Shown piece by piece: positions 1-64,000 of a stretch of DNA of 64,000 bases. The notes below the pieces were generated by a model, which ran no database searches, had not been told where the DNA came from, and worked only from the letters and a program-made list of their open reading frames with translations. Position 1 is the first letter of the stretch, and the number at the start of each line of letters is the position of its first letter. The position numbers and the translations under genes are program-made. Source of the stretch: Eubacteriales bacterium (lineage in GTDB: Bacteria; Bacillota; Clostridia; Oscillospirales; CAG-382). The stretch lies in assembly GCA_050953105.1 (NCBI GenBank), contig JBMNMA010000009.1, positions 261,143 to 325,142 on the forward strand, given 5' to 3'.

Positions 1-47
1 GAAACTGGGGAACAGGAGTGGGAAACCGATATATTTTTACTTCTTTG

Positions 48-722
48 CTAAGTCACATTACTACCTCCTTCAGAAGAGTTATTTATAAGGGTTTGCTTTA
101 ACTTTTCCATTAAAAGCTCTTCCTTTTTCTTCCTTTGAAGTTTAATTAGCTTCAAAAGATTCAACGTTTCTATAAGGATAAGTAATATACCGGGTACCAT
201 TACCAAAAGAATAAGTCCTGCTTTTGATTTAGCAAAGTTCATGATATTTCCCACAAAGGGTATTGATAAATGAACTTTGCCTAAAATATATTCATTGGGC
301 AGAGGATCCATGTCGTCTATTTCGTTGGCATCCCCTCTAGTGACATAGGTTCTTACATTGCCATCATTTATTTTGACGATACGGTGTGTTACAATAGTCT
401 GCTTGTCACTGGGGCTTATGAAAGTAACAATATCGTTTACTTTTAGCGGTTTATCGCCCGGATGGGATACGATAATTATTGATCCTTTGTGTATGGTAGG
501 CTCCATACTGCCGCCAATAACCGAATACACTTGGTAGTTGCCTATTTTTACCACTTCGCCGGTGGATTTGCTAATTATCGATAGATAGATAATTACGACC
601 AAAAACAGGAAAGCAAATATATACGCCACATTGAATACAATTTTTAACACTTTAGCTGTCCTGGTTTTTTTAAATGCGTTAAACTTGCTCGGAACACGCC
701 TTAGGAGTTTTTCTTCTGCCAT
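48..722 (-). CDS. sipW: Signal peptidase I, S26B/SipW-like
   Basis: N-terminal TM helix, GGSMEPTI catalytic Ser motif, VTHRI His (Ser-His dyad type), TRGDAN..D box, second TM near the C-terminus; AAAGGA RBS. Confidence 0.85.
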   Translation of the reverse strand: MAEEKLLRRVPSKFNAFKKTRTAKVLKIVFNVAYIFAFLFLVVIIYLSIISKSTGEVVKIGNYQVYSVIGGSMEPTIHKGSIIIVSHPGDKPLKVNDIVTFISPSDKQTIVTHRIVKINDGNVRTYVTRGDANEIDDMDPLPNEYILGKVHLSIPFVGNIMNFAKSKAGLILLVMVPGILLILIETLNLLKLIKLQRKKKEELLMEKLKQTLINNSSEGGSNVT

Positions 723-859
723 CAGTCATTGTCCTTTCAGTGTAATGGTAACCGCTTCCATATTCATCGCTGATATTATAGTTCGGCATAATCGATTATT
801 TTGTTTAAATATGGGCGTAAAAAAAATTTTATTTTTTCTACTTTTTTGTTAAAATGTAA

Positions 860-885
860 AAAAAGCACCCTTTTAGGTGCTTTTT
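860..885. terminator. Bidirectional terminator-like hairpin with no obvious upstream gene
   Basis: AAAAAGCACC-CTTTTA-GGTGCTTTTT perfect 10-bp inverted repeat. Confidence 0.5.
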
Positions 886-1041
886 CAGATATTTGTCGAA
901 AAGTTAAGTGCTCAAAAGTCGGTAAGTGTGGCTTAGTTACGATAAAAGGCGGAACAAAGTATTTCACGCCAAATCATAGGTTAAAAATGACTGTGTTTTT
1001 ACCTTTTACCCGTCTGTTTGCATCTTTGCATACCAAAACTC

Positions 1042-1070
1042 TTGACACAAATTACTGATAATGCTATAAT
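1042..1070 (+). promoter_or_regulatory. SigA promoter for 1117..1353
   Basis: TTGACA(1042-47)-17 nt-TATAAT(1065-70) with extended TG. Confidence 0.85.
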
Positions 1071-1116
1071 CAGTTGCTCCAAATCAGTGTGAGAATTATA
1101 AAGAAAGGTATAAAAA

Positions 1117-1353
1117 ATGGAACTTTTACAAAGAATATTTCCCCTGTCATTCGGAAAAAAAGACCTTGCAGGTCTTATAATTACAATATTGATTTATCTG
1201 GTGGTCGGTGCGGTATTAGGAGCCGTCGTCGCCTTTCTTGCAAAAATACCCATTATAGGGTTTATATTTGCTTTAATAGGCTCGCTTATAGGTATTTATA
1301 TTTTCGCTGGACTGGTCATCTTAATTTTGGTTTACCTGAACTTGCTTAGATAA
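1117..1353 (+). CDS. Small hydrophobic membrane protein (2 TM), unknown function
   Basis: 78 aa, almost all hydrophobic; AAGGT RBS; consensus promoter upstream. Confidence 0.75.
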   Translation: MELLQRIFPLSFGKKDLAGLIITILIYLVVGAVLGAVVAFLAKIPIIGFIFALIGSLIGIYIFAGLVILILVYLNLLR

Positions 1354-1389
1354 ATTAAGACTTATGTAACGGCCTGAACAGGCCGGTAT

Positions 1390-1602
1390 TTAACGTCTTT
1401 CGTCGACGGTTTCTGACGTGCGCCGGAACAGAAGGCTTATGCACCACAGCCCGCAAAGGCCGACAAGTGTATATATAATTCTGCTGATTACCGCGCCCTG
1501 ACCGCCGAAAATCCAGGCTACAAGGTCAAACTGGAACAGGCCTATAAGCCCCCAGTTGATTGCACCGATAATAACAAGAACAAGTGAAAATTTGTCAAGC
1601 AT
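1390..1602 (-). CDS. DUF378 family membrane protein
   Basis: LVIIGAINWGLIGLFQFDLVAWIFGG...SRIIYTLVGLCG signature; GAGGAG RBS. Confidence 0.85.
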   Translation of the reverse strand: MLDKFSLVLVIIGAINWGLIGLFQFDLVAWIFGGQGAVISRIIYTLVGLCGLWCISLLFRRTSETVDERR

Positions 1603-1671
1603 GATATTTTCTCCTCTCTGCGTTGATATTTTGTCTAAAATTATAAGGAATATACATTGTGAGGTCCATAA

Positions 1672-2323
1672 ATGAGATTAAGACCCAAAAAAAAACCGTG
1701 AAAAACGGCTGTCGGCCGTATCAGAATACTTTGCTACATTAAACGATGGTAAGCTGGATCTGGAAAAAACCTTTGATGAAAAGAAGGATGTGCTTTTTTT
1801 AGAATTTGGCTGCGGCAAGGGTGAATTTGCCTTACGCCTTTCCCAAAGGCACCCGGAATCTAACATTATTGCCGTCGAAAAGGTTACGGATGTAATAATG
1901 ATGGCAATGGAAAAGGCATGTCGGGAGGAATGCCGGAATCTTAAATTTTTAAGTCTGGATATTGAAACAATAACCGATGTTTTTCCCGAAAAATGCGCCG
2001 ATGCCATTTACATTAACTTCTGCGACCCGTGGCCAAGGAAAAAACACGCCAAGCGCCGCCTTACAAGCCCCGCTTTTCTTGAAAGATATAAAAAGCTGCT
2101 AAAGGACAGCGGTTGTATTTATTTTAAAACCGATAACATCGGATTATTCGAATATTCGCTGGAAACATTTGCCGCTTGCGGTTATATTTTACGGAATGTA
2201 TGCTTTGACCTTCACAATGACGAAATTTTAAGTAAAGACAACATTCAGACCGAGTATGAGAAAAACTTTTCCGCAAAAGGCTTTAGGATAAATTATCTTG
2301 AAGCAAGATTATCCCAAGACTGA
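1672..2323 (+). CDS. trmB: tRNA (guanine-N7)-methyltransferase TrmB, frameshifted in an A9 run at 1687-1695
   Basis: LEFGCGKG SAM motif, AVEK, NFCDPWPRKKHAKRRLT, FKTDN, TEYE. ATG at 1672 behind GAGGT reads MRLRPKKKP-stop; removing one A gives MRLRPKKNREKRL... in frame with the 1790 ORF. Confidence 0.9.
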
Positions 2324-2347
2324 CGGAGAAGGTTATAATGGATACGC

Positions 2348-2373
2348 AAAAAACCCGCCAAAGGCGGGTTTTT
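2348..2373. terminator. Bidirectional intrinsic terminator between trmB and murE
   Basis: AAAAAACCCGCC-AAA-GGCGGGTTTTT. Confidence 0.85.
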
Positions 2374-2391
2374 ATTTGTTTTTGTTATTTT

Positions 2392-3843
2392 TTATAACCC
2401 TAAAAAATCGGTTACGATTTTTCTTTCGTCAAAGGGATATTTTACCCCCTCGATTTCTTCATAACCCTGGTGGCCTTTTCCGATAATAAGGATAATATCA
2501 TCTCTTTTTGCGTTTTTTAGGCAATATTCTATTGCCTCTTTGCGGTCTTTTATAACCTTTACTTCGCCCATAGGGGATGTAATGCCCTGCATAATGTCGC
2601 TTATAATATCGTCAAGCTTTTCAAACCGGGGGTTGTCGGAGGTAACCACCGCAACATCAGAATTTTTTGTAACAATGTCCCCCATGGTATAACGGCGCAA
2701 CTTTGACCGGTTGCCGCCACAGCCGAAAACCGTCCAAACCTTTCCGTTGCGGTAGGGAGAAATGGTTTCATACAATGTCTTAACAGAAAGCTCGTTGTGG
2801 GCATAGTCGATTATTATCGAAAATCCTAAAGGGGAATTGATTATTTCGTTTCTCCCCTTTACGGATATTGACTCAAGCCCCTCTTTAATTATATCATCAC
2901 TAACACCCAGATAGGAGCAAACCGCACCGGCGCAAACCGAGTTATACACACCCGCAATACCAGGGTAGGGAACAGACAAACTTATTTTTTTGCCGCCATG
3001 ACAAAAGTCAAAAGCCGACACAAGTTTTCCTGCGTTTTTGGCATAAACTATATCGGATGCATAGTAGTCAAAGCTGTCTTTTAAACCGAAATCAAATACT
3101 TTACATTTGGCGTTATCCTTCATATAGCCGCTTTCACCGTCGTCGGTATTGAAAAATCCGGCTTTGCAGGCTGAAAACAGCATTCTTTTGCAGTTTCGAT
3201 ATTCCTCATAGTCCTTATGCTCCCCGTCACCGATATGGTCGGGGGAAAGGTTGGTGAAAACACCCACATCAAACACCATGCCGAATGTCCGGTCATGCTT
3301 AAAGCCCTGGGAGGAGGTTTCCATAACCGCCACGTCTATTCCGCTGTCAACCATCTCCCGCAGATATTTGTGTATAAGATAGCTTTCGGGAGTGGAGTTG
3401 TCGCATTTATACAGCTTGTCACCGGTGGCAATGCCTATGGTGCCTATAATCCCCACCTTTTTCCCCGCTTTTTGTAAGATGGACGAAATCATATAGGCAG
3501 TAGATGTTTTACCCTTAGTGCCGGTGAGGGCAATGGTGAGCAGCTTTGATGCCGGATGGGAAAAGAAGTTTGCAGACATTAAGGCAAGAAGCTGCCTGGT
3601 GTTGGAGTGCTTTATTATAATCGCATCGGAGGGAAGGGAAATATCGTCTTGAGCACAAAACACCCTGCAGCCCTTATTGTAGGCGTCGGCAGCGTATTTA
3701 TGCCCGTCGGCCTCGTGGCCTTTAAGGCAGACAAAAACCGTATCTTTGGCAGCCTTGCGGGAATCGTAGCAGATATCGGATATTTCCGTGTCGGGAAAAG
3801 CAAGGGAAACACCGGTGTTATGTAAAATTTCGTATAAACGCAT
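2392..3843 (-). CDS. murE: UDP-MurNAc-Ala-Glu:meso-DAP ligase
   Basis: GTKGKTST P-loop, DYAHN, FGCGGNR, DNPR (meso-DAP recognition), GKGH. Likely start ATG 3843 behind AGGAG. Confidence 0.92.
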   Translation of the reverse strand: MRLYEILHNTGVSLAFPDTEISDICYDSRKAAKDTVFVCLKGHEADGHKYAADAYNKGCRVFCAQDDISLPSDAIIIKHSNTRQLLALMSANFFSHPASKLLTIALTGTKGKTSTAYMISSILQKAGKKVGIIGTIGIATGDKLYKCDNSTPESYLIHKYLREMVDSGIDVAVMETSSQGFKHDRTFGMVFDVGVFTNLSPDHIGDGEHKDYEEYRNCKRMLFSACKAGFFNTDDGESGYMKDNAKCKVFDFGLKDSFDYYASDIVYAKNAGKLVSAFDFCHGGKKISLSVPYPGIAGVYNSVCAGAVCSYLGVSDDIIKEGLESISVKGRNEIINSPLGFSIIIDYAHNELSVKTLYETISPYRNGKVWTVFGCGGNRSKLRRYTMGDIVTKNSDVAVVTSDNPRFEKLDDIISDIMQGITSPMGEVKVIKDRKEAIEYCLKNAKRDDIILIIGKGHQGYEEIEGVKYPFDERKIVTDFLGL

Positions 3844-3844
3844 T

Positions 3845-4702
3845 TTAATTCTCCTCAACCAGTTTGTCGTCGATATACCCGTCAAAGACTATCTCGGTTT
3901 TTCCCGTCATGGTTATGGTGTTGTCAGCGGGGTCGTAGTCTATATGAACTATGCCGCCCCGTTGGTGAACGTCCACCGAATTGGCTGTCTTTCCGGCAAG
4001 GATGGCGGAATAAACGGCGGTGGAGCAGCCTGTGGCGCAGGCTAAAGTTTCACCGCAGTTGCGCTCCCATGCCCGCATATTTATATTATGGCGGTCCACT
4101 ACTTCATAGAAATGGATATTAGCCTTGTTTGGGAAAATTTTATCATTTTCAAGGGCGGGACCGTATTTTTCAATGTCAAGGTTGAACACATCTTCGGTTT
4201 CTACACCGCAATGGGGGTTGCCGAAAGAAAGGGCGGTAAGCCGGAATACCTTATCGATAACTTTATACTCATAACCCACAAGGGTATTTTCTTTATTTGT
4301 AACCGTTACCGGTATTTTATCCCCGTCAAGCACAGGCTGGCCTATATTTGCCGAAACATTGACAACCTCGCCGTTTTCAACCCAAAGGTGAACTTTTTTT
4401 ATACCGCCTAAGGTTTCTACCGTAAAATCTGTTTTATCGGTATAGCCTTTGGCATAAGCAAACTTGCCCACTGATCTTAGTCCGTTGCCGCACATTTCGG
4501 CTTCGGATCCGTCGGGGTTGAAAACCCGCATTCTGAAATCGGCTACATCCGAAGGGCAGATTAGTATCATACCGTCACTCCCCACACCTTTGTGCCGGTC
4601 TGACACAAAGACTGCCCATTTAGAGGGGTTATTCATTGACTGGTCTATAAGGGAAATATACACATAATCGTTGCCGTAGGCCTGCATTTTTGTAAATTTC
4701 AT
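3845..4702 (-). CDS. dapF: Diaminopimelate epimerase
   Basis: MKFTKMQAYGNDY, SEAEMCGNG, GNPH, ERNCGETLACATG. Confidence 0.93.
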   Translation of the reverse strand: MKFTKMQAYGNDYVYISLIDQSMNNPSKWAVFVSDRHKGVGSDGMILICPSDVADFRMRVFNPDGSEAEMCGNGLRSVGKFAYAKGYTDKTDFTVETLGGIKKVHLWVENGEVVNVSANIGQPVLDGDKIPVTVTNKENTLVGYEYKVIDKVFRLTALSFGNPHCGVETEDVFNLDIEKYGPALENDKIFPNKANIHFYEVVDRHNINMRAWERNCGETLACATGCSTAVYSAILAGKTANSVDVHQRGGIVHIDYDPADNTITMTGKTEIVFDGYIDDKLVEEN

Positions 4703-4860
4703 ATTATCCTCGCCATATACGCTGTTAGGTTTATGATATAAATTATACTAATGAATTTTAATAATGCAATGTTTTTTCGGTTGACTATTGTTAATTTATA
4801 TGATATAATTTCCAAAAATAAATGTTTTTTTAGTGAAACTGAAGGGGGCGAAGGGTTTTT

Positions 4861-5445
4861 ATGGACGGTGATTTTTTCGCCTTAATGTTTCGCATGAAAT
4901 ACATAAGCCGCTGGGGTCTTATGCGTCAGTTAAGACAGGAAAACCTTTCGGAACATTCCCTTGAATGCGCCATCCTTGCCCATTCCCTTGCGGTTATAGG
5001 AAATAAAATATTCGGAAAAAACTATGACCCGGCTGCGGTTGCGTTAAAGGCAATGTATCATGACGCACCCGAAATTATAACCGGTGACATGCCCACCCCG
5101 GTAAAATATTTTGATGAATCCACCCGTTCTGCCTACAAAGCGGTGGAATCCCACGCCATAGACCGTTTTATATCATTACTGCCCGACAATTTCAAACCTG
5201 AATACGAATCATTATTTAGATATACCGACGACGAGAAAAAGCTTATAAAGTCTGCCGACAAGCTTTGCGCCTATATAAAATGCCTTGAGGAAACAAATTT
5301 GGGAAACAACGAATTTCAATCGGCTCTTTCCTCTACAAAGACGATTATTGATAATTTACAATGCGAAGAGCTAAACTACTTTATGGCCAATTACGTGTCG
5401 TCCTTTAACAAGTCCCTTGATGAACTGCAAAATAAAGATATTTAA
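4861..5445 (+). CDS. yfbR: 5'-deoxynucleotidase, YfbR-like HD protein
   Basis: RMKYISRWGLMR, ENLSEHS, YHDAPEIITGDMPTPVKY, ADKLCAY. Confidence 0.88.
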   Translation: MDGDFFALMFRMKYISRWGLMRQLRQENLSEHSLECAILAHSLAVIGNKIFGKNYDPAAVALKAMYHDAPEIITGDMPTPVKYFDESTRSAYKAVESHAIDRFISLLPDNFKPEYESLFRYTDDEKKLIKSADKLCAYIKCLEETNLGNNEFQSALSSTKTIIDNLQCEELNYFMANYVSSFNKSLDELQNKDI

Positions 5446-5463
5446 TCATAAAGGAGATTCAAA

Positions 5464-6246
5464 ATGAAAATAGGAATTATATCCGATTCTTTCCGTCTTC
5501 CCTTTGCCGAAAGCGTTAAAAGGGCAGCATCCCTCGGTGCAAAGGGCATACAGAAATATATGACCTACGGGGAATTTGCCACGGAAAATCTGACACCTGC
5601 CAAAATTGCCGAAATTAAAGACATTATGGATTCCAACGGTCTTGTGTTCTCGGCAATCTGCGGTGATTTCGGCTGGGGCTTTGCCCATCCTCAAATAGTC
5701 GACAAAACAAAAGCGGTGCTTGAGAAGGCCAAGGAACTAGGCTGCTCCATCGTTACCTCCCATATCGGCAAGGTTCCCGAAGACAACCAGGAAAAGCTTT
5801 ACCTTATGCAGTCGAATTCGGTTAAAATAGCCGAATACGCCGCAAGTATAGGTTCATTCATAGCGTCTGAAACCGGCCCCGAAAAGGCTCCTGCGTTAAA
5901 GAAATTCCTCGACTCTCTGGGGGTTTCCGGCGGTATTGCGGTTAACCTTGACCCGGCCAATCTGGTAATGGTGGCAGGGGATGACCCGGTGCAGGCAGTA
6001 TATGTGCTTAAAGACTATATTGTCCACACCCACGCCAAGGACGGCATAAAGAAACCCGACGGATCCTGGCAGGAGGTTCCCTTAGGCACCGGCGGTGTTG
6101 ACTGGGATAACTATCTCAAAGCACTGAATGATATCGGATATAAAGGCTATCTAACCATTGAAAGGGAAGTCGGTGAAGATCCCGCGGCGGATATCAAGCT
6201 GGCCGTTGACTTCCTTACCGAAAAGCTTTCCAAGGTTAACGCATAG
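5464..6246 (+). CDS. Sugar phosphate isomerase/epimerase (xylose isomerase-like TIM barrel)
   Basis: ETGPE, NLDPANL, HTHAKDG, VPLGTG.VDW, TIERE metal-binding motifs. Confidence 0.88.
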
Positions 6247-6335
6247 GAAGATAAAAGAGAAGAGTAAAGAGTAAAGAGAAAAGGTAAAAAACTTCGGTTT
6301 TTTATCATTTCATTTAAACTTGTAAGGATAAAACT

Positions 6336-7187
6336 ATGTATAAAACCGATTTAACGGGTAAAGTTGCGGTGGTAACCGGCGGCGGAGGGGTGCTTTGCTC
6401 TGAATTTTCATTAGCCCTTGCCGAATGCGGTGCCAAAATTGCAGTTTTGGATTTATATGAGGAGCAGGCAAGAGCAACCGCCGATAAAATAAATCAAAGC
6501 GGGGGTTTTGCCGTACCCTATGCCTGCGATGTGCTTAAAAAAGAAAATATAATTGAGGTTAAAGATAAAATTATAGCCGATTTCGGCAGGGTGGATATTT
6601 TAATAAACGGCGCAGGGGGAAATTCCCCCAAAGCCACCACCGACAACGAATATCTGTCGGAGTCCGACCTTGAAAGCAAAGAGGGAAGTGAAGGCAAAAG
6701 CTTTTTCGACCTCACCCCGGATGGATTCAACTTTGTTTTTAACCTGAATATTTTAGGCACCCTGCTGCCTACTCAGGTGTTTGCCGAAACAATGGCAAAA
6801 ACCGGCGGGGGAAGCGTTATAAACATTTCGTCAATGAACGCATACCGCCCCCTTACCAAGATTCCCGCCTATTCGGCGGCAAAGGCAGGGGTTTCAAACC
6901 TTACCATGTGGCTTGCCGTCCATTTTTCAAAAATCAACATCCGGGTAAACGCCATTGCCCCCGGCTTTTTCGTAACAAAGCAAAACGAAGCATTGTTGTT
7001 TGACAAAGAAGGCAATCCCACCGACAGGACAAGGAAGATCCTTGCTGCCACCCCCATGGGGCGGTTCGGCAACCCCTCCGAACTTATCGGTGCACTGCTG
7101 TTTTTGTGTGACGAAAAAGCGTCGTCCTTTGTCAACGGGGTAATATTACCGGTTGACGGCGGTTTTTCTGCCTATTCCGGCGTTTAG
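6336..7187 (+). CDS. SDR oxidoreductase, D-mannonate oxidoreductase (UxuB-like) type
   Basis: TGGGGVL Rossmann motif, NGAGGN, YSAAK catalytic motif, NAIAPG, LPVDGG. Confidence 0.88.
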   Translation: MYKTDLTGKVAVVTGGGGVLCSEFSLALAECGAKIAVLDLYEEQARATADKINQSGGFAVPYACDVLKKENIIEVKDKIIADFGRVDILINGAGGNSPKATTDNEYLSESDLESKEGSEGKSFFDLTPDGFNFVFNLNILGTLLPTQVFAETMAKTGGGSVINISSMNAYRPLTKIPAYSAAKAGVSNLTMWLAVHFSKINIRVNAIAPGFFVTKQNEALLFDKEGNPTDRTRKILAATPMGRFGNPSELIGALLFLCDEKASSFVNGVILPVDGGFSAYSGV

Positions 7188-7268
7188 TTAGGGAAAATAT
7201 TTACTGTCTGTCTTGCGGTTTATATCGTTCCATAACGGTTAAAATATTATCATAAAGAGGAGATTGTT

Positions 7269-8810
7269 ATGAAAAAGCTACTGTGCCTTATGCTGGTAGT
7301 TTTGCTCTGTGCCGCTATGTTTGCCGCATGCACTGACAATGGCGATACAGATGAAAGCAAAGCCGACCAGTCAACACCAACCCAAAGCGAAAATTCCGAA
7401 AACCAATCCAAGGAGGTGTCGGATACCTCCAACCCCGACGACGACCCATATCTGGGACAGGACGGGATTTATAGGATAACCAACCAAATTATCGACTGGG
7501 AAGAAAGGGAATTTGCCGTAATTGTCCGCGGTGTCGGCGCCGGAACCTACCAGTCGGACGACTTTACCACGGGAAGCGAACTTTACGGTGACACCCTTGA
7601 CAACGCCGTAACCCAGCGTAACCAGGTTATCGAAGAAAAATACAACGTTAAAATCAAAGTTTACAAAAGCGACCTGACCGGTTCGGACCCGATTTTATCG
7701 AATATAAGAAGTGCCATAGAATCAGGCCTTAACACCTATGACGCAGTAATGCCTGCTATACCCGGTCTGACAGTGTTGGCACTTGAGGGAGGTCTGTATG
7801 ACCTTACCCAGTTCGATTATATTAACCTTGACGCTCCCTGGTATGACAAGGACGCCAACGAAACCTTTTCGATAGGCAACAAGCTGTTCTTCACCACCGG
7901 TGACATTACAATTCTAAACAAGGTTTGCTCAATCAGCATGCTTTTCAACAAGCAGCTTATTGAAACCTACGGCCTTGATAATCCTTACGATCTGGTTAAA
8001 GAGCATAAGTGGACCTATGACAAAGTTATACAGATGGCTAAAGCTGTCACCAAGGATACAGACGGCGAAGCCGGAATGTCCACCAAGGATACCTGGGGTA
8101 TGCTTGCCGCCCATATGGATGCTCTTAACTTCTACGGCGCTGCCGGACAAAAACTCTGCCTTAAAGATTCCGACGACTTCCCCTATCTTGCCTTCGGTGA
8201 TGAAACCACCTTTACTATTGCTCAAAAAATTATAAACGACATGATTGAAGCTGGGACATGGGTTGTTTACGCCCAGGACTTTGAAGATCCCATCTGGGTA
8301 ACATCTCTGGATGCATTTAAAGAGGGAAGAATACTGTTCAGGCCATCGGGTTTCTCGGCCACCACTAAGCTGCGTCTTGCCGGCACCGACTTCGGCATAG
8401 TTCCCATGCCTTTATGGAACGAAAATCAGGACGAATACTACACCTTCTGCGGCACCGGTGAAGTTGCCGGGGTTGCTATTCCCGCCTGCGCTGCCGATCC
8501 TGAATTTTCGGCCTATATGATTGAGGCTATATCCTGTGAATCCAAAAACTATATCACTCCTGCATACGTTGAAATCAACCTTAAGGGTAAGGACGTTCAG
8601 GACGACGAAAGCCTTGAAATGCTGAATATAATTTTCGCCAACATCACCTACGATACCGGCGAAATCTACCGTTTCGGTGGCATCAACACATTGTTCGCCG
8701 ACCTTGTAAAGAACAAGCAAAACACTTTAAGGTCGGAATACGACTCAAGGCTTAACAAGATAGAGGATGCCATTGACGAGCTTATAGACAGCTATCTTTC
8801 ACAAAATTAA
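7269..8810 (+). CDS. Extracellular solute-binding lipoprotein (family 1-like), no adjacent permease
   Basis: Lipobox FAAC, acidic linker, KWTYDKVI, FKEGRILF, DFGIVPMPLW SBP motifs. Confidence 0.75.
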   Translation: MKKLLCLMLVVLLCAAMFAACTDNGDTDESKADQSTPTQSENSENQSKEVSDTSNPDDDPYLGQDGIYRITNQIIDWEEREFAVIVRGVGAGTYQSDDFTTGSELYGDTLDNAVTQRNQVIEEKYNVKIKVYKSDLTGSDPILSNIRSAIESGLNTYDAVMPAIPGLTVLALEGGLYDLTQFDYINLDAPWYDKDANETFSIGNKLFFTTGDITILNKVCSISMLFNKQLIETYGLDNPYDLVKEHKWTYDKVIQMAKAVTKDTDGEAGMSTKDTWGMLAAHMDALNFYGAAGQKLCLKDSDDFPYLAFGDETTFTIAQKIINDMIEAGTWVVYAQDFEDPIWVTSLDAFKEGRILFRPSGFSATTKLRLAGTDFGIVPMPLWNENQDEYYTFCGTGEVAGVAIPACAADPEFSAYMIEAISCESKNYITPAYVEINLKGKDVQDDESLEMLNIIFANITYDTGEIYRFGGINTLFADLVKNKQNTLRSEYDSRLNKIEDAIDELIDSYLSQN

Positions 8811-8832
8811 AATAAATTTCCGCAATAAATAG

Positions 8833-8859
8833 CAAAACCGCCGGTTAACGGCGGTTTTG
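8833..8859. terminator. Bidirectional terminator
   Basis: CAAAACCGCC-GGTTAAC-GGCGGTTTTG between convergent genes. Confidence 0.85.
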
Positions 8860-8893
8860 TTATGCATAAAATTTTTAAAAGTTATACTGAAAA

Positions 8894-9445
8894 TTACTTG
8901 CCTTCGTATGCGGAAGGTTTTAATACGCCTACATAGGGAAGATTTCTGTAATTTTCGGCAAAATCAAGGCCGTAACCAACCACGAATTCGTTGGGAATGG
9001 TTATCCCTACATAGTCGGCTTTAATGTCGGCCATGCGGCGTTCGGGCTTGTCCAACAGAGTGCAGATTTTAAGGCTTTTGGCACCACGATTTAAAAGCAG
9101 CTTTTTAAGGTGGAAAAGGGTGTTACCCGAATCGATGATATCCTCGACTATAAGTACATCATAGCCGCCGACAGGACGTTTAAGGTCTAGCTCTATCTTA
9201 ACGTCACCTGTAGAAGATGAGGAATTGCCATAGGATGACACGCACATAAAGTCCAGGTGGCATTTAAGGTCTATGTGACGCATAAGGTCAGACATAAATA
9301 CAACGCAACCCTTGAGGATACCCACCAGCAATAAATTTTTGCCTTCATACTCTTTGGTGATTATTCCGCCGAGCTTTTTAACGCATTCCTGTATTTCATC
9401 TTCGGATATTAAAACCCTCTCAATGTTTTCTTCTAAAACGGACAT
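8894..9445 (-). CDS. hpt: Hypoxanthine phosphoribosyltransferase
   Basis: [25 protein letters not shown] motif, FVVGYGLD. Confidence 0.95.
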
Positions 9446-9630
9446 ATTGACCCCCGGAAAAAATTTTTGTATATTTTACTACAATATTTAATGTTTGTCA
9501 ACATTGACATGTCGAAAATAGAGATTTTAAATAAATAAGCAAAAATATATTGATTTTTAGGCAAAAGTAGTGTAAAATGCCAGTGCTGATAAAATGGTCA
9601 AATAGGTATTTTTACCGGAAAGGATGAGAA

Positions 9631-10026
9631 ATGACACTGCAAACTCTGTTGAACGAGGCGGATGTATTTTCAAAGTCAGGTTATTCCATGATGCCTGAAA
9701 ACGCCTCATTAGCCGACCGCTTGTTATACGGTCTAAAAGTTGCCGTAATCGGAATAGCGGTCGTATTCATCGTTCTAATCCTCCTTTGGTTTATTCTTGC
9801 TGTATTCAGGAAGATTTCCGAAAGGAGCATCAAGGAGGGATCAGGCAAAGCGCCTGAGGAAAACCAGGTCGTATCACCCCAGGCGGCAGGTGTAGCACCC
9901 ACCGCATCAGCCACAGACGAACCCGACGAAGAAACGGTTGTTGTCCTTGCCACAGCTGCCATAGCAGCAATGAGAAATTCAAAGGACGCCGCTTTTAAAG
10001 TGATTTCTGTTAAAAAACTGCAATAA
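9631..10026 (+). CDS. oadG: OadG-family (gamma) subunit of Na+-transporting decarboxylase
   Basis: Single TM (IGIAVVFIVLILLWFIL), Ala/Pro linker, VVVLATAAIAA motif; first gene of the decarboxylase cluster. Confidence 0.75.
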   Translation: MTLQTLLNEADVFSKSGYSMMPENASLADRLLYGLKVAVIGIAVVFIVLILLWFILAVFRKISERSIKEGSGKAPEENQVVSPQAAGVAPTASATDEPDEETVVVLATAAIAAMRNSKDAAFKVISVKKLQ

Positions 10027-10037
10027 GGAGTTAAAAA

Positions 10038-10430
10038 ATGAAGAAATATATAATTACAATAAACGGAGTTAAATACGAAGTGGCGGTTGAAGACGCCGAT
10101 CCCAATGCTACCTATGTTCCTGCCGAACCCAAGAAGGAAGAACCCAAGGCTGCTCCCGCAGTTAAGAACGAACAGCCTGCCGCACCCGAAAAGAAAGCTG
10201 CCCCCGCTCCCACCGGAGACGGCACCAAGGTCAATGCCCCCCTTCCCGGCAGCATTCTCAAAGTTCCCGTTAAAGTCGGCGACACTGTTAAGAAGGGCGA
10301 ACTGCTTTGCATACTCGAAGCCATGAAAATGGAAAATGAAATAATGTCCCCTGTTGACGGAAAAATCACCCATGCAATCAGCACCGGTGCTTCGGTTAAT
10401 ACCGGTGAGCTGCTGTTTGTGATTGCATAA
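10038..10430 (+). CDS. Biotin carboxyl carrier protein
   Basis: MKKYIITINGVKYEVAVE, AP-rich linker, LEAMKMENEI biotinylation motif. Confidence 0.92.
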   Translation: MKKYIITINGVKYEVAVEDADPNATYVPAEPKKEEPKAAPAVKNEQPAAPEKKAAPAPTGDGTKVNAPLPGSILKVPVKVGDTVKKGELLCILEAMKMENEIMSPVDGKITHAISTGASVNTGELLFVIA

Positions 10431-10461
10431 TATTAAAAATATTTTGAAAAGGTGATTTATT

Positions 10462-11640
10462 TTGGATTTAATTAAGACAATAGGCGGAATTTTCTCTTCC
10501 TCAGGCTTAAAAGGCATTGCCGATAACTATAAATATATCATCATGTATATCATTGTCGGCGTGCTGTTTTATTTAGCTATCGTAAAGAAGTTCGAACCTC
10601 TTTTACTTCTTCCCATTGCCTTCGGCATGCTGCTTGCCAATCTACCCTTTGGAAACATATTCCATGCTAATTACTTTATAAATGAACAGGGCGCAATCAA
10701 CTGGAAAGATCTTGCCCAAAACGGCGGTCTTCTTGACTACCTCTATCTGGGTGTTAAGCTGGGTATTTATCCCCCGCTTATATTCCTCGGTATAGGCGCC
10801 ATGACTGACTTTTCTCCTCTTATTGCAAACCCCAAATCACTGCTTTTAGGCGCTTCGGCACAGTTCGGCGTATTCGTAGCCTTTGTAGGCGCTTTGCTTT
10901 TAGGTTTTACCGTTCCCGAAGCAGCTTCAATAGGCATTATCGGCGGCGCAGACGGCCCCACGGCAATATTTGTTACCAAGACACTGGCGCCCCACCTTCT
11001 GCCGGCAATAGCCATTGCCGCCTACTCATATATGGCGCTGGTTCCCTTTATTCAGCCGCCTATAATGAGGGCTTTCACCACCAAAAAGATGCGTGCTACG
11101 GTTATGGAACAGCTTAAGCCCGTTTCCAAAACCGAGCAGGTTATATTCCCCATAGTGGTTACCCTTGTAACCTGTCTCATTCTCCCCGACGCTACTCCTC
11201 TGATTGGTATGCTAATGCTTGGCAACCTTTTAAAGGTGTCCGGGGTTGCTGAAAGACTTACAAAAACCGCATCAAATGAATTAATTAATATAGTAACCAT
11301 ACTCCTTGGCGTATCTGTAGGCGCCACCTGCAATGCCGAAAACTTCTTAAGGATAGAAACACTGTCTATAATAGGTCTCGGCCTTTGCGCCTTTGCCTTT
11401 GCCACCTTTGGCGGAGTTATCTTCGGTGACTTTATGTACTGGATTACCAGGGGTAAAATCAACCCCCTCATCGGATCGGCCGGCGTTTCGGCTGTTCCCA
11501 TGGCGGCAAGAGTTTCCCAGGTAGTCGGTCAGAAGGACAACCCCTCTAACTTCCTGCTTATGCACGCAATGGGCCCCAACGTGGCCGGCGTTATAGGCTC
11601 GGCAGTGGCGGCAGGCGTATTCCTCTATCTGTTCCAGTAA
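10462..11640 (+). CDS. oadB: Na+-transporting decarboxylase beta subunit
   Basis: FEPLLLLPIAFG, IGAMTDF, IGIIGGADGPT, GSAGVSAVPMAAR, HAMGPNVAGVIGSA; TTG start. Confidence 0.93.
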   Translation: MDLIKTIGGIFSSSGLKGIADNYKYIIMYIIVGVLFYLAIVKKFEPLLLLPIAFGMLLANLPFGNIFHANYFINEQGAINWKDLAQNGGLLDYLYLGVKLGIYPPLIFLGIGAMTDFSPLIANPKSLLLGASAQFGVFVAFVGALLLGFTVPEAASIGIIGGADGPTAIFVTKTLAPHLLPAIAIAAYSYMALVPFIQPPIMRAFTTKKMRATVMEQLKPVSKTEQVIFPIVVTLVTCLILPDATPLIGMLMLGNLLKVSGVAERLTKTASNELINIVTILLGVSVGATCNAENFLRIETLSIIGLGLCAFAFATFGGVIFGDFMYWITRGKINPLIGSAGVSAVPMAARVSQVVGQKDNPSNFLLMHAMGPNVAGVIGSAVAAGVFLYLFQ

Positions 11641-11666
11641 TAAATACTTTTATATAGAAAACCATT

Positions 11667-11748
11667 TTACCGGTTTCACCGGTAAGCGCGTAACCTTTCC
11701 GCCCCATACCGGGGACGGAAGAGCGACTGCAAAATCTTTTGCGGCCGC
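11667..11748 (+). other. Three consecutive stem-loops in the oadB-oadA intergenic region
   Basis: TTACCGG/CCGGTAA (11667-85); TTCCGCCCC/GGGGACGGAA (11697-720); GCGACTGCAAAA/TTTTGCGGCCGC (11723-48); none followed by a U tract. Confidence 0.65.
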
Positions 11749-11769
11749 ATCACATTAGGAGGTAATATA

Positions 11770-13164
11770 ATGCCACAAGTTAAGATAACAGAAACCGTCC
11801 TTCGGGACTCCCATCAGTCCCTTGTCGCCACAAGGATGACCACCGATGAAATGTTACCCATTCTTCAGGCTTTTGACGAAGTGGGTTATCATTCCATGGA
11901 GGTTTGGGGCGGAGCCACATTTGACGCCTGCCTTCGTTTCTTAAACGAAGATCCCTGGGACAGACTCCGCACTATAAGAAAGAACGTTAAGAACACCAAG
12001 CTCCAGATGCTTTTCCGTGGCCAGAACATCCTTGGCTACCGTCATTACGCAGATGACGTGGTGGAATACTTCGTTCAGAAATCCATTGCCAACGGCATTG
12101 ACATTATAAGAATTTTCGACGCTCTCAATGACCCGCACAACCTTAAAACCGCCATCAACGCCACCAAAAAGGAAGGCGGCCACGTTCAGGCAGCGGTTTC
12201 CTACACAACCGGTCCCGTGTTTTCCAACGAGTACTTTGCAAATTACGCAAAGGAACTTGAGGAAATGGGCGCAGACTCCATCTGCATTAAGGACATGGCG
12301 GGCCTGCTTAAGCCCTACGACGCTTATGACCTTGTAAAGGCCATTAAGTCCAAGGTTAAAGTTCCCGTTCAGCTCCACACCCACTACACCGCCGGTTTGG
12401 CTTCTATGACTCTGCTTAAGGCAATCGAAGCCGGCGTTGACGTTGTGGACACCGCAATATCCCCCATGGCGCTGGGCACCTCCCAGCCCCCCACAGAGCC
12501 TATCGTGGCAACCCTTCAGGGAACGCCCTTCGATACCGGCATAGATCTTAAGAAGCTTGACGTTATTTCAACTTTTTTCAACACATTAAGGGAAAAATAT
12601 TTAAAATCCGGACTGCTTGATCCCAAGGTTATGACGGTTAACATCAACGCCCTGCTGTATCAGGTTCCCGGCGGAATGCTTTCCAACCTGGTTTCCCAGC
12701 TTAAGCAGGCGGGCCAGATCGACAAGCTCCAGGCAGTGCTTGAGGAAGTTCCCCGTGTAAGGGAAGACGTCGGTTATCCTCCGCTGGTAACCCCCACATC
12801 CCAGATCGTGGGCACCCAGGCGGTGTTCAACATCCTCACCGGTGAAAGATATAAAACCGTTACCAAGGAATTCAAGGCAATGGTTCGTGGCGAATACGGT
12901 AAAACACCTGCGCCTATTTCCCCGGAAATACTCAAAAAGATTGTTGGCGACGAACCTGTTATTACCCACCGTCCCGCCGACGACCTTAAGCCCGAGCTTG
13001 AAACATTGCGCAAGCAGGCTGCAAAGTATATTAAGCAGGACGAGGACGTGCTTACCTACGCTTTGTTTGAAAACGTAGCCACCAAGTTCTTTGAAAACCG
13101 GGCCATTAGGGATATTTCCAACGATCCGGCCAAATACTTTGTAAACATTCACGAAATAAACTAA
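11770..13164 (+). CDS. oadA: Oxaloacetate decarboxylase alpha (carboxyltransferase) subunit, no fused biotin domain
   Basis: LRDSHQS, WGGATFDACLRFL, IKDMAG, LHTHYT, VPGGMLSN, PLVTPTSQIVG. Confidence 0.92.
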   Translation: MPQVKITETVLRDSHQSLVATRMTTDEMLPILQAFDEVGYHSMEVWGGATFDACLRFLNEDPWDRLRTIRKNVKNTKLQMLFRGQNILGYRHYADDVVEYFVQKSIANGIDIIRIFDALNDPHNLKTAINATKKEGGHVQAAVSYTTGPVFSNEYFANYAKELEEMGADSICIKDMAGLLKPYDAYDLVKAIKSKVKVPVQLHTHYTAGLASMTLLKAIEAGVDVVDTAISPMALGTSQPPTEPIVATLQGTPFDTGIDLKKLDVISTFFNTLREKYLKSGLLDPKVMTVNINALLYQVPGGMLSNLVSQLKQAGQIDKLQAVLEEVPRVREDVGYPPLVTPTSQIVGTQAVFNILTGERYKTVTKEFKAMVRGEYGKTPAPISPEILKKIVGDEPVITHRPADDLKPELETLRKQAAKYIKQDEDVLTYALFENVATKFFENRAIRDISNDPAKYFVNIHEIN

Positions 13165-13167
13165 AAT
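13139..13167 (+). promoter_or_regulatory. Probable SigA promoter for thiT embedded in the oadA 3' end
   Basis: TTGTAA-17 nt-TAAAAT; predicted start falls at the riboswitch 5' edge. Confidence 0.55.
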
Positions 13168-13171
13168 TTAA

Positions 13172-13242
13172 TAACGGGGTGCTGTAAAAAGCTGAGATTA
13201 TACCCGCTGAACCTGTTCGGATAATGCCGGCGTAGGGAAAAT
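13172..13242 (+). ncRNA. TPP (THI-box) riboswitch
   Basis: GGGGTGCT..GCTGAGATTATACCC.CTGAACCTG..GGATAATGCC.GCGTAGGGAA consensus, upstream of a thiamine transporter. Confidence 0.93.
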
Positions 13243-13262
13243 AGATACCGATTATTGTTTTC

Positions 13263-13290
13263 AAACGCCGTTAGTAAAATAACGGCGTTT
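13263..13290 (+). terminator. Candidate expression-platform hairpin of the TPP riboswitch
   Basis: AAACGCCGTT-AGTAAAAT-AACGGCGTTT followed by an AT-rich run. Confidence 0.65.
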
Positions 13291-13359
13291 ATAATTTTCA
13301 GTAATAAGGACAATGGCATCATCCGCCTTGGGCGGGACAAAATAGAAAAGGTGAAAAAT

Positions 13360-13962
13360 ATGAAAAAGAAAATCTACACTCTAACAGAATGCTCGCTGCT
13401 TATCGCCCTTGGGGTGGTGCTGTCCTTTTGTAAATTATACGAAGCCCCCCTGGGCGGTGCGGTAACGTTGCTTTCAATGCTGCCGGTTATTTATATATCC
13501 TTCAAGCACGGTGTTATCTGGGGTCTGGCGTCAGGGTTCATATACAGCGTTACCCAGCTTATTTTCGGCTTGGGGAGCATAGCCTATATACCCACGCCTT
13601 TGGGTGTGGTAGGGTGCATACTGTTTGACTACCTTCTTCCCTTTACCGTTCTGGGACTTGCCGGAATAACCATGATAAAAAAGCCGGAAAAGCAGTCCAA
13701 CGCCTATATAGCTGTGGTGGCAGGCACTTTTATTGCAATTACACTCCGCTTCTTGTGCCATCTTTTTGCCGGAGCTGTTATATGGTATGAAATAACCAAA
13801 GCAGGGGAGTGGAACGATTATGTCTTCAAATACTCTGCCTGGGTTTATTCCTTTATTTACAACATTACCTATCTCGGCCCCGACGGAGGTCTGGTGCTGT
13901 TGGCCTCCCCCGTAATCGTCCGGCTTATGAATATCCCCTTTTTCGCCAAAAATAACGAATAA
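13360..13962 (+). CDS. thiT: ECF S-component thiamine transporter
   Basis: PLGGAVTLLSMLP, LFDYLLPF, LRFLCHLFAGAVIW, WVYSFIYNITY; TPP riboswitch upstream; start at ATG 13360. Confidence 0.88.
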   Translation: MKKKIYTLTECSLLIALGVVLSFCKLYEAPLGGAVTLLSMLPVIYISFKHGVIWGLASGFIYSVTQLIFGLGSIAYIPTPLGVVGCILFDYLLPFTVLGLAGITMIKKPEKQSNAYIAVVAGTFIAITLRFLCHLFAGAVIWYEITKAGEWNDYVFKYSAWVYSFIYNITYLGPDGGLVLLASPVIVRLMNIPFFAKNNE

Positions 13963-14051
13963 AATACCATTTCGGCAACGCTTTACAACCATTCCGGACT
14001 TGACAAAAAGGTGATAAAATGGTAATATTCCCTTAAGAAAGGAGATATGCC

Positions 14052-14702
14052 ATGGTAGAGGAATTGATGGAAAAATCAAAGACATCCTCCAAAGCCGAAT
14101 TCGATGCTATTTTTGAAAAGGAAGAGGCAAACTACAAAATAACCCTCCTTGAAAAGCATCTTATGGAATCCCGGGAGGAATACAACCGCCTTAAAGAAGA
14201 AGAGCTGGCTCTGAGGGCAAAGCAAACCGAGCTTATTGCCCAAATGGAAGAAAACCTTGAAAAAACCAAAAAGGTTGACGAGGTTTTGGCCCAGTCCATT
14301 TCTGATAAAATCGAGACTATAAAAACCGAAATGTTTAAGGAATGGCAGGAGTCGGTAAAAGAGGCGCTTGTGGCATCCGTTGCCGAGCTTACCGAGCAAA
14401 AGCTTAAGGAATACCAGGCCATCTACGAAAAGCAGAACCAGGTTATCGAAACTCAGGCCAAGAAGTTCCGCAATATAGTGGTTTCAACCCGTATTATGCG
14501 GTTTATGTGCTATACCATCTGCTTTGTGGCCACCCTTGTGCTGCTGTTTATTCCGATAGCCCAATACCTGTTTAAGGAAGTAAAGACATTCCTTGAGGAA
14601 CCTTCGTGGTGGGGCGGGGTTGTCCTGTTTTCCTCAATAATCCTGCTTGCCCTTGCGCTTATTCTTGCAATATATTTAAGGAGAAGGACACCCAAAGAAT
14701 AA
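14052..14702 (+). CDS. Coiled-coil protein with two C-terminal TM helices, unknown function
   Basis: E/K-rich heptad region then two hydrophobic helices; AAGGAG RBS; TTGACA-17-TAATAT at 14000-14028. Confidence 0.75.
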   Translation: MVEELMEKSKTSSKAEFDAIFEKEEANYKITLLEKHLMESREEYNRLKEEELALRAKQTELIAQMEENLEKTKKVDEVLAQSISDKIETIKTEMFKEWQESVKEALVASVAELTEQKLKEYQAIYEKQNQVIETQAKKFRNIVVSTRIMRFMCYTICFVATLVLLFIPIAQYLFKEVKTFLEEPSWWGGVVLFSSIILLALALILAIYLRRRTPKE

Positions 14703-15307
14703 TGGCTTACACAATTTATACTACCGAAAAGCCCGATTGGGAAACCATTCCCAAGGCATACATTGAAAACTACCCCTGGGGGAGGGAATACACCCCAATT
14801 TCCTACGGCCAGATTGCCCTTATAAAGGGAAAAGGTATTGCCGTAAAGCTCACCGCTTTTGAAAATCAGCCCAAGGCGGTTTATAAAAACTACAACGACC
14901 CCGTTTATAAGGACAGCTGCCTGGAGTTTTTCGTATCCTTCAACAACAAGTCGCCCCTTTATATGAATTTCGAAACCAACTCCAACGGTGCTTTTCTTGC
15001 CGCCGTCCGGACAGAACGGAAAAATAAAACCCCCATTGACAAGTTAGTGGATATAAACGACATTGTCATTAAAGGTGTCAGGGAAAACGAAAAATGGTGG
15101 GTGCTGTATCTTCTCCCCTTTGACGTTATCAAAAAGCTGTTCGGCGTTGGTGAGGAGGCCTTTGTCAAAGGTTACACCTTCAAGGGCAACTTTTATAAAT
15201 GCGGGGACGAAACCATAACCCCTCATTACGGCTGCCACTACAATATTAACCTTCCTTCGCCTGATTTCCACTGTCCCAAATTCTTTGGGGATTTTGTGAT
15301 AGGCTGA
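14702..15307 (+). CDS. Carbohydrate-binding family 9-like protein
   Basis: NDPVYKDSCLEFF, YMNFETNSNG, GNFYKCGDETITPHY, PDFHCPKFFG; TAATG overlap with the upstream gene. Confidence 0.8.
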   Translation: MAYTIYTTEKPDWETIPKAYIENYPWGREYTPISYGQIALIKGKGIAVKLTAFENQPKAVYKNYNDPVYKDSCLEFFVSFNNKSPLYMNFETNSNGAFLAAVRTERKNKTPIDKLVDINDIVIKGVRENEKWWVLYLLPFDVIKKLFGVGEEAFVKGYTFKGNFYKCGDETITPHYGCHYNINLPSPDFHCPKFFGDFVIG

Positions 15308-15325
15308 AAAGTTTGTGGTAAAAAC

Positions 15326-15355
15326 ATCCGCCCTGCGGGGCGGATTTTCCTTTTT
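15326..15355 (+). terminator. Intrinsic terminator
   Basis: ATCCGCCC-TGCG-GGGCGGAT followed by TTTCCTTTTT. Confidence 0.75.
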
Positions 15356-15384
15356 AATTTGGGTATATCTTTTTGAAATAAGTC

Positions 15385-15413
15385 TTGACATTCGGAGTTT
15401 GTTATGATATAAT
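15385..15413 (+). promoter_or_regulatory. SigA promoter of tRNA-Ser
   Basis: TTGACA-17 nt-TATAAT with extended TG. Confidence 0.88.
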
Positions 15414-15439
15414 TTCTTTCGCTGTGAATTGACGGACTT

Positions 15440-15531
15440 GGAAAGATGGCTGAGTTGGTCTAAGGCGCACGACTGGAAATCGTGTGACGGCTAATACCCG
15501 TCCCAGGGTTCGAATCCCTGTCTTTCCGCCA
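15440..15531 (+). tRNA. tRNA-Ser (anticodon GGA)
   Basis: GGAAAGA/TCTTTCC acceptor stem, CACGA-CTGGAAA-TCGTG anticodon arm, long variable arm, GGTTCGAATCC T-loop, encoded CCA. Confidence 0.97.
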
Positions 15532-15534
15532 AAT

Positions 15535-15579
15535 AAGAACGCTAATGCTGATACAATAAGTGTCAATATTAGCGTTCTT
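15535..15579 (+). terminator. Hairpin downstream of the tRNA
   Basis: AAGAACGCTAAT/ATTAGCGTTCTT 12-bp stem followed by TTATT. Confidence 0.7.
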
Positions 15580-15698
15580 TTATTATTCGATTACGATGAT
15601 AAATATGTTAATAAGATACGCTTTTTGTATTATGACGACAAAGCTTTTTTTATTTTAAATAATAATATAACACGCCATTACATACCATCCGATATTTA

Positions 15699-15727
15699 TT
15701 GACAAAAATAATTATATAAAGTATAAT
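15699..15727 (+). promoter_or_regulatory. SigA promoter for 15769 ORF
   Basis: TTGACA-17 nt-TATAAT. Confidence 0.8.
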
Positions 15728-15768
15728 AACCATAATAAATTCCTTGAAAATAAAGGACGGTAGGCTAA

Positions 15769-16356
15769 ATGACCGAGTTTATAACAAAAATAAAATCCTA
15801 CTTTTTAGAAAACTCCCATATTATACGCAAGTTCTGGATAAACCAGTTCGCCGCCTCGGTGCTGGGCATAATGGTAACATGGCCAGCAAATATAATAACA
15901 GAAAAATATCCTGCCATGGGAATTCTGCCGACACTGGCAGCACTTTTATTTTGCGGCGGGTTCTTCTGCTTTCTCATTTACGACGTAATATATGAAGAGG
16001 CAAACAAGGATTATATCCGCATAACCAACCAAAAAGAGACCTACGACGGCTACAAGGCCTTAAAGCTCATAATGTTTTCCTATGCCCCCACAATACTGCT
16101 TGCCGTGCTTGCCGTGCTGTTCTTTGTAATTAATTTCGGCGACGGCTATGCCATTGTCAGCATTCTCCTTAACACTCTAATCCACGGTATGTATGTGGGA
16201 CTGTTCTTTGTTCTGCCTTCCGGTATAAACCCCCTCGCTTTCCCCTTGGGCATACTTGCCACCGTATTTTTCGGCTGTCTTGCCTACTTCCTGGGCGTAA
16301 GGGATTTGACATTGCGGGGTGTTTTCGGCATAAAGGTTAAGCAGAATAAAGAATAA
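15769..16356 (+). CDS. Multi-pass membrane protein, unknown function
   Basis: About 5 hydrophobic helices; consensus promoter upstream. Confidence 0.75.
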   Translation: MTEFITKIKSYFLENSHIIRKFWINQFAASVLGIMVTWPANIITEKYPAMGILPTLAALLFCGGFFCFLIYDVIYEEANKDYIRITNQKETYDGYKALKLIMFSYAPTILLAVLAVLFFVINFGDGYAIVSILLNTLIHGMYVGLFFVLPSGINPLAFPLGILATVFFGCLAYFLGVRDLTLRGVFGIKVKQNKE

Positions 16357-16388
16357 CTGCCTTTCTGTAAGCATATATTCCTTCCGGG

Positions 16389-17153
16389 GTGGTTTATGTG
16401 ACTTCGGAAAACAAATCGGTCAAGCTATATGTAATTTTGCTTTTTGTGTTCTTTCTGCTGCTTGTGGGGTATTTTTGCGTTGCCTCCTTTATAACTACCC
16501 TGGGGCGGACACAGGCGATAAATGCAATAGTTAGAGAAAGGGCGGTAACGGTATCCGAAACCGTTTCAAAAAGACATACCATTGTCATTGACCCCGGCCA
16601 CGGAGGGGAAGATCCGGGCGCGACGGCAAACGGAGCCACCGAAAAGGTTTTGAATCTTGAAGTTTCTTTTAAGCTTAAAGACTTTTTAGCCCTATCCTCT
16701 GCCAGAACGATAATGACACGCACCGAGGATGTTTTATTATACAAACCCGGTGAGGAGGACAGAAAGAAGTTTTACGATCTTCGAAACCGTCTTGATATTG
16801 CCCGGAACGCTCAAAACGGTATTTATGTGGGAATTCACATGAATAAATTTCCCATTGAAAAATATCACGGCTTACAGACCTTTTATTCCGATAACAACGA
16901 CTTAAGCAGACAGCTTGCTCTGCTGGTTCAGGAAAACTGCCGGTTGGCCGATCCCTCCAACCACCGCCAGATAAAACCCGACGGTAATACTATTTTTATA
17001 CTTGAAAACATTGAAATCCCTGCAATTTTAATTGAATGCGGCTTTTTGTCCAATCCGGCGGAGGCATCCCGCCTGGCCGATCCCAAATACCAGTCAAAGC
17101 TTGCCTTTTTGATTTTCTGCGCCATCGAGCAATATACAGGAAGCGTCAATTAA
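16389..17153 (+). CDS. cwlD: N-acetylmuramoyl-L-alanine amidase (Amidase_3), CwlD-like
   Basis: N-terminal TM, IVIDPGHGG.DPGA, EK.LNL, IHMN, GLQTFYS, LIECGFLSN. Confidence 0.75.
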   Translation: MVYVTSENKSVKLYVILLFVFFLLLVGYFCVASFITTLGRTQAINAIVRERAVTVSETVSKRHTIVIDPGHGGEDPGATANGATEKVLNLEVSFKLKDFLALSSARTIMTRTEDVLLYKPGEEDRKKFYDLRNRLDIARNAQNGIYVGIHMNKFPIEKYHGLQTFYSDNNDLSRQLALLVQENCRLADPSNHRQIKPDGNTIFILENIEIPAILIECGFLSNPAEASRLADPKYQSKLAFLIFCAIEQYTGSVN

Positions 17154-17169
17154 CCAAAAGGATGATAAA

Positions 17170-18537
17170 ATGAAAAGCAATTATGTCTGCACCAACTGCG
17201 GCAATACATACACCAAATGGTATGGCAAATGCCCCGACTGCGGGGAGTGGAACTCCTTTGAGGAGGGTTTTGCCGACACTCAACCCGAAAAAGCGGCAAA
17301 AAAGTCAAAAACAACCGAATTAAAGGGGCCGTCAAAGGCATTTACCCTTAATGAAATAATCAAACCCGAAAAATCGAGATACGAAACGGGGATAAACGAG
17401 TTTGACCGGGTACTTGGCGGAGGGATTGTTGAAGGCTCGGTGGTGCTGCTTGCCGGTGAGCCGGGAATAGGGAAGTCTACCCTTTTGCTGCAAATTTGTT
17501 CCCATTTAGGGGAAAACCATAAAATTTTATATATAAGCGGCGAAGAATCGCCATCCCAAATAAAATTAAGGGCGTCCCGCCTTGGCGTGGACACCCGTAA
17601 TCTGCTGGTGCTTTGCGAAACCGAAATTTCTAAAATTGTTCCCGAAATGAACGCCGCCACCCCGGACATTGTGCTTGTGGACTCTGTTCAGACGGTGTAT
17701 GACGAGGATTTATCCTCATCACCCGGCAGCGTTGCCCAGGTAAAGGCAGCAGCAAGGGGTTTTATAGATTTTGCCAAGGATAACGGCGCCGCCGTTATCA
17801 TGGTGGGCCACGTTAACAAGGACGGCGGCATTGCCGGCCCCAAGGTGCTTGAGCATATGGTTGACGCCGTTTTATATTTCGAAGGCGACCGGCTTAACGC
17901 CTACCGGATAATCCGGTCGGTAAAAAACCGGTTCGGCTCAACAAATGAAATCGGCGTGTTTCAGATGTCCGAATATGGTCTTGAGGAAATCCCCAACCCT
18001 TCCGAAATGCTTATTGCCGAGCGCCCCGACAATGTTCCCGGCTCCTGCGCCGTTTGCGTTATGGAGGGTTCGAGGCCCATTATAGCCGAGGTGCAGGCGC
18101 TTGCCGTCCAGTCGGTTTTCCCCACGCCCCGCAGGTTAGCGTCCGGCCTTGATTATAACCGGATAAACCTTATCCTTGCTGTGCTGGAAAAGCGTCTTGG
18201 CATGAGATTCGGCCAAAGCGACGTTTACGTCAACGTAGCCGGCGGTCTTGACCTTAAAGAGCCATCCAGTGACCTGGCGGTGGCCCTTGCCCTAATTTCA
18301 TCTTATAAAAATTCGGTTATACCTAAGGAATACATTGCTTTCGGCGAAATCGGTCTTGCCGGTGAATGCCGCACCGTAAACAACGCCGAAAACCGGATAA
18401 ACGAGGCTATCCGCCTCGGTTTTAAAAAGATTATCGTTCCTTACAAAACAATCTCCCGGCTTAAGAAGTCGTATCAAGGCGTTGAGATTGTTCCGGTCCG
18501 TTCGGTGTTTGAGCTTCTGCAGATAGTTTCCGGATAG
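17170..18537 (+). CDS. radA: DNA repair protein RadA/Sms
   Basis: CTNC..CPDC Zn finger, GEPGIGKST, KNRFG, Lon-like C-terminal domain. Confidence 0.96.
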   Translation: MKSNYVCTNCGNTYTKWYGKCPDCGEWNSFEEGFADTQPEKAAKKSKTTELKGPSKAFTLNEIIKPEKSRYETGINEFDRVLGGGIVEGSVVLLAGEPGIGKSTLLLQICSHLGENHKILYISGEESPSQIKLRASRLGVDTRNLLVLCETEISKIVPEMNAATPDIVLVDSVQTVYDEDLSSSPGSVAQVKAAARGFIDFAKDNGAAVIMVGHVNKDGGIAGPKVLEHMVDAVLYFEGDRLNAYRIIRSVKNRFGSTNEIGVFQMSEYGLEEIPNPSEMLIAERPDNVPGSCAVCVMEGSRPIIAEVQALAVQSVFPTPRRLASGLDYNRINLILAVLEKRLGMRFGQSDVYVNVAGGLDLKEPSSDLAVALALISSYKNSVIPKEYIAFGEIGLAGECRTVNNAENRINEAIRLGFKKIIVPYKTISRLKKSYQGVEIVPVRSVFELLQIVSG

Positions 18538-18646
18538 AGTAGACACAGGGAAGGGACGATGCGGAGGTTTGGCCGATATAGCAGTTGTCCTTTACGCATT
18601 CCCCGTTTTTTTGGAATATACACTTTTCTGTACAGTTTATTAGCAT
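18461..18646 (-). CDS. Small Cys-rich hypothetical protein overlapping the radA 3' end
   Basis: MLINCTEKCIFQKNGECVKDNC...CVY; strong AAAGGAGGT RBS; 77-bp convergent overlap with radA. Confidence 0.55.
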   Translation of the reverse strand: MLINCTEKCIFQKNGECVKDNCYIGQTSASSLPCVYSIRKLSAEAQTPNGPEQSQRLDTTS

Positions 18647-18724
18647 ATCGTACCTCCTTTTGTGAATATATTCTTTACATTGTTTAACATTTTATTCACA
18701 TTATCGTTTTGACAGGGAAGTAAT

Positions 18725-19450
18725 ATGGAATTTGTAAGTCCCAATCTGCCAAGCGGCAGAGTCAAAAAAATTTTTGTTTCTGCAATTATCGACAATGAAA
18801 TACAAAATTCGCTAATCGGCTTGGGCTGCGAGCCGGTGTTTCTAAAGCCTTCGCCAAATATCCGTTCTCAATTAAGGTTTCACCCGGACATACTGACATT
18901 TAATGTGTTAAAAGGTATCTGGCTGTTTGAAACAGGCAACGAAAATATGTTCGATTTTTGTACTATGGTATATACTGGTATTTCGCTGGATGATAAATAT
19001 CCCAAAGATTGCATGTTTAACATGGTATCAGCGGGCGCCACGCTTATAACTGGTAAAGGCGGATATTTTGATGACAAGCTGTTTGAAAGCTTTGATAAAA
19101 TTATATATGTAAAACAAGGCTATGCTAAATGCTCAACCATTGTGGTTGACGAAAATTCCTTTATAACCGGCGACGAATCGATTTATAAGGCGCTTAAGGA
19201 TGCAAAATTTAATGTTTTACAGGTATCTAACGAAGGCATTTATTTAAATGGTTTTTCAAATGGATTTATCGGCGGCTGTGCCGGAAAGCTTGACAAAAAC
19301 ATTTTAGCTTTTACGGGCAATATGAAGGAATATACGGATTATAAAAATATAAAAGATTTCTGTAGTAATTTAAGTGTTGAAATAATTTCATTATCAAATA
19401 AACCGTTATATGATTACGGCGGCATGCTGCCGGTTACACAGGAAGGCTGA
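18725..19450 (+). CDS. DUF6873-like (amidinotransferase/GME-fold) protein
   Basis: FHPDI, YPKDCMFN, VKQGYAKCST, ITGDESI, GFIGG, PLYDYGG pattern recalled for this family. Confidence 0.65.
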   Translation: MEFVSPNLPSGRVKKIFVSAIIDNEIQNSLIGLGCEPVFLKPSPNIRSQLRFHPDILTFNVLKGIWLFETGNENMFDFCTMVYTGISLDDKYPKDCMFNMVSAGATLITGKGGYFDDKLFESFDKIIYVKQGYAKCSTIVVDENSFITGDESIYKALKDAKFNVLQVSNEGIYLNGFSNGFIGGCAGKLDKNILAFTGNMKEYTDYKNIKDFCSNLSVEIISLSNKPLYDYGGMLPVTQEG

Positions 19451-19559
19451 TTGGCTAATAATAAGCAGTTTTAAGCCAAAAAAGACCTTATACAAAAGCC
19501 GGACATTATATCAAGCCATCCACGCCAAAACCAGACATTTTTTTACCGGTAACCTCCCT

Positions 19560-19591
19560 TAATTATACAAAATTTCTATTTTGTATAATTA
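19560..19591. repeat. Perfect 14-bp inverted repeat
   Basis: TAATTATACAAAAT-TTCT-ATTTTGTATAATTA. Confidence 0.9.
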
Positions 19592-20011
19592 GGCCTGTGA
19601 GAAAGGGGGGACCTTAAGGTTGGGATTTTGGGTGAATATCCCTTTCCCTGTGTGTCATGTTGTTTTTGGTTACGGACTGCGGGACTTGTTTTGATATAGT
19701 AGATAATGTGGTTGCTGAAAACAAAGTATGTTCTGATATGGTTTTAATTTAGTTAATTTTAATTTGCCTTAAGCTATAAGTTAATTAATATGATTGATGA
19801 ATTATAAAATCCTATTTTTGTTTATGCAAATTATAAAAACCGCGGGTTTATAAAATCTTACACCTAAAACACGAACAAGTGTAAATAGATTAAAAAAGTA
19901 AGGTGCTAATGAAATTGTGTTGCTGATAAATTTAACGCACACCTCCCTGTCACAGCATTTATTTACTTAGAATAATTATAAAAATTAATGTATAAATTTC
20001 CGGAGGTTATT

Positions 20012-21295
20012 ATGGAAAACAAAATCAGAGTCGCTATTACCGGACTCGGTTCACGTGGCTTTGACACCTACGCCACACTTACCAAAAAGTTCCCCGACGA
20101 CCTTGTTATCACAGCCGTCGCAGATCCGAGAAAAGAACGGATTGAAAAGTTCAGGAAGGAATTTGATATTCCCGAAGAAAACTGCTTTACCTCGTCCGAG
20201 GAAATGCTGTCCCGGGAAAAGCTTGCCGACGTACTGTTTATCTGCACCCTTGACAAGCAGCATTACTCCGAAGCCATGGCCGCTTTAAACAAAGGCTATG
20301 ACATACTTCTTGAAAAACCAATATCCACGTCCGCCAAGGAATGCTATGACATTGCCGAAACCGCAAACCGCCTTGGCCGTAAAGTTGTGGTGTGCCACGT
20401 GCTGCGCTACACCGTATTTTATCAGAAAATTAAGGAGATTATATCCGCCGGCACAATCGGCGACGTAGCGTCAATACAGGCCATTGAGCGTGTGTGCTAC
20501 TGGCATCAGGCCCACTCCTTTGTCCGGGGCAACTGGCGCAATTCCAATACCTCCTCTTCTATGATACTTCAGAAATGCTGCCATGACATGGACATTTATC
20601 TCTGGCTTGCCGATAAGAAGTGCAAAGCCGTTTCCTCCTTCGGTTCGCTGTTTTACTTTAAAAAGGAAAACTCTCCTGAAGGCGCATCCGAACGCTGCTC
20701 AAACAAATGTTCTGTGTTTGACACCTGCGTTTACAACCCTTATAAGTTCTACGGCGATATGATTAAAAACGGCGTATATGAATGGCCGGTAAACGTGGTT
20801 ACCCAGAAAAATGACCTTGAATCCCTGTATAAAGCCCTTGAGGAAGGCCCCTACGGTAAATGCGTGTTCAACAACGACAACAACGTAGTTGACCAGCAGG
20901 TGGTAAACCTTAATCTTGAGGACGGCTCTACCATTGCCTTTACCATGTCGGCCTTTGCCAACCGCCCCGGCCGGACAATGCTGATAATGGGAACAAAGGG
21001 CAACATAGAAGCATCCATGGACGAAAATTACATAAAAATTGAAGTTTTCGGCCAACCCATGGAGGAAATCGACGTGAGAAAGCTCACCGATGACTTTTTC
21101 GGTCATGGCGGCGGCGACGGCAGAATGATAAGCAGCCTTATAAAATACATTCGAACCGGCGAAGCCGATCCCGGAATAACCACCATCGACCGCTCGGTGG
21201 AAAGCCATTACGTTGCCATGGCAGCCGAGAAATCCCGTGTGGAAAACGGCAGGGTTGTAACCATGGATGAATTTGTAACCGGCATTAACGGTTAA
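20012..21295 (+). CDS. Gfo/Idh/MocA family oxidoreductase
   Basis: ITGLGSRG, VADP, LLEKP, VCHVLRY, HSFVRGNWR, KCCHDMD, GHGGGD; GGAGG RBS before ATG 20012. Confidence 0.9.
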   Translation: MENKIRVAITGLGSRGFDTYATLTKKFPDDLVITAVADPRKERIEKFRKEFDIPEENCFTSSEEMLSREKLADVLFICTLDKQHYSEAMAALNKGYDILLEKPISTSAKECYDIAETANRLGRKVVVCHVLRYTVFYQKIKEIISAGTIGDVASIQAIERVCYWHQAHSFVRGNWRNSNTSSSMILQKCCHDMDIYLWLADKKCKAVSSFGSLFYFKKENSPEGASERCSNKCSVFDTCVYNPYKFYGDMIKNGVYEWPVNVVTQKNDLESLYKALEEGPYGKCVFNNDNNVVDQQVVNLNLEDGSTIAFTMSAFANRPGRTMLIMGTKGNIEASMDENYIKIEVFGQPMEEIDVRKLTDDFFGHGGGDGRMISSLIKYIRTGEADPGITTIDRSVESHYVAMAAEKSRVENGRVVTMDEFVTGING

Positions 21296-21337
21296 AATTT
21301 TCATTATCACTTCCCTTTTGACTATAATATAAACAAC

Positions 21338-21365
21338 AAAAAACCGGTCTGATGACCGGTTTTTT
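21338..21365. terminator. Bidirectional terminator
   Basis: AAAAAACCGGTC-TGAT-GACCGGTTTTTT. Confidence 0.88.
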
Positions 21366-21378
21366 ATTATTTGATTAA

Positions 21379-24300
21379 TTACTTTGAAAGTCTTACCAAA
21401 GAGGTGTTTAAGCAGTCGATAATAAAGTTAATATCTTCGACCATTGCTTTGGAAACATCCTTTTCGGGGCAGCTTTCCATAAGTGTCTTTAACTCGCCAA
21501 GGGCCGAAATGGCGTTTTGGCAGTATTCTGTTTTTGCTTCCTTGGTTGACTTTTCAAGGTCAAAGGCTTTGGCCTGGTTTACAAGCGCCTGAGCCTGAGA
21601 TTTAACCTTAGAATAGAAGTCCCCTTCAATGGGTTTAAGGTAGGCGTAAACGCTGTCTACGTCTTCTACAAGCCTTTCAGCATAGGCGGATACTGTTTCT
21701 GAAAGCCTGTATGTCTGAACGCTCTTTCTGGAGTAAACACCCATTCTTAAGGCGTCAAAATAGTTTTCCTCATGGATTATAAGGCTTCCCCAGGAAAAGA
21801 GGTTCTGACCGAAAGCACCGGCTTCCCTTGACAGTTTGACCTGTTCAACAAGGATATAATCAGGAGATACTTCAAAGGCCGAAAGACCTATTGAGTAATA
21901 GCACTTGCCGTCGGTGTATTTGGTGAAGGTTTTGATATTATCCACCGGAACAGTAAGGCTGGTGGTGTAGCTCATGGAGAAAACCTCGTCCATGTAGCCC
22001 GCCTCAACCCAGGCGTTGAAGTTCTGGAAAATAGTCGTCCTTGAACCTGGATAGTGATTGGAAACGGCGCAGGACATTATAATGTCGGGATCAAGGCTCT
22101 TGGCCATGGCGTAAACCTTGGCAACCCAGTCGTTTATTATCCCTTCCCTAAACAGGCACCAGTTGTTCCAGTCCTTGCTGTTGGAAGTCATATTCTTGGG
22201 GTTGACGGTGGTGTTATAGGCCTGCTGGAACCCGGCGATAATGTTGTCATTATAGCCGAAATCGGCTCCGTCAGGATTGGGTTCGGGGAATCTGATATAG
22301 TCAAGATGCAGACCGTCTATGTCATACTTCTCTATCATTTCCCTGTAAACACCCATGACTAAATTCTGGGAATATTCTTCATAGGGGTTTAAAAATACGA
22401 AATTACCGTACATGGTGGGGCAGTAATTGCGTCCTGCCTTGTCAAGGAGGTGATAACCCTGTGTAGCCTTGACCAGGTCTCCGGTATCTGTGCCTATAAA
22501 GAAGTTTTCAACCCAGACATGGATTTCAATGCCGAACTCGTGACCGATACGGCAGAATCCCTCAAGGGCGTCATAATTGCCGTGGGCGGCGGTGTGATGG
22601 CCTATAAGGCTGTTTTCCGAATAGCCAATAACCTTACCGTTATACCATGCTTCAATGTAAACGGCGTTTATGTTCATGTCTGCCATAAGGCGGATGGTTT
22701 TGTAAACGTCCTCGTCACTCTTTTCGTATGCCCTGTACCACACAGATCTGTTTTCAACGGGGGCCGATTCATAAAGAGAAAACCTTAACTTTTCAAGCAC
22801 GGGGGTAACGCCGTTTGCAAGCTCGGCGGCTTTGGCGATATCTCCGGACTTAAAGGCGGCGTCCGCTTGATCAAGGGTGTTCTGGGCAAAGGTGAGAGAG
22901 GATGAAACCTCTGAATAGTTTATAGAGTAAAATTTGCTTTTGGCGTTATCAAAGGCGGCCTTCTGCTCATCAAGCAATACGGCGGTGCTGTAAACCATAA
23001 GGTCGGGGCTGGTGTAAACCGACACGGTTTTGGTGGTCTTGTCAAGGCTGACATTGGCCCCTGCCATATACATATTTTTAAGCATATCTATATTGGCATC
23101 CCCGTGGACGGATATTACAAACCCGCCGGTGGGTATTTCCATATTGCCGGCATAGCTTGCGGACACCATTTTACCTTCGGCATTAACGCTTACTTCGTAA
23201 CCGTAGATGTTGGTGCCGGTGGTTTTGCCTTCTTTGCCGTCATAAATTACGATATAGTTGGTATGTCTTATTCCGTTTATTGCGGTGTAGTTGAAGGATG
23301 AATAGCCATACTGATTGCCCACCACAGAAATAAGGGCGACATCACCAACTTCAATATTCTTTGCGGGATTGGAATACACCGTTCCGGTTTTGGCAATAGC
23401 CAGAACATATCCGTTTTCGGGTATGGTCGAGTTGCCTGCGGTGGAAACGCTTATAACTTTGCCGTTTTGAATGGCAAATTCAAGGCATTCACCGTTTCCG
23501 GTGGAGCTGCCGTAGGCAGTGGTGTAAAGCACCACCGGATTTGCTTGGGAAACGGCTGTATTCATGGCGTTCCAGGGATAATTTGTTCCGTTGATTCTCA
23601 CGAACTTGTCGGGGGATTCGGTATCCTTAATTAAAAGGTTTTCTATTGTGTCGCCCATTTTAATCTCCTTTGCCATATCCTTTTTGTTACCGGCAAATGA
23701 CAGCACAAAGCCGTGGGAAGTGGGGATAAGGGTGCGGGTGTTTTCGGGTGATATATAGCACACCTTACCGCCAACCACCACCACATCCACAAAGGACGGA
23801 CGGCTGTCTGTTATAAGGGAGGAATTTTCGGTAGTATAAAGGAAAATTCCGTCATTGCCTTCGGAGGTGTTTATATGACCGTTGTCAAAGGTGTAATAAT
23901 TTTCCCCAATTTTAACGGCGGCGACGTCGGTTATGCCGTTGGCTTGTTCAAGCCGGGTAAAATACATTTTGGTTTCGGCGTAAAATTCCTTAGCGTATGA
24001 AACGTTGTATTCCCCGGTGAAAATAAGCGCATATTTGCCGGATATTTTGCTTCCGCTTTCCACAATTTCTTCAACCGAAAAGTTGGATCCGGTAGACTGA
24101 TCGAGGATAACGGCAACCGCATTTTCGGGAACGGTAACGGTATCGTTTTTAGATACGTAATAGATTTTATCTTCCTCAAAAATCCCGTCAACCGGTGCGG
24201 TCATATTTATGCGCCTTGTTTTGGTTCTGTCCTCGGGGATAACGGTTGCCAGATCAAGCCGTTCGTAGGAAGGCTTATTATTGTAGCCGGTAACGGTTAT

Positions 24301-24774
24301 CTTTGCTCCGGTTTTAACCTTAAAGTTTTCGGGAATAAGCGAAGCATCCACCGACAAGGTAAAGCCGTTTACGGGGATATAAATTTTTTCCTTTTTCCCC
24401 TTGCCCTCGATTTTGTCAAGGATTGTATAGCCTTCGGTGTTGTCGCTTACAGAACGTTTGACTATAAGTATGTATCTTCCCTCATTTGTGCCGGGAAGAT
24501 AAAGGGCAGGCTTACCGTCAGAAACGTAGTTTCTGTCGTATAATGCCACGCCAAGACCGTCGTAGCTGCTGTTGACGGCATTAACGGCAAAGGTAGTGCC
24601 GTCGATATCGACGGTAATACCTGTCTGGCTGTCGGGAGTGCTTGTTTCGGACGTGGTGTCGCTGACGATATCGGAGGTGTCGTTACCTCCCTTACCGCAG
24701 GAAACAAGCAGCGATATCATCATTATAATTGCAATTACAAGGGATATTGGGCGTATGGCCTTTTTTTCAGGCAT
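21379..24774 (-). CDS. Large lipoprotein with repeated beta modules and a C-terminal glycosyl hydrolase-like 10 (GHL10) domain
   Basis: Lipobox LVSC, Ser/Thr linker, about 5 IP.NG.VLS-type modules, then ENRSVW, NAVYIEAWYNG, IEIHVWV, FLNP, DGLHLDYIRFP, MSY. Confidence 0.8.
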   Translation of the reverse strand: MPEKKAIRPISLVIAIIMMISLLVSCGKGGNDTSDIVSDTTSETSTPDSQTGITVDIDGTTFAVNAVNSSYDGLGVALYDRNYVSDGKPALYLPGTNEGRYILIVKRSVSDNTEGYTILDKIEGKGKKEKIYIPVNGFTLSVDASLIPENFKVKTGAKITVTGYNNKPSYERLDLATVIPEDRTKTRRINMTAPVDGIFEEDKIYYVSKNDTVTVPENAVAVILDQSTGSNFSVEEIVESGSKISGKYALIFTGEYNVSYAKEFYAETKMYFTRLEQANGITDVAAVKIGENYYTFDNGHINTSEGNDGIFLYTTENSSLITDSRPSFVDVVVVGGKVCYISPENTRTLIPTSHGFVLSFAGNKKDMAKEIKMGDTIENLLIKDTESPDKFVRINGTNYPWNAMNTAVSQANPVVLYTTAYGSSTGNGECLEFAIQNGKVISVSTAGNSTIPENGYVLAIAKTGTVYSNPAKNIEVGDVALISVVGNQYGYSSFNYTAINGIRHTNYIVIYDGKEGKTTGTNIYGYEVSVNAEGKMVSASYAGNMEIPTGGFVISVHGDANIDMLKNMYMAGANVSLDKTTKTVSVYTSPDLMVYSTAVLLDEQKAAFDNAKSKFYSINYSEVSSSLTFAQNTLDQADAAFKSGDIAKAAELANGVTPVLEKLRFSLYESAPVENRSVWYRAYEKSDEDVYKTIRLMADMNINAVYIEAWYNGKVIGYSENSLIGHHTAAHGNYDALEGFCRIGHEFGIEIHVWVENFFIGTDTGDLVKATQGYHLLDKAGRNYCPTMYGNFVFLNPYEEYSQNLVMGVYREMIEKYDIDGLHLDYIRFPEPNPDGADFGYNDNIIAGFQQAYNTTVNPKNMTSNSKDWNNWCLFREGIINDWVAKVYAMAKSLDPDIIMSCAVSNHYPGSRTTIFQNFNAWVEAGYMDEVFSMSYTTSLTVPVDNIKTFTKYTDGKCYYSIGLSAFEVSPDYILVEQVKLSREAGAFGQNLFSWGSLIIHEENYFDALRMGVYSRKSVQTYRLSETVSAYAERLVEDVDSVYAYLKPIEGDFYSKVKSQAQALVNQAKAFDLEKSTKEAKTEYCQNAISALGELKTLMESCPEKDVSKAMVEDINFIIDCLNTSLVRLSK

Positions 24775-26059
24775 TGGCTCTTCTCCTCTTTCTGATTTTT
24801 AAATATACAACCAATCCGGCAAGGAGCACCACAGCCAAAATGCAGAGTATATAGATTATATAGGAGTCGGAATCCTCGGTGGAGGCTATTTTAAGCTCCG
24901 ACCACAGCTTTGCTACGTTGTCAAGGGTGGACTGGGGAAGGTTGCGGAAATAGTAGTCCCTCGAATCCTTGCCGGGATAAAGCTCCTCATAGTTGGGATA
25001 AAGGATATCCATTGCGTCGGGGTGGATTTCGGCTAAAAATTCCTGGTATTCCTCCATCTCCACAACTGCGGTGTTGGGGGTGGCGTAGCACACCGTTTCG
25101 GCGTTCTGAAGGGCCACGTTGGGGTCGAGGAGGAAGTTTATATACAGCTCGGCGGCCTCCTTGTTGGTGGAGGACTTGGGTATGCACATTGCGTCAACAA
25201 AAATGTTGGTCCCTTCCTTGGGATAAGCAAAGGCAAGGTCGGGGTTGTTTTCATACATGCTTAAAAAGTCGCCGGCGTAGTAGGGGGCAACAGCAGCCGA
25301 GCCGCTTTCCATAATGTTGTAAATCTCGTCCATGACGTAGGCTTTGACATAGTTTTTTTGTTCAAGCAGCCAGTTTTTAGCCTGCTCCCATTCGGAAGCG
25401 TCCTGGGTGTTAAGGTCTATACCAAGCATAAACTGGGCAATGGCAAAGGCGTCCCGGGGGTTGTTTATCATTAATATTTTATCTTTTAAATTGGGATCGC
25501 GTAAAACCGACCAGCTGTCGGGGGTGTAGTCCACCATTTTGGTGTTGTAGATTATGCCAACCATACCTACAAGGTAGGGGACGGAATATTCGTTGTTGGC
25601 GTCGTAATATAAGTCTTTAAAGTCTTCGCTTATATATTTATAGTTGGGGATATTGTTAAAATCCAGCTTATGAAGCATGCCTTCGCTTATAAGGCGTTCC
25701 ACCATATAGTCGGAGGGTATGATTATGTCGTAGTTGGTGGCTCCGCTTTTAAGCTTGGAGTACATATCCTCGTTGGTTGAAAAGTTGGTGTAATTGATTT
25801 CTATACCTGTAAGTTTTGTAAACTCCTTGTTTACGTCAATGCTGCCTTCGGTGCCGTCGGAAATATATTCGCCCCAGTTATATATATTGAGGGTGGTTCC
25901 GGCAAAGCGGGTGTAATCGATGGCGGCGGTTTCGGGTGTTACCTCAAACTCAGTCTCATCATCTGTTCCGCAGGAGGTAAGTAAAACCCCGAAAACGATG
26001 GTAAACACGGCTAAAACAAGGGAAAATACCCTTTTCTTTACAAAAAACTTTTTTGTCAA
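24767..26059 (-). CDS. potD: Spermidine/putrescine ABC substrate-binding protein with an extra C-terminal TM
   Basis: LNIYNWGEYI, NEDMYSKL, YDIIIPSDYM, PKEGTNIFVD; lipobox LTSC; C-terminal hydrophobic helix plus KRRRR; TTG start at 26059 behind AGGAG. Confidence 0.9.
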   Translation of the reverse strand: MTKKFFVKKRVFSLVLAVFTIVFGVLLTSCGTDDETEFEVTPETAAIDYTRFAGTTLNIYNWGEYISDGTEGSIDVNKEFTKLTGIEINYTNFSTNEDMYSKLKSGATNYDIIIPSDYMVERLISEGMLHKLDFNNIPNYKYISEDFKDLYYDANNEYSVPYLVGMVGIIYNTKMVDYTPDSWSVLRDPNLKDKILMINNPRDAFAIAQFMLGIDLNTQDASEWEQAKNWLLEQKNYVKAYVMDEIYNIMESGSAAVAPYYAGDFLSMYENNPDLAFAYPKEGTNIFVDAMCIPKSSTNKEAAELYINFLLDPNVALQNAETVCYATPNTAVVEMEEYQEFLAEIHPDAMDILYPNYEELYPGKDSRDYYFRNLPQSTLDNVAKLWSELKIASTEDSDSYIIYILCILAVVLLAGLVVYLKIRKRRRANA

Positions 26060-26095
26060 CTCTCTATCTCCTTTACAATAATTTGGGTGCAAAAG

Positions 26096-26902
26096 TTATC
26101 TGTTTACAGGCTTTTTGACCTGGTTTTTGTCTTTGGTCAGCAGGTTTCTGGCCAAAAGCAATATGAAAATCACCAAAAAGATAACCGCAAACAATGCGTT
26201 CATGTCGGGTTTAACCCGTTTTTTGGTCATTGAGTATATATAAATGGGCAATGTCTGGAACGATTCCCCTGCCACAAAGTAGCTTATAACAAAGTCGTCA
26301 AGTGACAAGGTGAAGGACATAAGCAGTCCGGTGGCAATGCCGGGCAGCAGTTCAAAAATTTCCGCCTTGAAGAAGGCCTGTAACGGCGTGCAGCCTAAGT
26401 CCATGGCCGCTTCGGGGAGGTTTTTGTCCATCTGCTTTAACTTTGGCATTACGCAAAGAATAACATAGGGCAGGTTGAAGGTTACATGGGCAATTAGCAT
26501 TGTCCAGAAACCGAAAATACGAAGGTTTAAAAGTGTCGCTCCGAAGGCAAACAGCAGCATTATCGAAACGCCGGTAACGATATCCGGATTCATCATGGGG
26601 ATATTGGTTACCGTCATAATTGCAGATTTAAGCTTTTTGTTGCCTATATTGTATATCCCCACCGCAGCGGCGGTGCCAAGCACCGTGGCTATAAGAGCCG
26701 ATGAAACTGCAAGGATAAGGGAATTTATAAGAGCATCTATGGCTTTATCGTTTTTAAACAGCTCGCCATACCATTTGAGGGAAAAGCCCGAAAATTCCGC
26801 CATGCTTTCAGAGGAGTTGAAGGAAAACACGATAATAACAATAATAGGTATATAAAGAAGGGCGAAAATTATTCCGGTATATAATTTTCCGGCTATTTTC
26901 AT
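26096..26902 (-). CDS. potC: Spermidine/putrescine ABC permease
   Basis: IVFSFN, EAAMDLG EAA loop, SLDDFVIS, TLPIYIYS. Confidence 0.92.
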   Translation of the reverse strand: MKIAGKLYTGIIFALLYIPIIVIIVFSFNSSESMAEFSGFSLKWYGELFKNDKAIDALINSLILAVSSALIATVLGTAAAVGIYNIGNKKLKSAIMTVTNIPMMNPDIVTGVSIMLLFAFGATLLNLRIFGFWTMLIAHVTFNLPYVILCVMPKLKQMDKNLPEAAMDLGCTPLQAFFKAEIFELLPGIATGLLMSFTLSLDDFVISYFVAGESFQTLPIYIYSMTKKRVKPDMNALFAVIFLVIFILLLARNLLTKDKNQVKKPVNR

Positions 26903-27753
26903 ACGATAAAACCTCCCTCCTCCTCATCGTCGGAAAACTGCTTCATTACGATTAGGCAGATGAAAATGAGTATCATAAGCACAAATGAAATTGCCGAACC
27001 GTAATTGTAGACGCCGGCGGCGGATTTGATTTCGGTTTCGATTTCGTCACCTATAAGAGTAAAGTCTGGGGGACCTAACTTTTGTGATATATAGAAGGTG
27101 GACACGCTGGGGACAAACACCATGGTTACCCCGGACACTATTCCCGGCAGACTTAAGGGGAATATAACCTTAAGGAGGGTGTTAAGCCGGTTGCACCCCA
27201 AGTCCTCAGATGCTTCAATAAGGCTTTTGTCCATTTTAGACATTACCGAGTAAATGGGAAGTAGCATATAGGGCAGGAAGTTATATATCATGCCGAATAT
27301 AACCGCTCCGGAGGTATTTATAAGCTTTATCTGCCCCAAGCCTATCGACTGAAAAAGCTGGTTGAGTATGCCGTTGTCCTCAAGCAGTGAGGATATGGCA
27401 TAGGTGCGGAGAACAAAGTTCATCCACATGGGCAGCATAAGCAGCATTATAAGGGTATTTTGTGTTTTTTTCTTGGTTTTTACTATTGCATACGCCAAAG
27501 GATAGGCGATAACAAGACATATTAAAGTGGCGATAAAGGCGAAAGCAAGGGAAATTATAAACACCTTTGGTGTTTCGCCCGAAAACATACGGGAAAAGTT
27601 ATTTACTGAAAAATTGCCGTTTCTGTCGGTAAAGGCGTAATAGATGACAAACAGCAACGGTGCTATGACGAACAACGCAGACCATACAAGGTAGGGCGAT
27701 GCCGCATAGCGCTGAAGCAGGGATTTTTTGTTTTTGACTTCTGTCTTTCCCAT
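26899..27753 (-). CDS. potB: Spermidine/putrescine ABC permease
   Basis: PMWMNFVLRTYA, YNFLPYMLLPIY, EASEDLG. Confidence 0.92.
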   Translation of the reverse strand: MGKTEVKNKKSLLQRYAASPYLVWSALFVIAPLLFVIYYAFTDRNGNFSVNNFSRMFSGETPKVFIISLAFAFIATLICLVIAYPLAYAIVKTKKKTQNTLIMLLMLPMWMNFVLRTYAISSLLEDNGILNQLFQSIGLGQIKLINTSGAVIFGMIYNFLPYMLLPIYSVMSKMDKSLIEASEDLGCNRLNTLLKVIFPLSLPGIVSGVTMVFVPSVSTFYISQKLGPPDFTLIGDEIETEIKSAAGVYNYGSAISFVLMILIFICLIVMKQFSDDEEEGGFIV

Positions 27754-27754
27754 T

Positions 27755-28873
27755 TTACGACTCTTCCTCGGTGTTTTCGGAAAGCTCCTCTATTTCGTCC
27801 GAATAGCTCGAATAGTCACCGAAACGTCCGGAATATTCCGATTTCTTCATAATATGAATATCGTCGGGGTCAAGGACAATACCGATATTAGTCCCTACGG
27901 GATAATAGTCGGTTGTCTGGACAAGCCACTTAAAGCCCCGGATATCCACTATTGTGTCAAAATGAACTCCTCTGAAAGTTACCTGGGTAACCATGCCCTT
28001 AAGCATGCCGTCATTGGGGGGAACAAGATTAATGTCCTCCGGACGAATGACGGCATCCACCGGCTCGTTTTCGCTAAAGCCCTTGTCAAGGCATTTGAAA
28101 GCATGGCCAGCAAAAGAGACCAAAAAATCCTCCTTCATAACCGCATCGACAATATTACTCTCGCCGATAAAGTCGGCCACGAAGGCGTTTCTGGGTTCGT
28201 TGTATATGTCCAGCGGAGAGCCTACCTGCTGAATGCAGCCGTTGTCCATAACCACTATGGAGTCGGACATGGACAAAGCTTCCTCCTGGTCGTGTGTAAC
28301 GTATATAAAGGTTATGCCAAGCTGTTTTTGTATGTTTTTAAGCTCCACCTGCATATCCTTGCGGAGCTTAAGGTCAAGAGCTCCCAAAGGTTCGTCAAGG
28401 AGGAGTATTTTTGGCTTTACCGCCAATGCCCTGGCTATAGCCACGCGCTGCTGCTGGCCGCCGGAAAGCGATGTTACGTTTCTTGTGGAAAAACCCGCCA
28501 GATTAACAAGGGCAAGCATATCCGTCACCCGCTGTTTTATCTCTTTTTCGGGGAGCTTTTGTATCCGCAGGCCGAAAGCCACGTTCTCGAAAACGTTTAA
28601 ATGGGGAAACAGGGCGTATTTTTGGAAAATGGTGTTGACAGGTCGCTTGTAGGGCGGCACGTCGTTCATTTGGACGCCGTTAAAATATACGTTTCCTTTG
28701 TCCGGGGTTACAAAACCGCCGATAATCCTAAGAGTTGTGGTCTTGCCGCAGCCGGAAGGACCCAACAATGTTACAAATTCCTTATCCTTGATTTCAAGGC
28801 TGATATTGTTGAGAATTAAATCGTCGTCAAAGGACACCGATATATTCTCCAGGCGTAAAAGGACATTTTCCAT
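27755..28873 (-). CDS. potA: Spermidine/putrescine ABC ATPase
   Basis: [28 protein letters not shown]-terminus. Confidence 0.94.
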
Positions 28874-29037
28874 CTACATCCGTTTCCTCCGTAAAATAAT
28901 AACATTATTGCCGTATATAAAGCTACTTAATAATACATTTTTTGAATTCTTTTGTCAATACACCGAATATAAATATTTTTCTTGTCAGGCAAGTATTTTT
29001 AGGCTTTTTTTCGTCATATTATCAGACGGTGATTTTG

Positions 29038-29748
29038 ATGAAAAAACCTATAGCTTACGCCGCAAAATGCGTCCTCTGCGGCTTTGCCATGTGCGTGCCC
29101 GGACTGTCGGGCGGAAGCATGGCGATATTACTTGGCATATATAAAAACATGATGGAAATAGCCTCGTCTTTTTTAATAAAACCCAAAAAATACCTTCTCC
29201 CTCTTGTCATAACCGGTTTTTCCTGTCTTACGGGGGTGGTGCTGTGGTCGGTATTCCCCGGCAGGCTTTCGGCAGAATATGAGAATGTATTTATAATAGC
29301 CTCGGCGGTTATTGTGGCGGCATCACTTCCCTTTTACATAAAAAACTCAAAAATTAAAAAACTAACGCCGAAAGCACTCCTTTATACTGCCGCCGGAGGG
29401 GTGGCCGTTACTGCAATAGATATTATTTTAAGGTCGGGTAATTCACCGCAAAATCAGTCTTTCGGCTTTTTAGCCTACTTTTTAGCCGGGTTTGTCCTTT
29501 CTGTATCCCTTATCCTACCGGGGATAAGCTACCCGTATATGCTTGCATTTATAGGCATCTATGGCAGGGTGATATCCGCCATAAACAGCCTTGAACTGGC
29601 AGTTTTGCTCCCCCTCGGACTGGGCACCGCCTTGGGGATAGTAGCGCTTGCAAAGTCGATATTGAAAATCATGGAGAAGTTTCCCTTTGAAACCGACTGC
29701 TTTTTGCTGGGGTTTACCGCATTATCAACAGTATTAATATTTATTTGA
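29038..29748 (+). CDS. DUF368 family membrane protein
   Basis: VPGLSGGSMAILLGIY and LILPGISYPYMLAFIGIY re-entrant motifs. Confidence 0.82.
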   Translation: MKKPIAYAAKCVLCGFAMCVPGLSGGSMAILLGIYKNMMEIASSFLIKPKKYLLPLVITGFSCLTGVVLWSVFPGRLSAEYENVFIIASAVIVAASLPFYIKNSKIKKLTPKALLYTAAGGVAVTAIDIILRSGNSPQNQSFGFLAYFLAGFVLSVSLILPGISYPYMLAFIGIYGRVISAINSLELAVLLPLGLGTALGIVALAKSILKIMEKFPFETDCFLLGFTALSTVLIFI

Positions 29749-29829
29749 GCGTAAAATTAACACAATTTTCACCAATTTTAACTTTGGGAGTGTTAATATG
29801 GTTTGAATAAGTAGTTAAGGAGGACTGCA

Positions 29830-30873
29830 ATGCTTTCCAAATCAACCGAGGTTTTTGCCAAAAGCCTGGGGTTAAGAGTAACCGAGGATAACGCTTTCGG
29901 CGTTTACGCAAATTACTTTTTAACCGTATCCGAGGCAAGAAACAAAAAAACCATAAAATTTTCATGCTATATAGGCAACAGCGACGATTATGCCGAAGAT
30001 TATCTTGTGTTAAACGACGGTATAAGAGCGATTATTGATAAATATTCAATAACCGACTATGAGGTTTACGAAAACGGAATACGGATTGTGTCATCTGCTC
30101 CCATTGCAGCGTTGCGTGAGCTTACCGACAATGTGGCAAAGCTGCTTGACGACAACCAGATACCCAATTCCCACTTCTGTTCGGAATGCGGCAACCAATT
30201 TAAAGCCGGTGAAAAGAAAAGAATAGTTACCATTTCCCGGGGCAAAGACCTTGAAAAGCACCTCCTTTGCGAAAAGTGTGCCCTTACCGCAGCCGAAGAG
30301 GCTGAGGAAAGCAAGGTGCATGAAAGCAAGTCGGACGCCGGACAAGCCACAGAGGTTAATGAAAAAGCTAATTCGAAATCCTCGGCGGTTTTATATTCCC
30401 TTCTTGCAGGTCTTTTACCATCAGTTATTTATATTGCGCTGTTCTTCCTCCTTGGCATAAACGGACGGGGCGAGGTTGCCAATTACTTAGCCTGCCTTGT
30501 TGGTCTGCTTATCGGCGGTGTGGTGTTCTGGGTGTATAAATCCAAAGCAGGTAAAGTTTCTAGCAGGGGCATGATAACCGTCTGTGGCATTTCTGCCGGA
30601 CTGCTTGTATTTTCCCACTTTTTCGGCTGTCTGCTGGGGCTGGCAAAGACATTTAATTCAACCTTTGGCGTAAGCTATTCCACCTTCGGCGCCAAGTTCG
30701 GCAGCTTCATTTCCATGCTTTTCACCGACAGCATTTATTTGAAATTTCTTGTATTAGGCTGCCTTATCGGCCTTTGCGCCGCGTTGATAGCAATAATCGG
30801 CCTTTACACCTTCGGCTCTAAACAGGAAGAGGAAAAACGCAAAGTAAAGGTTACAATACAAACAATTAAATAG
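29830..30873 (+). CDS. Hypothetical membrane protein with a CxxC..CxxC Zn ribbon and C-terminal TM helices
   Basis: CSECG...CEKC, then about 4 hydrophobic helices; AGGAGG RBS. Confidence 0.75.
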   Translation: MLSKSTEVFAKSLGLRVTEDNAFGVYANYFLTVSEARNKKTIKFSCYIGNSDDYAEDYLVLNDGIRAIIDKYSITDYEVYENGIRIVSSAPIAALRELTDNVAKLLDDNQIPNSHFCSECGNQFKAGEKKRIVTISRGKDLEKHLLCEKCALTAAEEAEESKVHESKSDAGQATEVNEKANSKSSAVLYSLLAGLLPSVIYIALFFLLGINGRGEVANYLACLVGLLIGGVVFWVYKSKAGKVSSRGMITVCGISAGLLVFSHFFGCLLGLAKTFNSTFGVSYSTFGAKFGSFISMLFTDSIYLKFLVLGCLIGLCAALIAIIGLYTFGSKQEEEKRKVKVTIQTIK

Positions 30874-30877
30874 TATT

Positions 30878-30903
30878 AAAGGGTTGATTTATCAACCCTT
30901 TTT
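30878..30903 (+). terminator. Intrinsic terminator
   Basis: AAAGGGTTGAT-TT-ATCAACCCTTT-TT. Confidence 0.7.
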
Positions 30904-30952
30904 AAGTATATTTTAAAGTTTGTGGTCTACTCTTGATTCAGGAGGGATTTGA

Positions 30953-31627
30953 ATGAACATTCTTATTGTGGAGGATGAGGCTAATCTTGCCGAATCGGTA
31001 AAGGAGATACTTTCTTCCCAAAAAATATACTGCGATATTGTTTATGACGGGGCTGACGGGCTTGATTATGCTCTTTCGGGTATATACGACGTCATACTCC
31101 TTGACATTATGCTCCCCAAGTTAAACGGCTTTGAGGTGCTTGGCAAGCTTCGGGCAAATAAAATCAATACACCGGTTATACTGCTTACCGCCCGGGACCA
31201 GATAAGCGACAAGGTTAAGGGGCTTGACGCCGGCGCCGACGATTATTTAACTAAACCCTTTTCGTCCGACGAGCTGCTTGCCCGTATTAGGGCGGTTTCC
31301 CGGCGCAAGGGTGAGATTTTATTAAACGAACTGACATACGGCGATTTGGTGTTGAACCTTAATTCGTATCTTTTGTCCTGCGGTGAAAACTCCGTCCGTT
31401 TGGGATATAAAGAGTTTGAAATAATAAAGCTGTTTATGTCAAATCCCGGAGGGGTTATTAGCAAGGACGAGCTTATAACAAAGGTCTGGGGCTTTCTTTC
31501 GGAAGCGGAAGACAACAACGTGGAGGTTTACATATCCTTTTTACGCAAAAAGCTGGCATTTATAAAGTCAAAGGTTGAAATTTCCACTGTCAGAAAGATG
31601 GGCTACCATCTGGAGTATGGCAAATGA
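30953..31627 (+). CDS. OmpR-family response regulator
   Basis: ILIVEDE, LLDIMLP, LLTAR, GADDYLTKPF, wHTH VEVYISFLRKKL. Confidence 0.95.
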   Translation: MNILIVEDEANLAESVKEILSSQKIYCDIVYDGADGLDYALSGIYDVILLDIMLPKLNGFEVLGKLRANKINTPVILLTARDQISDKVKGLDAGADDYLTKPFSSDELLARIRAVSRRKGEILLNELTYGDLVLNLNSYLLSCGENSVRLGYKEFEIIKLFMSNPGGVISKDELITKVWGFLSEAEDNNVEVYISFLRKKLAFIKSKVEISTVRKMGYHLEYGK

Positions 31628-32874
31628 TAAGAAAGCTGAAAATCAAATTCGTCCTAACCGTAATGGGCCTTATAACCTTGCTGCTTGCCCTTATGCTTTC
31701 ATTTTTCTATATCCGCACAAGCAGGACATTGCATAATGAAAGCATGGCGGCTATGAAGGACTATGCCTCAACCCAGCCGGGGCTTATTTACTTTGACCGT
31801 TTCGGCAAAATTTTCGGCAGCGGCGGTGACAAATATTCACATTTGAATATGTTTGTAATCGAATATTACCGAATGTCCGACGTTATAATACCCTACGGCT
31901 TTGAAAAAACCCTTACCGACGAACAGAAAAACTATATTGTCTATATTGTGGACACAGCTTTAAATTCTACCGAAAACGACGGTATCATTGAAAAATACAA
32001 CCTTCGCTACCTTAAAACCAACATAACCGGCGGTGTCAGGATTGTGTTTCTGGACAAGGCCTATGAGGACAATACCCTTCATGGCATACTTTTAACCATT
32101 ATCCTTATCGGCTGCGGCGGATTTATCTGCTTTTTCATAATTACCCTTATAATATCAAAAATCGCCATTGCCCCCGTGGAAAAATCCATAACCGAGCAAA
32201 AACAGCTTGTGGCGGATATATCCCACGAGCTTAAGACTCCTATTGCGATTATTTCGGCAAATACCGAAATTATATCATCCAAACCCGACGCAAAGGTAGC
32301 CGACCTTGAAAAATGGCTGGGCTTTATAAAAAGCGAAACAAACAGAATGTCCGACCTTATTGCCGGAATGCTTTACCTTGCCAAAACCGACGAAGCGGCG
32401 GAAAGCTACCAAAAGACAAACCTTGATTTTTCATCCCTTGTTTTAGGAACGATACTGCCCTTTGAAAGCGTCTGCTTTGAAAAGCAGCTAACACTAAAAA
32501 CCAACATTCAGCCTGACATTAACATAAACGGCAACACGGAACTGCTTGTCCGCCTTGTGGGGATACTGACCGACAACGCCATAAAATATTCCGACCCCGC
32601 AAAGGGGGGTGTTGTTGGCATTGACCTTTACCGGGTGCAGGATAAAATCATTCTTGCGGTAAACAACAAAGGCGAGGTTATTTCACCCAAAACGGCAAAG
32701 CACATTTTCACAAGGTTTTACCGTCCCGACGAATCCCGTTCACGCACAGACGGCGGTTACGGTCTTGGACTTGCCATTGCAAAGTCTATTGTGGATATTC
32801 ACGGTGGCAAAATAACCCTTGAATCCAACGAAACCGACGGCACCACTTTTATTGTTTCCTTTAAGGCGTCATAA
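31624..32874 (+). CDS. Sensor histidine kinase
   Basis: 2 TM, ISHELKTP, DNAIKYS, FYRPDESR, GYGLGLAI; ATGA overlap with the RR. Confidence 0.95.
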   Translation: MIRKLKIKFVLTVMGLITLLLALMLSFFYIRTSRTLHNESMAAMKDYASTQPGLIYFDRFGKIFGSGGDKYSHLNMFVIEYYRMSDVIIPYGFEKTLTDEQKNYIVYIVDTALNSTENDGIIEKYNLRYLKTNITGGVRIVFLDKAYEDNTLHGILLTIILIGCGGFICFFIITLIISKIAIAPVEKSITEQKQLVADISHELKTPIAIISANTEIISSKPDAKVADLEKWLGFIKSETNRMSDLIAGMLYLAKTDEAAESYQKTNLDFSSLVLGTILPFESVCFEKQLTLKTNIQPDININGNTELLVRLVGILTDNAIKYSDPAKGGVVGIDLYRVQDKIILAVNNKGEVISPKTAKHIFTRFYRPDESRSRTDGGYGLGLAIAKSIVDIHGGKITLESNETDGTTFIVSFKAS

Positions 32875-33645
32875 CTCCCCTCTTATTTTTTCAAGAGCGG
32901 TTTTTTCAAGCCTTGACACCTGCGCCTGAGAAATGCCTATTTCCGCCGATACCTCGGTCTGGGTTTTACCCCGGTAAAACCGCAAGGTTAATATACGCTT
33001 TTCCCTGTCGGTAAGCTTTTTAATGGCCTCGGTTATGGCAATGCTGGTTATCCAGTTTTCGTCGTTATTGGTTTTATCGCTAATCTGGTCCATTACATAC
33101 AGGCTGTCCCCGTTTTCGGAATACACCGGCTCGTAAAGGGATATGGGTTCCATTATGGCATCCATGGCGGCGGTAACCTCCCGCTGGCTTAAGCCTAATT
33201 CCTTTGAAATTTCGGCGGCCGTAGGTTCCCGGGACATCTGCTTTGACAGCTTGTCCTTTACCTGAAGCGCTTTATAGGCGGTGTCACGCACCGAGCGGGA
33301 AACCCGGACATGGTTGTCATCACGCAGGTATCTTCGCACCTCGCCGATAATCATGGGGACGGCATAGGTTGAAAACTTTACTTCCTGATTTAGGTCGAAA
33401 TTGTCCACCGCTTTAATAAGGCCGATACAGCCTACCTGAAACAGGTCGTCGGGACTCCCTCCCCTTGCCGAAAAGGACTGAAGCACCGACAAAACAAGCT
33501 TAAGATTGGCGTTTATAAGCTTTTCCCGTGCCTTTTTATCCCCTTCTCTTGCCTTTTTCAAAAGCTCCCTTTTTTCGGCTTCAGAAATTGTCAAAAGCTT
33601 TGATGTGTTTACCCCGCATATTTCAACCTTGTTATACATTGACAT
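32869..33645 (-). CDS. sigG: Sporulation sigma factor SigG
   Basis: YNKVEICGVNTSKL N-terminus, DDLFQVGCIGLIKAVDNFD, VRVSRS.RD.AYKAL, GKTQTEV..EIGISQAQVSRLEK. Confidence 0.93.
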   Translation of the reverse strand: MSMYNKVEICGVNTSKLLTISEAEKRELLKKAREGDKKAREKLINANLKLVLSVLQSFSARGGSPDDLFQVGCIGLIKAVDNFDLNQEVKFSTYAVPMIIGEVRRYLRDDNHVRVSRSVRDTAYKALQVKDKLSKQMSREPTAAEISKELGLSQREVTAAMDAIMEPISLYEPVYSENGDSLYVMDQISDKTNNDENWITSIAITEAIKKLTDREKRILTLRFYRGKTQTEVSAEIGISQAQVSRLEKTALEKIRGEL

Positions 33646-33672
33646 AACGACCTCCGTGGGGATACTTCAATG

Positions 33673-33703
33673 TAATTTTTCCCCGTACGAAGGCCGTCCA
33701 TAC
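33673..33703 (-). promoter_or_regulatory. Possible SigF-type promoter for sigG
   Basis: Minus strand GTATG-15 nt-GGGAAAAATT resembles the GYATA-N15-GGnnAnAhTR consensus. Confidence 0.4.
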
Positions 33704-33755
33704 TTGTTTTAAAAAAGATACAGTTTAATTATAAACAGTTAAAGGTGGTTTTAAT

Positions 33756-33977
33756 ATGATATATGCAGTTGATAAAATTGAAGGTAATCTGGCAACACTG
33801 GTCGGCGACAACGGCGACATGATTGTTTTAGATACTTCTGTTCTTGATTTTACCGTCAGCGAAAACGATGTTTTAATTTATGACCAAGATACAGATACCT
33901 ACCGGCCCGACCCGGAAACAACAAAAAAACGCCTTGATGAAAATAAAAAGAGGTTAAGAAAACTGTTTGACAGATGA
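33756..33977 (+). CDS. DUF3006 family protein
   Basis: AVDKIEGNLATL...ENDVL...PETTKKR...LRKLF. Confidence 0.8.
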   Translation: MIYAVDKIEGNLATLVGDNGDMIVLDTSVLDFTVSENDVLIYDQDTDTYRPDPETTKKRLDENKKRLRKLFDR

Positions 33978-33980
33978 TTT

Positions 33981-34604
33981 CTACTCATTTTCCCTTATCC
34001 TTGCCGCAATATCTGACACTTTGTTTGATATATTACCTCTGGTAAATGTGCCGGTGAAGCTGCCGTTGGTTATTTCATAGCTTTCAAAATCAGTTTCCGC
34101 AAGAGCCTTGAGGACGATAACCACGTCATTAATAAATTCATCATTACCCGGACTTTCAAGTTTAACATACACCTTATACAGCTTTGTCCGGGTGTTCTGG
34201 CCTATAAGTCCGGCGTCGCATTCGAACTCCACCAAAACCTCCCCGGGGACAACCCCGTAGGAGGTTATTTTTTTTATAACCTCACCCCGTATGATGTGGC
34301 GGATAACGGAAATCTGATCTTCACGGTAGTTATCGGTAAAGCTGTTGGTGTCGGGGTCATAGACATATTCAGAAACAACACCGTTGCCATCGTCAAATTT
34401 CGCCACATAACGGTTGTTTTCCCGGTCAAACACCACGCCGGATACAGCCATCTTACCCGAATACATTATGCTGTTTTGCCTTTTGGCGGATTTTTGGGTT
34501 AAAAGCGCATCAAAGGGGTTTCCCAAAAAATAAAAAAACATCAAGCACACGCAAATTGTCATGGGAAGAATAAAAAAAATCCTCAATTGTTTCATACCGC
34601 ACAC
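33981..34604 (-). CDS. Hypothetical protein with N-terminal TM anchor (YfjL-like N-terminus possible)
   Basis: Hydrophobic N-terminus followed by GNP motif; 207 aa open frame. Confidence 0.65.
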   Translation of the reverse strand: MCGMKQLRIFFILPMTICVCLMFFYFLGNPFDALLTQKSAKRQNSIMYSGKMAVSGVVFDRENNRYVAKFDDGNGVVSEYVYDPDTNSFTDNYREDQISVIRHIIRGEVIKKITSYGVVPGEVLVEFECDAGLIGQNTRTKLYKVYVKLESPGNDEFINDVVIVLKALAETDFESYEITNGSFTGTFTRGNISNKVSDIAARIRENE

Positions 34605-34660
34605 CCCTTAATTATTATTTTCAAATAAGCATCATATAATCGAAAACGGGTGGGGTCAAA

Positions 34661-35266
34661 TTGAGGAAAAAAATTGTAAAAACCGTTTTATTTATACTTT
34701 TACTTGCCGTACTTGCCTTCGGCCTTATGTTTGCGCTAAATTTTGACAAAGCAGCCGAGCAGTATGCCGGATTTAATGTTAAAAACACCCTCACAGACGG
34801 GATAAACAAAATCTATTATGACACCACAAAAAAGTATTATGCCGATCTTAAAAACGCCGTTACGGTTAACTATTCGCCGGAGGGTAAAGTTAATTCGGTA
34901 GTGCTTGACGCCGCCTTTTTAAACTTCCTTTCTGCGGAAATAATTGCCCAATCGATATTTTTTATAGAAAACTCGACTTCATCCTTCGGAATTCCGCTGG
35001 GTAATATAACAATGGCAAGACTGCTTTCCGGCCTGGGGCCGAAAATAAGGGTAAAAATAATACCGCTGGGAAGTGTTTCCTGCGGTATTAACAGCTATTT
35101 TGTTGAAGCGGGGATAAACCAGACCATCCACCGGGTAACGGTTAACATCAACGCCGTTGTGGAGGTTTTAACCCCTTTTAATGCCTGCCAGACAGAAATA
35201 AGTCTGTCTTACATTATAAGCGAAATCGTTATTGTGGGCAATATACCCAACGTTTACTTCAAGTGA
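34661..35266 (+). CDS. yunB: Sporulation protein YunB
   Basis: IPLGNIT...LSGLGPKIRVKIIPLGSV, FVEAGINQTIHR, IVGNIPNVY. Confidence 0.88.
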   Translation: MRKKIVKTVLFILLLAVLAFGLMFALNFDKAAEQYAGFNVKNTLTDGINKIYYDTTKKYYADLKNAVTVNYSPEGKVNSVVLDAAFLNFLSAEIIAQSIFFIENSTSSFGIPLGNITMARLLSGLGPKIRVKIIPLGSVSCGINSYFVEAGINQTIHRVTVNINAVVEVLTPFNACQTEISLSYIISEIVIVGNIPNVYFK

Positions 35267-36514
35267 TTAATTGGCTACTCCAGCAAGTTTGTTAAGATTG
35301 TCATAGATAGTCCTTGACGCGGTAGTGTTGTAGTTTATAACCAGAATGTCCTTGTACTGCCCCGAAGTCAGCAGATCAAGTATGCTGTCGCTGGCTAAGG
35401 TTGAATTGATAAAGGTTATTTTATCATAATGGGGGACAAGGAAGGTAACGAAGGGGGATGCCGACGAGTCGCCTATGACAAGAATTGACTTGCCCGAGTT
35501 TACCTTGGTGGTAATTTCGATTTTAGCCGCCTCGTCGCTTAAGAAGCAGTAATAACCGTAGGAGGGGACGTCAAAGAACACAACCCCGTCCTTTTTAATA
35601 ACGCCCTGGGACTTGTAGATGCTGATAGACGACTTATAATCCACGTCAATGTCGTAATACAAGATTGTGTCGGAGTTGTCATAAAGCATCTTGGCGCCGG
35701 TGGCGGTGTAGAACTTGCCGTAAAAGTTACCGGGAACACTGGTTATGGAATAGAAGGTGTCGGATATGGGGGTTATCCCAGCCGATTTGCAAAATTCCAC
35801 ATAAGCGGTGTAGGCGGCAAGGTGGGTGTAGTTGGGATCGGTGTTAAAGTAAATATAATCCCCGTCGTTGTATCTTTTCTTAAAGACGTCATAGACGTCT
35901 ATATTTTTAATGTCCTTATCGGTGGTGTCAAACACCTTTGTCATAAACTGACGCTGATTGGCAATGTAAAATTCCTTTTTTATCTCCTGGGAAAATTCAA
36001 TGAATTCGCACCTTGTGGGGATAAGCAGATGATAGAAGTTGGCATTGCCTTTCAGTGTGCTTAACTGGTTGACGGACGCAACGTATTTTTCAAGGGTGTT
36101 GGTGGAGTAGGTAAACTGCTCAAGCCCCATGCCGTAATACAGGTAGGTATAACCGAGATGGTTTATAACCCAGCCGTGTTCGGTAATTTCATCGGTGGAA
36201 GTTTCGGAGGTTTCGCTTGTTTCCTGGGAATTATCCTCCGACACATCTTCCGAATTATCCACCGGTATTACCGAGTCTTCGTCTGAAATATCGCTTATTT
36301 CCTCGGTAACATCCCGGCTTTCTTCGGAGCTTTCGCTGTTTGATACGGTCGGTTCACTTTTGTCGCCGCCGGTATTACCGCCATTTAACTTAAATGCGAA
36401 CAGATAAATGCAAAGGGCTACTATCAGCACGACAAGCAGACAAATGACCGAAAACATTATCCTTGACGTGTTGTCGTTTTTGTTAATGCCGTAAAGTGAA
36501 TTTTTCCCGTCCAT
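35267..36514 (-). CDS. DHHW-family (SGNH/AlgX-like) membrane-anchored protein with an altered motif
   Basis: N-terminal TM, acidic Ser/Glu linker, YFNTDPNYT in place of YFRTDHHWT, LVIGDS block. Confidence 0.7.
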   Translation of the reverse strand: MDGKNSLYGINKNDNTSRIMFSVICLLVVLIVALCIYLFAFKLNGGNTGGDKSEPTVSNSESSEESRDVTEEISDISDEDSVIPVDNSEDVSEDNSQETSETSETSTDEITEHGWVINHLGYTYLYYGMGLEQFTYSTNTLEKYVASVNQLSTLKGNANFYHLLIPTRCEFIEFSQEIKKEFYIANQRQFMTKVFDTTDKDIKNIDVYDVFKKRYNDGDYIYFNTDPNYTHLAAYTAYVEFCKSAGITPISDTFYSITSVPGNFYGKFYTATGAKMLYDNSDTILYYDIDVDYKSSISIYKSQGVIKKDGVVFFDVPSYGYYCFLSDEAAKIEITTKVNSGKSILVIGDSSASPFVTFLVPHYDKITFINSTLASDSILDLLTSGQYKDILVINYNTTASRTIYDNLNKLAGVAN

Positions 36515-36566
36515 ACACACTCTCCTGTTTTATGGGCATATCCCGGCAAGATTTGTCGGCGGGCAA

Positions 36567-38588
36567 CTACTCAGTCTTATCCGAGCTGCCGTCGGCCTGT
36601 TGGCTTTCTTCCTGTTGTCTTTCCTGTTCTTCTTTTATTTTGCGTTCCCGTTCTTTTCTAAGGTTTTCTTTCCTTTGCTTTTCGTTGTTGGCTTTGGATT
36701 TCTGCCGTTTTTCATCCTTTATGGCAAGCAGCTTTTCAAAGGTGGGATTTTCCTCAAACACGGCCACAAACTGGTCACGGTCCATGGTTTCGTATTTAAC
36801 AAGGAACTCTGCAATGAAATGAAGCTTTTCCATGTTATCGATAAGGATTTTTTCGGCAATCTCGTAACCCTTGGTAACAATGGAGTGGATTTCGTCGTCA
36901 ATGGCGGCGGCAATTTTTTCTGAATAATTCCTTGCCGTGCCGAAATCCTTGCCTAAGAACACTTCGTCATGGCCGGAGCCGAAGACTATAGGCCCTAAGG
37001 TTTCGGACATGCCGTATTGGGTGACCATCTTTCTGGCAATCTCGGTGGCGCGCTGAATGTCGTTAGATGCACCGCCGGAAATATCGTGGAGTATCAGCTT
37101 TTCAGCCACACGGCCGCCCAGCAGAACGGCAATTTTATCGATCATTTCTTGTTTGTATATCGAATACTTATCCTCCTGAGGCAGGGATATGGTATAACCC
37201 AAAGCCATGCCGGAGGGGATGATGGAAACCTGGTGAACCTCGTCCTGTGAAGGCAGGAGATGTCCCACTATGGCGTGGCCTGCCTCGTGATATGCAGTGG
37301 CCCGCTTGGCCTCTTCCTTGATAACCCTCGACTTCTTCTGGGGGCCTACGATAACCTTAATTTCGGCTTCTTCTATATCCTCCATGCCGATAAGCTCTTT
37401 TTTCTTACGGGCGGCAAGGAGTGCGGCTTCGTTCATAAGGTTGGCAAGGTCTGCGCCGGTAAAGCCGGATGTGGAGCGAGCTACCGTTTCAAGGTCAACG
37501 TCCTCGTCTAGGGGTTTGTTTCTGGAATGAACTCTGAGTATCTCTTCCCTACCCTTAATGTCGGGATAATGAACGGTTATCTGCCGGTCAAAGCGTCCCG
37601 GACGAAGGAGAGCGGGGTCAAGGATGTCGGGCCGGTTGGTGGCCGCCATAACTATAACGCCGTCGTTTACGCCGAAACCGTCCATTTCAACAAGGAGTTG
37701 GTTTAAGGTTTGTTCACGCTCGTCGTGTCCGCCGCCCCAGCCTGCGCCACGGTAACGGCCTACAGCGTCGATTTCATCTATGAAAATAATGGCAGGTGCG
37801 GAACGCTTTGCCGTTTCAAAGAGGTCTCTCACACGGGATGCGCCAACGCCCACATACATTTCAACAAAGTCGGAGCCCGAAATGGAATAGAAGGGCACTC
37901 CCGCCTCGCCGGCAACAGCTTTGGCAAGCAGGGTTTTACCGGTACCGGGCGCACCTACCAGCAGTACGCCACGGGGTATCTTTGCGCCGAGGGTGGAAAA
38001 TCTTTCGGGGTTTTTCAAAAACTCCACGATTTCCATAAGCTCTTCCTTTTCCTCGTCGGCGCCTGCCACGTCGGAAAACAGGACTTTATGCTTTTCGTCA
38101 GAACCAAGCTTGGTACGGGCCTTTGAAAAGGCGTTCATCCGTCCGCCAAGGCCGCCGATGGAATTGGAGTTTTTGGCCTGGCTGGAAGTACGGGATATAA
38201 ATACCCACCAAATGCCAACCATAACTAAAATAACAATTACATAGGGCAGGAAGGAAACCCACCAGGGGATTACCGTCCGGGGTTCGTAGTCGTAGCTTGT
38301 TAGAATATTTTTTGCTCGTTGTTCTTCAATCGTCTCATTAAGGTCTTCATAAAAAATATAAAAGTCCTTGAGCCGGTATTTAACGGTGGTGCTGTCCTTT
38401 AATTTAAGGGTTATAACGTTATCCTCGTCGATGACGAAGGAATCAACTTTTTCGTCTTTGAAATAATCAACAATGTCGCTGTATGTTATCTTGGTGTTTG
38501 TTCCCTCATTGGCGACCATTGACGCCGCAAATACAACCAGAAGAATAAATACGACATAGAAAATAAGCATTTTGCGGTTGGATTTCAT
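36567..38588 (-). CDS. ftsH: ATP-dependent Zn metalloprotease FtsH
   Basis: 2 [46 protein letters not shown]. Confidence 0.97.
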
Positions 38589-39943
38589 AGGTATTCACCG
38601 TCCTTTTCGGTTTTGACGTTAAAATTCAGGCAAACTGTAAAAGTAGATTTATTTTCGCCTTTTGCTTTGAATTTATCGGAAGTGCCGATGAAGGGAACGC
38701 ATACAATGTCCCCACCGGAACATATCACGGGAATGAGTCCCCTATATTTACGGGGTATCTTTTTGTTTATAAATTCTTTCTTAATGCTTTTAGTGATACC
38801 GGATATTTTCAGGGTATCGCCTTCGCACCTTGTCCGTACGAAAATATCTTCATTTATAATATCAGAATGCAAAGTTATTGTTGTTGACTTTTTGTTAATA
38901 TCGTTAAAATTTTTGCTATTGATATTATAATATATGACCACATTGCCCTTGGCAAGTATATTCTTCCCTTCTTTAAGCAGGGTATATTCAATATATTCGG
39001 GTTCATCATTAGTTTGTGAACCGAAATTAACTTTTCCCCCTTCGGTAAAGGCATACAGGCTTTGGGTTACGGCAAATTTCCGCCTTGCTTTTGCCTTAAC
39101 CGCATTAACGATTTTCCATGCGGTTTCAAGGTCAAGAAATTCCGGGCAGCGGTTGTAAATATATTGCAAAATCAAAACCTCGTCCTTATCAGAAATATCG
39201 CCGTCAAGCTTTTCGGCTGTTTCGGAAAGATAACGGCTTATACGGTCATACAATTTTGACTGGCTTGTTATCGTGTTTATAAATGATGGGTTTATTCCCT
39301 TTAGCACCGGAACCACCTGGTGCCTTATTTTATTGCGGGTGTAAAGGTCAGACAGGTTGGTGGAGTCGGTTACATAGGGAATGTTTTTGTCTCTTGCGTA
39401 TTCCTCTATTTCCTCCCGGCTTACGTCAAGCAACGGGCGGATTATATTCTGCCGCTTGTAGGGGATACCCCCCAGCCCCTTAAGTGCCGAACCCCGGGTT
39501 AGGTTGAAAAGCACCGTTTCTGCATTGTCGTCGGCATTGTGGGCGGTGGCGATAAGGTCAATGCCGTTTTCGGCGGCTATTTTTGAAAAAACCTCATATC
39601 TTGCCTGCCGGGCTGCATCTTCAAGGGACAGGGATTTTTCTTTAACCAGCGCCGGCACATCTACCCTTACCGTCCAAAGGATGATACCCGCTTTATGACA
39701 AACCTCTTTGGCAAAGGCTTCGTCATGGTCGCTTTCTTCCCCCCTGATTTGGTGGTTGACGTGGACGGCAGACAATTCAAAGCCGTATCTTTCCCTTAGG
39801 GACATAAGCACATCCAAAAGCACCGAGGAGTCTGCGCCCCCCGAAAAGCCTGCCATAACCCTTTTGGCGTTGTCAAGGAGGTTATGGCTTTCAATGGTTT
39901 TGATGACTTTAAGCCGGACAATATCGGTAATTTTTTTACTCAT
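38585..39943 (-). CDS. tilS: tRNA(Ile)-lysidine synthase
   Basis: SGGADS PP-loop, [28 protein letters not shown]; start ATG 39943 overlaps the dnaB stop. Confidence 0.93.
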
Positions 39944-41279
39944 ATTTTGTTTCAATGGGGACAAATTTAAAATACTGGCCGTGCCAAGCGAATTTAACCG
40001 TTCCGGTGGAGCCGTGGCGGTTTTTCCCCACAATACATTCTATTATCTGCTGTTCGGCAGGGACGGTTGGCTTTTCCTCGCCGGTGTCGTAGTCGTCACG
40101 ATAAAGCATCATAACAATGTCGGCGTCCTGCTCGATAGCGCCTGAATCCCTCAAGTCCGAAAGCACCGGCCGTCTTTCCTTTACTCCCTTGGGAGGACGG
40201 GAAAGCTGTGAGCAGAGCAAAACCGGAATTTTCATTTCCTTTGCCAATAGCTTTAACGCTCTGGTAATTTCGGCCACTTCCAGCACCCGGTTGTCCTTGT
40301 GGCTTTCCGACTGCATAAGCTGAAGATAGTCTATAACAATCATCCCCACGTTTTTAAGGCGGCGGACTTTAGACTTCATTTCGGTTATGGTAATGTTGGA
40401 GGTGTCGTCAAGGTAAATGCCGGTAGCGGACAGATTAGAGCAGGCTAAGGCTACGTCCCCCCACTGTTCGTCGGTGAAGGAGGCTTTACGGACGGTGTAG
40501 TTGTCTATAACCGCCTCGCAGGATATAAGCCGGTGGACAAGCTGCTGCTTTGACATTTCAAGGGAAAAAATGGCAATAGACTTATCCGGATAGGCTTTTC
40601 CCATGCTTAGGGCAAGGTTTAACACAAAGGTGGTTTTACCCATACCGGGACGCGCCCCCACCAGCACAAGGTCCCCTTCGCCAAGGCCGACAAAAATATT
40701 GTCAAGGTCGGAAAAGCCGGTTTTAAGACCGAGGTCCTCACCGGGGTGGGAGGCAAGATACTGGTAGTATGAATAGTTTTCCTTTAAGGTTTCGCTTATA
40801 TGTGTAAGTCCGGTACGATAACGGCTGTCGGCTATTGAAAATATGGTCTGTTCGGCATAGTCAACAATAGACCTGACATCCCCTTTTTCGGCAAAGGCGG
40901 TTTCGGCAATGTCCCTGGATATGTTTATAAGCTCCCTTAAAGTGGCCTTTTCCTCAATAATGCGCACGTATTCGGCCACGTTGGTGTTTTCGGCGGCAAC
41001 GTCGCATATTATTTTTATGTATTTGGCCACGTCGAATTCGGTTATCCCCGCTTCGGCTTTAACTTCCTCAATAAGGGTAACCACGTCTATCGACCGGCTT
41101 TTTGCAAACAGGCTGCGGATGGACGAAAAAATTATTTTATGTGATTCGATATAAAAATGCTCGGGTTTGAGCGTTTCGGCCTTTAGCAGATTTCCCTGGT
41201 CGATTATGATTGCGCCGAGCAGGGCCTGTTCCGCCACAAGGGAGTGGGGCATTTGCTTAATGTTATCAAATTCTGCCAT
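39936..41279 (-). CDS. dnaB: Replicative DNA helicase
   Basis: AEQALLG, GARPGMGKT, FSLEM, DYLQL, SDLRDSGAIEQDAD, KNRHG. Confidence 0.96.
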   Translation of the reverse strand: MAEFDNIKQMPHSLVAEQALLGAIIIDQGNLLKAETLKPEHFYIESHKIIFSSIRSLFAKSRSIDVVTLIEEVKAEAGITEFDVAKYIKIICDVAAENTNVAEYVRIIEEKATLRELINISRDIAETAFAEKGDVRSIVDYAEQTIFSIADSRYRTGLTHISETLKENYSYYQYLASHPGEDLGLKTGFSDLDNIFVGLGEGDLVLVGARPGMGKTTFVLNLALSMGKAYPDKSIAIFSLEMSKQQLVHRLISCEAVIDNYTVRKASFTDEQWGDVALACSNLSATGIYLDDTSNITITEMKSKVRRLKNVGMIVIDYLQLMQSESHKDNRVLEVAEITRALKLLAKEMKIPVLLCSQLSRPPKGVKERRPVLSDLRDSGAIEQDADIVMMLYRDDYDTGEEKPTVPAEQQIIECIVGKNRHGSTGTVKFAWHGQYFKFVPIETKYE

Positions 41280-41302
41280 TTCAAACTCCGTTTGAAGTTT
41301 TT

Positions 41303-41746
41303 TTAATTCTGCACCTTTAACCTTAATTTAGCCTGAACTTCGGGGAACAGCTTTATACTTACAACATATTCCCCGGTGGTTTTTATGGTATCGTTAATTA
41401 CAATTTTCTTTTTATCAATATCCAGACCGAGTTCGGCTTTTATTTTTTCGGCAATGTCCTTGTTTGTAACGGCGGAATAAAGCTTGCCGTCGGCACCGCC
41501 GGTAGCGGTGAACACAAGGGTGGCCATTTCTATAATTTCCTTAGATGCAAGGGCGGCCTTTTTATCCTCGGCATGGCGGAATTCTTCTGCCTTTTTCTTG
41601 GATTCAATCTCATTTACCAGCTGAGCGGTAGCCTCTTTGGCTAACTTTCTGGGTAAAAGAAAATTTTTGGCATATCCGTCTGAAACGTTTATAACGTCCC
41701 CCTTTTTACCCTGTCCTTTTACATCTTCAAGCAATATAACTTTCAT
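41303..41746 (-). CDS. rplI: 50S ribosomal protein L9
   Basis: MKVILLEDVKGQGKKGDVINVSDGYAKNFLLP. Confidence 0.97.
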   Translation of the reverse strand: MKVILLEDVKGQGKKGDVINVSDGYAKNFLLPRKLAKEATAQLVNEIESKKKAEEFRHAEDKKAALASKEIIEMATLVFTATGGADGKLYSAVTNKDIAEKIKAELGLDIDKKKIVINDTIKTTGEYVVSIKLFPEVQAKLRLKVQN

Positions 41747-41775
41747 TTTTCTTCCCTCTTTACTGTTTGGTGTGT

Positions 41776-43764
41776 TTATTCGGTTTCGCAGTATTCCACA
41801 ATGGCTTCCCTGAGCATAACCAGCGCCTGTTTCATTGAAACGCCGGTAAGCCTTGCCCCGGCGGAGTCGAAATGACCACCGCCTTTAAGCTTTTCAAGGA
41901 TAAGCGACACGTTGACGGAGCCATCGCTGCGGGCGGAGATATGAATGGCGTCATCGGCAAGGGATAATGTAAAGGAGGCTTTTATCCCCTCGATTTGAAG
42001 CATTCTTTCCGCCGCCTGGGCGGCAATCACCCGGTTTTCGGGGGTGTTGTCAAGGTCGTATTGGGTTATGGCGAAAATTTTTCTGAAAACTATTATGTTC
42101 TTTTCAAATTCGGCAAGCTTTTTAAATTCACCAAGCCGGTATTTGAAAACCGACTGAGCTTTACCGGTGTTTGCCCCTTCACCCCTCAAATATACCGCTG
42201 CGGAGAAGGTGCGTATTCCCACGTTGCGGGTAAAGTTTTGGGTGTCAAGGAGAATGCCTGCCAGAAGCAGCTCGGCTTCTTCCTTATACAAGGTGTTTGG
42301 CGGCAGGACAAGCTCAAGCATTTCACTGACCAGCTCGCTTGCCGAGGAGGCGGTGGGCTCGATATAAGATATGTCATGTTTGCGGTTGAATTCCTGGGTT
42401 TGCCGGTGGTGGTCTATTATGGCGATATGCTCAGCCTTTTTGTAAATTTCCGGCGATTCCAGTATCCGCTCGTTGTTAACGTCGGTTATTATAACCAGCG
42501 TATCGGGGGTTAACAGCTCCTGGCCGTAGATTTTGTCCACGAAAATATTGTCGTAGTCCTTTATCATGGTAAGCATATTGGCAAAGGTGTTAAATGACTG
42601 GTTTGAAAAGTCGGTGATGATTTTAACATCCTTTCCGAGATACATCACCAGCCTTGCCAGACCGATACCCGACGCTATTGCGTCAAAGTCGGGGTTGATA
42701 TGGCCCATTATAAGAACATTTGACGATTTGTTTACAAGCGACACCAGTTGGGTGGCCACCATGCGGGACTTGATTTTGGTACGCTTTTGAAGGGTTTTTG
42801 TTTTGCCGCCGTAAATGTCGGTGTCGGTTTTGGTTTTTACTATTGCCTGTGCACCGCCCCGCTGCAAGGCAAGCTGGAGGGAAATTTTGGCGGCCTCCTC
42901 TTTTTCCGACAGCGTTCCGTCAAGGCGGGCAACGCCGAGAGAAATTGTAAGAGGGGAGTTTTCGTCGGTTTCGGAAATTTCATAAACCCTGTCAAGAATA
43001 TCGAACTTTGAATCGATAAGCTTGCTCATGTGGCGTTCTTCAAAAAAGATAATATATTTATCCCGTTCGTATTCCTTTATAATACCCTTCATGGAAGAAA
43101 CCCATTCGGAAAGGACGTTGGCAATTTTTGCCGAAATTTCTCTGTATCTGTCCTGCATCCCCTGGGTAAGTTCGGATATATTGTCCACCACCGCATAGGC
43201 CACAAGAACATTGGAATTAAGGTGCTCGGCATAAAGGTTTTCATAATCGGTAACATCCGACCAGATTATGAGAAAGAAGGATTTACGCATTGTCTCTATG
43301 GGATAGGGGGTTATGCGGTAATATTTATCCCCCTGTTTTATGGTGTAATGCTTTTTCCCCTGCTCTTTAAGTTCGTTGAACTTATCGACGGTTACAACGC
43401 CATCGCCCATGGTAGAAACGTTTTCGCCGATTTTGATTTTATAATCGGAATACAGACTTTCAAGGGCGGCGTTATACCAGGAAATGGCCCCGGTGCCGTC
43501 GCAAAGCAGGACGGGAAGGCTCATTTCTGATATAAAGTCAAATGTATGGGCGGCAAGGGATTTGCCGGCAAGGAGGTTTTTGGCATCCCCCGAGCCGAAA
43601 TAAACGTATATGATAACATAGATGAGATAGCACCCGAACAGAATTGTGGAAAAAACCCCCGCCTTTGTGTTAAAGACAAAGGCAATGGCGCATAAGGACG
43701 CCATAAAAGCCGTGCTTATTACAAAGGAAAAGAGATTGTTTTTAAAAAAATGTTTCGGGTTCAT
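41776..43764 (-). CDS. gdpP: c-di-AMP phosphodiesterase, GdpP-like (PAS, degenerate GGDEF, DHH/DHHA1)
   Basis: N-terminal TMs, ALQRGG, GHINPDFDA, IIDHHR, GGGHFDSAG; conserved position before rplI. Confidence 0.9.
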   Translation of the reverse strand: MNPKHFFKNNLFSFVISTAFMASLCAIAFVFNTKAGVFSTILFGCYLIYVIIYVYFGSGDAKNLLAGKSLAAHTFDFISEMSLPVLLCDGTGAISWYNAALESLYSDYKIKIGENVSTMGDGVVTVDKFNELKEQGKKHYTIKQGDKYYRITPYPIETMRKSFFLIIWSDVTDYENLYAEHLNSNVLVAYAVVDNISELTQGMQDRYREISAKIANVLSEWVSSMKGIIKEYERDKYIIFFEERHMSKLIDSKFDILDRVYEISETDENSPLTISLGVARLDGTLSEKEEAAKISLQLALQRGGAQAIVKTKTDTDIYGGKTKTLQKRTKIKSRMVATQLVSLVNKSSNVLIMGHINPDFDAIASGIGLARLVMYLGKDVKIITDFSNQSFNTFANMLTMIKDYDNIFVDKIYGQELLTPDTLVIITDVNNERILESPEIYKKAEHIAIIDHHRQTQEFNRKHDISYIEPTASSASELVSEMLELVLPPNTLYKEEAELLLAGILLDTQNFTRNVGIRTFSAAVYLRGEGANTGKAQSVFKYRLGEFKKLAEFEKNIIVFRKIFAITQYDLDNTPENRVIAAQAAERMLQIEGIKASFTLSLADDAIHISARSDGSVNVSLILEKLKGGGHFDSAGARLTGVSMKQALVMLREAIVEYCETE

Positions 43765-43785
43765 ATTTCATCTCCGTAAACGTCG

Positions 43786-46011
43786 TTACTCAATTGACTG
43801 CTGAAGGAAATCGGGGTCCTCCTCCTCAAACAATCCCCCCGGTGATGGCAGGCTTGTCTTGCGGTAGCGGCTTTCCTTTGAAAGGGGTGAATTCACCTTG
43901 TCATAATAATTGGCGTAAATAACCTTTTGTCCCTTTTTCAGAGTCATAACCGTCGAACCGTAGGAGGTGCGGGTGGTTTTAAAGGTAAGCTGCTTTGCCT
44001 TGATAATTAGGGCCTTGCCTGCGTCGGAACGGATAAGGAATTCGTGGCTGTCCGTTACGAACATGGCGTTAACCAGCAGGGATTTGTCGAAAAAGGCGTT
44101 TTTCAGCTTTTTACGGTTGGTTTTGGTTTCGTAATTTAATGCGGAAATTTTAACCGCCTTGCCGTTTTCAAAGAAAAGGGCGATTTCCTGGTTAAAATCG
44201 GAAAGGCAAAGGGCGGCAACCACCTTTTCGTTCTGGTCAAAGGACAGCTTGGCGGGTATATAGTCCCCCAGGGACGACGCCTTGGTGTCCTCAAAGTCAT
44301 AAAGATGTGCCTTATACACCTGGGCGGCGGAGGTAAAGAACAGCACTTCCGCAATGTTGTTGGTTTCCTGGGTATAGACCAGATAGTCGTTTTCCTTAAA
44401 CTTCTGGACATCGTTACCCCTGAGCGACGCTGCGGTGCATTTTTTAAAGTAACCGTCTTTGGAAAGGAAAATGGTTACGGGATAGTCCTCGTGGGTTTCC
44501 ATAACCTCCATTACTTCTTCGGCCATGTCCTCATAAATTATATCGGTTTTTCGTGTCTTTGCGTATTTTGCTTTAATGTCGGAAAGCTCTTTGATAATAT
44601 ACTTTTTAATCTTTGCGTCGCTTTCGATAAGCTCGTAAAGACGGTTTATCTCGGTTTCAAGACCCGAAATTTCCTCTATGTTGTCAAGGATGTATTCTTT
44701 GTTAAGGTTTCTGAGCTTTATATTTGCTATATATTCGGCCTGGGGCTCGTCTATGTCAAAGCCGGACATAAGGTTGGGAATAACGTCCCGGTCGTTTTCG
44801 GTATGCCTGATTATATATATGGCCTTGTCAATGTCAAGGAGTATCTTTTTTAAGCCTTCAAGAAGATGCAGCCGTTCTTTTTTCCTGTTCCAGTCGTACA
44901 CAAAGGTGCGGCGGAGGCATTCTATGCGGAAGGCGCACCATTCCTCGATAATATCCATAACCCCAAGGGTTTTGGGGACGTTCCCCACCAGCACGGTGAA
45001 GTTGCAGGAAAAGGAATCCTCCAGCGGAGTCATTTTAAACAGCTTGGCCATAACCTTGTCGGGTTCGGTTCCCCGCTTCAGGTCAATGGCAATTTTAAGG
45101 CCGTTTATGTCGGTTTCGTCACGGATATCCGAAATTTCCTTTATCTTGCCTTCTTTAACCAGCTTGGTAACTGCGTCTTTTATTTTTTCGGCGGTGGTGG
45201 TATAGGGAATTTCGTAAACCTCAATACAGTTTGCCTTGGAGTCATACCTGTATTTTGACCTTAACTTAAAAGACCCCTTGCCGGTTTTATAAATTTCCAG
45301 CATCTTTTCCCGGTTGTAAAACAAAAGTGCGCCGGTGGAAAAGTCGGGAGCCTTTAAAGTATCCAGCAGTTCGCTGTCAGACACGACACCGTTTTTCAAA
45401 AACAAGGCGGTAAGGTCGCAGATTTCGGCAAGGTTAAACGAGCATATTACGCTTGAAAGCCCAACCGCTATGCCCGAGTTGGGGGAAACGAGAATGTTGG
45501 GGAAAGCGATGGGTAAAAGCAGCGGTTCGGTGGTGGTGTGGTCGTAGTTGTCCACAAAGTCCACCGCATCCTTTTCGATACCGCCGAAAACGTATTCGCA
45601 TATTTTTTCAAGCTTTACTTCGGTATATCTTGAGGCGGCAAACGCCATGTCGGAATACTGCTTGCCAAAGCTTCCCTTGGAGTCTACAAACGGGTGCAGC
45701 AAAGCTTCCTTGTCTGTGGTAAGCCTGACAAGGGTTTCGTAAATCGCCATATCCCCATGGGGGTGGAGCTTCATTGTCGCTCCCACCACGTTGGCGGATT
45801 TTGTCCGGGGGCCGTTTAGCAGCCCCATTTTATACATGGTATAAAGGAGTTTTCTGTGGGAAGGCTTAAAGCCGTCAATTTCGGGTATCGCTCTTGAAAC
45901 TATAACCGTCATGGCGTATGGCATGTAGTTAGTTTCAAGAACGTCAGTTATTTCCCCGACTTCAATAACTGCCGGTCTTTCTTCATCGATTGTCTTTTTC
46001 CTTTTTGCCAT
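43786..46011 (-). CDS. parC: Type IIA topoisomerase subunit A, ParC-like
   Basis: SRAIPEIDGFKPSHR, HPHGD, AASRYTE catalytic Tyr; short CTD, no QRRGG GyrA box seen. Confidence 0.8.
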   Translation of the reverse strand: MAKRKKTIDEERPAVIEVGEITDVLETNYMPYAMTVIVSRAIPEIDGFKPSHRKLLYTMYKMGLLNGPRTKSANVVGATMKLHPHGDMAIYETLVRLTTDKEALLHPFVDSKGSFGKQYSDMAFAASRYTEVKLEKICEYVFGGIEKDAVDFVDNYDHTTTEPLLLPIAFPNILVSPNSGIAVGLSSVICSFNLAEICDLTALFLKNGVVSDSELLDTLKAPDFSTGALLFYNREKMLEIYKTGKGSFKLRSKYRYDSKANCIEVYEIPYTTTAEKIKDAVTKLVKEGKIKEISDIRDETDINGLKIAIDLKRGTEPDKVMAKLFKMTPLEDSFSCNFTVLVGNVPKTLGVMDIIEEWCAFRIECLRRTFVYDWNRKKERLHLLEGLKKILLDIDKAIYIIRHTENDRDVIPNLMSGFDIDEPQAEYIANIKLRNLNKEYILDNIEEISGLETEINRLYELIESDAKIKKYIIKELSDIKAKYAKTRKTDIIYEDMAEEVMEVMETHEDYPVTIFLSKDGYFKKCTAASLRGNDVQKFKENDYLVYTQETNNIAEVLFFTSAAQVYKAHLYDFEDTKASSLGDYIPAKLSFDQNEKVVAALCLSDFNQEIALFFENGKAVKISALNYETKTNRKKLKNAFFDKSLLVNAMFVTDSHEFLIRSDAGKALIIKAKQLTFKTTRTSYGSTVMTLKKGQKVIYANYYDKVNSPLSKESRYRKTSLPSPGGLFEEEDPDFLQQSIE

Positions 46012-46042
46012 TTTTCACCTTTAACGTCTTTATTAAAAACTC

Positions 46043-48028
46043 TTATATGTCCGCCAAGGGGAGATATTTTGCTCCGTAGAGTGCTATAAACTCCTTGCGG
46101 GCGGCGATATTGTCGCCAAGGAGGATGTCAAACATTTCGAAGGTTTTTGCTTCATCTTCCATTGTTATCTGAAGGAGTCTGCGGGTGGCGGGGTTCATGG
46201 TGGTCCGTGACATCATGGCCGCATCGTTTTCGCCGAGACCCTTTGACCGCTGAATGGTGTATTTTGCATTGCCGAGGGTGGCTAAAATATCGTTCTTTTC
46301 CCTTTCGTCGTAGGCAAAATAGGTGTCATCCCTGGTGTTTATTTCATACAAAGGGGTTTGGGCAATAAACACCATCCCTTCCCGTATAAGAGAGGGCAAA
46401 AGCCGGAAAAGCATTGTTAAAATAAGGGTTCTTATCTGGTAGCCGTCCTCGTCGGCGTCGGTACATATTATAATTTTACTCCACCTCAAGGCATCACGGT
46501 TGTAGGTCTGGCTGGCCTTAGCCGCCTTTCCCTTTCCGCCCATCTCAATGCCGCAGCCGATAACCTTTATAAGGTCGGTTATAATTTCGTTGGCAAGTAT
46601 TTTATCGTAGGTTGCTTTAAGGCAGTTTAGGGTTTTGCCCCGGACGGGGATAATAGCCTGAAAATCGGCATTTCTGGCCAGCTTGCAGCTTGTAAGCGCC
46701 GAGTCCCCTTCAACTATATAAAGTTCACATTTATTTTTATCCTTGGAACGGCAGTTGACAAACTTGTCCACCGTGTTGGAAATGTCAAGGGACGAGGTAA
46801 GCTGCTTTTTAACGTTTACCCGCATGCTTTCGCTTTGCTCACGGGAACGCTTGTTTATAAGCACCTGTCCACAGATACGCTCTGCCGCCTGGGGGTTTTC
46901 AAGAAAATATACCTCAAGGCAATGCCTGAAAAAGTCGGTCATCGCCTCGGTTATAAAGGGGTTGTTTATTGCTTTTTTGGTCTGGTTGGCGTAGGAGGTC
47001 TGGGTTGAAAAGGAGTTGGACACAAACACAAGGCAGTCTTCAATGTCCCCGAAGGTTATTTTAACCTCCTTGGCCTTGTATTTGCCGTTGGTTTTTAGGT
47101 ATTTGTCAATTACGCTTGTAAACGCCGACTTTAACGCCTTTTCGGGACATCCGCCGTGTTCCAGGAATGAGCCGTTATGATAATATTCTATCATCTGCAC
47201 TTCGTTGGAAAAGCAGAAGGCAAAGTTAATTTTAAGCTTATAATCTTCCTTGTCCGCCCGGTCCCGGCCCACACGCTCGGTTGAGTAGAAAGCGGGTTCG
47301 TTAAGGTAGTTTACCCCCACGGTTTCGTAGATATAATCCACAATTCCGTTGGGATACAGAAATTGGGATGCTTCAAAGCTGCCGTCGGCATTCTGCCAGT
47401 TAAGGCAGAGCAAAAGCCCCTCGTTGGCCACTGCCTGCTTTTTTAGGGTGGTTTCGTAATACTCTTTGGGTATATTTATATCGGTAAAAACCTCAAGGTC
47501 GGGTTTCCAGTGGATAACCGTTCCTGTTTTGGTTTTGGGGCAGGGTTCTTTGTTAAGCTTTGAAACCGGCTCGCCTTTTTTAAAGGAAACGGTGTATTTC
47601 GTCCCCTTGGAATAGGCGGTAACCTCCATAAATTCGGAGGAATACTGGGTGGCGCAGGCGCCGAGACCGTTCAAACCGAGGGAATATTCATAAGCTCCCC
47701 CCGAGGTGTTCTGGTATTTGCCGCCGGCATACAGTTCGCAAAACACCAGTTCCCAGTTGTATTTACCCTCGTTTTCGTTCCAGTCAAGGGGAACACCCCG
47801 GCCGAAATCCTCAACGGTTATGGATTTATCCTTGTAAACGGTTACGTTTATCTGTTTGCCGTATCCTTCCCGGTACTCGTCTATGGCGTTGGAGAGTATT
47901 TCGAAAAAGGAATGCTCGCAACCCTCAAGGCCGTCGGAGCCGAAAATAACCGCCGGACGTTTTCTGACCCGGTCGGCCCCTTTAAGGGAGGATATGGACT
48001 GTTCGGTGTATTCTCTTTTTTTTGCCAC
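46043..48028 (-). CDS. parE: Type IIA topoisomerase subunit B, ParE-like
   Basis: EILSNAIDE, VEDFGRGVP, GLNGLG, VEGDSA, PVRGK, DADEDG, KGLGE. Confidence 0.8.
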   Translation of the reverse strand: MAKKREYTEQSISSLKGADRVRKRPAVIFGSDGLEGCEHSFFEILSNAIDEYREGYGKQINVTVYKDKSITVEDFGRGVPLDWNENEGKYNWELVFCELYAGGKYQNTSGGAYEYSLGLNGLGACATQYSSEFMEVTAYSKGTKYTVSFKKGEPVSKLNKEPCPKTKTGTVIHWKPDLEVFTDINIPKEYYETTLKKQAVANEGLLLCLNWQNADGSFEASQFLYPNGIVDYIYETVGVNYLNEPAFYSTERVGRDRADKEDYKLKINFAFCFSNEVQMIEYYHNGSFLEHGGCPEKALKSAFTSVIDKYLKTNGKYKAKEVKITFGDIEDCLVFVSNSFSTQTSYANQTKKAINNPFITEAMTDFFRHCLEVYFLENPQAAERICGQVLINKRSREQSESMRVNVKKQLTSSLDISNTVDKFVNCRSKDKNKCELYIVEGDSALTSCKLARNADFQAIIPVRGKTLNCLKATYDKILANEIITDLIKVIGCGIEMGGKGKAAKASQTYNRDALRWSKIIICTDADEDGYQIRTLILTMLFRLLPSLIREGMVFIAQTPLYEINTRDDTYFAYDEREKNDILATLGNAKYTIQRSKGLGENDAAMMSRTTMNPATRRLLQITMEDEAKTFEMFDILLGDNIAARKEFIALYGAKYLPLADI

Positions 48029-48049
48029 GTTTACCTCCGGAACGGATTG

Positions 48050-49054
48050 TTATTTTGCCCGGTAAAATCCTACTTTTTTATAAACCTTAGATACTGTTTT
48101 GTTTGCGGTGTAGGCTGCCCTTGTCGCTCCCTCGGCGACTATTTTTTCAAGGTATGCCTTTTCTTTAAGCAGCCGGGTGGTTTCTTCCCTGACGGGGCGT
48201 AATGTTTCAACCACGGCTTCGCCCACCGTCTTTTTAAAGTCACCGTAGCCCCGACCGGCAAATTCGTTTTGAATTTTATCAAAGGTCTTGCCGGTACAGG
48301 CGGAATAGATAGACATAAGGTTGGAAACGCCACGTTTGTTTATGGGATCAAACTTTACTTCGGTTTCGCTGTCGGTAACCGCCCGTCTGAATTTTGCCAT
48401 TATAACGTCGGGATTGTCCATAATCAGGACGGATCCCACCGATTCTTCCGACTTGCTCATTTTACTTTCCGGGTCGGTTAGAGACATGATTCTTGCCCCC
48501 ACCTTGGGTATATAGGGTTCAGGCAGAGTGAACACGTCGCCGTATACGCCGTTGAAACGGTTGGCGATGTCTCTGGTTATCTCAACATGCTGTTTCTGGT
48601 CCTCGCCCACCGGAACAAGGTCGGCTTGATAGAGTAAAATATCCGCCGCCATAAGGACGGGATAGGTGTAAAGACCTGCGTTTATATTGTCGGCCTGCTT
48701 TGCGGCCTTGTCCTTAAACTGTGTCATGCGGTTGAGTTCGCCCATCATGGCGTAGCAATTCAACACCCATGCAAGCTCGGCATGGGCGGGAACCATTGAC
48801 TGAATAAAAAGCACGTTCTTTTCCGGGTCAAGGCCGGACGCTATAAGGGCGGCAAGCTGCTCAATGGTACGCTTGCGAAGCAGCGCCGGGTCGTGCCGTA
48901 TGGTTATGGCATGAAGGTCGGCGAGCATAAAAAAGCAGTCATAATCGTTATGCAATGACACCCAGTTTTTAATTGCACCTATATATGAACCGAGGGTAAG
49001 GTCCCCGGTGGGCTTTATTCCCGATAATATGCGTTTCTTTTTCCCGTCGTCCAT
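48050..49054 (-). CDS. trpS: Tryptophanyl-tRNA synthetase
   Basis: SGIKPTG.LTLGSYIGA, YPVLMAADIL, GEDQKQH, KMSKS. Confidence 0.96.
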   Translation of the reverse strand: MDDGKKKRILSGIKPTGDLTLGSYIGAIKNWVSLHNDYDCFFMLADLHAITIRHDPALLRKRTIEQLAALIASGLDPEKNVLFIQSMVPAHAELAWVLNCYAMMGELNRMTQFKDKAAKQADNINAGLYTYPVLMAADILLYQADLVPVGEDQKQHVEITRDIANRFNGVYGDVFTLPEPYIPKVGARIMSLTDPESKMSKSEESVGSVLIMDNPDVIMAKFRRAVTDSETEVKFDPINKRGVSNLMSIYSACTGKTFDKIQNEFAGRGYGDFKKTVGEAVVETLRPVREETTRLLKEKAYLEKIVAEGATRAAYTANKTVSKVYKKVGFYRAK

Positions 49055-49224
49055 TGTTAACTCTCCCGTATAAAAATACTAAATATTGTATGAGTTCATT
49101 GTATTGTATCATACATTTTCCGATTTTTCAATAAATTTTTTGGAAAAAGTCATTTACAAGACAAATTGTTTGATGTATAATGTTATGTCATATTATTCTG
49201 AAAATTACTGAAAGGAACTGTATC

Positions 49225-49797
49225 ATGTCAAAAATTCTCGTAGAAACCTCTGCGCGTCATGTCCATGTGACGAAAGAGGCATTGGAAATCCTCTTCGGAG
49301 AGGGGTATGAGCTCACTCCCAAGAAAGCGCTGTCCCAGCCGGGTCAGTACGCCTGCGAGGAAAGAGTGGACGTGGTCGGACCGAAGAATACAATAAAAAA
49401 CGTATCCATCCTCGGCCCCGTCCGCAGGGCCACACAAATTGAAGTTTCCCTTACCGACGCAAGGACGCTGGGCGTTAATCCTCCTGTCCGGGAATCCGGG
49501 GACGTTGCCGGCTCTGCTCCTATAAAGCTGGTCGGCCCCAAAGGCGAAATCCAGCTTACCGAAGGATGTATAGCCGCAAAACGGCATATACACATTACCC
49601 CCAAGGAAGCCGCCGAATGGGGACTTGAAAACGGACAGGTTGTTTCGGTTAAAATCGAAAACACCGACCGTCCCGCAATCTTTGGCAACGTGGTGGTAAG
49701 AGTCAGCGAAAAATTCGCCCCCGCAATGCACATAGACACCGACGAGGCCAATGCCGCCTGCGCTTTCGGCGAAATTTACGGCGAAATAATTAAGTAA
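49225..49797 (+). CDS. pduL: Phosphate propanoyltransferase (PduL family)
   Basis: SARHVHV, LSQPGQYA, LGPVR..TQIEVS.TD, AKRHIH, MHIDTDEANA. Confidence 0.9.
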   Translation: MSKILVETSARHVHVTKEALEILFGEGYELTPKKALSQPGQYACEERVDVVGPKNTIKNVSILGPVRRATQIEVSLTDARTLGVNPPVRESGDVAGSAPIKLVGPKGEIQLTEGCIAAKRHIHITPKEAAEWGLENGQVVSVKIENTDRPAIFGNVVVRVSEKFAPAMHIDTDEANAACAFGEIYGEIIK

Positions 49798-49831
49798 TTA
49801 CACAAAAAACTATACAAGGAAAGGAACTCAC

Positions 49832-50527
49832 ATGATTAGCTACTCTAAAGAAGTTGAACAAATGTGCTGTGTCGCCAAGGGTCCCAACCACGGTCCCTCC
49901 CCCCTTCCCGAGGAAGGCAGATGGGTTAAGGCAAAAGAAATTTCCGACATTTCAGGTTACACCCACGGTGTGGGCTGGTGCGCTCCCCAGCAGGGCGCCT
50001 GCAAACTGTCCCTGAATGTCAAAAACGGAGTTATCGAGGAAGCCCTGGTTGAAACCATAGGCTGCTCGGGTATGACCCACTCCGCAGCAATGGCTGCCGA
50101 AATTTTGCCCGGCAAAACCATTCTTGAGGCCCTCAACACCGACCTTGTTTGCGACGCCATAAACACCGCCATGCGGGAACTGTTTTTACAAATCGTTTAC
50201 GGCCGCACCCAGTCGGCATTTTCCGAAGACGGCCTTATTATAGGCGCCGGCATTGAAGACCTTGGCAAAGGCCACCGCTCAATGGTAGGCACCATGTACG
50301 GCACCAAGGCAAAAGGCGTACGCTACCTTGAAATGACCGAAGGCTACTGCACCAGAATGGCGCTTGACGAAAACAATGAGGTCATCGGCTACGAATATGT
50401 TTCGCTTGGCAAAATGACCGATCTTATAAAGAAGGGCGTCGAGCCCAACGAGGCTTACGAAAAATCCAAGGGAACCTACGGGCGGTTTAACGAAGCCGTT
50501 AAATACATAGACCCGAGGGTTGAATAG
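49832..50527 (+). CDS. IscU/NifU-like Fe-S scaffold domain protein of the GGGtGRT operon
   Basis: WCAPQQGAC, ETIGCSGMTHS, LVCDAIN Cys motifs in IscU-like spacing. Confidence 0.8.
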   Translation: MISYSKEVEQMCCVAKGPNHGPSPLPEEGRWVKAKEISDISGYTHGVGWCAPQQGACKLSLNVKNGVIEEALVETIGCSGMTHSAAMAAEILPGKTILEALNTDLVCDAINTAMRELFLQIVYGRTQSAFSEDGLIIGAGIEDLGKGHRSMVGTMYGTKAKGVRYLEMTEGYCTRMALDENNEVIGYEYVSLGKMTDLIKKGVEPNEAYEKSKGTYGRFNEAVKYIDPRVE

Positions 50528-50539
50528 GGGGAATGAACC

Positions 50540-51541
50540 ATGGCAAAATTTGAAGGATACGAAAGACGCGAAGCGAAAATTCTTGAAGTCATAAAGCAGT
50601 ACGGTATTTCCTCTATTGACGAATGCAAGGAAATCACCCTTGAAAAAGGAATTGACGTTGATAACATCGTCCGTTCCACCCAGCCTATCTGCTTTGAAAA
50701 CGCCATTTGGGCATACACCGTCGGTGCTGCAATAGCCATTAAAAAAGGCTGCACCAAGGCCGCAGACGCCGCCGCAGCCATAGGCATAGGCCTTCAGGCT
50801 TTCTGCATTAACGGCTCTGTTGCCGAAAACCGCAAGGTGGGCCTCGGCCACGGCAATCTCGGCAAGATGCTCCTTTCCGAAGAAACCGAATGCTTCTGCT
50901 TCCTTGCCGGACACGAATCCTTTGCTGCCGCTGAAGGCGCTATAAAGATAGCCCTCAACGCCAACAAGGTAAGAAAAAATCCCTTAAGAGTTATACTCAA
51001 CGGTCTTGGCAAAGACGCCGCTTACATAATTTCCCGTATAAACGGCTTTACCTACGTTAAAACCGAATTTGACAACAACACCGAAACCATTAAGGTGGTA
51101 TCCGAAACCCCCTTCTCCAACGGTCCCCGTGCTGCCGTAAAGTGCTATGGCGCCGACAATGTTCCCGAAGGCGTGGAAATCATGAAGCTTGAAAACGTAA
51201 GCGTTTCCATAACCGGTAACTCCACCAACCCCACCCGTTTCCAGCATCCCGTTGCAGGCACCTACAAGAAATGGTGTATTGAAAACGGCAGGAACTATTT
51301 CTCCGTTGCCTCCGGCGGCGGCACCGGCCGTACACTCCACCCCGACAACATGGCAGCCGGCCCCTCCTCCTACGGCATGACCGACACCATGGGCAGAATG
51401 CACTCCGACGCCCAGTTTGCCGGCTCCTCCTCCGTTCCCGCACACGTTGAAATGATGGGCCTTATAGGCATGGGTAACAACCCCATGGTTGGCGCCACCG
51501 TCGCCTGCGCCGTTGCGATTGAGGAAGCATTTAATAAATAA
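50540..51541 (+). CDS. GGGtGRT protein
   Basis: Eponymous SGGGTGRTLHPD motif; FLAGHESFAAAEGA; QFAGSSSVPAHVEMMG. Confidence 0.92.
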   Translation: MAKFEGYERREAKILEVIKQYGISSIDECKEITLEKGIDVDNIVRSTQPICFENAIWAYTVGAAIAIKKGCTKAADAAAAIGIGLQAFCINGSVAENRKVGLGHGNLGKMLLSEETECFCFLAGHESFAAAEGAIKIALNANKVRKNPLRVILNGLGKDAAYIISRINGFTYVKTEFDNNTETIKVVSETPFSNGPRAAVKCYGADNVPEGVEIMKLENVSVSITGNSTNPTRFQHPVAGTYKKWCIENGRNYFSVASGGGTGRTLHPDNMAAGPSSYGMTDTMGRMHSDAQFAGSSSVPAHVEMMGLIGMGNNPMVGATVACAVAIEEAFNK

Positions 51542-51573
51542 CTTTTCCGTTTCAAGTTTAAGCAATTAAAAGT

Positions 51574-51620
51574 CAGACACATCATCTTGGGTGTTTCCCC
51601 TTATGATGTGTCTGTTTTTT
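51574..51620 (+). terminator. Intrinsic terminator
   Basis: CAGACACATCAT/ATGATGTGTCTG 12-bp stem followed by a T tract. Confidence 0.8.
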
Positions 51621-51763
51621 TATTTTTGTGAGGTATAATAAATATAAAAATCGAACGGCAGTTGTAAAAAAAGTAATTATATGTTAACAGTTATTTTGTT
51701 TGACATTTTTCGATATTTCGTCTATAATGTATACTTTGTAATAAACATAAAGGAAGTTTTTTA

Positions 51764-53593
51764 ATGTCAGTCATTAAGCGTGAAAATTTAAGAAACGTGG
51801 CCATTATTGCCCACGTTGACCACGGTAAAACCACCCTTGTAGACCAGCTGCTTAGACAAAGCGGAACCTTCCGCACCAACGAAACGGTAAACGAGCGTGT
51901 TATGGATTCCAACGATTTGGAACGGGAGCGTGGAATTACCATCCTTGCCAAAAACACAAGCATTTTATACGGTAATATTAAAATAAATATTGTCGATACC
52001 CCGGGACATGCCGATTTCGGCGGCGAAGTTGAACGTATTTTACAAATGGTAGACGGTGTTTTGCTTCTGGTTGACGCCTTTGAAGGCTGCATGCCCCAAA
52101 CCCGTTTTGTGTTAAAAAAGGCCCTTGCATTAGGCAAAAAGGCTGTTGTGGTTATAAATAAAATCGACCGCCCCATGGCCCGTCCTCTCGAAGTGGTGGA
52201 CGAAGTGCTTGATTTGTTTATAGAGCTTGGGGCAAACGAAGATCAAATCGAATTCCCCGTGGTTTATGCATCGGGCAGGGACGGCTATGCCACCCTTTCC
52301 CCCGACGTGGAAGGCAAGGATATGCAGCCGCTGTTTGATGCGATTGTTAGAGAAATCGAACCGCCCATGGGTGATCCTGATGCTCCGCTGCAAATTCTGT
52401 TTTCAAACATCGAATATGACGATTATCTCGGCCGTATAGGGGTAGGCCGTGTGGAACGGGGGAGCGTTAAGGTCGGCCAATCCGTTGCTCTCTGCCACAA
52501 AGACGGAACGACATCCAATGTCAAAATCGTTAAACTGTTCATGTATAGCGGATTAAAGCGGGTTGAAGTGGAACAGGCTTCTATCGGCGACATTATTCAG
52601 GTTGCCGGTATTACCGAGCTTGAAATCGGAGAAACCGCGTGTGCCACCGATTGCATAGAGCCTCTTCCGTTCGTTAAAATCGATGAACCCACACTTGCCA
52701 TGAACTTTATGGTTAATAATTCCCCCTTTGCAGGCCGTGACGGTAAGTATGTTACATCAAGAAACCTACGTGACCGTCTGTTTAGAGAGGTTATGACCAA
52801 CGTAAGCCTGCGTGTTGAAGAAACCGACAGTGCCGATACCTTTAAAGTGTCGGGCCGTGGCGAACTGCATTTGTCCATATTGATTGAAACCATGCGCCGT
52901 CAGGGCTATGAATTTCAGGTATCGCCCCCCACGGTTATTTATAAGCAGGATGAAGACGGCACACTGCTTGAGCCTATCGAATTGCTGATGGTTGAAGTGC
53001 CCAACGAATATGTGGGCAGTGTAATGGAATGCCTCGGCGCCCGCAGAGCGGAATTAAAGAACATGAGCGCCCATGACGGCGGAACTACACATCTTGAATT
53101 TTTGATACCTGCTCGCGGATTGCTTGGCTACCGTTCACAATTTTTGACCGATACCAACGGAAACGGTATAATGAATCACATTTTCGACAGCTACCAGCCC
53201 TATAAGGGAGATATCGAGCAACGGAACACCGGCTCTATCGTTGCCTACGAGAGCGGCGAAACTACCAGCTACGGACTTTATAACACCCAAAGCCGGGGCA
53301 GGCTGTTTATAGGCCCGGGAATCCCGGTCTATGAAGGCATGATTGTTGGCGAAAACCCCAAGAATGAAGATATCGTCTGCAATGTCTGCAAGAAAAAGCA
53401 TATGACCAATACCCGTTCTGCGGGTGCGGATGAGGCTTTACGCCTTATTCCTCCTGTAATATTCAGCCTGGAGCAGGCTCTGGAATTTATCAAGCCGGAT
53501 GAACTTGTTGAAATCACACCTCATAATATCCGCCTTCGCAAGCGTATACTCGATAAGGAGCTTCGCTATAAGTATGATGCCAAGAATCGATAA
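51764..53593 (+). CDS. typA: Translational GTPase TypA/BipA
   Basis: [46 protein letters not shown]. Confidence 0.96.
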
Positions 53594-53634
53594 AAAAGGA
53601 AACCTTTTGATAATAATCGTCTGAATTAAATTAT

Positions 53635-53664
53635 AAAAGCTCCGTTGTAGAAACGGAGCTTTTT
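53635..53664 (+). terminator. Intrinsic terminator after typA
   Basis: AAAAGCTCCGTT-GTAGA-AACGGAGCTTTT. Confidence 0.85.
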
Positions 53665-53790
53665 GGTATATTGATGGCAATTTTGTCGTATATAATTTCA
53701 CTATGTCTTATGGTGACGAAAAATAGCGAATATTATTAAAAAAATCTTGAAAATACTTTATAAAAATTAAGTTTTTTTCATTATTAACTA

Positions 53791-53819
53791 TTGACAAAAA
53801 AACACTGTCATGCTATAAT
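53791..53819 (+). promoter_or_regulatory. SigA promoter of the riboswitch operon
   Basis: TTGACA-17 nt-TATAAT with extended TG. Confidence 0.88.
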
Positions 53820-53842
53820 CAACGCGAATCATTGGATTCCCA

Positions 53843-53924
53843 CGTAATGGCAAACTTCACGAAAGTGTAGGGCGCAAAACTAAAGGGCCTACGGACAAAA
53901 AATGTCTATGGCAGCCAGTTGCCG
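53843..53924 (+). ncRNA. c-di-GMP-I (GEMM) riboswitch
   Basis: GGCAAAC-TTCAC-GAAA-GTGTAG-GGCGCAAAAC-TAAAGGGCCT...ATGGCAGCCAGTTGCC. G at 53849 (Vc2 G20 equivalent) favours c-di-GMP over 3',3'-cGAMP. Confidence 0.9.
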
Positions 53925-54164
53925 TTTTAATATGCAGAAAATAACGACAGGCATATTTTGCATTGTCGTAGCATGACATTTTTTAAATGAGTGCATTTCT
54001 CTGCTCTTAAAAATGCAACCGGGCGCTGGGACATATGGCGCTGGGTTTTTTAATTCCTTCCTTTCCGGTATGTCTTGCTTTTATCGGGAACAATGATTGT
54101 TCAAGGTATAATTAATGTTATTATTAACTGCCGTAAGGCGGTTGAAAGAAAGGAAGGTATAAAA

Positions 54165-54554
54165 ATGAAAATGAGAAGAAGACTGGCAATTGTTCTCGTA
54201 GTAGCTCTTGTTTGCTCGGCATTTGTATTTACGGTATCCGCTTCCGCCAAGGGAGGTCCCAAATCGGGTCCCACAAAGGCTGAACTAAAGGTTCTTGAAG
54301 TAATGGTCGATACCGCCAATGCAACAATAGCCGCGCTTGTCAAAGTGGCTCAGCTTACCCCCTACAACGATGTTCCCTGGTTACTTAAATCGGTTGACGC
54401 AATTGTCGCTGCAGTTGACGCTTACGCAGAATCCATCGGTGCCGATATAGGCTGCACATACGTGGGGTATTACATTGACGGTCAGTACGTGCTGATTGAC
54501 CCGATTTGGATAGTAAACCCAATAGTACCTCCTGATCCCGATGAGAAGGATTAA
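54165..54554 (+). CDS. Secreted protein of unknown function
   Basis: Sec signal peptide MKMRRRLAIVLVVALVCSAFVFTVSASA; AAGGAAGG RBS; first gene after the riboswitch. Confidence 0.8.
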   Translation: MKMRRRLAIVLVVALVCSAFVFTVSASAKGGPKSGPTKAELKVLEVMVDTANATIAALVKVAQLTPYNDVPWLLKSVDAIVAAVDAYAESIGADIGCTYVGYYIDGQYVLIDPIWIVNPIVPPDPDEKD

Positions 54555-54557
54555 TCG

Positions 54558-54902
54558 ATGCCGAAGGTGCTGAAAAAATTTAATCCTGGTACACGGAACA
54601 GAAAAATCTGCGACTGTCTCAGGAGAGTCGCAGATTTATCATTCGTGGACAAAATTTATATTTACGGCTCCTACGCCAAGGGCAACCCCACCGAAAACAG
54701 TGACCTTGATATTGCCGTTTTTTTTAACCTTGATGAGTCGAAAATGCTTGAATGCTATCGAAAGCTGGTTAACATTTGTCGAATACCGGAACTGGACATT
54801 CAGATACAGGCATTCCCTTCAAGCGAGCTTATAAGCCCCTGCGGAATTATTGAGGAGATAGTGAAATACGGCATTCTTTTTCCCTTTTTCCTGAAAGGAT
54901 AA
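54558..54902 (+). CDS. Minimal nucleotidyltransferase (MNT, Pol-beta superfamily)
   Basis: IYIYGSYAKG....NSDLDIAV motif; DIQIQAF...GIIEEIVKYG C-terminal pattern. Confidence 0.88.
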   Translation: MPKVLKKFNPGTRNRKICDCLRRVADLSFVDKIYIYGSYAKGNPTENSDLDIAVFFNLDESKMLECYRKLVNICRIPELDIQIQAFPSSELISPCGIIEEIVKYGILFPFFLKG

Positions 54903-54907
54903 CTTAA

Positions 54908-55863
54908 ATGGAAGGCGTATTCATCAATAAACGGAATACGGATAGCAATACACCTGAAGTAAATTCGTGCAGGTGTAAAGCTTCTTGCAAAATTTGGCGA
55001 CATGGAAATAATGGAACAATCATTTATCGAAGGTGCTACAGTTTGGCTTTCCCCTGCAGAAGATCCGAACGCATGTGAATTTTACTTTATTCATTCCGGC
55101 GAAGTTGAATTGAACTTGATCGATGAAACTGTTCCTTAAGCCGGTGACTCCTTTACGTTAAAGGGCTTAAACGTGACATTAATCGTAAATCAAACTTAAC
55201 ACAAAGATAGTTTATTTTTCAACAAACCTATTTATGAAGAAAAAAAGGATTTTGAAATCTATCTAAAAGCATTGATTACACAAATCGACTCAAAAGACCA
55301 TTATACCGCCCGTCATAGTATGAATGTAATGAATTATGCTGTAAAAATTTACGAAACAATGTTTGAGTCGTATAAAGACATGGATAACGAAGCGAAATTA
55401 AAAGATGCTTAAAGATATTGTCGTAGCTTCCCTTTTCCATGATGTCGGAAAATGCAATACCCCCGACGAAATATTAAAAAAGAAGGGCAAACTTGAGTCG
55501 GAAGAAATGAAAGTCATTAGGCACCATCCCGTTGATACGGGCAGGCTGCTTAGAAAATATTATAACAACAGGATAGCCGAGATAGCCGAAAATCACCATG
55601 AACGGATTGACGGTTCGGGTTATCCCTTTGGCCTTTCTGGCCACGAATTATCTACCGAAGCCAAAATACTTGCGGTTGTGGACGCCTTTGACGCCATGAC
55701 CACCGACCGGGGATACAACAACGTCAAGTCCTTTGCCGATGCTGCCGAGGAACTGTATAACCTTCCCCACCTCTTTGACCACGAGGTGGCGTCGGTGCTG
55801 AAAAGGCTTGTAGACGAAGGAAAAATAGCACAGGCAAGGAAGAAGAACGATGGACAGCAATGA
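54908..55863 (+). pseudogene. Cupin + HD-GYP phosphodiesterase gene with multiple frameshifts in the 5' half
   Basis: Fragments across frames: MEGVFINK.., AGVKLLAKFGD..EFYFIHSGEVEL (cupin), GDSF, TKIVYFST, DSKDHYTARHS, then intact FHDVGK, HHERIDGSGYP, DAFDAMTTDRGY from 55405. Confidence 0.8.
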
Positions 55864-56311
55864 AAAATACGCCTATTGGCTTATGCTTTCGGATTATGAT
55901 ATGGACACTATTGACTGCTTAATAAAGGGCGAGCGGTGGGTTTATGTGGCCTACCTATGCCAGCAGGCAATAGAACGGCAGCTTAAGGGCATGTATGTTT
56001 ACTATACCAACAACGAAGCTCCCAAAACCCACAATGTAAATTTCCTGTTTTCGAAAATCCAAAGCAACGAAAAATTCCAGTCCCACCCGGATATTGTCAG
56101 GTTTAACGAGGGAAAGACCGAATGTGAGGATTTTTTGGTGGACGTTATGTTTTACTACATGTCCGACTATCCCTTTTCCTACAAAAACATAACAAACCGG
56201 TTTATAAACAAGGAAAACGCCCTTGGACTGTATGAAAAAACCAAAACCATGTTATCCTGGCTCCGCTCTTTTCAGCCCCATGTGGATATACCGAAACCCT
56301 ATAAAGATTAA
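55850..56311 (+). CDS. HEPN domain protein (PF05168-type)
   Basis: YWL..SDYDMDT, YVAYLCQQAIERQLKG, APKTHNV; overlaps the HD-GYP stop. Confidence 0.85.
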   Translation: MDSNEKYAYWLMLSDYDMDTIDCLIKGERWVYVAYLCQQAIERQLKGMYVYYTNNEAPKTHNVNFLFSKIQSNEKFQSHPDIVRFNEGKTECEDFLVDVMFYYMSDYPFSYKNITNRFINKENALGLYEKTKTMLSWLRSFQPHVDIPKPYKD

Positions 56312-56335
56312 CCCCTGAAACGGGGTTTTTATTTT
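56310..56335 (+). terminator. Terminator closing the riboswitch operon
   Basis: AACCCC-TGAAAC-GGGGTT-TTTATTTT. Confidence 0.75.
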
Positions 56336-56433
56336 GTCTGCCCATATAACAGCAAAACCCCGCATTTGAGGGTGCGTCTTAGGGATTTTCAATCCCGGAA
56401 AAATATCGGCATAGTTTGGTATGTATTTACCGG

Positions 56434-58167
<1,734 letters not shown>

Positions 58168-58180
58168 TCAAGTTATTTGT

Positions 58181-58342
58181 TTAAAAAGCCTTATTTAATT
58201 CAAGATTTGCTGTGCCGTTAAGTATCATGCGTTTCAGCTTGTCGTAAGCAGTCTCTTTGGCAGTGCTGCTGACCGCCGATTCTATAATGTAGAGCGTATC
58301 ACCGATTACTTTTTCGGTAACGCTGATAGTCTTTTCAGACAT
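58181..58342 (-). CDS. tnpW: Transposon-encoded TnpW family protein
   Basis: KVIGDTLYIIESAVSSTAKETAYDKLKRMI; directly upstream of the recombinase; GGAG RBS. Confidence 0.8.
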   Translation of the reverse strand: MSEKTISVTEKVIGDTLYIIESAVSSTAKETAYDKLKRMILNGTANLELNKAF

Positions 58343-58367
58343 AAAGACACTCCTCCTTCCTGACTCT

Positions 58368-58462
58368 GGGGGTAGGGGGTAATAAATCCTTACACCCTTT
58401 CGATTGTGCAACGGGCGTGGGGTTTCGCGCGAAAAAACGCGGATTCAAACGGGGTATTAAAG
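58368..58462 (+). other. Candidate cos/packaging-site-like sequence
   Basis: GGGGGTAGGGGGT..AAATCC..AACGGGCGTGGGG..CGCGCGAAAAAACGCGGATTCAAACGGGG resembles non-coding regions next to terS in Firmicutes cos phages (pattern recall only). Confidence 0.35.
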
Positions 58463-58583
58463 GAACAACCGGGATAAAATTCATATAATTGAAATAAACT
58501 TGGTGTGTATTTCATCTTGAAAAGTGCTTTTTTAGGTGAAAAGGCACAGCAGGATTTTCCACTGTGCCTTTCCACCATATGTC

Positions 58584-59531
58584 TTAACCGTTGGTTCCAG
58601 TATTCTTCTGAATTACCTTCACTGCCTCTTGGCGGATAAGTTTTCCGTCAATAAACTCAAAGGCAAGGTAACCCATCTGGTCGAGCAGGGCAAACTTCTC
58701 TGAGAGTGCCCTCACGCTGACAGGGCTTCTGCAGATGATCCAGTAGTAGCTAAAATCACCGAAGGCTATAGGCTTTGAATCAGACTCCATATCCGGCATA
58801 AACTCTGATATAAATACCTTTTTACCGAGGATGGTATCATCGCTGTCGCGCCAGAGGTAGTTTCCGGCTTCGTCTTTCAACGTACGCAAGGCAAGGGCTG
58901 TCTTATCGTTCATGAGCCATACAGCATTTTTGCGGTATTCCGGCTTCACAGAGAAGTACAGGCGGATTATATGATCATAGGTGATTTCATCGACGGAATA
59001 TGCAACCTCAGCGCCGTTTGCATCGTTTAAGATACCTGTCGGCATTTGCACACCGGTACCGTTAATAAAGGCGTTGTCCTCAGCTTTGGCAAAGTTCCTG
59101 GCAAGGCGCTTTACAAGGTAGCTTTCAATGTCGAATGCGGCATCGCGGACAAAGTCTGAATTCATTTTTACAAGAGCAGCGAGCTTATGGCTTTCAACGG
59201 TGTATTGAGTGAAATCGTTTAGTCCGTCAAAAACTGGGATAGCGCCGCCTTCCGGCACAAATTGCACAAGGTCATCGTATTCCTTTGCAAGGATGTGATA
59301 ACTGCCTTCATATACGTTAAAGGTTGTGCCGATTTTACGGAACAGGCTCTCGTTTATGATGGCTGCTTCATATTTGTTATTTGTGGTATTTGGCATGACA
59401 TAAGTACCCGTCTCGCTGCTGCGGCCTTCGGAAAGTCCAGAATAATCGCTTTCCTGGCCGCGCATGGCGTTCCAGAAGTGCCTGCTGTATTCCGGCTGAC
59501 CGGTATATACTCTGACTTCAGTATAATTCAT
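58584..59531 (-). CDS. HK97-fold phage major capsid-like protein with a short N-terminus
   Basis: GTYVMP, FVPEGG.IP, HKLAALVKMNSDFVRD, AFINGTG..MPTGIL, WLMN, PIAFGDFSYY, RIDGK-like FIDGKLIRQEA; start ATG 59531 behind GGAGG. Confidence 0.9.
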   Translation of the reverse strand: MNYTEVRVYTGQPEYSRHFWNAMRGQESDYSGLSEGRSSETGTYVMPNTTNNKYEAAIINESLFRKIGTTFNVYEGSYHILAKEYDDLVQFVPEGGAIPVFDGLNDFTQYTVESHKLAALVKMNSDFVRDAAFDIESYLVKRLARNFAKAEDNAFINGTGVQMPTGILNDANGAEVAYSVDEITYDHIIRLYFSVKPEYRKNAVWLMNDKTALALRTLKDEAGNYLWRDSDDTILGKKVFISEFMPDMESDSKPIAFGDFSYYWIICRSPVSVRALSEKFALLDQMGYLAFEFIDGKLIRQEAVKVIQKNTGTNG

Positions 59532-59544
59532 GGCGTTCCCCTCC

Positions 59545-59850
59545 TTAAATCTTATCGCAGAATGGACAGGCATAGAGACCGAGGTCATGGTAGCTGAGCG
59601 ATCTTCCTACCTGTTTCAAGTGGTGGTGGCATTTCGGACACAGAATGCTATATGCCATAGCCCCTTCAATGGTATGAGGATGCTTTGCATGGAGGCGGTA
59701 TCGCAATTTTAACTTTCCTTTATCATCTTCGATGACAACATCGGAAAGATGCAGGTCGCACATGGCATGGGCATACTCATCGGAATAATAAGTGTGCTGC
59801 GGCCGCAGCAGAGTGCCTTCCTTGTTCATTTTCATAAGCGGATAATTCAT
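59545..59850 (-). CDS. Small Zn-finger hypothetical protein
   Basis: CPKC...CPFC; GGAGG RBS before ATG 59850. Confidence 0.7.
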   Translation of the reverse strand: MNYPLMKMNKEGTLLRPQHTYYSDEYAHAMCDLHLSDVVIEDDKGKLKLRYRLHAKHPHTIEGAMAYSILCPKCHHHLKQVGRSLSYHDLGLYACPFCDKI

Positions 59851-59973
59851 GTTTTTTCCCTCCTCAAAATTAAGATGTTTGAATGTGGTTGATGATATTT
59901 CCTGTAGATCTAATTGCTGAGCGCTGATCATGACGTATCACTATAGCTGTTCCTCCCTCCAGTGATACTTCCG

Positions 59974-60269
59974 GTGACAGAAGTGACAGTTCAGTGACAG
60001 TAGTTTTGATGAACTGTCACGCTGAAAAGCGGCTTGCAGCAAGGCTTTTAAAGCTTCAGTGACGAAAGTGACAGAACTTTTCATTTCATACTCACAACAA
60101 CTCATAATCTTTTCCTTGTTCTCTGTACAATTCCAAACTTTATTCTTCCCGCTAAGAAGTTTGAAAGACTGTCACTTCTGTCACTTGTGGCTGGAAACCC
60201 TTGATATATGGGCGTTTTCGCGGTGACAGTTGCCTGTGAGAACTGTCACTCGACTGTCACTTCTGTCAC
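59974..60269. repeat. Iteron array, putative replication origin
   Basis: GTGACAG at 59974, 59983, 59994, 60068, 60223; CTGTCAC at 60014, 60169, 60178, 60243, 60254, 60263; variant GTGACGA at 60059. Confidence 0.88.
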
Positions 60270-60271
60270 TT

Positions 60272-61411
60272 TTAAGAAAGAAAATCCGTACTGTCATAAC
60301 CATAAGCCTTCTTGTACTGCTCCTTTGCCTCAATAGTGAGGGTGAGATTTTTATAATAGGTGCCTTTATTGGTATGAACGGTCATCTCCTTAAAGGTGCA
60401 GCCGAGATGGGATGCCAATGTCTCTCTGAACTCTTTGGCTGTCTTGGCAAAGCCGTTATTGTTGTCATGGCACCATGCCCTGTAAACATCATAGATGCGG
60501 CTCGTTGTAGCGGAATCATTAAACTTGCCTTCTGACCGCTCGCACATACATTCCTCATAGAAGGAGATCACAGTATTGTTCTCTGACATATATTGCTCTC
60601 TTGCAAGGCTTACACTGTCCGGCTCGGGAAAGCTGTACCCGTTTGCAATAACCGTCTGCAGCGCCATAACAGCCTTGTAGACGATGCCATCACGCTCGGC
60701 ATACATTTTGTCAAGGAGTGTTTTGTCCTGCTTGTCCTTTGGAATGACATTAGGGCAGCGCACCACCATGATGCGGTCATAGACCCATTTGCCATCATCG
60801 CCGCCAAACTTGGGAAGTCTGTTCATGCAAAACCAGAGCAGCCCGTTGTAGGTGAACTCAAAGGCCTGCTGTCCTTTGAACTCGGCATATAGGCTGTCGC
60901 CGCCGGTAATTTTCTTAAATGTTTTCAACTCATCTACGGATAAAAAACTCATATCAGAGCTACCGGCAAGGCGTGTGCCATATATCGCGCCGGTGCCGAA
61001 ACGCGCTTCAATCTCCTTAAGGTCGATTCCTATAAAGTTACCCTTGCCGAGCAACCGCTCTACAAGACTCTTTAGCTGAGATTTGCCGGTGTCGCCATCG
61101 CCGACAAGGAAAAGCGCTTTTTTCATTCGCCATCCCTTGATGTTGGAGATGCATACACCGATAAACTCAAGGAGCAGGTGTTCTATGGCCTTGTCTCCGT
61201 CCGTGAGGGTGTGCATATACCTGTCGAAGACCGGCGTGGGCGTTTCCCTTCCCGACCAGTTGCACGGAATCTGAATGGTGGAGAGGATATCCGGGGAGTG
61301 TGGTAGAAGAATGGCATTATCTGCAGTGATACGGAGCAGGCCATTCCTGAAGTTGATTAAATCCTCATCGGCATTTAGCTCGCCGTTTTGTCCACCTCCT
61401 CTCCGCTGCAT
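60272..61411 (-). CDS. P4/D5-family primase-helicase, SF3 helicase part only (N-terminal primase domain absent)
   Basis: INFRNGLL, LLPHSPD..ST.QIP (D5_N), GDGDTGKS Walker A, KKITGGD, NRLP, DRIMVVRC. Confidence 0.85.
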   Translation of the reverse strand: MQRRGGGQNGELNADEDLINFRNGLLRITADNAILLPHSPDILSTIQIPCNWSGRETPTPVFDRYMHTLTDGDKAIEHLLLEFIGVCISNIKGWRMKKALFLVGDGDTGKSQLKSLVERLLGKGNFIGIDLKEIEARFGTGAIYGTRLAGSSDMSFLSVDELKTFKKITGGDSLYAEFKGQQAFEFTYNGLLWFCMNRLPKFGGDDGKWVYDRIMVVRCPNVIPKDKQDKTLLDKMYAERDGIVYKAVMALQTVIANGYSFPEPDSVSLAREQYMSENNTVISFYEECMCERSEGKFNDSATTSRIYDVYRAWCHDNNNGFAKTAKEFRETLASHLGCTFKEMTVHTNKGTYYKNLTLTIEAKEQYKKAYGYDSTDFLS

Positions 61412-61423
61412 TTTGTGCTTCCA

Positions 61424-61600
61424 TTATTCATTCGCCGAGTTTATGACCAGCCACTCCTTAAAGGCTTCAACCGGAATCAGGATTCTCGTACCAACTCGTA
61501 TGACTGGAAATCCCTGCTTTTTTACAAGTTCATAGGCCTTCGGCAGACTAATGCCCATCTGCGCCGACAGTTCCTGCACACTCATGGTCGTCTTTTCCAT
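61424..61600 (-). CDS. Excisionase-like HTH_17 protein
   Basis: MSVQELSAQMGISLPKAYELVK..GFPVIRVG.RILIP..AFKEW; AGGAGG RBS. Confidence 0.88.
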   Translation of the reverse strand: MEKTTMSVQELSAQMGISLPKAYELVKKQGFPVIRVGTRILIPVEAFKEWLVINSANE

Positions 61601-61832
61601 ATACTCTTTCCTCCTTATCTTGATAGTTGTTTCGGTTTCCACATCCACCATTCGCTACCGTTCCTAAGGCAGCCACCTGCTCGTGGTCTCCCCGTATCCG
61701 ATTGCAGCAGAAGCGCTCCGGCTTTCACCATCGTGGCGGCTACGCTGCAAAAGTATCTCTTGCGGGCGGACTATTCAGTTGTCAAGGATCCGGAAATTAA
61801 GTGGTTTTACAATTTGTTCTTGTATTCAATGC

Positions 61833-61878
61833 CATTGTATAATACAATGTAAGTGATGTTAAATTTTCATCGCTTACA
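61833..61878. promoter_or_regulatory. Inverted repeats over divergent promoters
   Basis: CATTGTAT-A-ATACAATG (contains TATAAT) and TGTAAGTGATG-N9-CATCGCTTACA. Confidence 0.6.
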
Positions 61879-61907
61879 ATAACGATTACATTCAAAGGAT
61901 GATTGCC

Positions 61908-62858
61908 ATGAAAAAACTACCGGTAGAAAATCTCGGTTTCGTTGAAATTGGCGGCGTTGGCGAGATGATATATAGGGCTGTGCGATTTCCCGAGTATATC
62001 ACGGACTATGACAATGACGGCGAAATAATTAAACCTATCTTCACAGGGGGCCATGCTCCGGAAAGCGGTACTGATTACTCCTTAACCGGGCAGGAACTAT
62101 TGGTCAGCCTATGTAATCTTTACGGAAAATTAAATAACCCAGACAGCACTGTTCCGGTTACAGATGCCGTCTGGGATTGGTGCAGAAACAATATTCACCC
62201 CTACAACATAGACAGTCTTTATGAAATGCTGGATAGCGAGAAGTTTGCACATATAACGTACATGGATTTGATTCAGAAAGATGCCACATTCTATGTAGAT
62301 CAATTCATAAAGGATCTATGCAGTCTGGGTACTGTATTTGAGCTTTACTTTGCCTTGAGAAGGGTTAAATACTACGGAGAAATCGACTACGCAAGGAATC
62401 TTTATTATGAAGGCAGGCTTTGCGACAGCCTCGCTTTTCTTGAAAGACACCGACAATACGAGGATGATGAGGAATACAAGGCCCGTATATTAGAGAATTA
62501 CAATGAACACATATCCCAAGTGATTGATATGTTCCCGGACTTCCGTATGAGACTGAAATTGGATAAGAAAACCGGGAAAGTGATGTACGGCGCCGACATT
62601 CAATCGGTATTCGATATTTGCTGGTACACCTTTTCCAGAATGGTAGCAGACGTTGCACCACCAGTAGATGAAGACCTTAACTATTTTGAATCGCAAGGCA
62701 CGATACTGTCATGCCTTGCCTGCGGGAAATACTTTGTGCGGCATTCAAGCCGCCAGTTATATTGTAATAATTGGGATTGCCAGGCCGAGCGTAATCGAAA
62801 AAACAGGCGAGCAAGCTATGCAAGAAAGAAGGCGGCGGGAGTAAAGAACAAGGAATAA
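61908..62858 (+). CDS. Hypothetical protein with a C-terminal CGNR-like Zn finger
   Basis: CLACGKYF..HSSRQLYC..WDCQAERNRKNRR; divergent from the xis/rep operon. Confidence 0.7.
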   Translation: MKKLPVENLGFVEIGGVGEMIYRAVRFPEYITDYDNDGEIIKPIFTGGHAPESGTDYSLTGQELLVSLCNLYGKLNNPDSTVPVTDAVWDWCRNNIHPYNIDSLYEMLDSEKFAHITYMDLIQKDATFYVDQFIKDLCSLGTVFELYFALRRVKYYGEIDYARNLYYEGRLCDSLAFLERHRQYEDDEEYKARILENYNEHISQVIDMFPDFRMRLKLDKKTGKVMYGADIQSVFDICWYTFSRMVADVAPPVDEDLNYFESQGTILSCLACGKYFVRHSSRQLYCNNWDCQAERNRKNRRASYARKKAAGVKNKE

Positions 62859-62866
62859 AAATTGAA

Positions 62867-62903
62867 CTCGCTACCAGCCACATGGTATGAGTATGGTAGC
62901 GAG
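62867..62903. terminator. Hairpin between convergent genes
   Basis: CTCGCTACCA/TGGTAGCGAG 10-bp stem. Confidence 0.55.
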
Positions 62904-62917
62904 ACAGATGTGGTTTA

Positions 62918-64000
62918 TTAATCTCTCTTTAATATTTCACACAGAGGCAGAATTTCTTCCAGCTTTTTAACAATGCGCTTTTGCTCTGCGAGGGGCGGGA
63001 GAGGTATTAGTGCATTTTTCAACATATCTTGCGTTATTTGATTAATGGTGGTAGTACCAGTATCTTCAAGCAAGGAATTCCTGAAATATGCTGAATTTAT
63101 TACATGAAGAACATACGGATTGCAAATACTTCTATAAACTGCCATGAATGCGCCGAAGCTCATGCCTTCTCGATCCACAATTGCAGCTTTGCCTACAAGC
63201 CGTTTGCTGCCATTCCGAGCGCAAATTAAAATATCACCTATATGGCACATCTTGTTTTCGGGAATATCCATATTGACTCTTACAATATCTTCATAGTCCA
63301 TCTGACCATCTCGGATATTGTTGGATCGTAGCACAATTGTACCATCACTTGTTTGATTCTGAGGACTATATGTTAGGCCAATATTTGTATAACCAATTTC
63401 ACCTAATTTAACCCACTTCCAACTCTCTGGAATATCAAACGGTATCTCAGCCTCTGAAATTTCTGGCAATGGTTTTTCTTTTTTGATTTTTCCTTCCTTA
63501 ATAAGTCTTTGCTTTTCAACCTGAATCTGTTGATAAAGCTCCTCGGCTGTGCCTTCCTCCGGGCGCTGTTCGACCAGTTTGCCCCGGATTGCTAACTGGA
63601 GGATGGATTTATGCAGATCGCTCGGGAAACGCTTATTGAGCTCTTCAAGCTTGCTCCATGCCTTATCATAGCGCTCGATATACGGCATCAATTCATCGAT
63701 TTTTGCAACAATGCGCTTTTGCTCGGCAAGTGGTGGGAGGGGAACAGAAAGTTTGTGCAAAACCTTTGAAGATAAACCTTGAATTCCAATCCCTTTTCCA
63801 TTTATAAGACCTGCATTTTTGTACAAAAAGAAAATATAATAAAAGAACTCAATACAGATTTCATTAAATGGACGTAATCTGTGTATATGATTCTGAATAC
63901 GCATAGGAAAATCATAATTCCAGATAGCTGCTCTTCCAATATCGCCACCTTCTAGAACTAATAAATCTCCTTTTTGAACAGTACATTTTTCAATTTCAGC
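62918..64000 (-). CDS. hsdS: Type I restriction-modification specificity subunit (5' end outside the window)
   Basis: Frame open to the window edge (KGDLLVLEGGDIGRAAIW), two PLPPLAEQKRIV repeats, EIPFDIPESWKWVKLG linker. Confidence 0.92.
   Translation of the reverse strand, partial: AEIEKCTVQKGDLLVLEGGDIGRAAIWNYDFPMRIQNHIHRLRPFNEICIEFFYYIFFLYKNAGLINGKGIGIQGLSSKVLHKLSVPLPPLAEQKRIVAKIDELMPYIERYDKAWSKLEELNKRFPSDLHKSILQLAIRGKLVEQRPEEGTAEELYQQIQVEKQRLIKEGKIKKEKPLPEISEAEIPFDIPESWKWVKLGEIGYTNIGLTYSPQNQTSDGTIVLRSNNIRDGQMDYEDIVRVNMDIPENKMCHIGDILICARNGSKRLVGKAAIVDREGMSFGAFMAVYRSICNPYVLHVINSAYFRNSLLEDTGTTTINQITQDMLKNALIPLPPLAEQKRIVKKLEEILPLCEILKRD

What the first reader, a model, noticed from the sequence alone, without database searches (positions are those of the whole stretch)
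53791..56335. Candidate new c-di-GMP circuit: riboswitch -> secreted protein -> MNT -> cupin-HD-GYP -> HEPN
Seen in the sequence: a consensus promoter, a c-di-GMP-I aptamer, four genes spaced 3 bp, 5 bp and -14 bp apart, and one terminator. Established: HD-GYP domains hydrolyse c-di-GMP, and MNT/HEPN pairs are toxin-antitoxin-like modules in which the MNT modifies or binds the HEPN. Inference: c-di-GMP controls a unit that contains its own degrading enzyme (feedback), an exported effector and a nucleotidyl-transfer/HEPN switch. The MNT might even make or transfer a nucleotide signal that the HD-GYP reverses. I know of no described system with this composition.
Basis: partly seen in the sequence, partly recalled or inferred. 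Interest (0 to 1): 0.75.

Follow-up and report, generated by a model that had tools for sequence, protein, structure and literature searches.

The report
c-di-GMP riboswitch-gated four-gene cassette
An RNA switch that senses the bacterial signal c-di-GMP sits in front of a four-gene operon (small secreted protein, nucleotidyltransferase, c-di-GMP-type phosphodiesterase, HEPN protein) that recurs in the same order in many uncultured Clostridia and was not found described in the papers searched, although in this genome the phosphodiesterase gene is broken.

Summary
A perfect sigma-70 promoter (53791-53819) and a c-di-GMP-I aptamer (53839-53926, 74.6 bits against a cutoff of 35) precede four tightly packed genes and a terminator at 56310-56335. 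Folding predicts an OFF switch.

The cupin-HD-GYP gene is a multi-lesion pseudogene in this window. Conspecific strains carry it intact.

The same order, riboswitch -> secreted protein -> MNT -> cupin-HD-GYP -> HEPN, recurs in about 18 distinct loci from different species and genomic contexts. Searching from HEPN, the cupin-HD-GYP gene lies directly upstream in 26 of 26 loci. A c-di-GMP-I-clan riboswitch heads the cassette in every locus where this could be tested.

The older core is secreted protein + cupin-HD-GYP. MNT and HEPN look like a later bracket around the phosphodiesterase.

The toxin-antitoxin reading is not supported. The HEPN is HEPN-T type with no conserved Rx4-6H motif, is highly conserved, and stays intact where MNT has decayed.

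My best reading is a riboswitch-gated phosphodiesterase feedback operon with an exported effector and a domesticated MNT/HEPN regulatory pair. No description was found in the literature searched.

The parts
53791..53819 (+). Sigma-70 promoter: -35 TTGACA (53791-53796), 17-nt spacer with TG extension, -10 TATAAT (53814-53819)
   Evidence: 12 of 12 consensus matches with TG before the -10. Identical in conspecific contigs L001 and L003.
53839..53926 (+). c-di-GMP-I (GEMM-I) riboswitch aptamer
   Evidence: RF01051, 74.6 bits (gathering score 35), E=8.4e-13, model positions 1-87 of 87. Orthologous aptamers score 65-82 bits ahead of the same cassette in other species.
54017..54051 (+). Leader intrinsic terminator (stem 54017-54045, T-run 54046-54051), the predicted expression platform. 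Its 5' arm and the bases upstream of it (about 54014-54035) are complementary to the aptamer 3' strand GGCAGCCAGUUGC (an antiterminator).
   Evidence: One search finds a terminator-like site at 54022-54042 plus T6. In one search the terminator forms when the aptamer is enforced (-56.3 kcal/mol), whereas the unconstrained minimum-energy fold (-67.1 kcal/mol) pairs the aptamer P3 3' strand with the terminator region. An analogous GCCAGUUGCC / GGCAGCUUGGC complementarity appears in about 11 of 19 orthologous leaders with a detectable terminator.
54165..54554 (+). Small secreted protein (SSP, 129 aa). Sec-type signal peptide (MKMRRR, hydrophobic stretch, SASA|K) and a mature alpha-hairpin + 4-strand beta domain. 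New family with no Pfam, NCBIfam or PDB match.
   Evidence: Searches give no family hits., 32 alignment shows a conserved C-x-Y-x-x-Y-x-DGQ-x-VLIDP motif. One search finds 257 representative clusters. AF2 pLDDT 76.7, about 90 in the core. Searches find no structural neighbour. The ATG at 54165 has an AGGAAGG ribosome-binding site, and a 129-aa cluster member on a 531,595-bp NCBI contig, which I take to be this genome's own record, has the length this start gives.
54558..54902 (+). Minimal nucleotidyltransferase (MNT, 114 aa from the ATG, or 111 aa from the GTG at 54567). The catalytic G37-S38 ... D49-x-D51 ... D80 residues are intact.
   Evidence: Polbeta 1.8e-11, NTP_transf_2 5.1e-10; invariant GS, DxD and D80. 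MntA model 37.9 bits, below its cutoff of 60.
54908..55863 (+). Cupin-HD-GYP phosphodiesterase PSEUDOGENE. Lesions: +1 frameshift near 54968, in-frame TAA at 55137-55139, -2/-1 indels near 55190/55223 with TAA at 55197-55199, +1 frameshift near 55407. The C-terminal HD-GYP part (55405-55863) is still an open 152-aa ORF with HHERIDGSGYP.
   Evidence: tblastn gives three segments in three frames. Intact 315- or 319-aa orthologues occur in conspecific contigs L001-L010. HD_5 9.9e-30; closest PDB sequences are V-cGAP3 (5z7c) and PmGH (4mcw).
55850..56311 (+). HEPN-T domain protein (153 aa). It overlaps the end of cupin-HD-GYP by 14 nt. No Rx4-6H motif. Invariant E-P-K-T-H61-N and S-D-Y-P-F-S-Y-K-N motifs.
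   Evidence: PF05168, 38.3 bits (cutoff 22). AF2 pLDDT 89; top Foldseek hits are 1ufb, 1wol, 4nqf, 3o10, 2hsb and 1o3u, all HEPN; motif statistics; tight family at 59-83% identity.
56310..56335 (+). Operon-end intrinsic terminator (stem AACCCC-TGAAAC-GGGGTT followed by a T-run)
   Evidence: Identical in L001 and L003.
56367..64000 (.). Context only, not part of the cassette. A strain-specific inserted mobile element starts about 40 bp after the terminator: large serine recombinase 56434-58131 (-), HK97-type capsid 58584-59588 (-), D5-like primase 60272-61411 (-), type I R-M S subunit 62918-63904 (-).
   Evidence: Homology to conspecific contigs stops at 56366; those contigs continue with DUF624 and a Xer-like integrase instead. 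Pfam hits. No match in the phage collection.

Best explanation
This is a conserved operon of anaerobic Clostridia that I did not find described. A c-di-GMP-I riboswitch with a transcription-terminator platform gates it. In its intact form it encodes four proteins:
1. a small exported protein of a new family;
2. a catalytically competent minimal nucleotidyltransferase (MNT);
3. a cytoplasmic phosphodiesterase made of a non-enzymatic cupin sensor domain and an HD-GYP domain;
4. an HEPN-T protein whose translation is coupled to the phosphodiesterase.

Proposed working (inferred unless marked otherwise):
- At low c-di-GMP, the aptamer's 3' strand pairs with the 5' arm of the leader terminator. This forms an antiterminator and the operon is transcribed.
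- At high c-di-GMP, the aptamer closes, the terminator forms and the operon goes silent. This makes it an OFF switch.
- The operon encodes a c-di-GMP-type hydrolase, so the result is self-reinforcing, bistable-type feedback that locks in a low-c-di-GMP state. The secreted protein acts as the extracellular output of that state.
- MNT and HEPN-T are not a free-standing toxin-antitoxin pair. They are a domesticated pair dedicated to the HD-GYP enzyme. HEPN-T acts as a binding or regulatory subunit. MNT tunes the complex through nucleotidyl transfer, by analogy with enzymes that combine NTase, HEPN-like and HD domains.

In this genome the phosphodiesterase gene has decayed. Only the riboswitch-controlled secreted protein, MNT and HEPN can still be made.

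Shown by the data: the anatomy, the conservation, the riboswitch identity, the pseudogene state, and the family and fold assignments.

Inferred: the sign of the switch, the substrate, the MNT/HEPN role, and the role of the secreted protein.
For: Anatomy.

Intact cassette in conspecific strains.

Conservation:
- Same order with different flanking genes in L011, L014, L016, L017, in 14 metagenome loci and in L127-L129.
- Cupin-HD-GYP lies directly upstream of HEPN in 26 of 26 HEPN-anchored loci. The phosphodiesterase stop overlaps the HEPN start by 4-17 nt in 22 of the 26.
- A c-di-GMP-I-clan aptamer heads the cassette wherever upstream DNA exists.
- The riboswitch also precedes reduced versions: SSP + phosphodiesterase in L013 and L023, phosphodiesterase alone in L021, SSP alone in L125.

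OFF-switch logic: the terminator forms only when the aptamer is enforced. Complementarity between the aptamer 3' strand and the terminator 5' arm recurs in orthologous leaders.

Phosphodiesterase: the HD-GYP motifs (HD, HHExxDGSGYP) are invariant in the family. PDB relatives are HD-GYP phosphodiesterases. The cupin part has no conserved metal-binding His cluster.

Against a toxin-antitoxin role:
- HEPN has the HEPN-T fold and no conserved Rx4-6H.
- HEPN is 59-83% identical across lineages in which the phosphodiesterase is 44-62% and MNT 38-56% identical.
- HEPN is intact where MNT is deleted (L106) or has lost GS/DxD (L123).
- One contig (L126) has the phosphodiesterase and HEPN in a single 486-aa ORF.

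Domestication of MNT-HEPN pairs into regulatory nucleotidyltransferases was proposed by Anantharaman et al. 2013 (PMC3710099).
Against: - No experiment supports any step. The sign of the switch rests on thermodynamic folding only. Eight of 19 leaders did not show the complementarity in my simple script, and z-scores against shuffles are modest (-1 to -5).
- The substrate is unknown. The best PDB sequence match is a 3'3'-cGAMP-specific HD-GYP (5z7c).
- HEPN-T keeps an invariant His61 in the helix2-helix3 loop. Anantharaman et al. suggest this position could form an alternative RNase site in AF0298-like proteins, so RNase activity is not excluded.
- The natural MNT-loss evidence comes from two related metagenome contigs.
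- The L126 fusion is a single contig that retains HEPN's own ribosome-binding site and ATG. It could be an assembly error or the simple loss of a stop codon.
- Several two-gene relatives (L018, L019, L020, L024) have no detectable riboswitch.
- The function of the secreted protein is unknown.
- In the window itself the loop is broken.
Confidence: 0.6

Rival explanations
1. MNT and HEPN form an ordinary type VII/II toxin-antitoxin (addiction or stress) module. HEPN is an RNase toxin neutralised by MNT AMPylation. The pair merely brackets the phosphodiesterase gene and stabilises the locus, or adds growth arrest to c-di-GMP control.
For: MNT and HEPN co-occur and appear to have been gained together. 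The MNT catalytic motif is intact and gives a weak MntA hit. MNT gives weak hits to the PADLOC candidate PDC-S09. HEPN-MNT pairs are the best-known context for these domains (PMC7641770 and PMC3710099). Invariant His61 might provide an alternative active site.
Against: - The HEPN is PF05168/HEPN-T, not DUF86/HepT, and has no conserved Rx4-6H.
- MntA scores 37.9 bits, below its cutoff of 60.
- The two genes are never adjacent; a 0.95-kb gene always separates them.
- This HEPN subfamily is found only next to cupin-HD-GYP (26 of 26) and is unusually conserved for a toxin.
- HEPN is intact where MNT is deleted or degenerate.
- HEPN gives no PADLOC hit.
Confidence: 0.15
2. This is a self-contained nucleotide writer/eraser module. 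MNT, with HEPN-T as its substrate-binding subunit, synthesises a nucleotide signal or nucleotidylates a target. The HD-GYP enzyme hydrolyses that product rather than, or as well as, c-di-GMP. The riboswitch then simply places a second signalling module under c-di-GMP control.
For: NTase + HEPN-like + HD is the domain set of GlnD-type transferase/removase enzymes, and HEPN serves as the substrate-binding domain of Pol-beta NTases (PMC3710099). The best PDB match of the HD-GYP domain is a cGAMP-specific enzyme. The three genes are tightly linked and coupled.
Against: Cupin-HD-GYP exists widely and ancestrally without MNT or HEPN, so its substrate cannot depend on them. HEPN persists without MNT. 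A 107-114-aa MNT has no precedent here as a cyclase. There is no biochemical evidence.
Confidence: 0.15
3. The anatomy is the same but the riboswitch is an ON switch, so c-di-GMP induces the operon. This would give homeostatic negative feedback: high c-di-GMP makes more phosphodiesterase.
For: Both ON and OFF c-di-GMP-I switches exist (established knowledge). My sign call is purely thermodynamic. Eight of 19 leaders did not show the antiterminator pairing in the automated test.
Against: With the aptamer enforced the terminator forms. Without the constraint, the aptamer 3' strand pairs with the terminator 5' arm. The same complementary motif pair recurs in L014, L016, L017, L098, L102, L106, L110, L117, L119 and L123.
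Confidence: 0.25
4. Chance accretion, or an anti-phage defence island next to a mobile element. On this view the four genes are functionally unrelated neighbours in this genome.
For: A mobile element with a serine recombinase and capsid gene lies 40 bp downstream. The cupin region is hypervariable between strains, as in conflict loci. HEPN and NTase domains are common in defence systems.
Against: The mobile element is absent from conspecific contigs that carry the same cassette. The cassette order is conserved across species with unrelated flanking genes. There is no PADLOC system match.
Confidence: 0.03

Closest known systems
c-di-GMP-I (GEMM-I) riboswitch-controlled operons of Firmicutes, for example C. 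difficile Cd1 upstream of flgB (a terminator-type OFF switch), and GEMM elements reported upstream of GGDEF/EAL/HD-GYP genes (own knowledge)
   Same: Same aptamer class. The platform is an intrinsic terminator. It controls a gene of c-di-GMP turnover and a secreted product.
   Different: The downstream gene set (new secreted-protein family + MNT + cupin-HD-GYP + HEPN-T) was not found in any paper searched. The regulatory sign has not been measured.
HepT/MntA (HEPN/MNT) type VII toxin-antitoxin systems (Shewanella SO_3165/3166, PMC4621449 and PMC7641770; Legionella, PMC11586414)
   Same: A Pol-beta-fold minimal NTase with GS...DxD together with an HEPN-superfamily protein in one operon, with MNT upstream of HEPN.
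   Different: - The HEPN is HEPN-T (PF05168), not DUF86, and has no Rx4-6H.
- MNT scores below the MntA cutoff.
- A phosphodiesterase gene separates the two genes.
- HEPN is obligately linked to the phosphodiesterase and survives loss of MNT.
GlnD-type uridylyltransferase/uridylyl-removing enzyme, and kanamycin nucleotidyltransferase (NTase + HEPN-like substrate-binding domain, with an added HD domain in GlnD)
   Same: The same three domain superfamilies (Pol-beta NTase, HEPN-like, HD) act together. Anantharaman et al. propose that such enzymes arose by domestication of MNT-HEPN pairs.
   Different: Here the three are separate genes. The HD domain belongs to the HD-GYP subfamily with a cupin sensor. 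The HEPN is PF05168, not PF08335 or PF07827. There are no ACT domains. This is an analogy only; membership was not shown.
Characterised HD-GYP phosphodiesterases: PmGH (4mcw), PA4781 (4r8z), V-cGAP3 (5z7c)
   Same: The HD-GYP catalytic core and its motifs are conserved in the family.
   Different: The N-terminal domain is a cupin-like fold that lacks the metal-binding His cluster, rather than REC, GAF or similar. No paper on a cupin-HD-GYP architecture was found. The copy in this window is a pseudogene.

Membership tests
c-di-GMP-I riboswitch (Rfam RF01051) | Covariance-model score at or above the curated gathering threshold over the full aptamer | tested here: met
   74.6 bits against 35, model positions 1-87 of 87. 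Orthologues score 65-82 bits.
c-di-GMP-I riboswitch (Rfam RF01051) | Expression platform coupled to the aptamer (terminator/antiterminator or RBS sequestration) | tested here: met
   Terminator at 54017-54051. It forms when the aptamer is enforced and is disrupted by pairing with the aptamer 3' strand otherwise. This is in silico only.
c-di-GMP-I riboswitch (Rfam RF01051) | Selective binding of c-di-GMP (as against cGAMP) | not testable with these tools
   Needs in-line probing or ITC. Two orthologous loci carry the c-di-GMP-I-GGC variant instead (L023, L108).
HD-GYP phosphodiesterase (Pfam HD_5 / PF13487) | HD metal-binding motif and HHExxDGxGYP signature | tested here: met
   Window residues FHDVGK and HHERIDGSGYP lie in the 55405-55863 fragment. 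HD_5 E=9.9e-30. The motifs are invariant in 25 family members.
HD-GYP phosphodiesterase (Pfam HD_5 / PF13487) | Intact open reading frame encoding the whole catalytic domain, including the first metal-ligand His upstream of HD | tested here: not met
   The window gene is split over three frames with two in-frame stops. The family-invariant 'HS' His lies in a different fragment. The gene is intact in L001-L010.
HD-GYP phosphodiesterase (Pfam HD_5 / PF13487) | Hydrolysis of c-di-GMP | not testable with these tools
   Needs an enzyme assay on an intact orthologue.
[quoted passage not shown] | Toxin is a DUF86/HepT-type HEPN with a conserved Rx4-6H RNase motif | tested here: not met
   Only PF05168 matches. 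Structural neighbours are HEPN-T proteins. An R-x(4-6)-H pattern occurs in 3 of 35 sequences, each at a different column.
[quoted passage not shown] | Antitoxin matches the MntA equivalog model | tested here: not met
   NF047752 scores 37.9 bits, below its cutoff of 60.
[quoted passage not shown] | Adjacent two-gene module, with the toxin not tolerated without the antitoxin | tested here: not met
   Cupin-HD-GYP always separates the two genes. HEPN is intact with MNT deleted (L106) or degenerate (L123). Toxicity itself was not assayed.
HEPN-T (Pfam PF05168) | Pfam score above the gathering threshold and a four-helix HEPN fold | tested here: met
   38.3 bits against 22. AF2 pLDDT 89. Foldseek probability 0.99-1.00 to 1ufb, 1wol, 4nqf, 3o10 and 2hsb.
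Minimal nucleotidyltransferase (Pol-beta superfamily) | G-S-x(9-11)-D-x-D motif plus a third acidic residue | tested here: met
   G37, S38, D49, D51 and D80 are invariant in 6 orthologues. Pfam Polbeta and NTP_transf_2 score above their cutoffs.
Known anti-phage defence systems (PADLOC-DB v2) | Component proteins match the models of one defined system | tested here: not met
   Only weak MNT hits to candidate PDC-S09. There were no hits for HEPN or SSP, and only a weak HD-domain-level hit to a Cas3 model for the phosphodiesterase.

The most novel reading that the evidence does not exclude
MNT, HEPN-T and cupin-HD-GYP form one three-part enzyme system, a split analogue of GlnD-like transferase/removase enzymes. 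In it a nucleotidyl mark or a dedicated nucleotide signal is written by MNT/HEPN-T and erased by the HD-GYP domain, under ligand control through the hypervariable cupin sensor. The whole module, together with a new secreted effector, is switched by c-di-GMP through the riboswitch. That would be a second messenger or modification cycle nested inside c-di-GMP signalling, and the first assigned function for a 'domesticated' stand-alone HEPN-T/MNT pair.
Probability: 0.2. Interest if true: 0.85.

Novelty: new variant of a known kind. Interest (0 to 1): 0.66.

Why it matters
c-di-GMP signalling in gut and digester Clostridia is poorly charted. HD-GYP enzymes are the less understood class of c-di-GMP phosphodiesterases.

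This cassette offers several openings:
1. A compact, conserved test bed for riboswitch-driven feedback on a phosphodiesterase.
2. A new family of small secreted proteins that are direct c-di-GMP riboswitch outputs (257 representative clusters).
3. A natural case in which an MNT/HEPN pair, usually filed as the most abundant toxin-antitoxin family, appears to have been recruited as a dedicated partner of a signalling enzyme. This bears on the long-standing question of what non-toxic HEPN-T/MNT pairs do.
4. A frequent neighbour, a second c-di-GMP-I riboswitch driving a Flp/Tad pilus operon, which suggests a local switch between lifestyles.

The broken gene in this genome and the MNT-less variants in others are ready-made natural mutants.

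Tried and rejected
- Exact-sequence look-ups of the window's SSP (129 aa), its MNT allele and the truncated HD ORF found nothing on record. The pseudogene allele could therefore not be confirmed in an independent assembly.
It returned mostly unrelated HD-GYP proteins (Streptomyces, Vibrio and others), and only L016-L025 were informative.
- SSP gave nothing in Pfam, NCBIfam, PADLOC, a PDB sequence profile, Foldseek against PDB or Foldseek against BFVD. Its function stays unknown.
- The HEPN profile against PDB sequences gave no hit. Only the structure search placed it.
- A relaxed Rfam search found no hidden riboswitch in the two-gene loci L018, L019, L020 and L024, nor in L022 and L025.
- I tried to call ON or OFF for the second riboswitch ahead of the Tad operon. 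Folding gave a strong terminator but no clear alternative pairing, so I made no call.
- The organism could not be named. Context suggests a cohesin-encoding Clostridia lineage, and related MAGs are labelled Eubacteriales, Clostridiales or Oscillospiraceae.
- The downstream mobile element has no match in the phage collection.
- The chance-accretion and defence-island readings were rejected on synteny and PADLOC.

Full report
1. WHAT IS IN THE WINDOW

The coordinates 53791-56335 run exactly from a promoter to a terminator.

- The promoter is TTGACA-17 nt-TATAAT with a TG extension (53791-53819). It matches 12 of 12 consensus positions and is the only perfect site in the region.
- Twenty bases downstream, Rfam places a full-length c-di-GMP-I aptamer at 53839-53926, at 74.6 bits against a gathering score of 35.

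Four ORFs follow:
- 54165-54554: a 129-aa protein with a Sec-type signal peptide and no Pfam hit.
- 54558-54902: a minimal nucleotidyltransferase (MNT), matching Polbeta and NTP_transf_2.
- 54908-55863: cupin + HD-GYP.
- 55850-56311: an HEPN protein (PF05168).

Each start has a plausible Shine-Dalgarno sequence, read directly from the sequence. A hairpin plus T-run at 56310-56335 ends the unit.

2. TWO CORRECTIONS TO THE OBSERVATION

First, the leader contains its own intrinsic terminator. The stem is at 54017-54045 and the T6 run at 54046-54051, about 110 nt before the first start codon.

Second, the cupin-HD-GYP gene is not intact here.
- Translation shows the N-terminus in one frame and the cupin and linker parts in a second frame, with two in-frame TAA codons (55137, 55197).
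- The HD-GYP domain lies in a third frame.
- Against intact relatives, tblastn gives three segments in three frames.
- A nucleotide alignment with conspecific contigs pinpoints a +1 indel near 54968, -2 and -1 indels near 55190 and 55223, and a +1 indel near 55407.

These lesions are mostly outside homopolymer runs and sit beside base substitutions that create stops. I therefore read a genuine pseudogene rather than sequencing error. I could not confirm the allele in an independent assembly.

3. CONSPECIFIC STRAINS

The window's exact HEPN protein occurs on many metagenome contigs (L001-L010). These contigs carry:
- the same upstream genes (GGGtGRT protein, TypA/BipA);
- the same promoter, riboswitch and leader at 100% identity;
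- the same four genes, with an intact 315- or 319-aa cupin-HD-GYP.

Homology to the window ends at 56366. The other strains continue with DUF624, a Xer-type integrase and a cohesin gene. The window instead has an inserted element with a large serine recombinase, an HK97-type capsid gene, a D5-like primase and a type I R-M S subunit. So the mobile element is a strain-specific neighbour and not part of the cassette.

4. IS THE GENE ORDER CONSERVED?

Homologues of the intact phosphodiesterase, about 310 aa with cupin + HD-GYP over the full length, are numerous in Clostridia.

Context look-ups and an HMM-based annotation of fetched loci (my own profiles for the four families) show the order SSP -> MNT -> cupin-HD-GYP -> HEPN in:
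- L011 (62% phosphodiesterase identity, different upstream genes);
- L014 (53%; flanked by a GH3 gene and a Tad pilus locus);
- L016 and L017.

An independent scan anchored on HEPN returned 29 metagenome loci.
- In all 26 with upstream DNA, cupin-HD-GYP lies immediately upstream of HEPN.
- In 22 of those 26 the phosphodiesterase stop codon overlaps the HEPN start by 4-17 nt.
- Of the 16 loci with at least about 2 kb upstream, 14 have the complete four-gene order.
- Three further four-gene loci came from SSP look-ups (L127-L129).

A c-di-GMP-I aptamer scoring 65-82 bits heads the cassette in every locus where enough upstream sequence exists. In L108 it is the related c-di-GMP-I-GGC variant. The four-gene, riboswitch-led arrangement therefore occurs in about 18 distinct loci with unrelated flanking genes. 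Chance accretion is excluded.

5. CORE AND ACCESSORY PARTS

Reduced versions of the cassette exist:
- Riboswitch -> SSP -> cupin-HD-GYP in L013, and in L023 with the GGC variant.
- SSP -> cupin-HD-GYP with no detectable riboswitch in L018, L019, L020 and L024. The riboswitch was not found even at E <= 0.1.
- Tandem riboswitches directly before cupin-HD-GYP in L021.
- Riboswitch -> SSP alone in L125.

In a neighbour-joining tree of the phosphodiesterase, the deep branches are SSP-only or solo. The four-gene type fills a crown clade with a few SSP-only members interspersed. The tree has no support values, so this is suggestive only.

The simplest history is an older SSP + cupin-HD-GYP pair, usually riboswitch-led. 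MNT and HEPN were then added once as a bracket around the phosphodiesterase gene and occasionally lost.

6. THE FOUR PROTEINS

SSP
- It has a signal peptide and then a well-predicted helical hairpin plus four-stranded sheet (AF2, about 90 pLDDT in the core).
- It has one invariant Cys and a C-x-Y-x-x-Y-x-DGQ-x-VLIDP motif.
- It has no family, sequence or fold match anywhere I could search.
- A profile search of 1.84 billion representatives finds 257 clusters, all small proteins.

MNT
- It keeps G37-S38, D49-x-D51 and D80, so it is probably catalytically active.
- It scores below the curated MntA cutoff.

Cupin-HD-GYP
- The HD-GYP half has all signature residues, including HHExxDGSGYP.
- Its nearest solved relatives are V-cGAP3, PmGH and PA4781.
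- The cupin half lacks a conserved metal-binding histidine cluster. It is therefore more likely a ligand sensor than an enzyme.

HEPN
- It is PF05168.
- Its AF2 model (pLDDT 89) matches the classical HEPN-T structures TT1696, ST0689, 4nqf, sacsin HEPN, AF0298 and TM0613.
- It has no conserved Rx4-6H. Only 3 of 35 sequences show the pattern, each at a different position.
- At the end of helix 3, where that motif sits in active HEPN RNases (PMC3710099), this family has an invariant S-D-Y-P-F-S-Y-K-N.
- An invariant His61 lies in the helix2-helix3 loop. This is the position of the 'alternative' histidine discussed for AF0298-like HEPN-T proteins. RNase activity is therefore unlikely in the canonical form but not excluded.

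7. IS MNT/HEPN A TOXIN-ANTITOXIN PAIR?

The evidence points away from it.
- The two genes are never adjacent.
- This HEPN subfamily is found only beside cupin-HD-GYP (26 of 26).
- It is the most conserved protein of the cassette. It is 59-83% identical across lineages in which the phosphodiesterase is 44-62% and MNT 38-56% identical.
- In two related contigs HEPN is perfectly conserved while MNT is gone. L106 keeps only a 26-aa remnant. In L123, GS has become GP and DxD has become DAG. A toxin that needs its antitoxin should not survive this.
- One contig (L126) has the phosphodiesterase and HEPN in a single 486-aa reading frame. HEPN's own ribosome-binding site and ATG are retained there, and it is a single assembly, so I treat it only as a hint of a fusion.

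Together with the overlapping stop and start codons, this supports HEPN-T as a partner subunit of the phosphodiesterase. MNT would be a modifying or regulatory accessory. This fits the 'domestication' scenario of Anantharaman et al. for MNT-HEPN pairs. It also resembles the NTase + HEPN-like + HD domain set of GlnD-type enzymes. That comparison rests on my own knowledge and is an analogy, not a membership claim.

8. SIGN OF THE SWITCH

- Folding the leader with the Rfam aptamer structure enforced leaves the 54017-54045 hairpin plus U-run intact (-56.3 kcal/mol).
- Without the constraint, the minimum-energy structure (-67.1 kcal/mol) pairs the aptamer's P3/P1 3' strand (GGCAGCCAGUUGC) with the 5' arm of the terminator.
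- The same pair of complementary motifs (GCCAGUUGCC in the aptamer, GGCAGCUUGGC in the terminator arm) recurs in L014, L016, L017, L098, L102, L106, L110, L117, L119 and L123.
- Eight other leaders did not show it in my simple script.

I therefore predict an OFF switch in which c-di-GMP binding causes termination. I give this about 60% confidence.

If that is right, the operon is expressed at low c-di-GMP and makes a c-di-GMP-type hydrolase. That is self-reinforcing rather than homeostatic feedback.

9. COMPARISON WITH WHAT IS KNOWN, AND NOVELTY

Riboswitch control of c-di-GMP turnover genes and of secreted or surface proteins is a known theme. HD-GYP enzymes and MNT/HEPN pairs are known families.

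I could not find any description of the following in 8 million full-text papers and preprints:
- this cassette;
- a cupin-HD-GYP architecture;
- an HEPN-T/MNT pair dedicated to a phosphodiesterase;
- the SSP family.

PADLOC does not recognise the cassette as a defence system. I classify it as a new variant of a known kind: a riboswitch-gated c-di-GMP feedback operon with a new secreted-protein family and an apparently domesticated MNT/HEPN-T module.

10. VERDICT

The unit is real, conserved and c-di-GMP-linked, and I found no prior description.
- In this genome its phosphodiesterase is dead.
- The toxin-antitoxin framing is probably wrong.
- The feedback is probably positive.
- Function beyond family assignments remains inferred.

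Noticed in passing
window 54458-55470, compared with L001 and L003: The 3' end of SSP, the MNT N-terminus and above all the cupin domain form hypervariable islands between conspecific strains. L001 and L003 are 56-62% identical at the nucleotide level across the cupin region, while the promoter, riboswitch, HD-GYP domain and HEPN are 99-100% identical. The window is a mosaic: its SSP/MNT block is L003-like and its cupin block is a degenerate L001-like allele. This suggests recombination or diversifying selection on the sensor domain.
   Followed up: partly
window 56367-64000: A strain-specific inserted element starts about 40 bp after the operon terminator. It carries a large serine recombinase (56434-58131, -), an HK97-type capsid gene (58584-59588, -), a D5-like primase (60272-61411, -) and a type I R-M S subunit (62918-63904, -). 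Conspecific contigs lack it and it has no match in the phage collection. Its far end lies outside the window. It may be a phage satellite or a prophage remnant.
   Followed up: partly
L014 6466-6555; L098 4505-4591; L117 4580-4671; L119 4530-4619; L122 3627-3711; L111 3153-3237: In other species a second c-di-GMP-I riboswitch sits directly after HEPN. It leads a Flp/Tad pilus operon (prepilin peptidase, several Flp pilins, TadE-like proteins, RcpC). The cassette therefore often neighbours another c-di-GMP-riboswitch-controlled surface-structure operon. The sign of that switch could not be called.
   Followed up: partly
L023 4278-4353; L108 1288-1372: In two loci the c-di-GMP-I-GGC variant aptamer (RF03167) occupies the position of the c-di-GMP-I aptamer ahead of the same cassette. 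This natural swap could help assign a ligand to the variant.
   Followed up: no
L126 1035-2495: Cupin-HD-GYP and HEPN are read as a single 486-aa ORF. There is no stop before HEPN's own ribosome-binding site and ATG. This is either a Rosetta-stone fusion or an assembly artefact, and it comes from a single contig.
   Followed up: partly
L021 2023-2107 and 2197-2281: Tandem c-di-GMP-I aptamers lie directly upstream of a cupin-HD-GYP gene that has no SSP, MNT or HEPN.
   Followed up: no
L106 1468-1545; L123 2781-3056: These are natural MNT-loss variants. L106 keeps a 26-aa MNT remnant and lacks SSP. L123 has a degenerate MNT in which the catalytic GS and DxD are lost. Both keep the riboswitch and intact phosphodiesterase and HEPN genes.
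   Followed up: yes
window 13165-13255 and 15440-15528: A TPP riboswitch (62.9 bits) and a long-variable-arm tRNA (56.4 bits) lie elsewhere in the window. Neither is related to the finding.
   Followed up: no
window 50540-51541: A GGGtGRT-family protein (PF14057, E=6.5e-193) of unknown function lies two genes upstream, before TypA/BipA. It is conserved in the conspecific contigs.
   Followed up: no
L108 4848-4958 (-): A NiCo riboswitch lies about 1.2 kb downstream of the cassette in one metagenome locus.
   Followed up: no

Follow-up and report, generated by a model that had tools for sequence, protein, structure and literature searches.

The 64,000-nucleotide stretch of DNA analysed here (the window) carries an open reading frame for a 315-residue protein that a first-pass annotation had described as an HK97-type capsid protein missing most of its scaffolding (delta) domain. 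Two roles had been proposed for it, that of a size redirector or interference factor resembling the satellite protein Ccm, or that of an encapsulin-like shell. The locus raises the question of whether so short a capsid protein is real, what kind of genetic unit encodes it and which function it might serve there.

Start and conservation of the short capsid gene

The capsid reading frame starts with an ATG at position 59531. An AAGGAGG ribosome-binding site precedes this ATG by 6–7 nt, and the upstream gene stops 14 nt before it. The encoded protein matches PF05065 (Phage_capsid) with residues 42–308, covering positions 1–279 of the 280-position profile (E = 2e-66; 224.6 bits, cut-off 24.2), and TIGR01554 (major_cap_HK97) with residues 17–308, covering profile positions 85–384 of 385 (240 bits, cut-off 27.5). 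As the latter match begins at profile position 85, about 84 N-terminal profile positions are missing. The GxYxxP motif, which had been noted to appear unusually early, after about 45 residues, is indeed present as GTYVMP at residues 42–47.

A full scaffold domain might still have been encoded from an in-frame start further upstream, but this possibility is excluded. With the alternative ATG at 59588, the protein would gain only 19 residues and its gene would run into the upstream one; this start is closed in two of the ten closest loci (L007 and L008). Among 63 element-type loci, the open frame beyond the capsid start (0–85 codons) is unconserved, and in 40 of them the first in-frame ATG lies within eight codons of the window's start, while all 60 phage-type relatives have 75–99 codons more than the short form. 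A length of 308–324 residues is shared by 112 of the 120 best homologues listed. In an alignment of 103 sequences, 24–67 residues precede the conserved Pro47 in 70 short forms, compared to 96–151 residues in 33 long forms, and all 33 long forms fall into a single clade with 99% local support. Because the short form thus makes up a large, diverse and selected clade of equal length, we conclude that it is real rather than the product of a mis-called start.

A truncated, functionless leftover of a decayed prophage could also look short. A 1.18-kb deletion in the window's primase-helicase gene and a genome devoid of matching head genes (see below) would be in keeping with such a relic, but the capsid frame is intact, with a dN/dS of 0.14–0.23 relative to nine close relatives, conservation extends to the first 41 residues, where Y15, F19, W20, R24 and G25 are invariant in 30 sequences, and dozens of genomes share the seven-gene order. 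Moreover, a 50%-identity library yielded 12348 matches at E ≤0.001 and 350 at E ≤1e-30, the best-scoring of which are mostly short forms. Contradicted by these conservation data, the prophage-remnant reading was rejected, and we accord it almost no probability. When 300 genomes from the class were sampled, 10 contained the short form. As weak hints in favour of the satellite interpretation given below, six of these ten genomes also contain a long form, and contigs of three metatranscriptome libraries from three studies span the capsid gene, with DNA carry-over being possible.

Predicted fold and extent of the scaffold loss

An AlphaFold2 model of the capsid protein, computed with the 103-sequence alignment as input, reached a pLDDT of 94.3 and a pTM of 0.90 (an earlier input of 30 close homologues gave a pLDDT of 46). 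Foldseek returned 342 PDB matches at E ≤0.001, the top ones listed being phage, GTA and satellite capsid proteins. In VIA-align comparisons, the best solved matches were the capsid proteins of RcGTA (Z 20.4) and of the cf-PICI EcCI2 (Z 19.4). Model residues 14–311 aligned with residues 76–383 of HK97 prohead I at Z 16.7 (16.7–17.3 for HK97 structures), and D3 prohead 1 aligned with the model from D3 residue 81 onwards. The N-arm, the E-loop, the P domain with its spine helix and the A domain of the HK97 fold are all found in the model, and an N-terminal delta domain of ~100 residues with a coiled-coil tower is absent.

The predicted structure locates the loss more precisely. According to the model, the protein is without the coiled-coil tower of ~65 residues (HK97 residues 2–66), but it retains the spoke, i.e. 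the last ~25 residues of the delta domain (HK97 residues 76–103), as well as the whole shell-forming fold, and ~35 residues are left ahead of the position that corresponds to the mature N-terminus. The original description of a 315-residue HK97 capsid protein without most of its delta domain therefore holds, in view of the PF05065 and TIGR01554 matches and the clade-wide short length, and can be sharpened to a loss of the tower with retention of the spoke. With HK97 gp5 and other self-scaffolding capsid proteins, the window protein shares strong PF05065 and TIGR01554 membership and the same fold; unlike them, it lacks the tower, which in HK97 is reported to contact the portal (PMC10275583), and has no portal or protease gene next to its own. 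The reading frame is best explained as encoding a functional HK97-fold capsid protein paralogue that has lost its tower. A predicted complex of the capsid protein with its Zn-ribbon neighbour, run without controls, scored 0.02 against a mark of 0.32, which speaks neither for nor against an interaction.

The lack of a tower brings to mind family 1 encapsulins, which have the same domain layout (an N-terminal helix followed by the HK97 fold, no scaffold), belong to the same length class and align from the N-terminal helix on (model residue ~15) with Z-scores of 15–17, level with HK97. The protein might accordingly self-assemble into a portal-less, encapsulin- or procapsid-like shell around protein cargo or around element DNA, the latter perhaps loaded by the SF3 helicase. 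The earlier encapsulin proposal is thus compatible with the predicted structure. It has no support from sequence, since the window protein has no Linocin_M18 (PF04454) match even at E ≤10 and the copy in a second element of the same genome reaches only 13.9 bits (cut-off 24.3). In addition, the protein is akin in sequence to phage capsid proteins and sits in a mobile, phage-linked context. No known encapsulin cargo family was found by Pfam adjacent to the capsid gene, no cargo-type gene was recognised, and the element has no lysis or delivery genes. On balance, we regard a self-assembling shell as distinctly improbable.

Gene content and borders of the element

The capsid gene belongs to an element with the gene order serine recombinase, TnpW, capsid homologue, Zn-ribbon protein, iteron origin, primase-helicase, excisionase-like HTH protein and divergent reading frame (Table 1), beyond which restriction-modification cargo often follows in relatives. 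The element spans ~56354–62905 and probably extends past the window end; its core measures ~6.5 kb in the window and 7.7 kb in relatives. Gene order is conserved in 77 element-type loci, and the tower-less capsid gene is a hallmark of this large family of integrative Bacillota elements of 7.7–12 kb. As expected for a phage satellite of the PICI or cos-SaPI kind, the element is much smaller than a phage and carries an integrase, here of the serine type, within boundaries that were derived by comparison with 12 loci.

Table 1. Features of the element in the window (positions are those of the window)
Feature	Positions	Strand	Basis
Left terminus, recombinase-proximal	56354..56388		Nucleotide alignments with 12 related loci from other genomes start at 56343-56365
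Large serine recombinase, TnpX-like, 565 aa	56434..58131	-	Pfam Resolvase, Recombinase, Zn_ribbon_recom, DUF4368; PHROG 95 integrase, E 1.6e-100
TnpW family protein, 53 aa	58181..58342	-	Pfam PF14202 TnpW, E 2e-11
Conserved phage-type sequence, candidate cos site and/or late-operon control region	58375..58470	+	Shared with phage hnh-terS junctions
HK97-fold major capsid protein homologue, 315 aa, tower-less	58584..59531	-	PF05065, TIGR01554, AlphaFold2 model
Zn-ribbon protein, 101 aa	59545..59850	-	Four invariant Cys in 26 homologues, all starting at the same Met
Iteron cluster, putative replication origin	59974..60269		GTGACAG matches in both orientations
Truncated primase-helicase (D5_N end, SF3 helicase, Pox_D5 part)	60272..61411	-	Pfam DUF5906, Pox_D5, D5_N
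Junction of ~1.18-kb deletion, particular to the window copy	61371..61381		Alignments to L001, L002, L005-L009 and L028 break, ~1.18 kb missing
Excisionase-family HTH protein, 75 aa	61424..61651	-	Pfam HTH_17; TIGR01764 excisionase-family domain
Divergent 319-aa reading frame (orf319), candidate regulator	61899..62858	+	No Pfam family
hsdS, type I restriction-modification, probable cargo	62918..64000	-	Pfam Methylase_S

At the left terminus, metagenome contigs diverge into unlike sequence at 56354 and 56363. Two collinear inverted matches to this terminus (13 nt and 11 nt; E 0.016 and 0.25, each weak) lie ~12.3 kb away, past hsdR and thus not within the window. In contigs of four runs, the two ends of the element were nowhere seen joined, although contigs cannot show the absence of such a circle junction, and the host flank at 55600–56133 had zero contig cover in runs X15 and X16. 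Eight small IMG/VR contigs with relatives had no terminal repeats, and an Rfam scan of 56300–63000 (E ≤1) returned only a chance mir-31 match.

On the downstream side of the capsid gene, a recombinase of at least 50% identity follows in 44 of the 52 element-type loci with enough downstream sequence, and TnpW is present in 52 of 67. The TnpW start was taken as the ATG after a ribosome-binding site, the listed reading frame extending to a TTG at 58411. The TnpX-like recombinase with its DUF4368 tail and the PF14202 TnpW protein recall Tn4451-type clostridial elements. The Tn4451 family carries the Mob relaxase TnpZ, an oriT and resistance cargo, whereas no relaxase family was detected in the reading frames of the window element, which instead contains a primase-helicase, an iteron origin and the capsid gene.

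Immediately upstream of the capsid gene, the Zn-ribbon gene is found in 58 of 68 loci. We counted its product from the conserved start (the listed reading frame extends to 59931). It has no Pfam match above cut-off, an Atlas look-up led to hypothetical clusters only, and no phage homologues were found except in the element-like record MT838964. Directly after the primase-helicase gene, 11 of the window's 14 GTGACAG matches cluster within 59974–60269, with 2.67 expected for the entire window. The primase-helicase of relatives comprises 767–768 residues and includes a PrimPol part with the NrS-1 polymerase HBD domain. The family thus possesses its own primase/replicase next to an iteron origin, again as expected for a satellite, but the PrimPol part is deleted in the window copy, which is therefore probably not self-replicating. 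At this deletion junction, too, a metagenome contig diverges into unlike sequence (61381/61382).

Where enough upstream sequence was available (44 loci), the HTH_17 protein was present in 30 loci, and orf319 was divergent from the operon led by HTH_17 in 31. In the Atlas, orf319 is nearest to clusters of hypothetical proteins, one of which has DUF6076 in 16% of its members. A hairpin (62867–62903) follows orf319. In the genome, hsdM and hsdR come after hsdS, outside the window.

A phage-type sequence beside the capsid gene

A sequence of ~90 nt beside the capsid gene is conserved, with the core ACGGGCGTGGGG-N21-TTCAAA at 58411–58449. By chance, no occurrence of this motif is expected in the window, and the 2.2-Mb genome contains exactly two copies, one in each element. 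In IMG/VR, 77 of 80 motif loci belong to HK97-type phages and are situated after an HNH endonuclease gene and/or 36–51 nt before terS, and three are element-type. Phages PV036458 and Javan102 have the motif in the same hnh-terS position, and both of these annotated, motif-bearing phages encode long capsid homologues (42% and 36% identity). Of 63 phage-type loci collected by capsid similarity, only one showed the motif in its flanking sequence, a point against the satellite interpretation given below. Among the elements, it adjoins the capsid gene in 70 of 78 loci. In eight element loci, it is found solely upstream, where its distance of ~40 nt from the module's first gene resembles that from terS in phages, and in six, two inverted copies flank the module.

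Judged by its position only, at a junction where phages are expected to have their cos site, the motif may be a cos site. A promoter or operator would explain the upstream-only and inverted-pair patterns equally well, if not better. All ten motif records in a curated phage collection derive from prophages or metagenomes and none has mapped termini, so that termini could not separate cos from promoter; in IMG/VR, contig ends near the motif lie at varying distances, so that no fixed end was seen. A structured-RNA reading of the motif was dropped, as RNAalifold on 41 sequences gave −6.84 kcal/mol with a covariation term of −0.71 and compensatory changes in only one of nine pairs; the motif has no Rfam match.

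In a bolder reading, the tower-less protein alone might form a closed, portal-less shell, and the element might represent a virus-like entity of minimal size that integrates into its host. Its DNA would be loaded without terminase or portal, e.g. by the SF3 primase-helicase, and the motif would do no more than time expression. Such an element would be a functioning case of the portal-less "twilight-zone" HK97 entities that were proposed on metagenomic grounds. Portal-less HK97-encoding mini genomes have been reported, with alternative packaging as one hypothesis, and the family's element size of 7.7–12 kb agrees with the capacities that the same report gives for T=3 to T=4 (PMC13669383). The motif and the recombinase/TnpW block, both shared with phages, suggest phage dependence and count against a self-assembling shell; to the virus-like entity we give no more than a slim chance.

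Phage relatives and the host genome

The nearest phage relatives of the capsid protein (35–42% identity; 393–439 residues) are encoded after portal and protease genes. In the window, by contrast, the capsid gene is not part of such a head module, its neighbours being the genes for the Zn-ribbon protein, TnpW and the recombinase. Searches with Pfam, PHROGs and NCBIfam detected no portal, prohead protease, head-tail adaptor, terS or terminase gene among the element's reading frames. In the 99%-complete genome, no matches to PF04860, PF04586, PF03354 or PF05133 were found, nor any HK97-type portal, protease or long capsid gene; a single, unrelated cluster with TerL and a portal lies ~100 kb from the element. 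The absence of portal and prohead protease noted in the first pass is thereby confirmed for the element and extends to HK97-type genes in the genome, where it weighs against the satellite interpretation given below.

The isolate Acetivibrio mesophilus N2K1 carries an element (L007) plus a separate phage-type block. In this block, a recombinase with 93% identity to that of the window stands with TnpW and the motif ahead of a full module of terS, terL, portal, protease, a 401-residue capsid protein, tail and lysis genes. Elements also occur in the isolates Acetobacterium carbinolicum DSM 2925, Anaerobium acetethylicum GluBS11 and Syntrophomonas wolfei subsp. methylbutyratica.

At the regulator end, a DNA methyltransferase or restriction-modification genes are present in the window copy, the genome's second element, B. 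badius pPM400 and roughly half of a further 28 loci. This cargo lends itself to a reading in which the element works as a plasmid-like defence island that integrates and that spreads by other routes, such as mobilisation or transformation. The capsid protein would then act solely as a dominant-negative decoy that poisons the head assembly of related phages, beside the restriction-modification genes. Element copies that are 94–98% identical in nucleotides occur in contigs labelled as different Bacillota orders, which is broad for phage-borne transfer and counts against a satellite. Moreover, the element has no packaging gene, and the HK97 capsid protein is reported to aggregate when deprived of its scaffold domain (PMC10275583). 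However, a pure decoy would have no obvious use for the conserved hnh-terS sequence, unless it times expression, the element's reading frames yielded neither a relaxase nor an oriT-type gene (Pfam, PHROGs, NCBIfam), and the identity to capsid proteins of phages, at 35–42%, is low if co-assembly is to be broad. We therefore consider a role in interference only to be unlikely.

A putative cos-type satellite family

Weighing these observations, we favour, with moderate confidence, the interpretation that these Bacillota elements make up a new family of cos-type phage satellites, whose tower-less capsid subunit would co-assemble with the capsid protein of a helper, like Ccm of SaPIbov5. In such a scenario, a temperate HK97-type phage encoding HNH, TerS, TerL, portal, protease and a long capsid protein would be induced or would infect the cell, the serine recombinase would excise the element together with TnpW and/or the HTH_17 protein, and the element would replicate from the iteron origin by its own PrimPol-helicase. 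The helper terminase would then recognise the element's copy of the phage hnh-terS intergenic sequence. Tower-less subunits, presumably unable to nucleate or scaffold a shell alone, would join capsomers with the helper capsid protein, which would provide the scaffold as well as the contacts to protease and portal. The resulting dilution of the scaffold might bias assembly towards small shells, fit for the element but not for a helper of 40–75 kb, or might just spoil helper heads.

The closest precedent is found in cos SaPIs, which combine a phage cos site with the capsid homologue Ccm, reported to enter small capsids (PMC5052747, PMC8569155). SaPIbov5 (helper phi12) resembles the window element in that a satellite-encoded HK97-fold capsid homologue lies beside a copy of a phage cos site (here, a candidate cos) in an element without portal, protease or terminase, and chain 7rwz_B of the SaPIbov5 procapsid aligns with our model at Z 15.0. 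However, Ccm comprises 355 residues and keeps an 87-residue delta domain that is subsequently cleaved off (PMC8569155), so that even this precedent is no proof that a tower-less subunit can co-assemble. The earlier idea of a Ccm-like redirector or interference factor is therefore favoured by the context, i.e. the satellite-like element and the hnh-terS motif, but not by likeness to Ccm in the delta domain itself. The window element further differs from SaPIbov5 in its large serine recombinase and TnpW, in being half the size, in its origin from anaerobic Bacillota and in being known from sequence alone. Known PICIs use tyrosine integrases. The cf-PICI EcCI2 likewise offers a satellite-encoded HK97-fold capsid protein, but cf-PICIs encode a whole head module with portal, protease, adaptors and terS, of which the window element has the capsid gene only.

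Another relation may exist to the "twilight-zone" HK97 mini genomes of Aguilar et al. (2026), which, as described in the main text, are small elements of 5–11.6 kb that encode an HK97-fold capsid protein, an integrase, an excisionase and a helicase, but no portal, tail or terminase (PMC13669383). Their dominant group has encapsulin-type Pfam signatures and a scaffold protein, whereas the window protein matches Phage_capsid only. The words primase and recombinase are absent from that main text; an overlap of contigs with its supplements is possible. In the openly accessible literature searched, we found no prior description of the present element family.

If the satellite interpretation is correct, a large satellite family inhabits anaerobic Bacillota of gut, rumen, digesters and sediments. 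It would be unusual in having a serine-recombinase/TnpW block that is 93% identical to one joined to a full phage late-gene module, in its frequent restriction-modification cargo and in a capsid subunit with a spoke but without the portal-contacting tower. The loss of the tower suggests a simple route by which capsid assembly might be redirected or spoiled through scaffold dilution, and provides structural virologists with a natural "tower deletion". The report on portal-less HK97 mini genomes leaves both a satellite and an alternative-packaging hypothesis open (PMC13669383), and the shared motif makes this choice between satellite and autonomous entity experimentally addressable. Isolates with both the element and a motif-bearing prophage exist, such as A. 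mesophilus N2K1.

A capsid homologue predicted to retain the scaffold spoke and lack the tower

The ATG of the capsid homologue gene is preceded by AAGGAGG at 6–7 nt and by the stop codon of the upstream gene at 14 nt. The first-pass annotation had allowed for an upstream in-frame start that would supply a full scaffold. Only 19 further codons are open, up to an ATG at 59588. We rejected this start, as it would create an overlap with the upstream gene and, of the ten closest relatives, two have it closed. Pfam Phage_capsid matched residues 42–308 over its full 280-position profile (E = 2e-66), with the GTYVMP motif at residues 42–47, where it had first been placed. The protein also matched the PHROG 10 major head protein, and its residues 17–308 matched positions 85–384 of the 385-position TIGR01554 (major_cap_HK97) profile.

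An AlphaFold2 model built from 30 close homologues (pLDDT 46) was replaced by one built from 103 diverse homologues (pLDDT 94.3, pTM 0.90). In Foldseek and VIA-align comparisons, the latter grouped with HK97-fold capsid proteins, including RcGTA (Z 20.4, rmsd 4.4, 246 residues aligned), cf-PICI EcCI2 (Z 19.4) and HK97 proheads and heads (Z 16.5–17.3). HK97 prohead I and D3 prohead 1 were informative because these procapsid structures retain part of the scaffold; residues 76–383 of the former aligned to model residues 14–311 (Z 16.7, rmsd 4.9, 247 aligned) and residues 81–394 of the latter to model residues 11–311. According to the accessible part of Huet et al. 2023 (PMC10275583), the HK97 scaffold domain is 103 residues long, residues 2–66 forming coiled-coil towers that touch the portal and residues 76–103 a helix-turn-strand "spoke" beneath the capsomer, and capsid protein without this domain aggregates. 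Given these boundaries and the model alignments, the capsid homologue is predicted to retain the spoke and to lack the tower. The scaffold loss noted at first pass is thus borne out for the tower, the profile match starting at position 85 and the model alignment at HK97 residue 76.

Family 1 encapsulins aligned from the same N-terminal helix of the model with similar scores (Z 15–17), in line with an initial proposal of an encapsulin-like shell, but a sequence profile search with the capsid homologue gave no match to the Linocin_M18 signature. A self-assembling, portal-less shell, as considered by Aguilar et al. 2026 (PMC13669383), seems to us quite improbable.

The short capsid form as a clade

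A word-indexed search with the capsid homologue returned 2311 homologues with E no higher than 0.001, and 112 of the best 120 of these are 308–324 aa long. When 50%-identity representatives were searched exhaustively, 12348 matches were obtained, 350 of them at E up to 1e-30, with mostly short forms at the top of the list. We surveyed gene starts in 63 element-type loci (capsid identity 44% or more) and 60 phage-type loci (41% or less). The first in-frame ATG lay at most eight codons from the capsid homologue start in 40 of the 63, longer upstream open frames were not conserved across the element-type set, and every one of the 60 phage-type genes carried 75–99 extra codons.

In a 103-row alignment, 24–67 residues precede Pro47 in 70 rows and 96–151 in the other 33. 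A FastTree phylogeny of the core columns grouped the 33 long forms together in a single 39-row clade (99% local support); 64 short rows fell outside it, and the six inside may be mis-called starts. With local supports and an unplaced root, the tree does not distinguish gain from loss of the long N-terminus. Judged from sequence, the short form is a clade and not an accident. Its N-terminal 41 residues are conserved, with Y15, F19, W20, R24 and G25 invariant in 30 sequences. That the gene is a relic is hardly credible, as it is contradicted by a dN/dS of 0.14–0.23 against nine close relatives.

Organisation, borders and cargo of the element

Features of the element and its flanks (window positions)
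Feature	Position	Strand	Remark
Nucleotidyltransferase	54558–54902		left flank (54558–56311)
HD-domain protein	55405–55863		left flank
HEPN protein	55850–56311		left flank
Large serine recombinase	56434–58131		DUF4368 tail
TnpW	58181–58342		adjoins recombinase
Capsid homologue	58584–59531	minus	315 codons; after TnpW, counting from recombinase end
Zn-ribbon protein	59545–59850		101 aa, four invariant Cys
GTGACAG iteron cluster	59974–60269		11 of the window's 14 matches; 2.67 expected for whole window
Primase-helicase	60272–61411		helicase part only
Excisionase-family HTH	61424–61651		
Divergent ORF	61899–62858		319 aa
Hairpin	62867–62903		
hsdS, hsdM, hsdR	62918–64000 and beyond		retrieved locus L146, 160–5434

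Gene neighbours were counted among 77 element-type loci, taking as denominator those with enough flanking sequence. A recombinase follows the capsid gene in 44/52 and a Zn-ribbon gene precedes it in 58/68; TnpW is present in 52/67, a D5-type helicase in 39/52, HTH_17 in 30/44 and the divergent ORF in 31/44. Relatives encode a PrimPol-helicase of 767–768 aa. The window's copy has lost ~1.18 kb encoding the PrimPol domain at 61371–61381, the rest of the element being intact, and a metagenome contig has the undeleted form.

The same genome contains a second, diverged element at a distance of 130 kb (G000 contig C9:447100–452600; locus L144, 5137–10602). It encodes a 299-aa capsid homologue (45% identity), a full 767-aa PrimPol-helicase, TnpW and a 550-aa recombinase (66%), and is without the Zn-ribbon gene. 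In its RefSeq annotation, Bacillus badius plasmid pPM400 has the same layout as the element.

Similarity to other genomes begins at ~56354 and stops just past the hairpin. Outside the left terminus, the host flank (56340–56366; the same in loci L002, L005 and L007) is A-rich, followed by a C run able to pair with GAGGG at the element end, and insertion may target terminator-like hairpins. The left-flank genes may form a small defence or toxin-antitoxin neighbourhood beside the insertion site.

A complete type I restriction-modification (R-M) system adjoins the regulator end of the element. The left terminus has two collinear inverted matches just past hsdR, ~12.3 kb from the left end, which faintly suggest that this system is cargo. 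DNA methyltransferase or R-M genes (types I, IIG-like, III, Dam, C5) occupy the same position in the genome's second element, in pPM400 and in roughly half of a further 28 loci, and R-M systems look like the usual cargo of the family. Such cargo speaks for a defence-only element with the capsid homologue as a decoy, which we nevertheless regard as unlikely.

A motif common to elements and phages

A blastn comparison of the element with phage records yielded a 57–97-nt match in the capsid-TnpW spacer, with 86% identity to Ca. Heliusvirales gut phage PV036458 and 75% to four Streptococcus Javan prophages. In both groups, the matching stretch is flanked by an HNH endonuclease gene and a PHROG 83 small terminase gene (terS) and sits downstream of a PHROG 36/248 regulator. 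The capsid homologues of the two annotated motif phages are long (42% and 36% identity; ORFs of 439 and 393 aa). Chance would not be expected to produce the core pattern, ACGGGCGTGGGG-N21-TTCAAA, in the window. The window's genome has exactly two copies, one in each element (43 nt ahead of the capsid start in the second), and at least 116 IMG/VR contigs also carry the pattern. DNA was available for 80 of the motif-bearing IMG/VR contigs; three are element-type, and in 77 the motif is preceded by an HNH gene and/or followed by a terS start, mostly at 36–51 nt. The motif was nearby in only 1 of 63 capsid-related phage loci.

In 62 of 78 element-type loci, the motif is inverted and lies 55–295 nt past the capsid stop; in eight it is found upstream only, in direct orientation, ~40 nt ahead of the module's first gene. 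Six of the 62 (L010, L025, L082, L083, L086, L089) have both copies, an inverted pair flanking the Zn-ribbon and capsid genes; candidate readings are a module that can invert or be exchanged, a pair of packaging sites, and a promoter combined with a site. The remaining loci are broken by contig ends (six) or are without the motif (two).

The motif is conserved in sequence with almost no covariation, and an Rfam scan of the region gave no match, in keeping with a DNA site recognised by a protein. HNH-dependent cos phages are expected to have their cos site at the hnh-terS junction, and HNH-dependent cos packaging of SaPIs has reportedly been the subject of a published study. cos SaPIs bear a conserved phage cos site, according to the accessible part of PMC5052747. 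The motif is thus a candidate cos site; a late promoter or operator would fit equally well, given its terS-like upstream spacing in some elements.

An isolate with an element and phage late genes

Acetivibrio mesophilus N2K1 carries an element (L007) and, on another contig, a block (L283 6537–20000, L284 1–16178) in the order recombinase, TnpW, motif, terS, ParB-methyltransferase, terL, portal, head protease, 401-aa capsid protein, adaptors, tape measure, tail proteins, holin and endolysin. The block's recombinase is 93% identical to the window's over all 565 residues, and its capsid protein 35% identical to the capsid homologue. Since recombinase, TnpW and motif precede phage late genes in the same orientation as in the element, an integration-plus-motif block is, on sequence grounds, common to elements and phages. 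The element looks like a reduced relative, with a replication module and a tower-less capsid gene in place of the late genes.

The far end of the late-gene block has two more large serine recombinases, and 148 kb away there is a third copy of the motif, identical in sequence, beside an IS21-like transposase and a fragment of an integrase (L285). The arrangement may be a trace of satellite-phage recombination at the motif.

A probable phage satellite and its distribution

We consider it fairly probable that the element is a phage satellite depending on a helper, which would explain its gene set, its origin, the common motif and block, and the absence of lysis, portal and terminase genes. cos SaPIs with the SaPIbov5 capsid homologue Ccm provide a precedent (PMC5052747, PMC8569155), although Ccm retains its delta domain. 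The satellite-type context and the motif favour the first-pass suggestion of a Ccm-like redirector or interference factor. Portal, protease and terminase profile searches of the window's genome gave no matching helper, which weighs against the satellite reading, as does the low frequency of the motif at capsid-related phage loci (1 of 63). A small phage-like cluster at G000 C9:424238–432900 (L149 16238–19337, L150 298–4868), with TerL, a portal (PHROG 156), a 168-aa head-protein fragment (PHROG 267), a virion protein and a holin, holds the genome's only terminase and is unrelated to the HK97-type module. We found no description of this element family in the literature, including the accessible part of PMC13669383, whose supplements may list related contigs.

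Copies with 94–98% nucleotide identity over 5 kb occur in contigs labelled Peptococcaceae, Christensenellales (2.4-Mb contig), Desulfitobacteriia, Clostridium sp. (chromosome) and Lachnoclostridium, and in the isolate A. mesophilus. For transfer by phages, such a range of orders is wide, which counts against a satellite. Loci L001, L002, L004–L009 and L028 hold such copies under labels of several different orders; one 49-kb contig with a copy was binned as Burkholderiales, possibly in error. Within the class, 84 of 300 sampled genomes have a Phage_capsid match and 10 the short high-scoring form. In one of the 10 (G092 C1:341076–359774), three short capsid genes ~9 kb apart on one contig suggest a tandem array of elements. 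At least 14 metagenome runs (digesters, sludge, bioreactors) and six metatranscriptome libraries contained near-identical element DNA.
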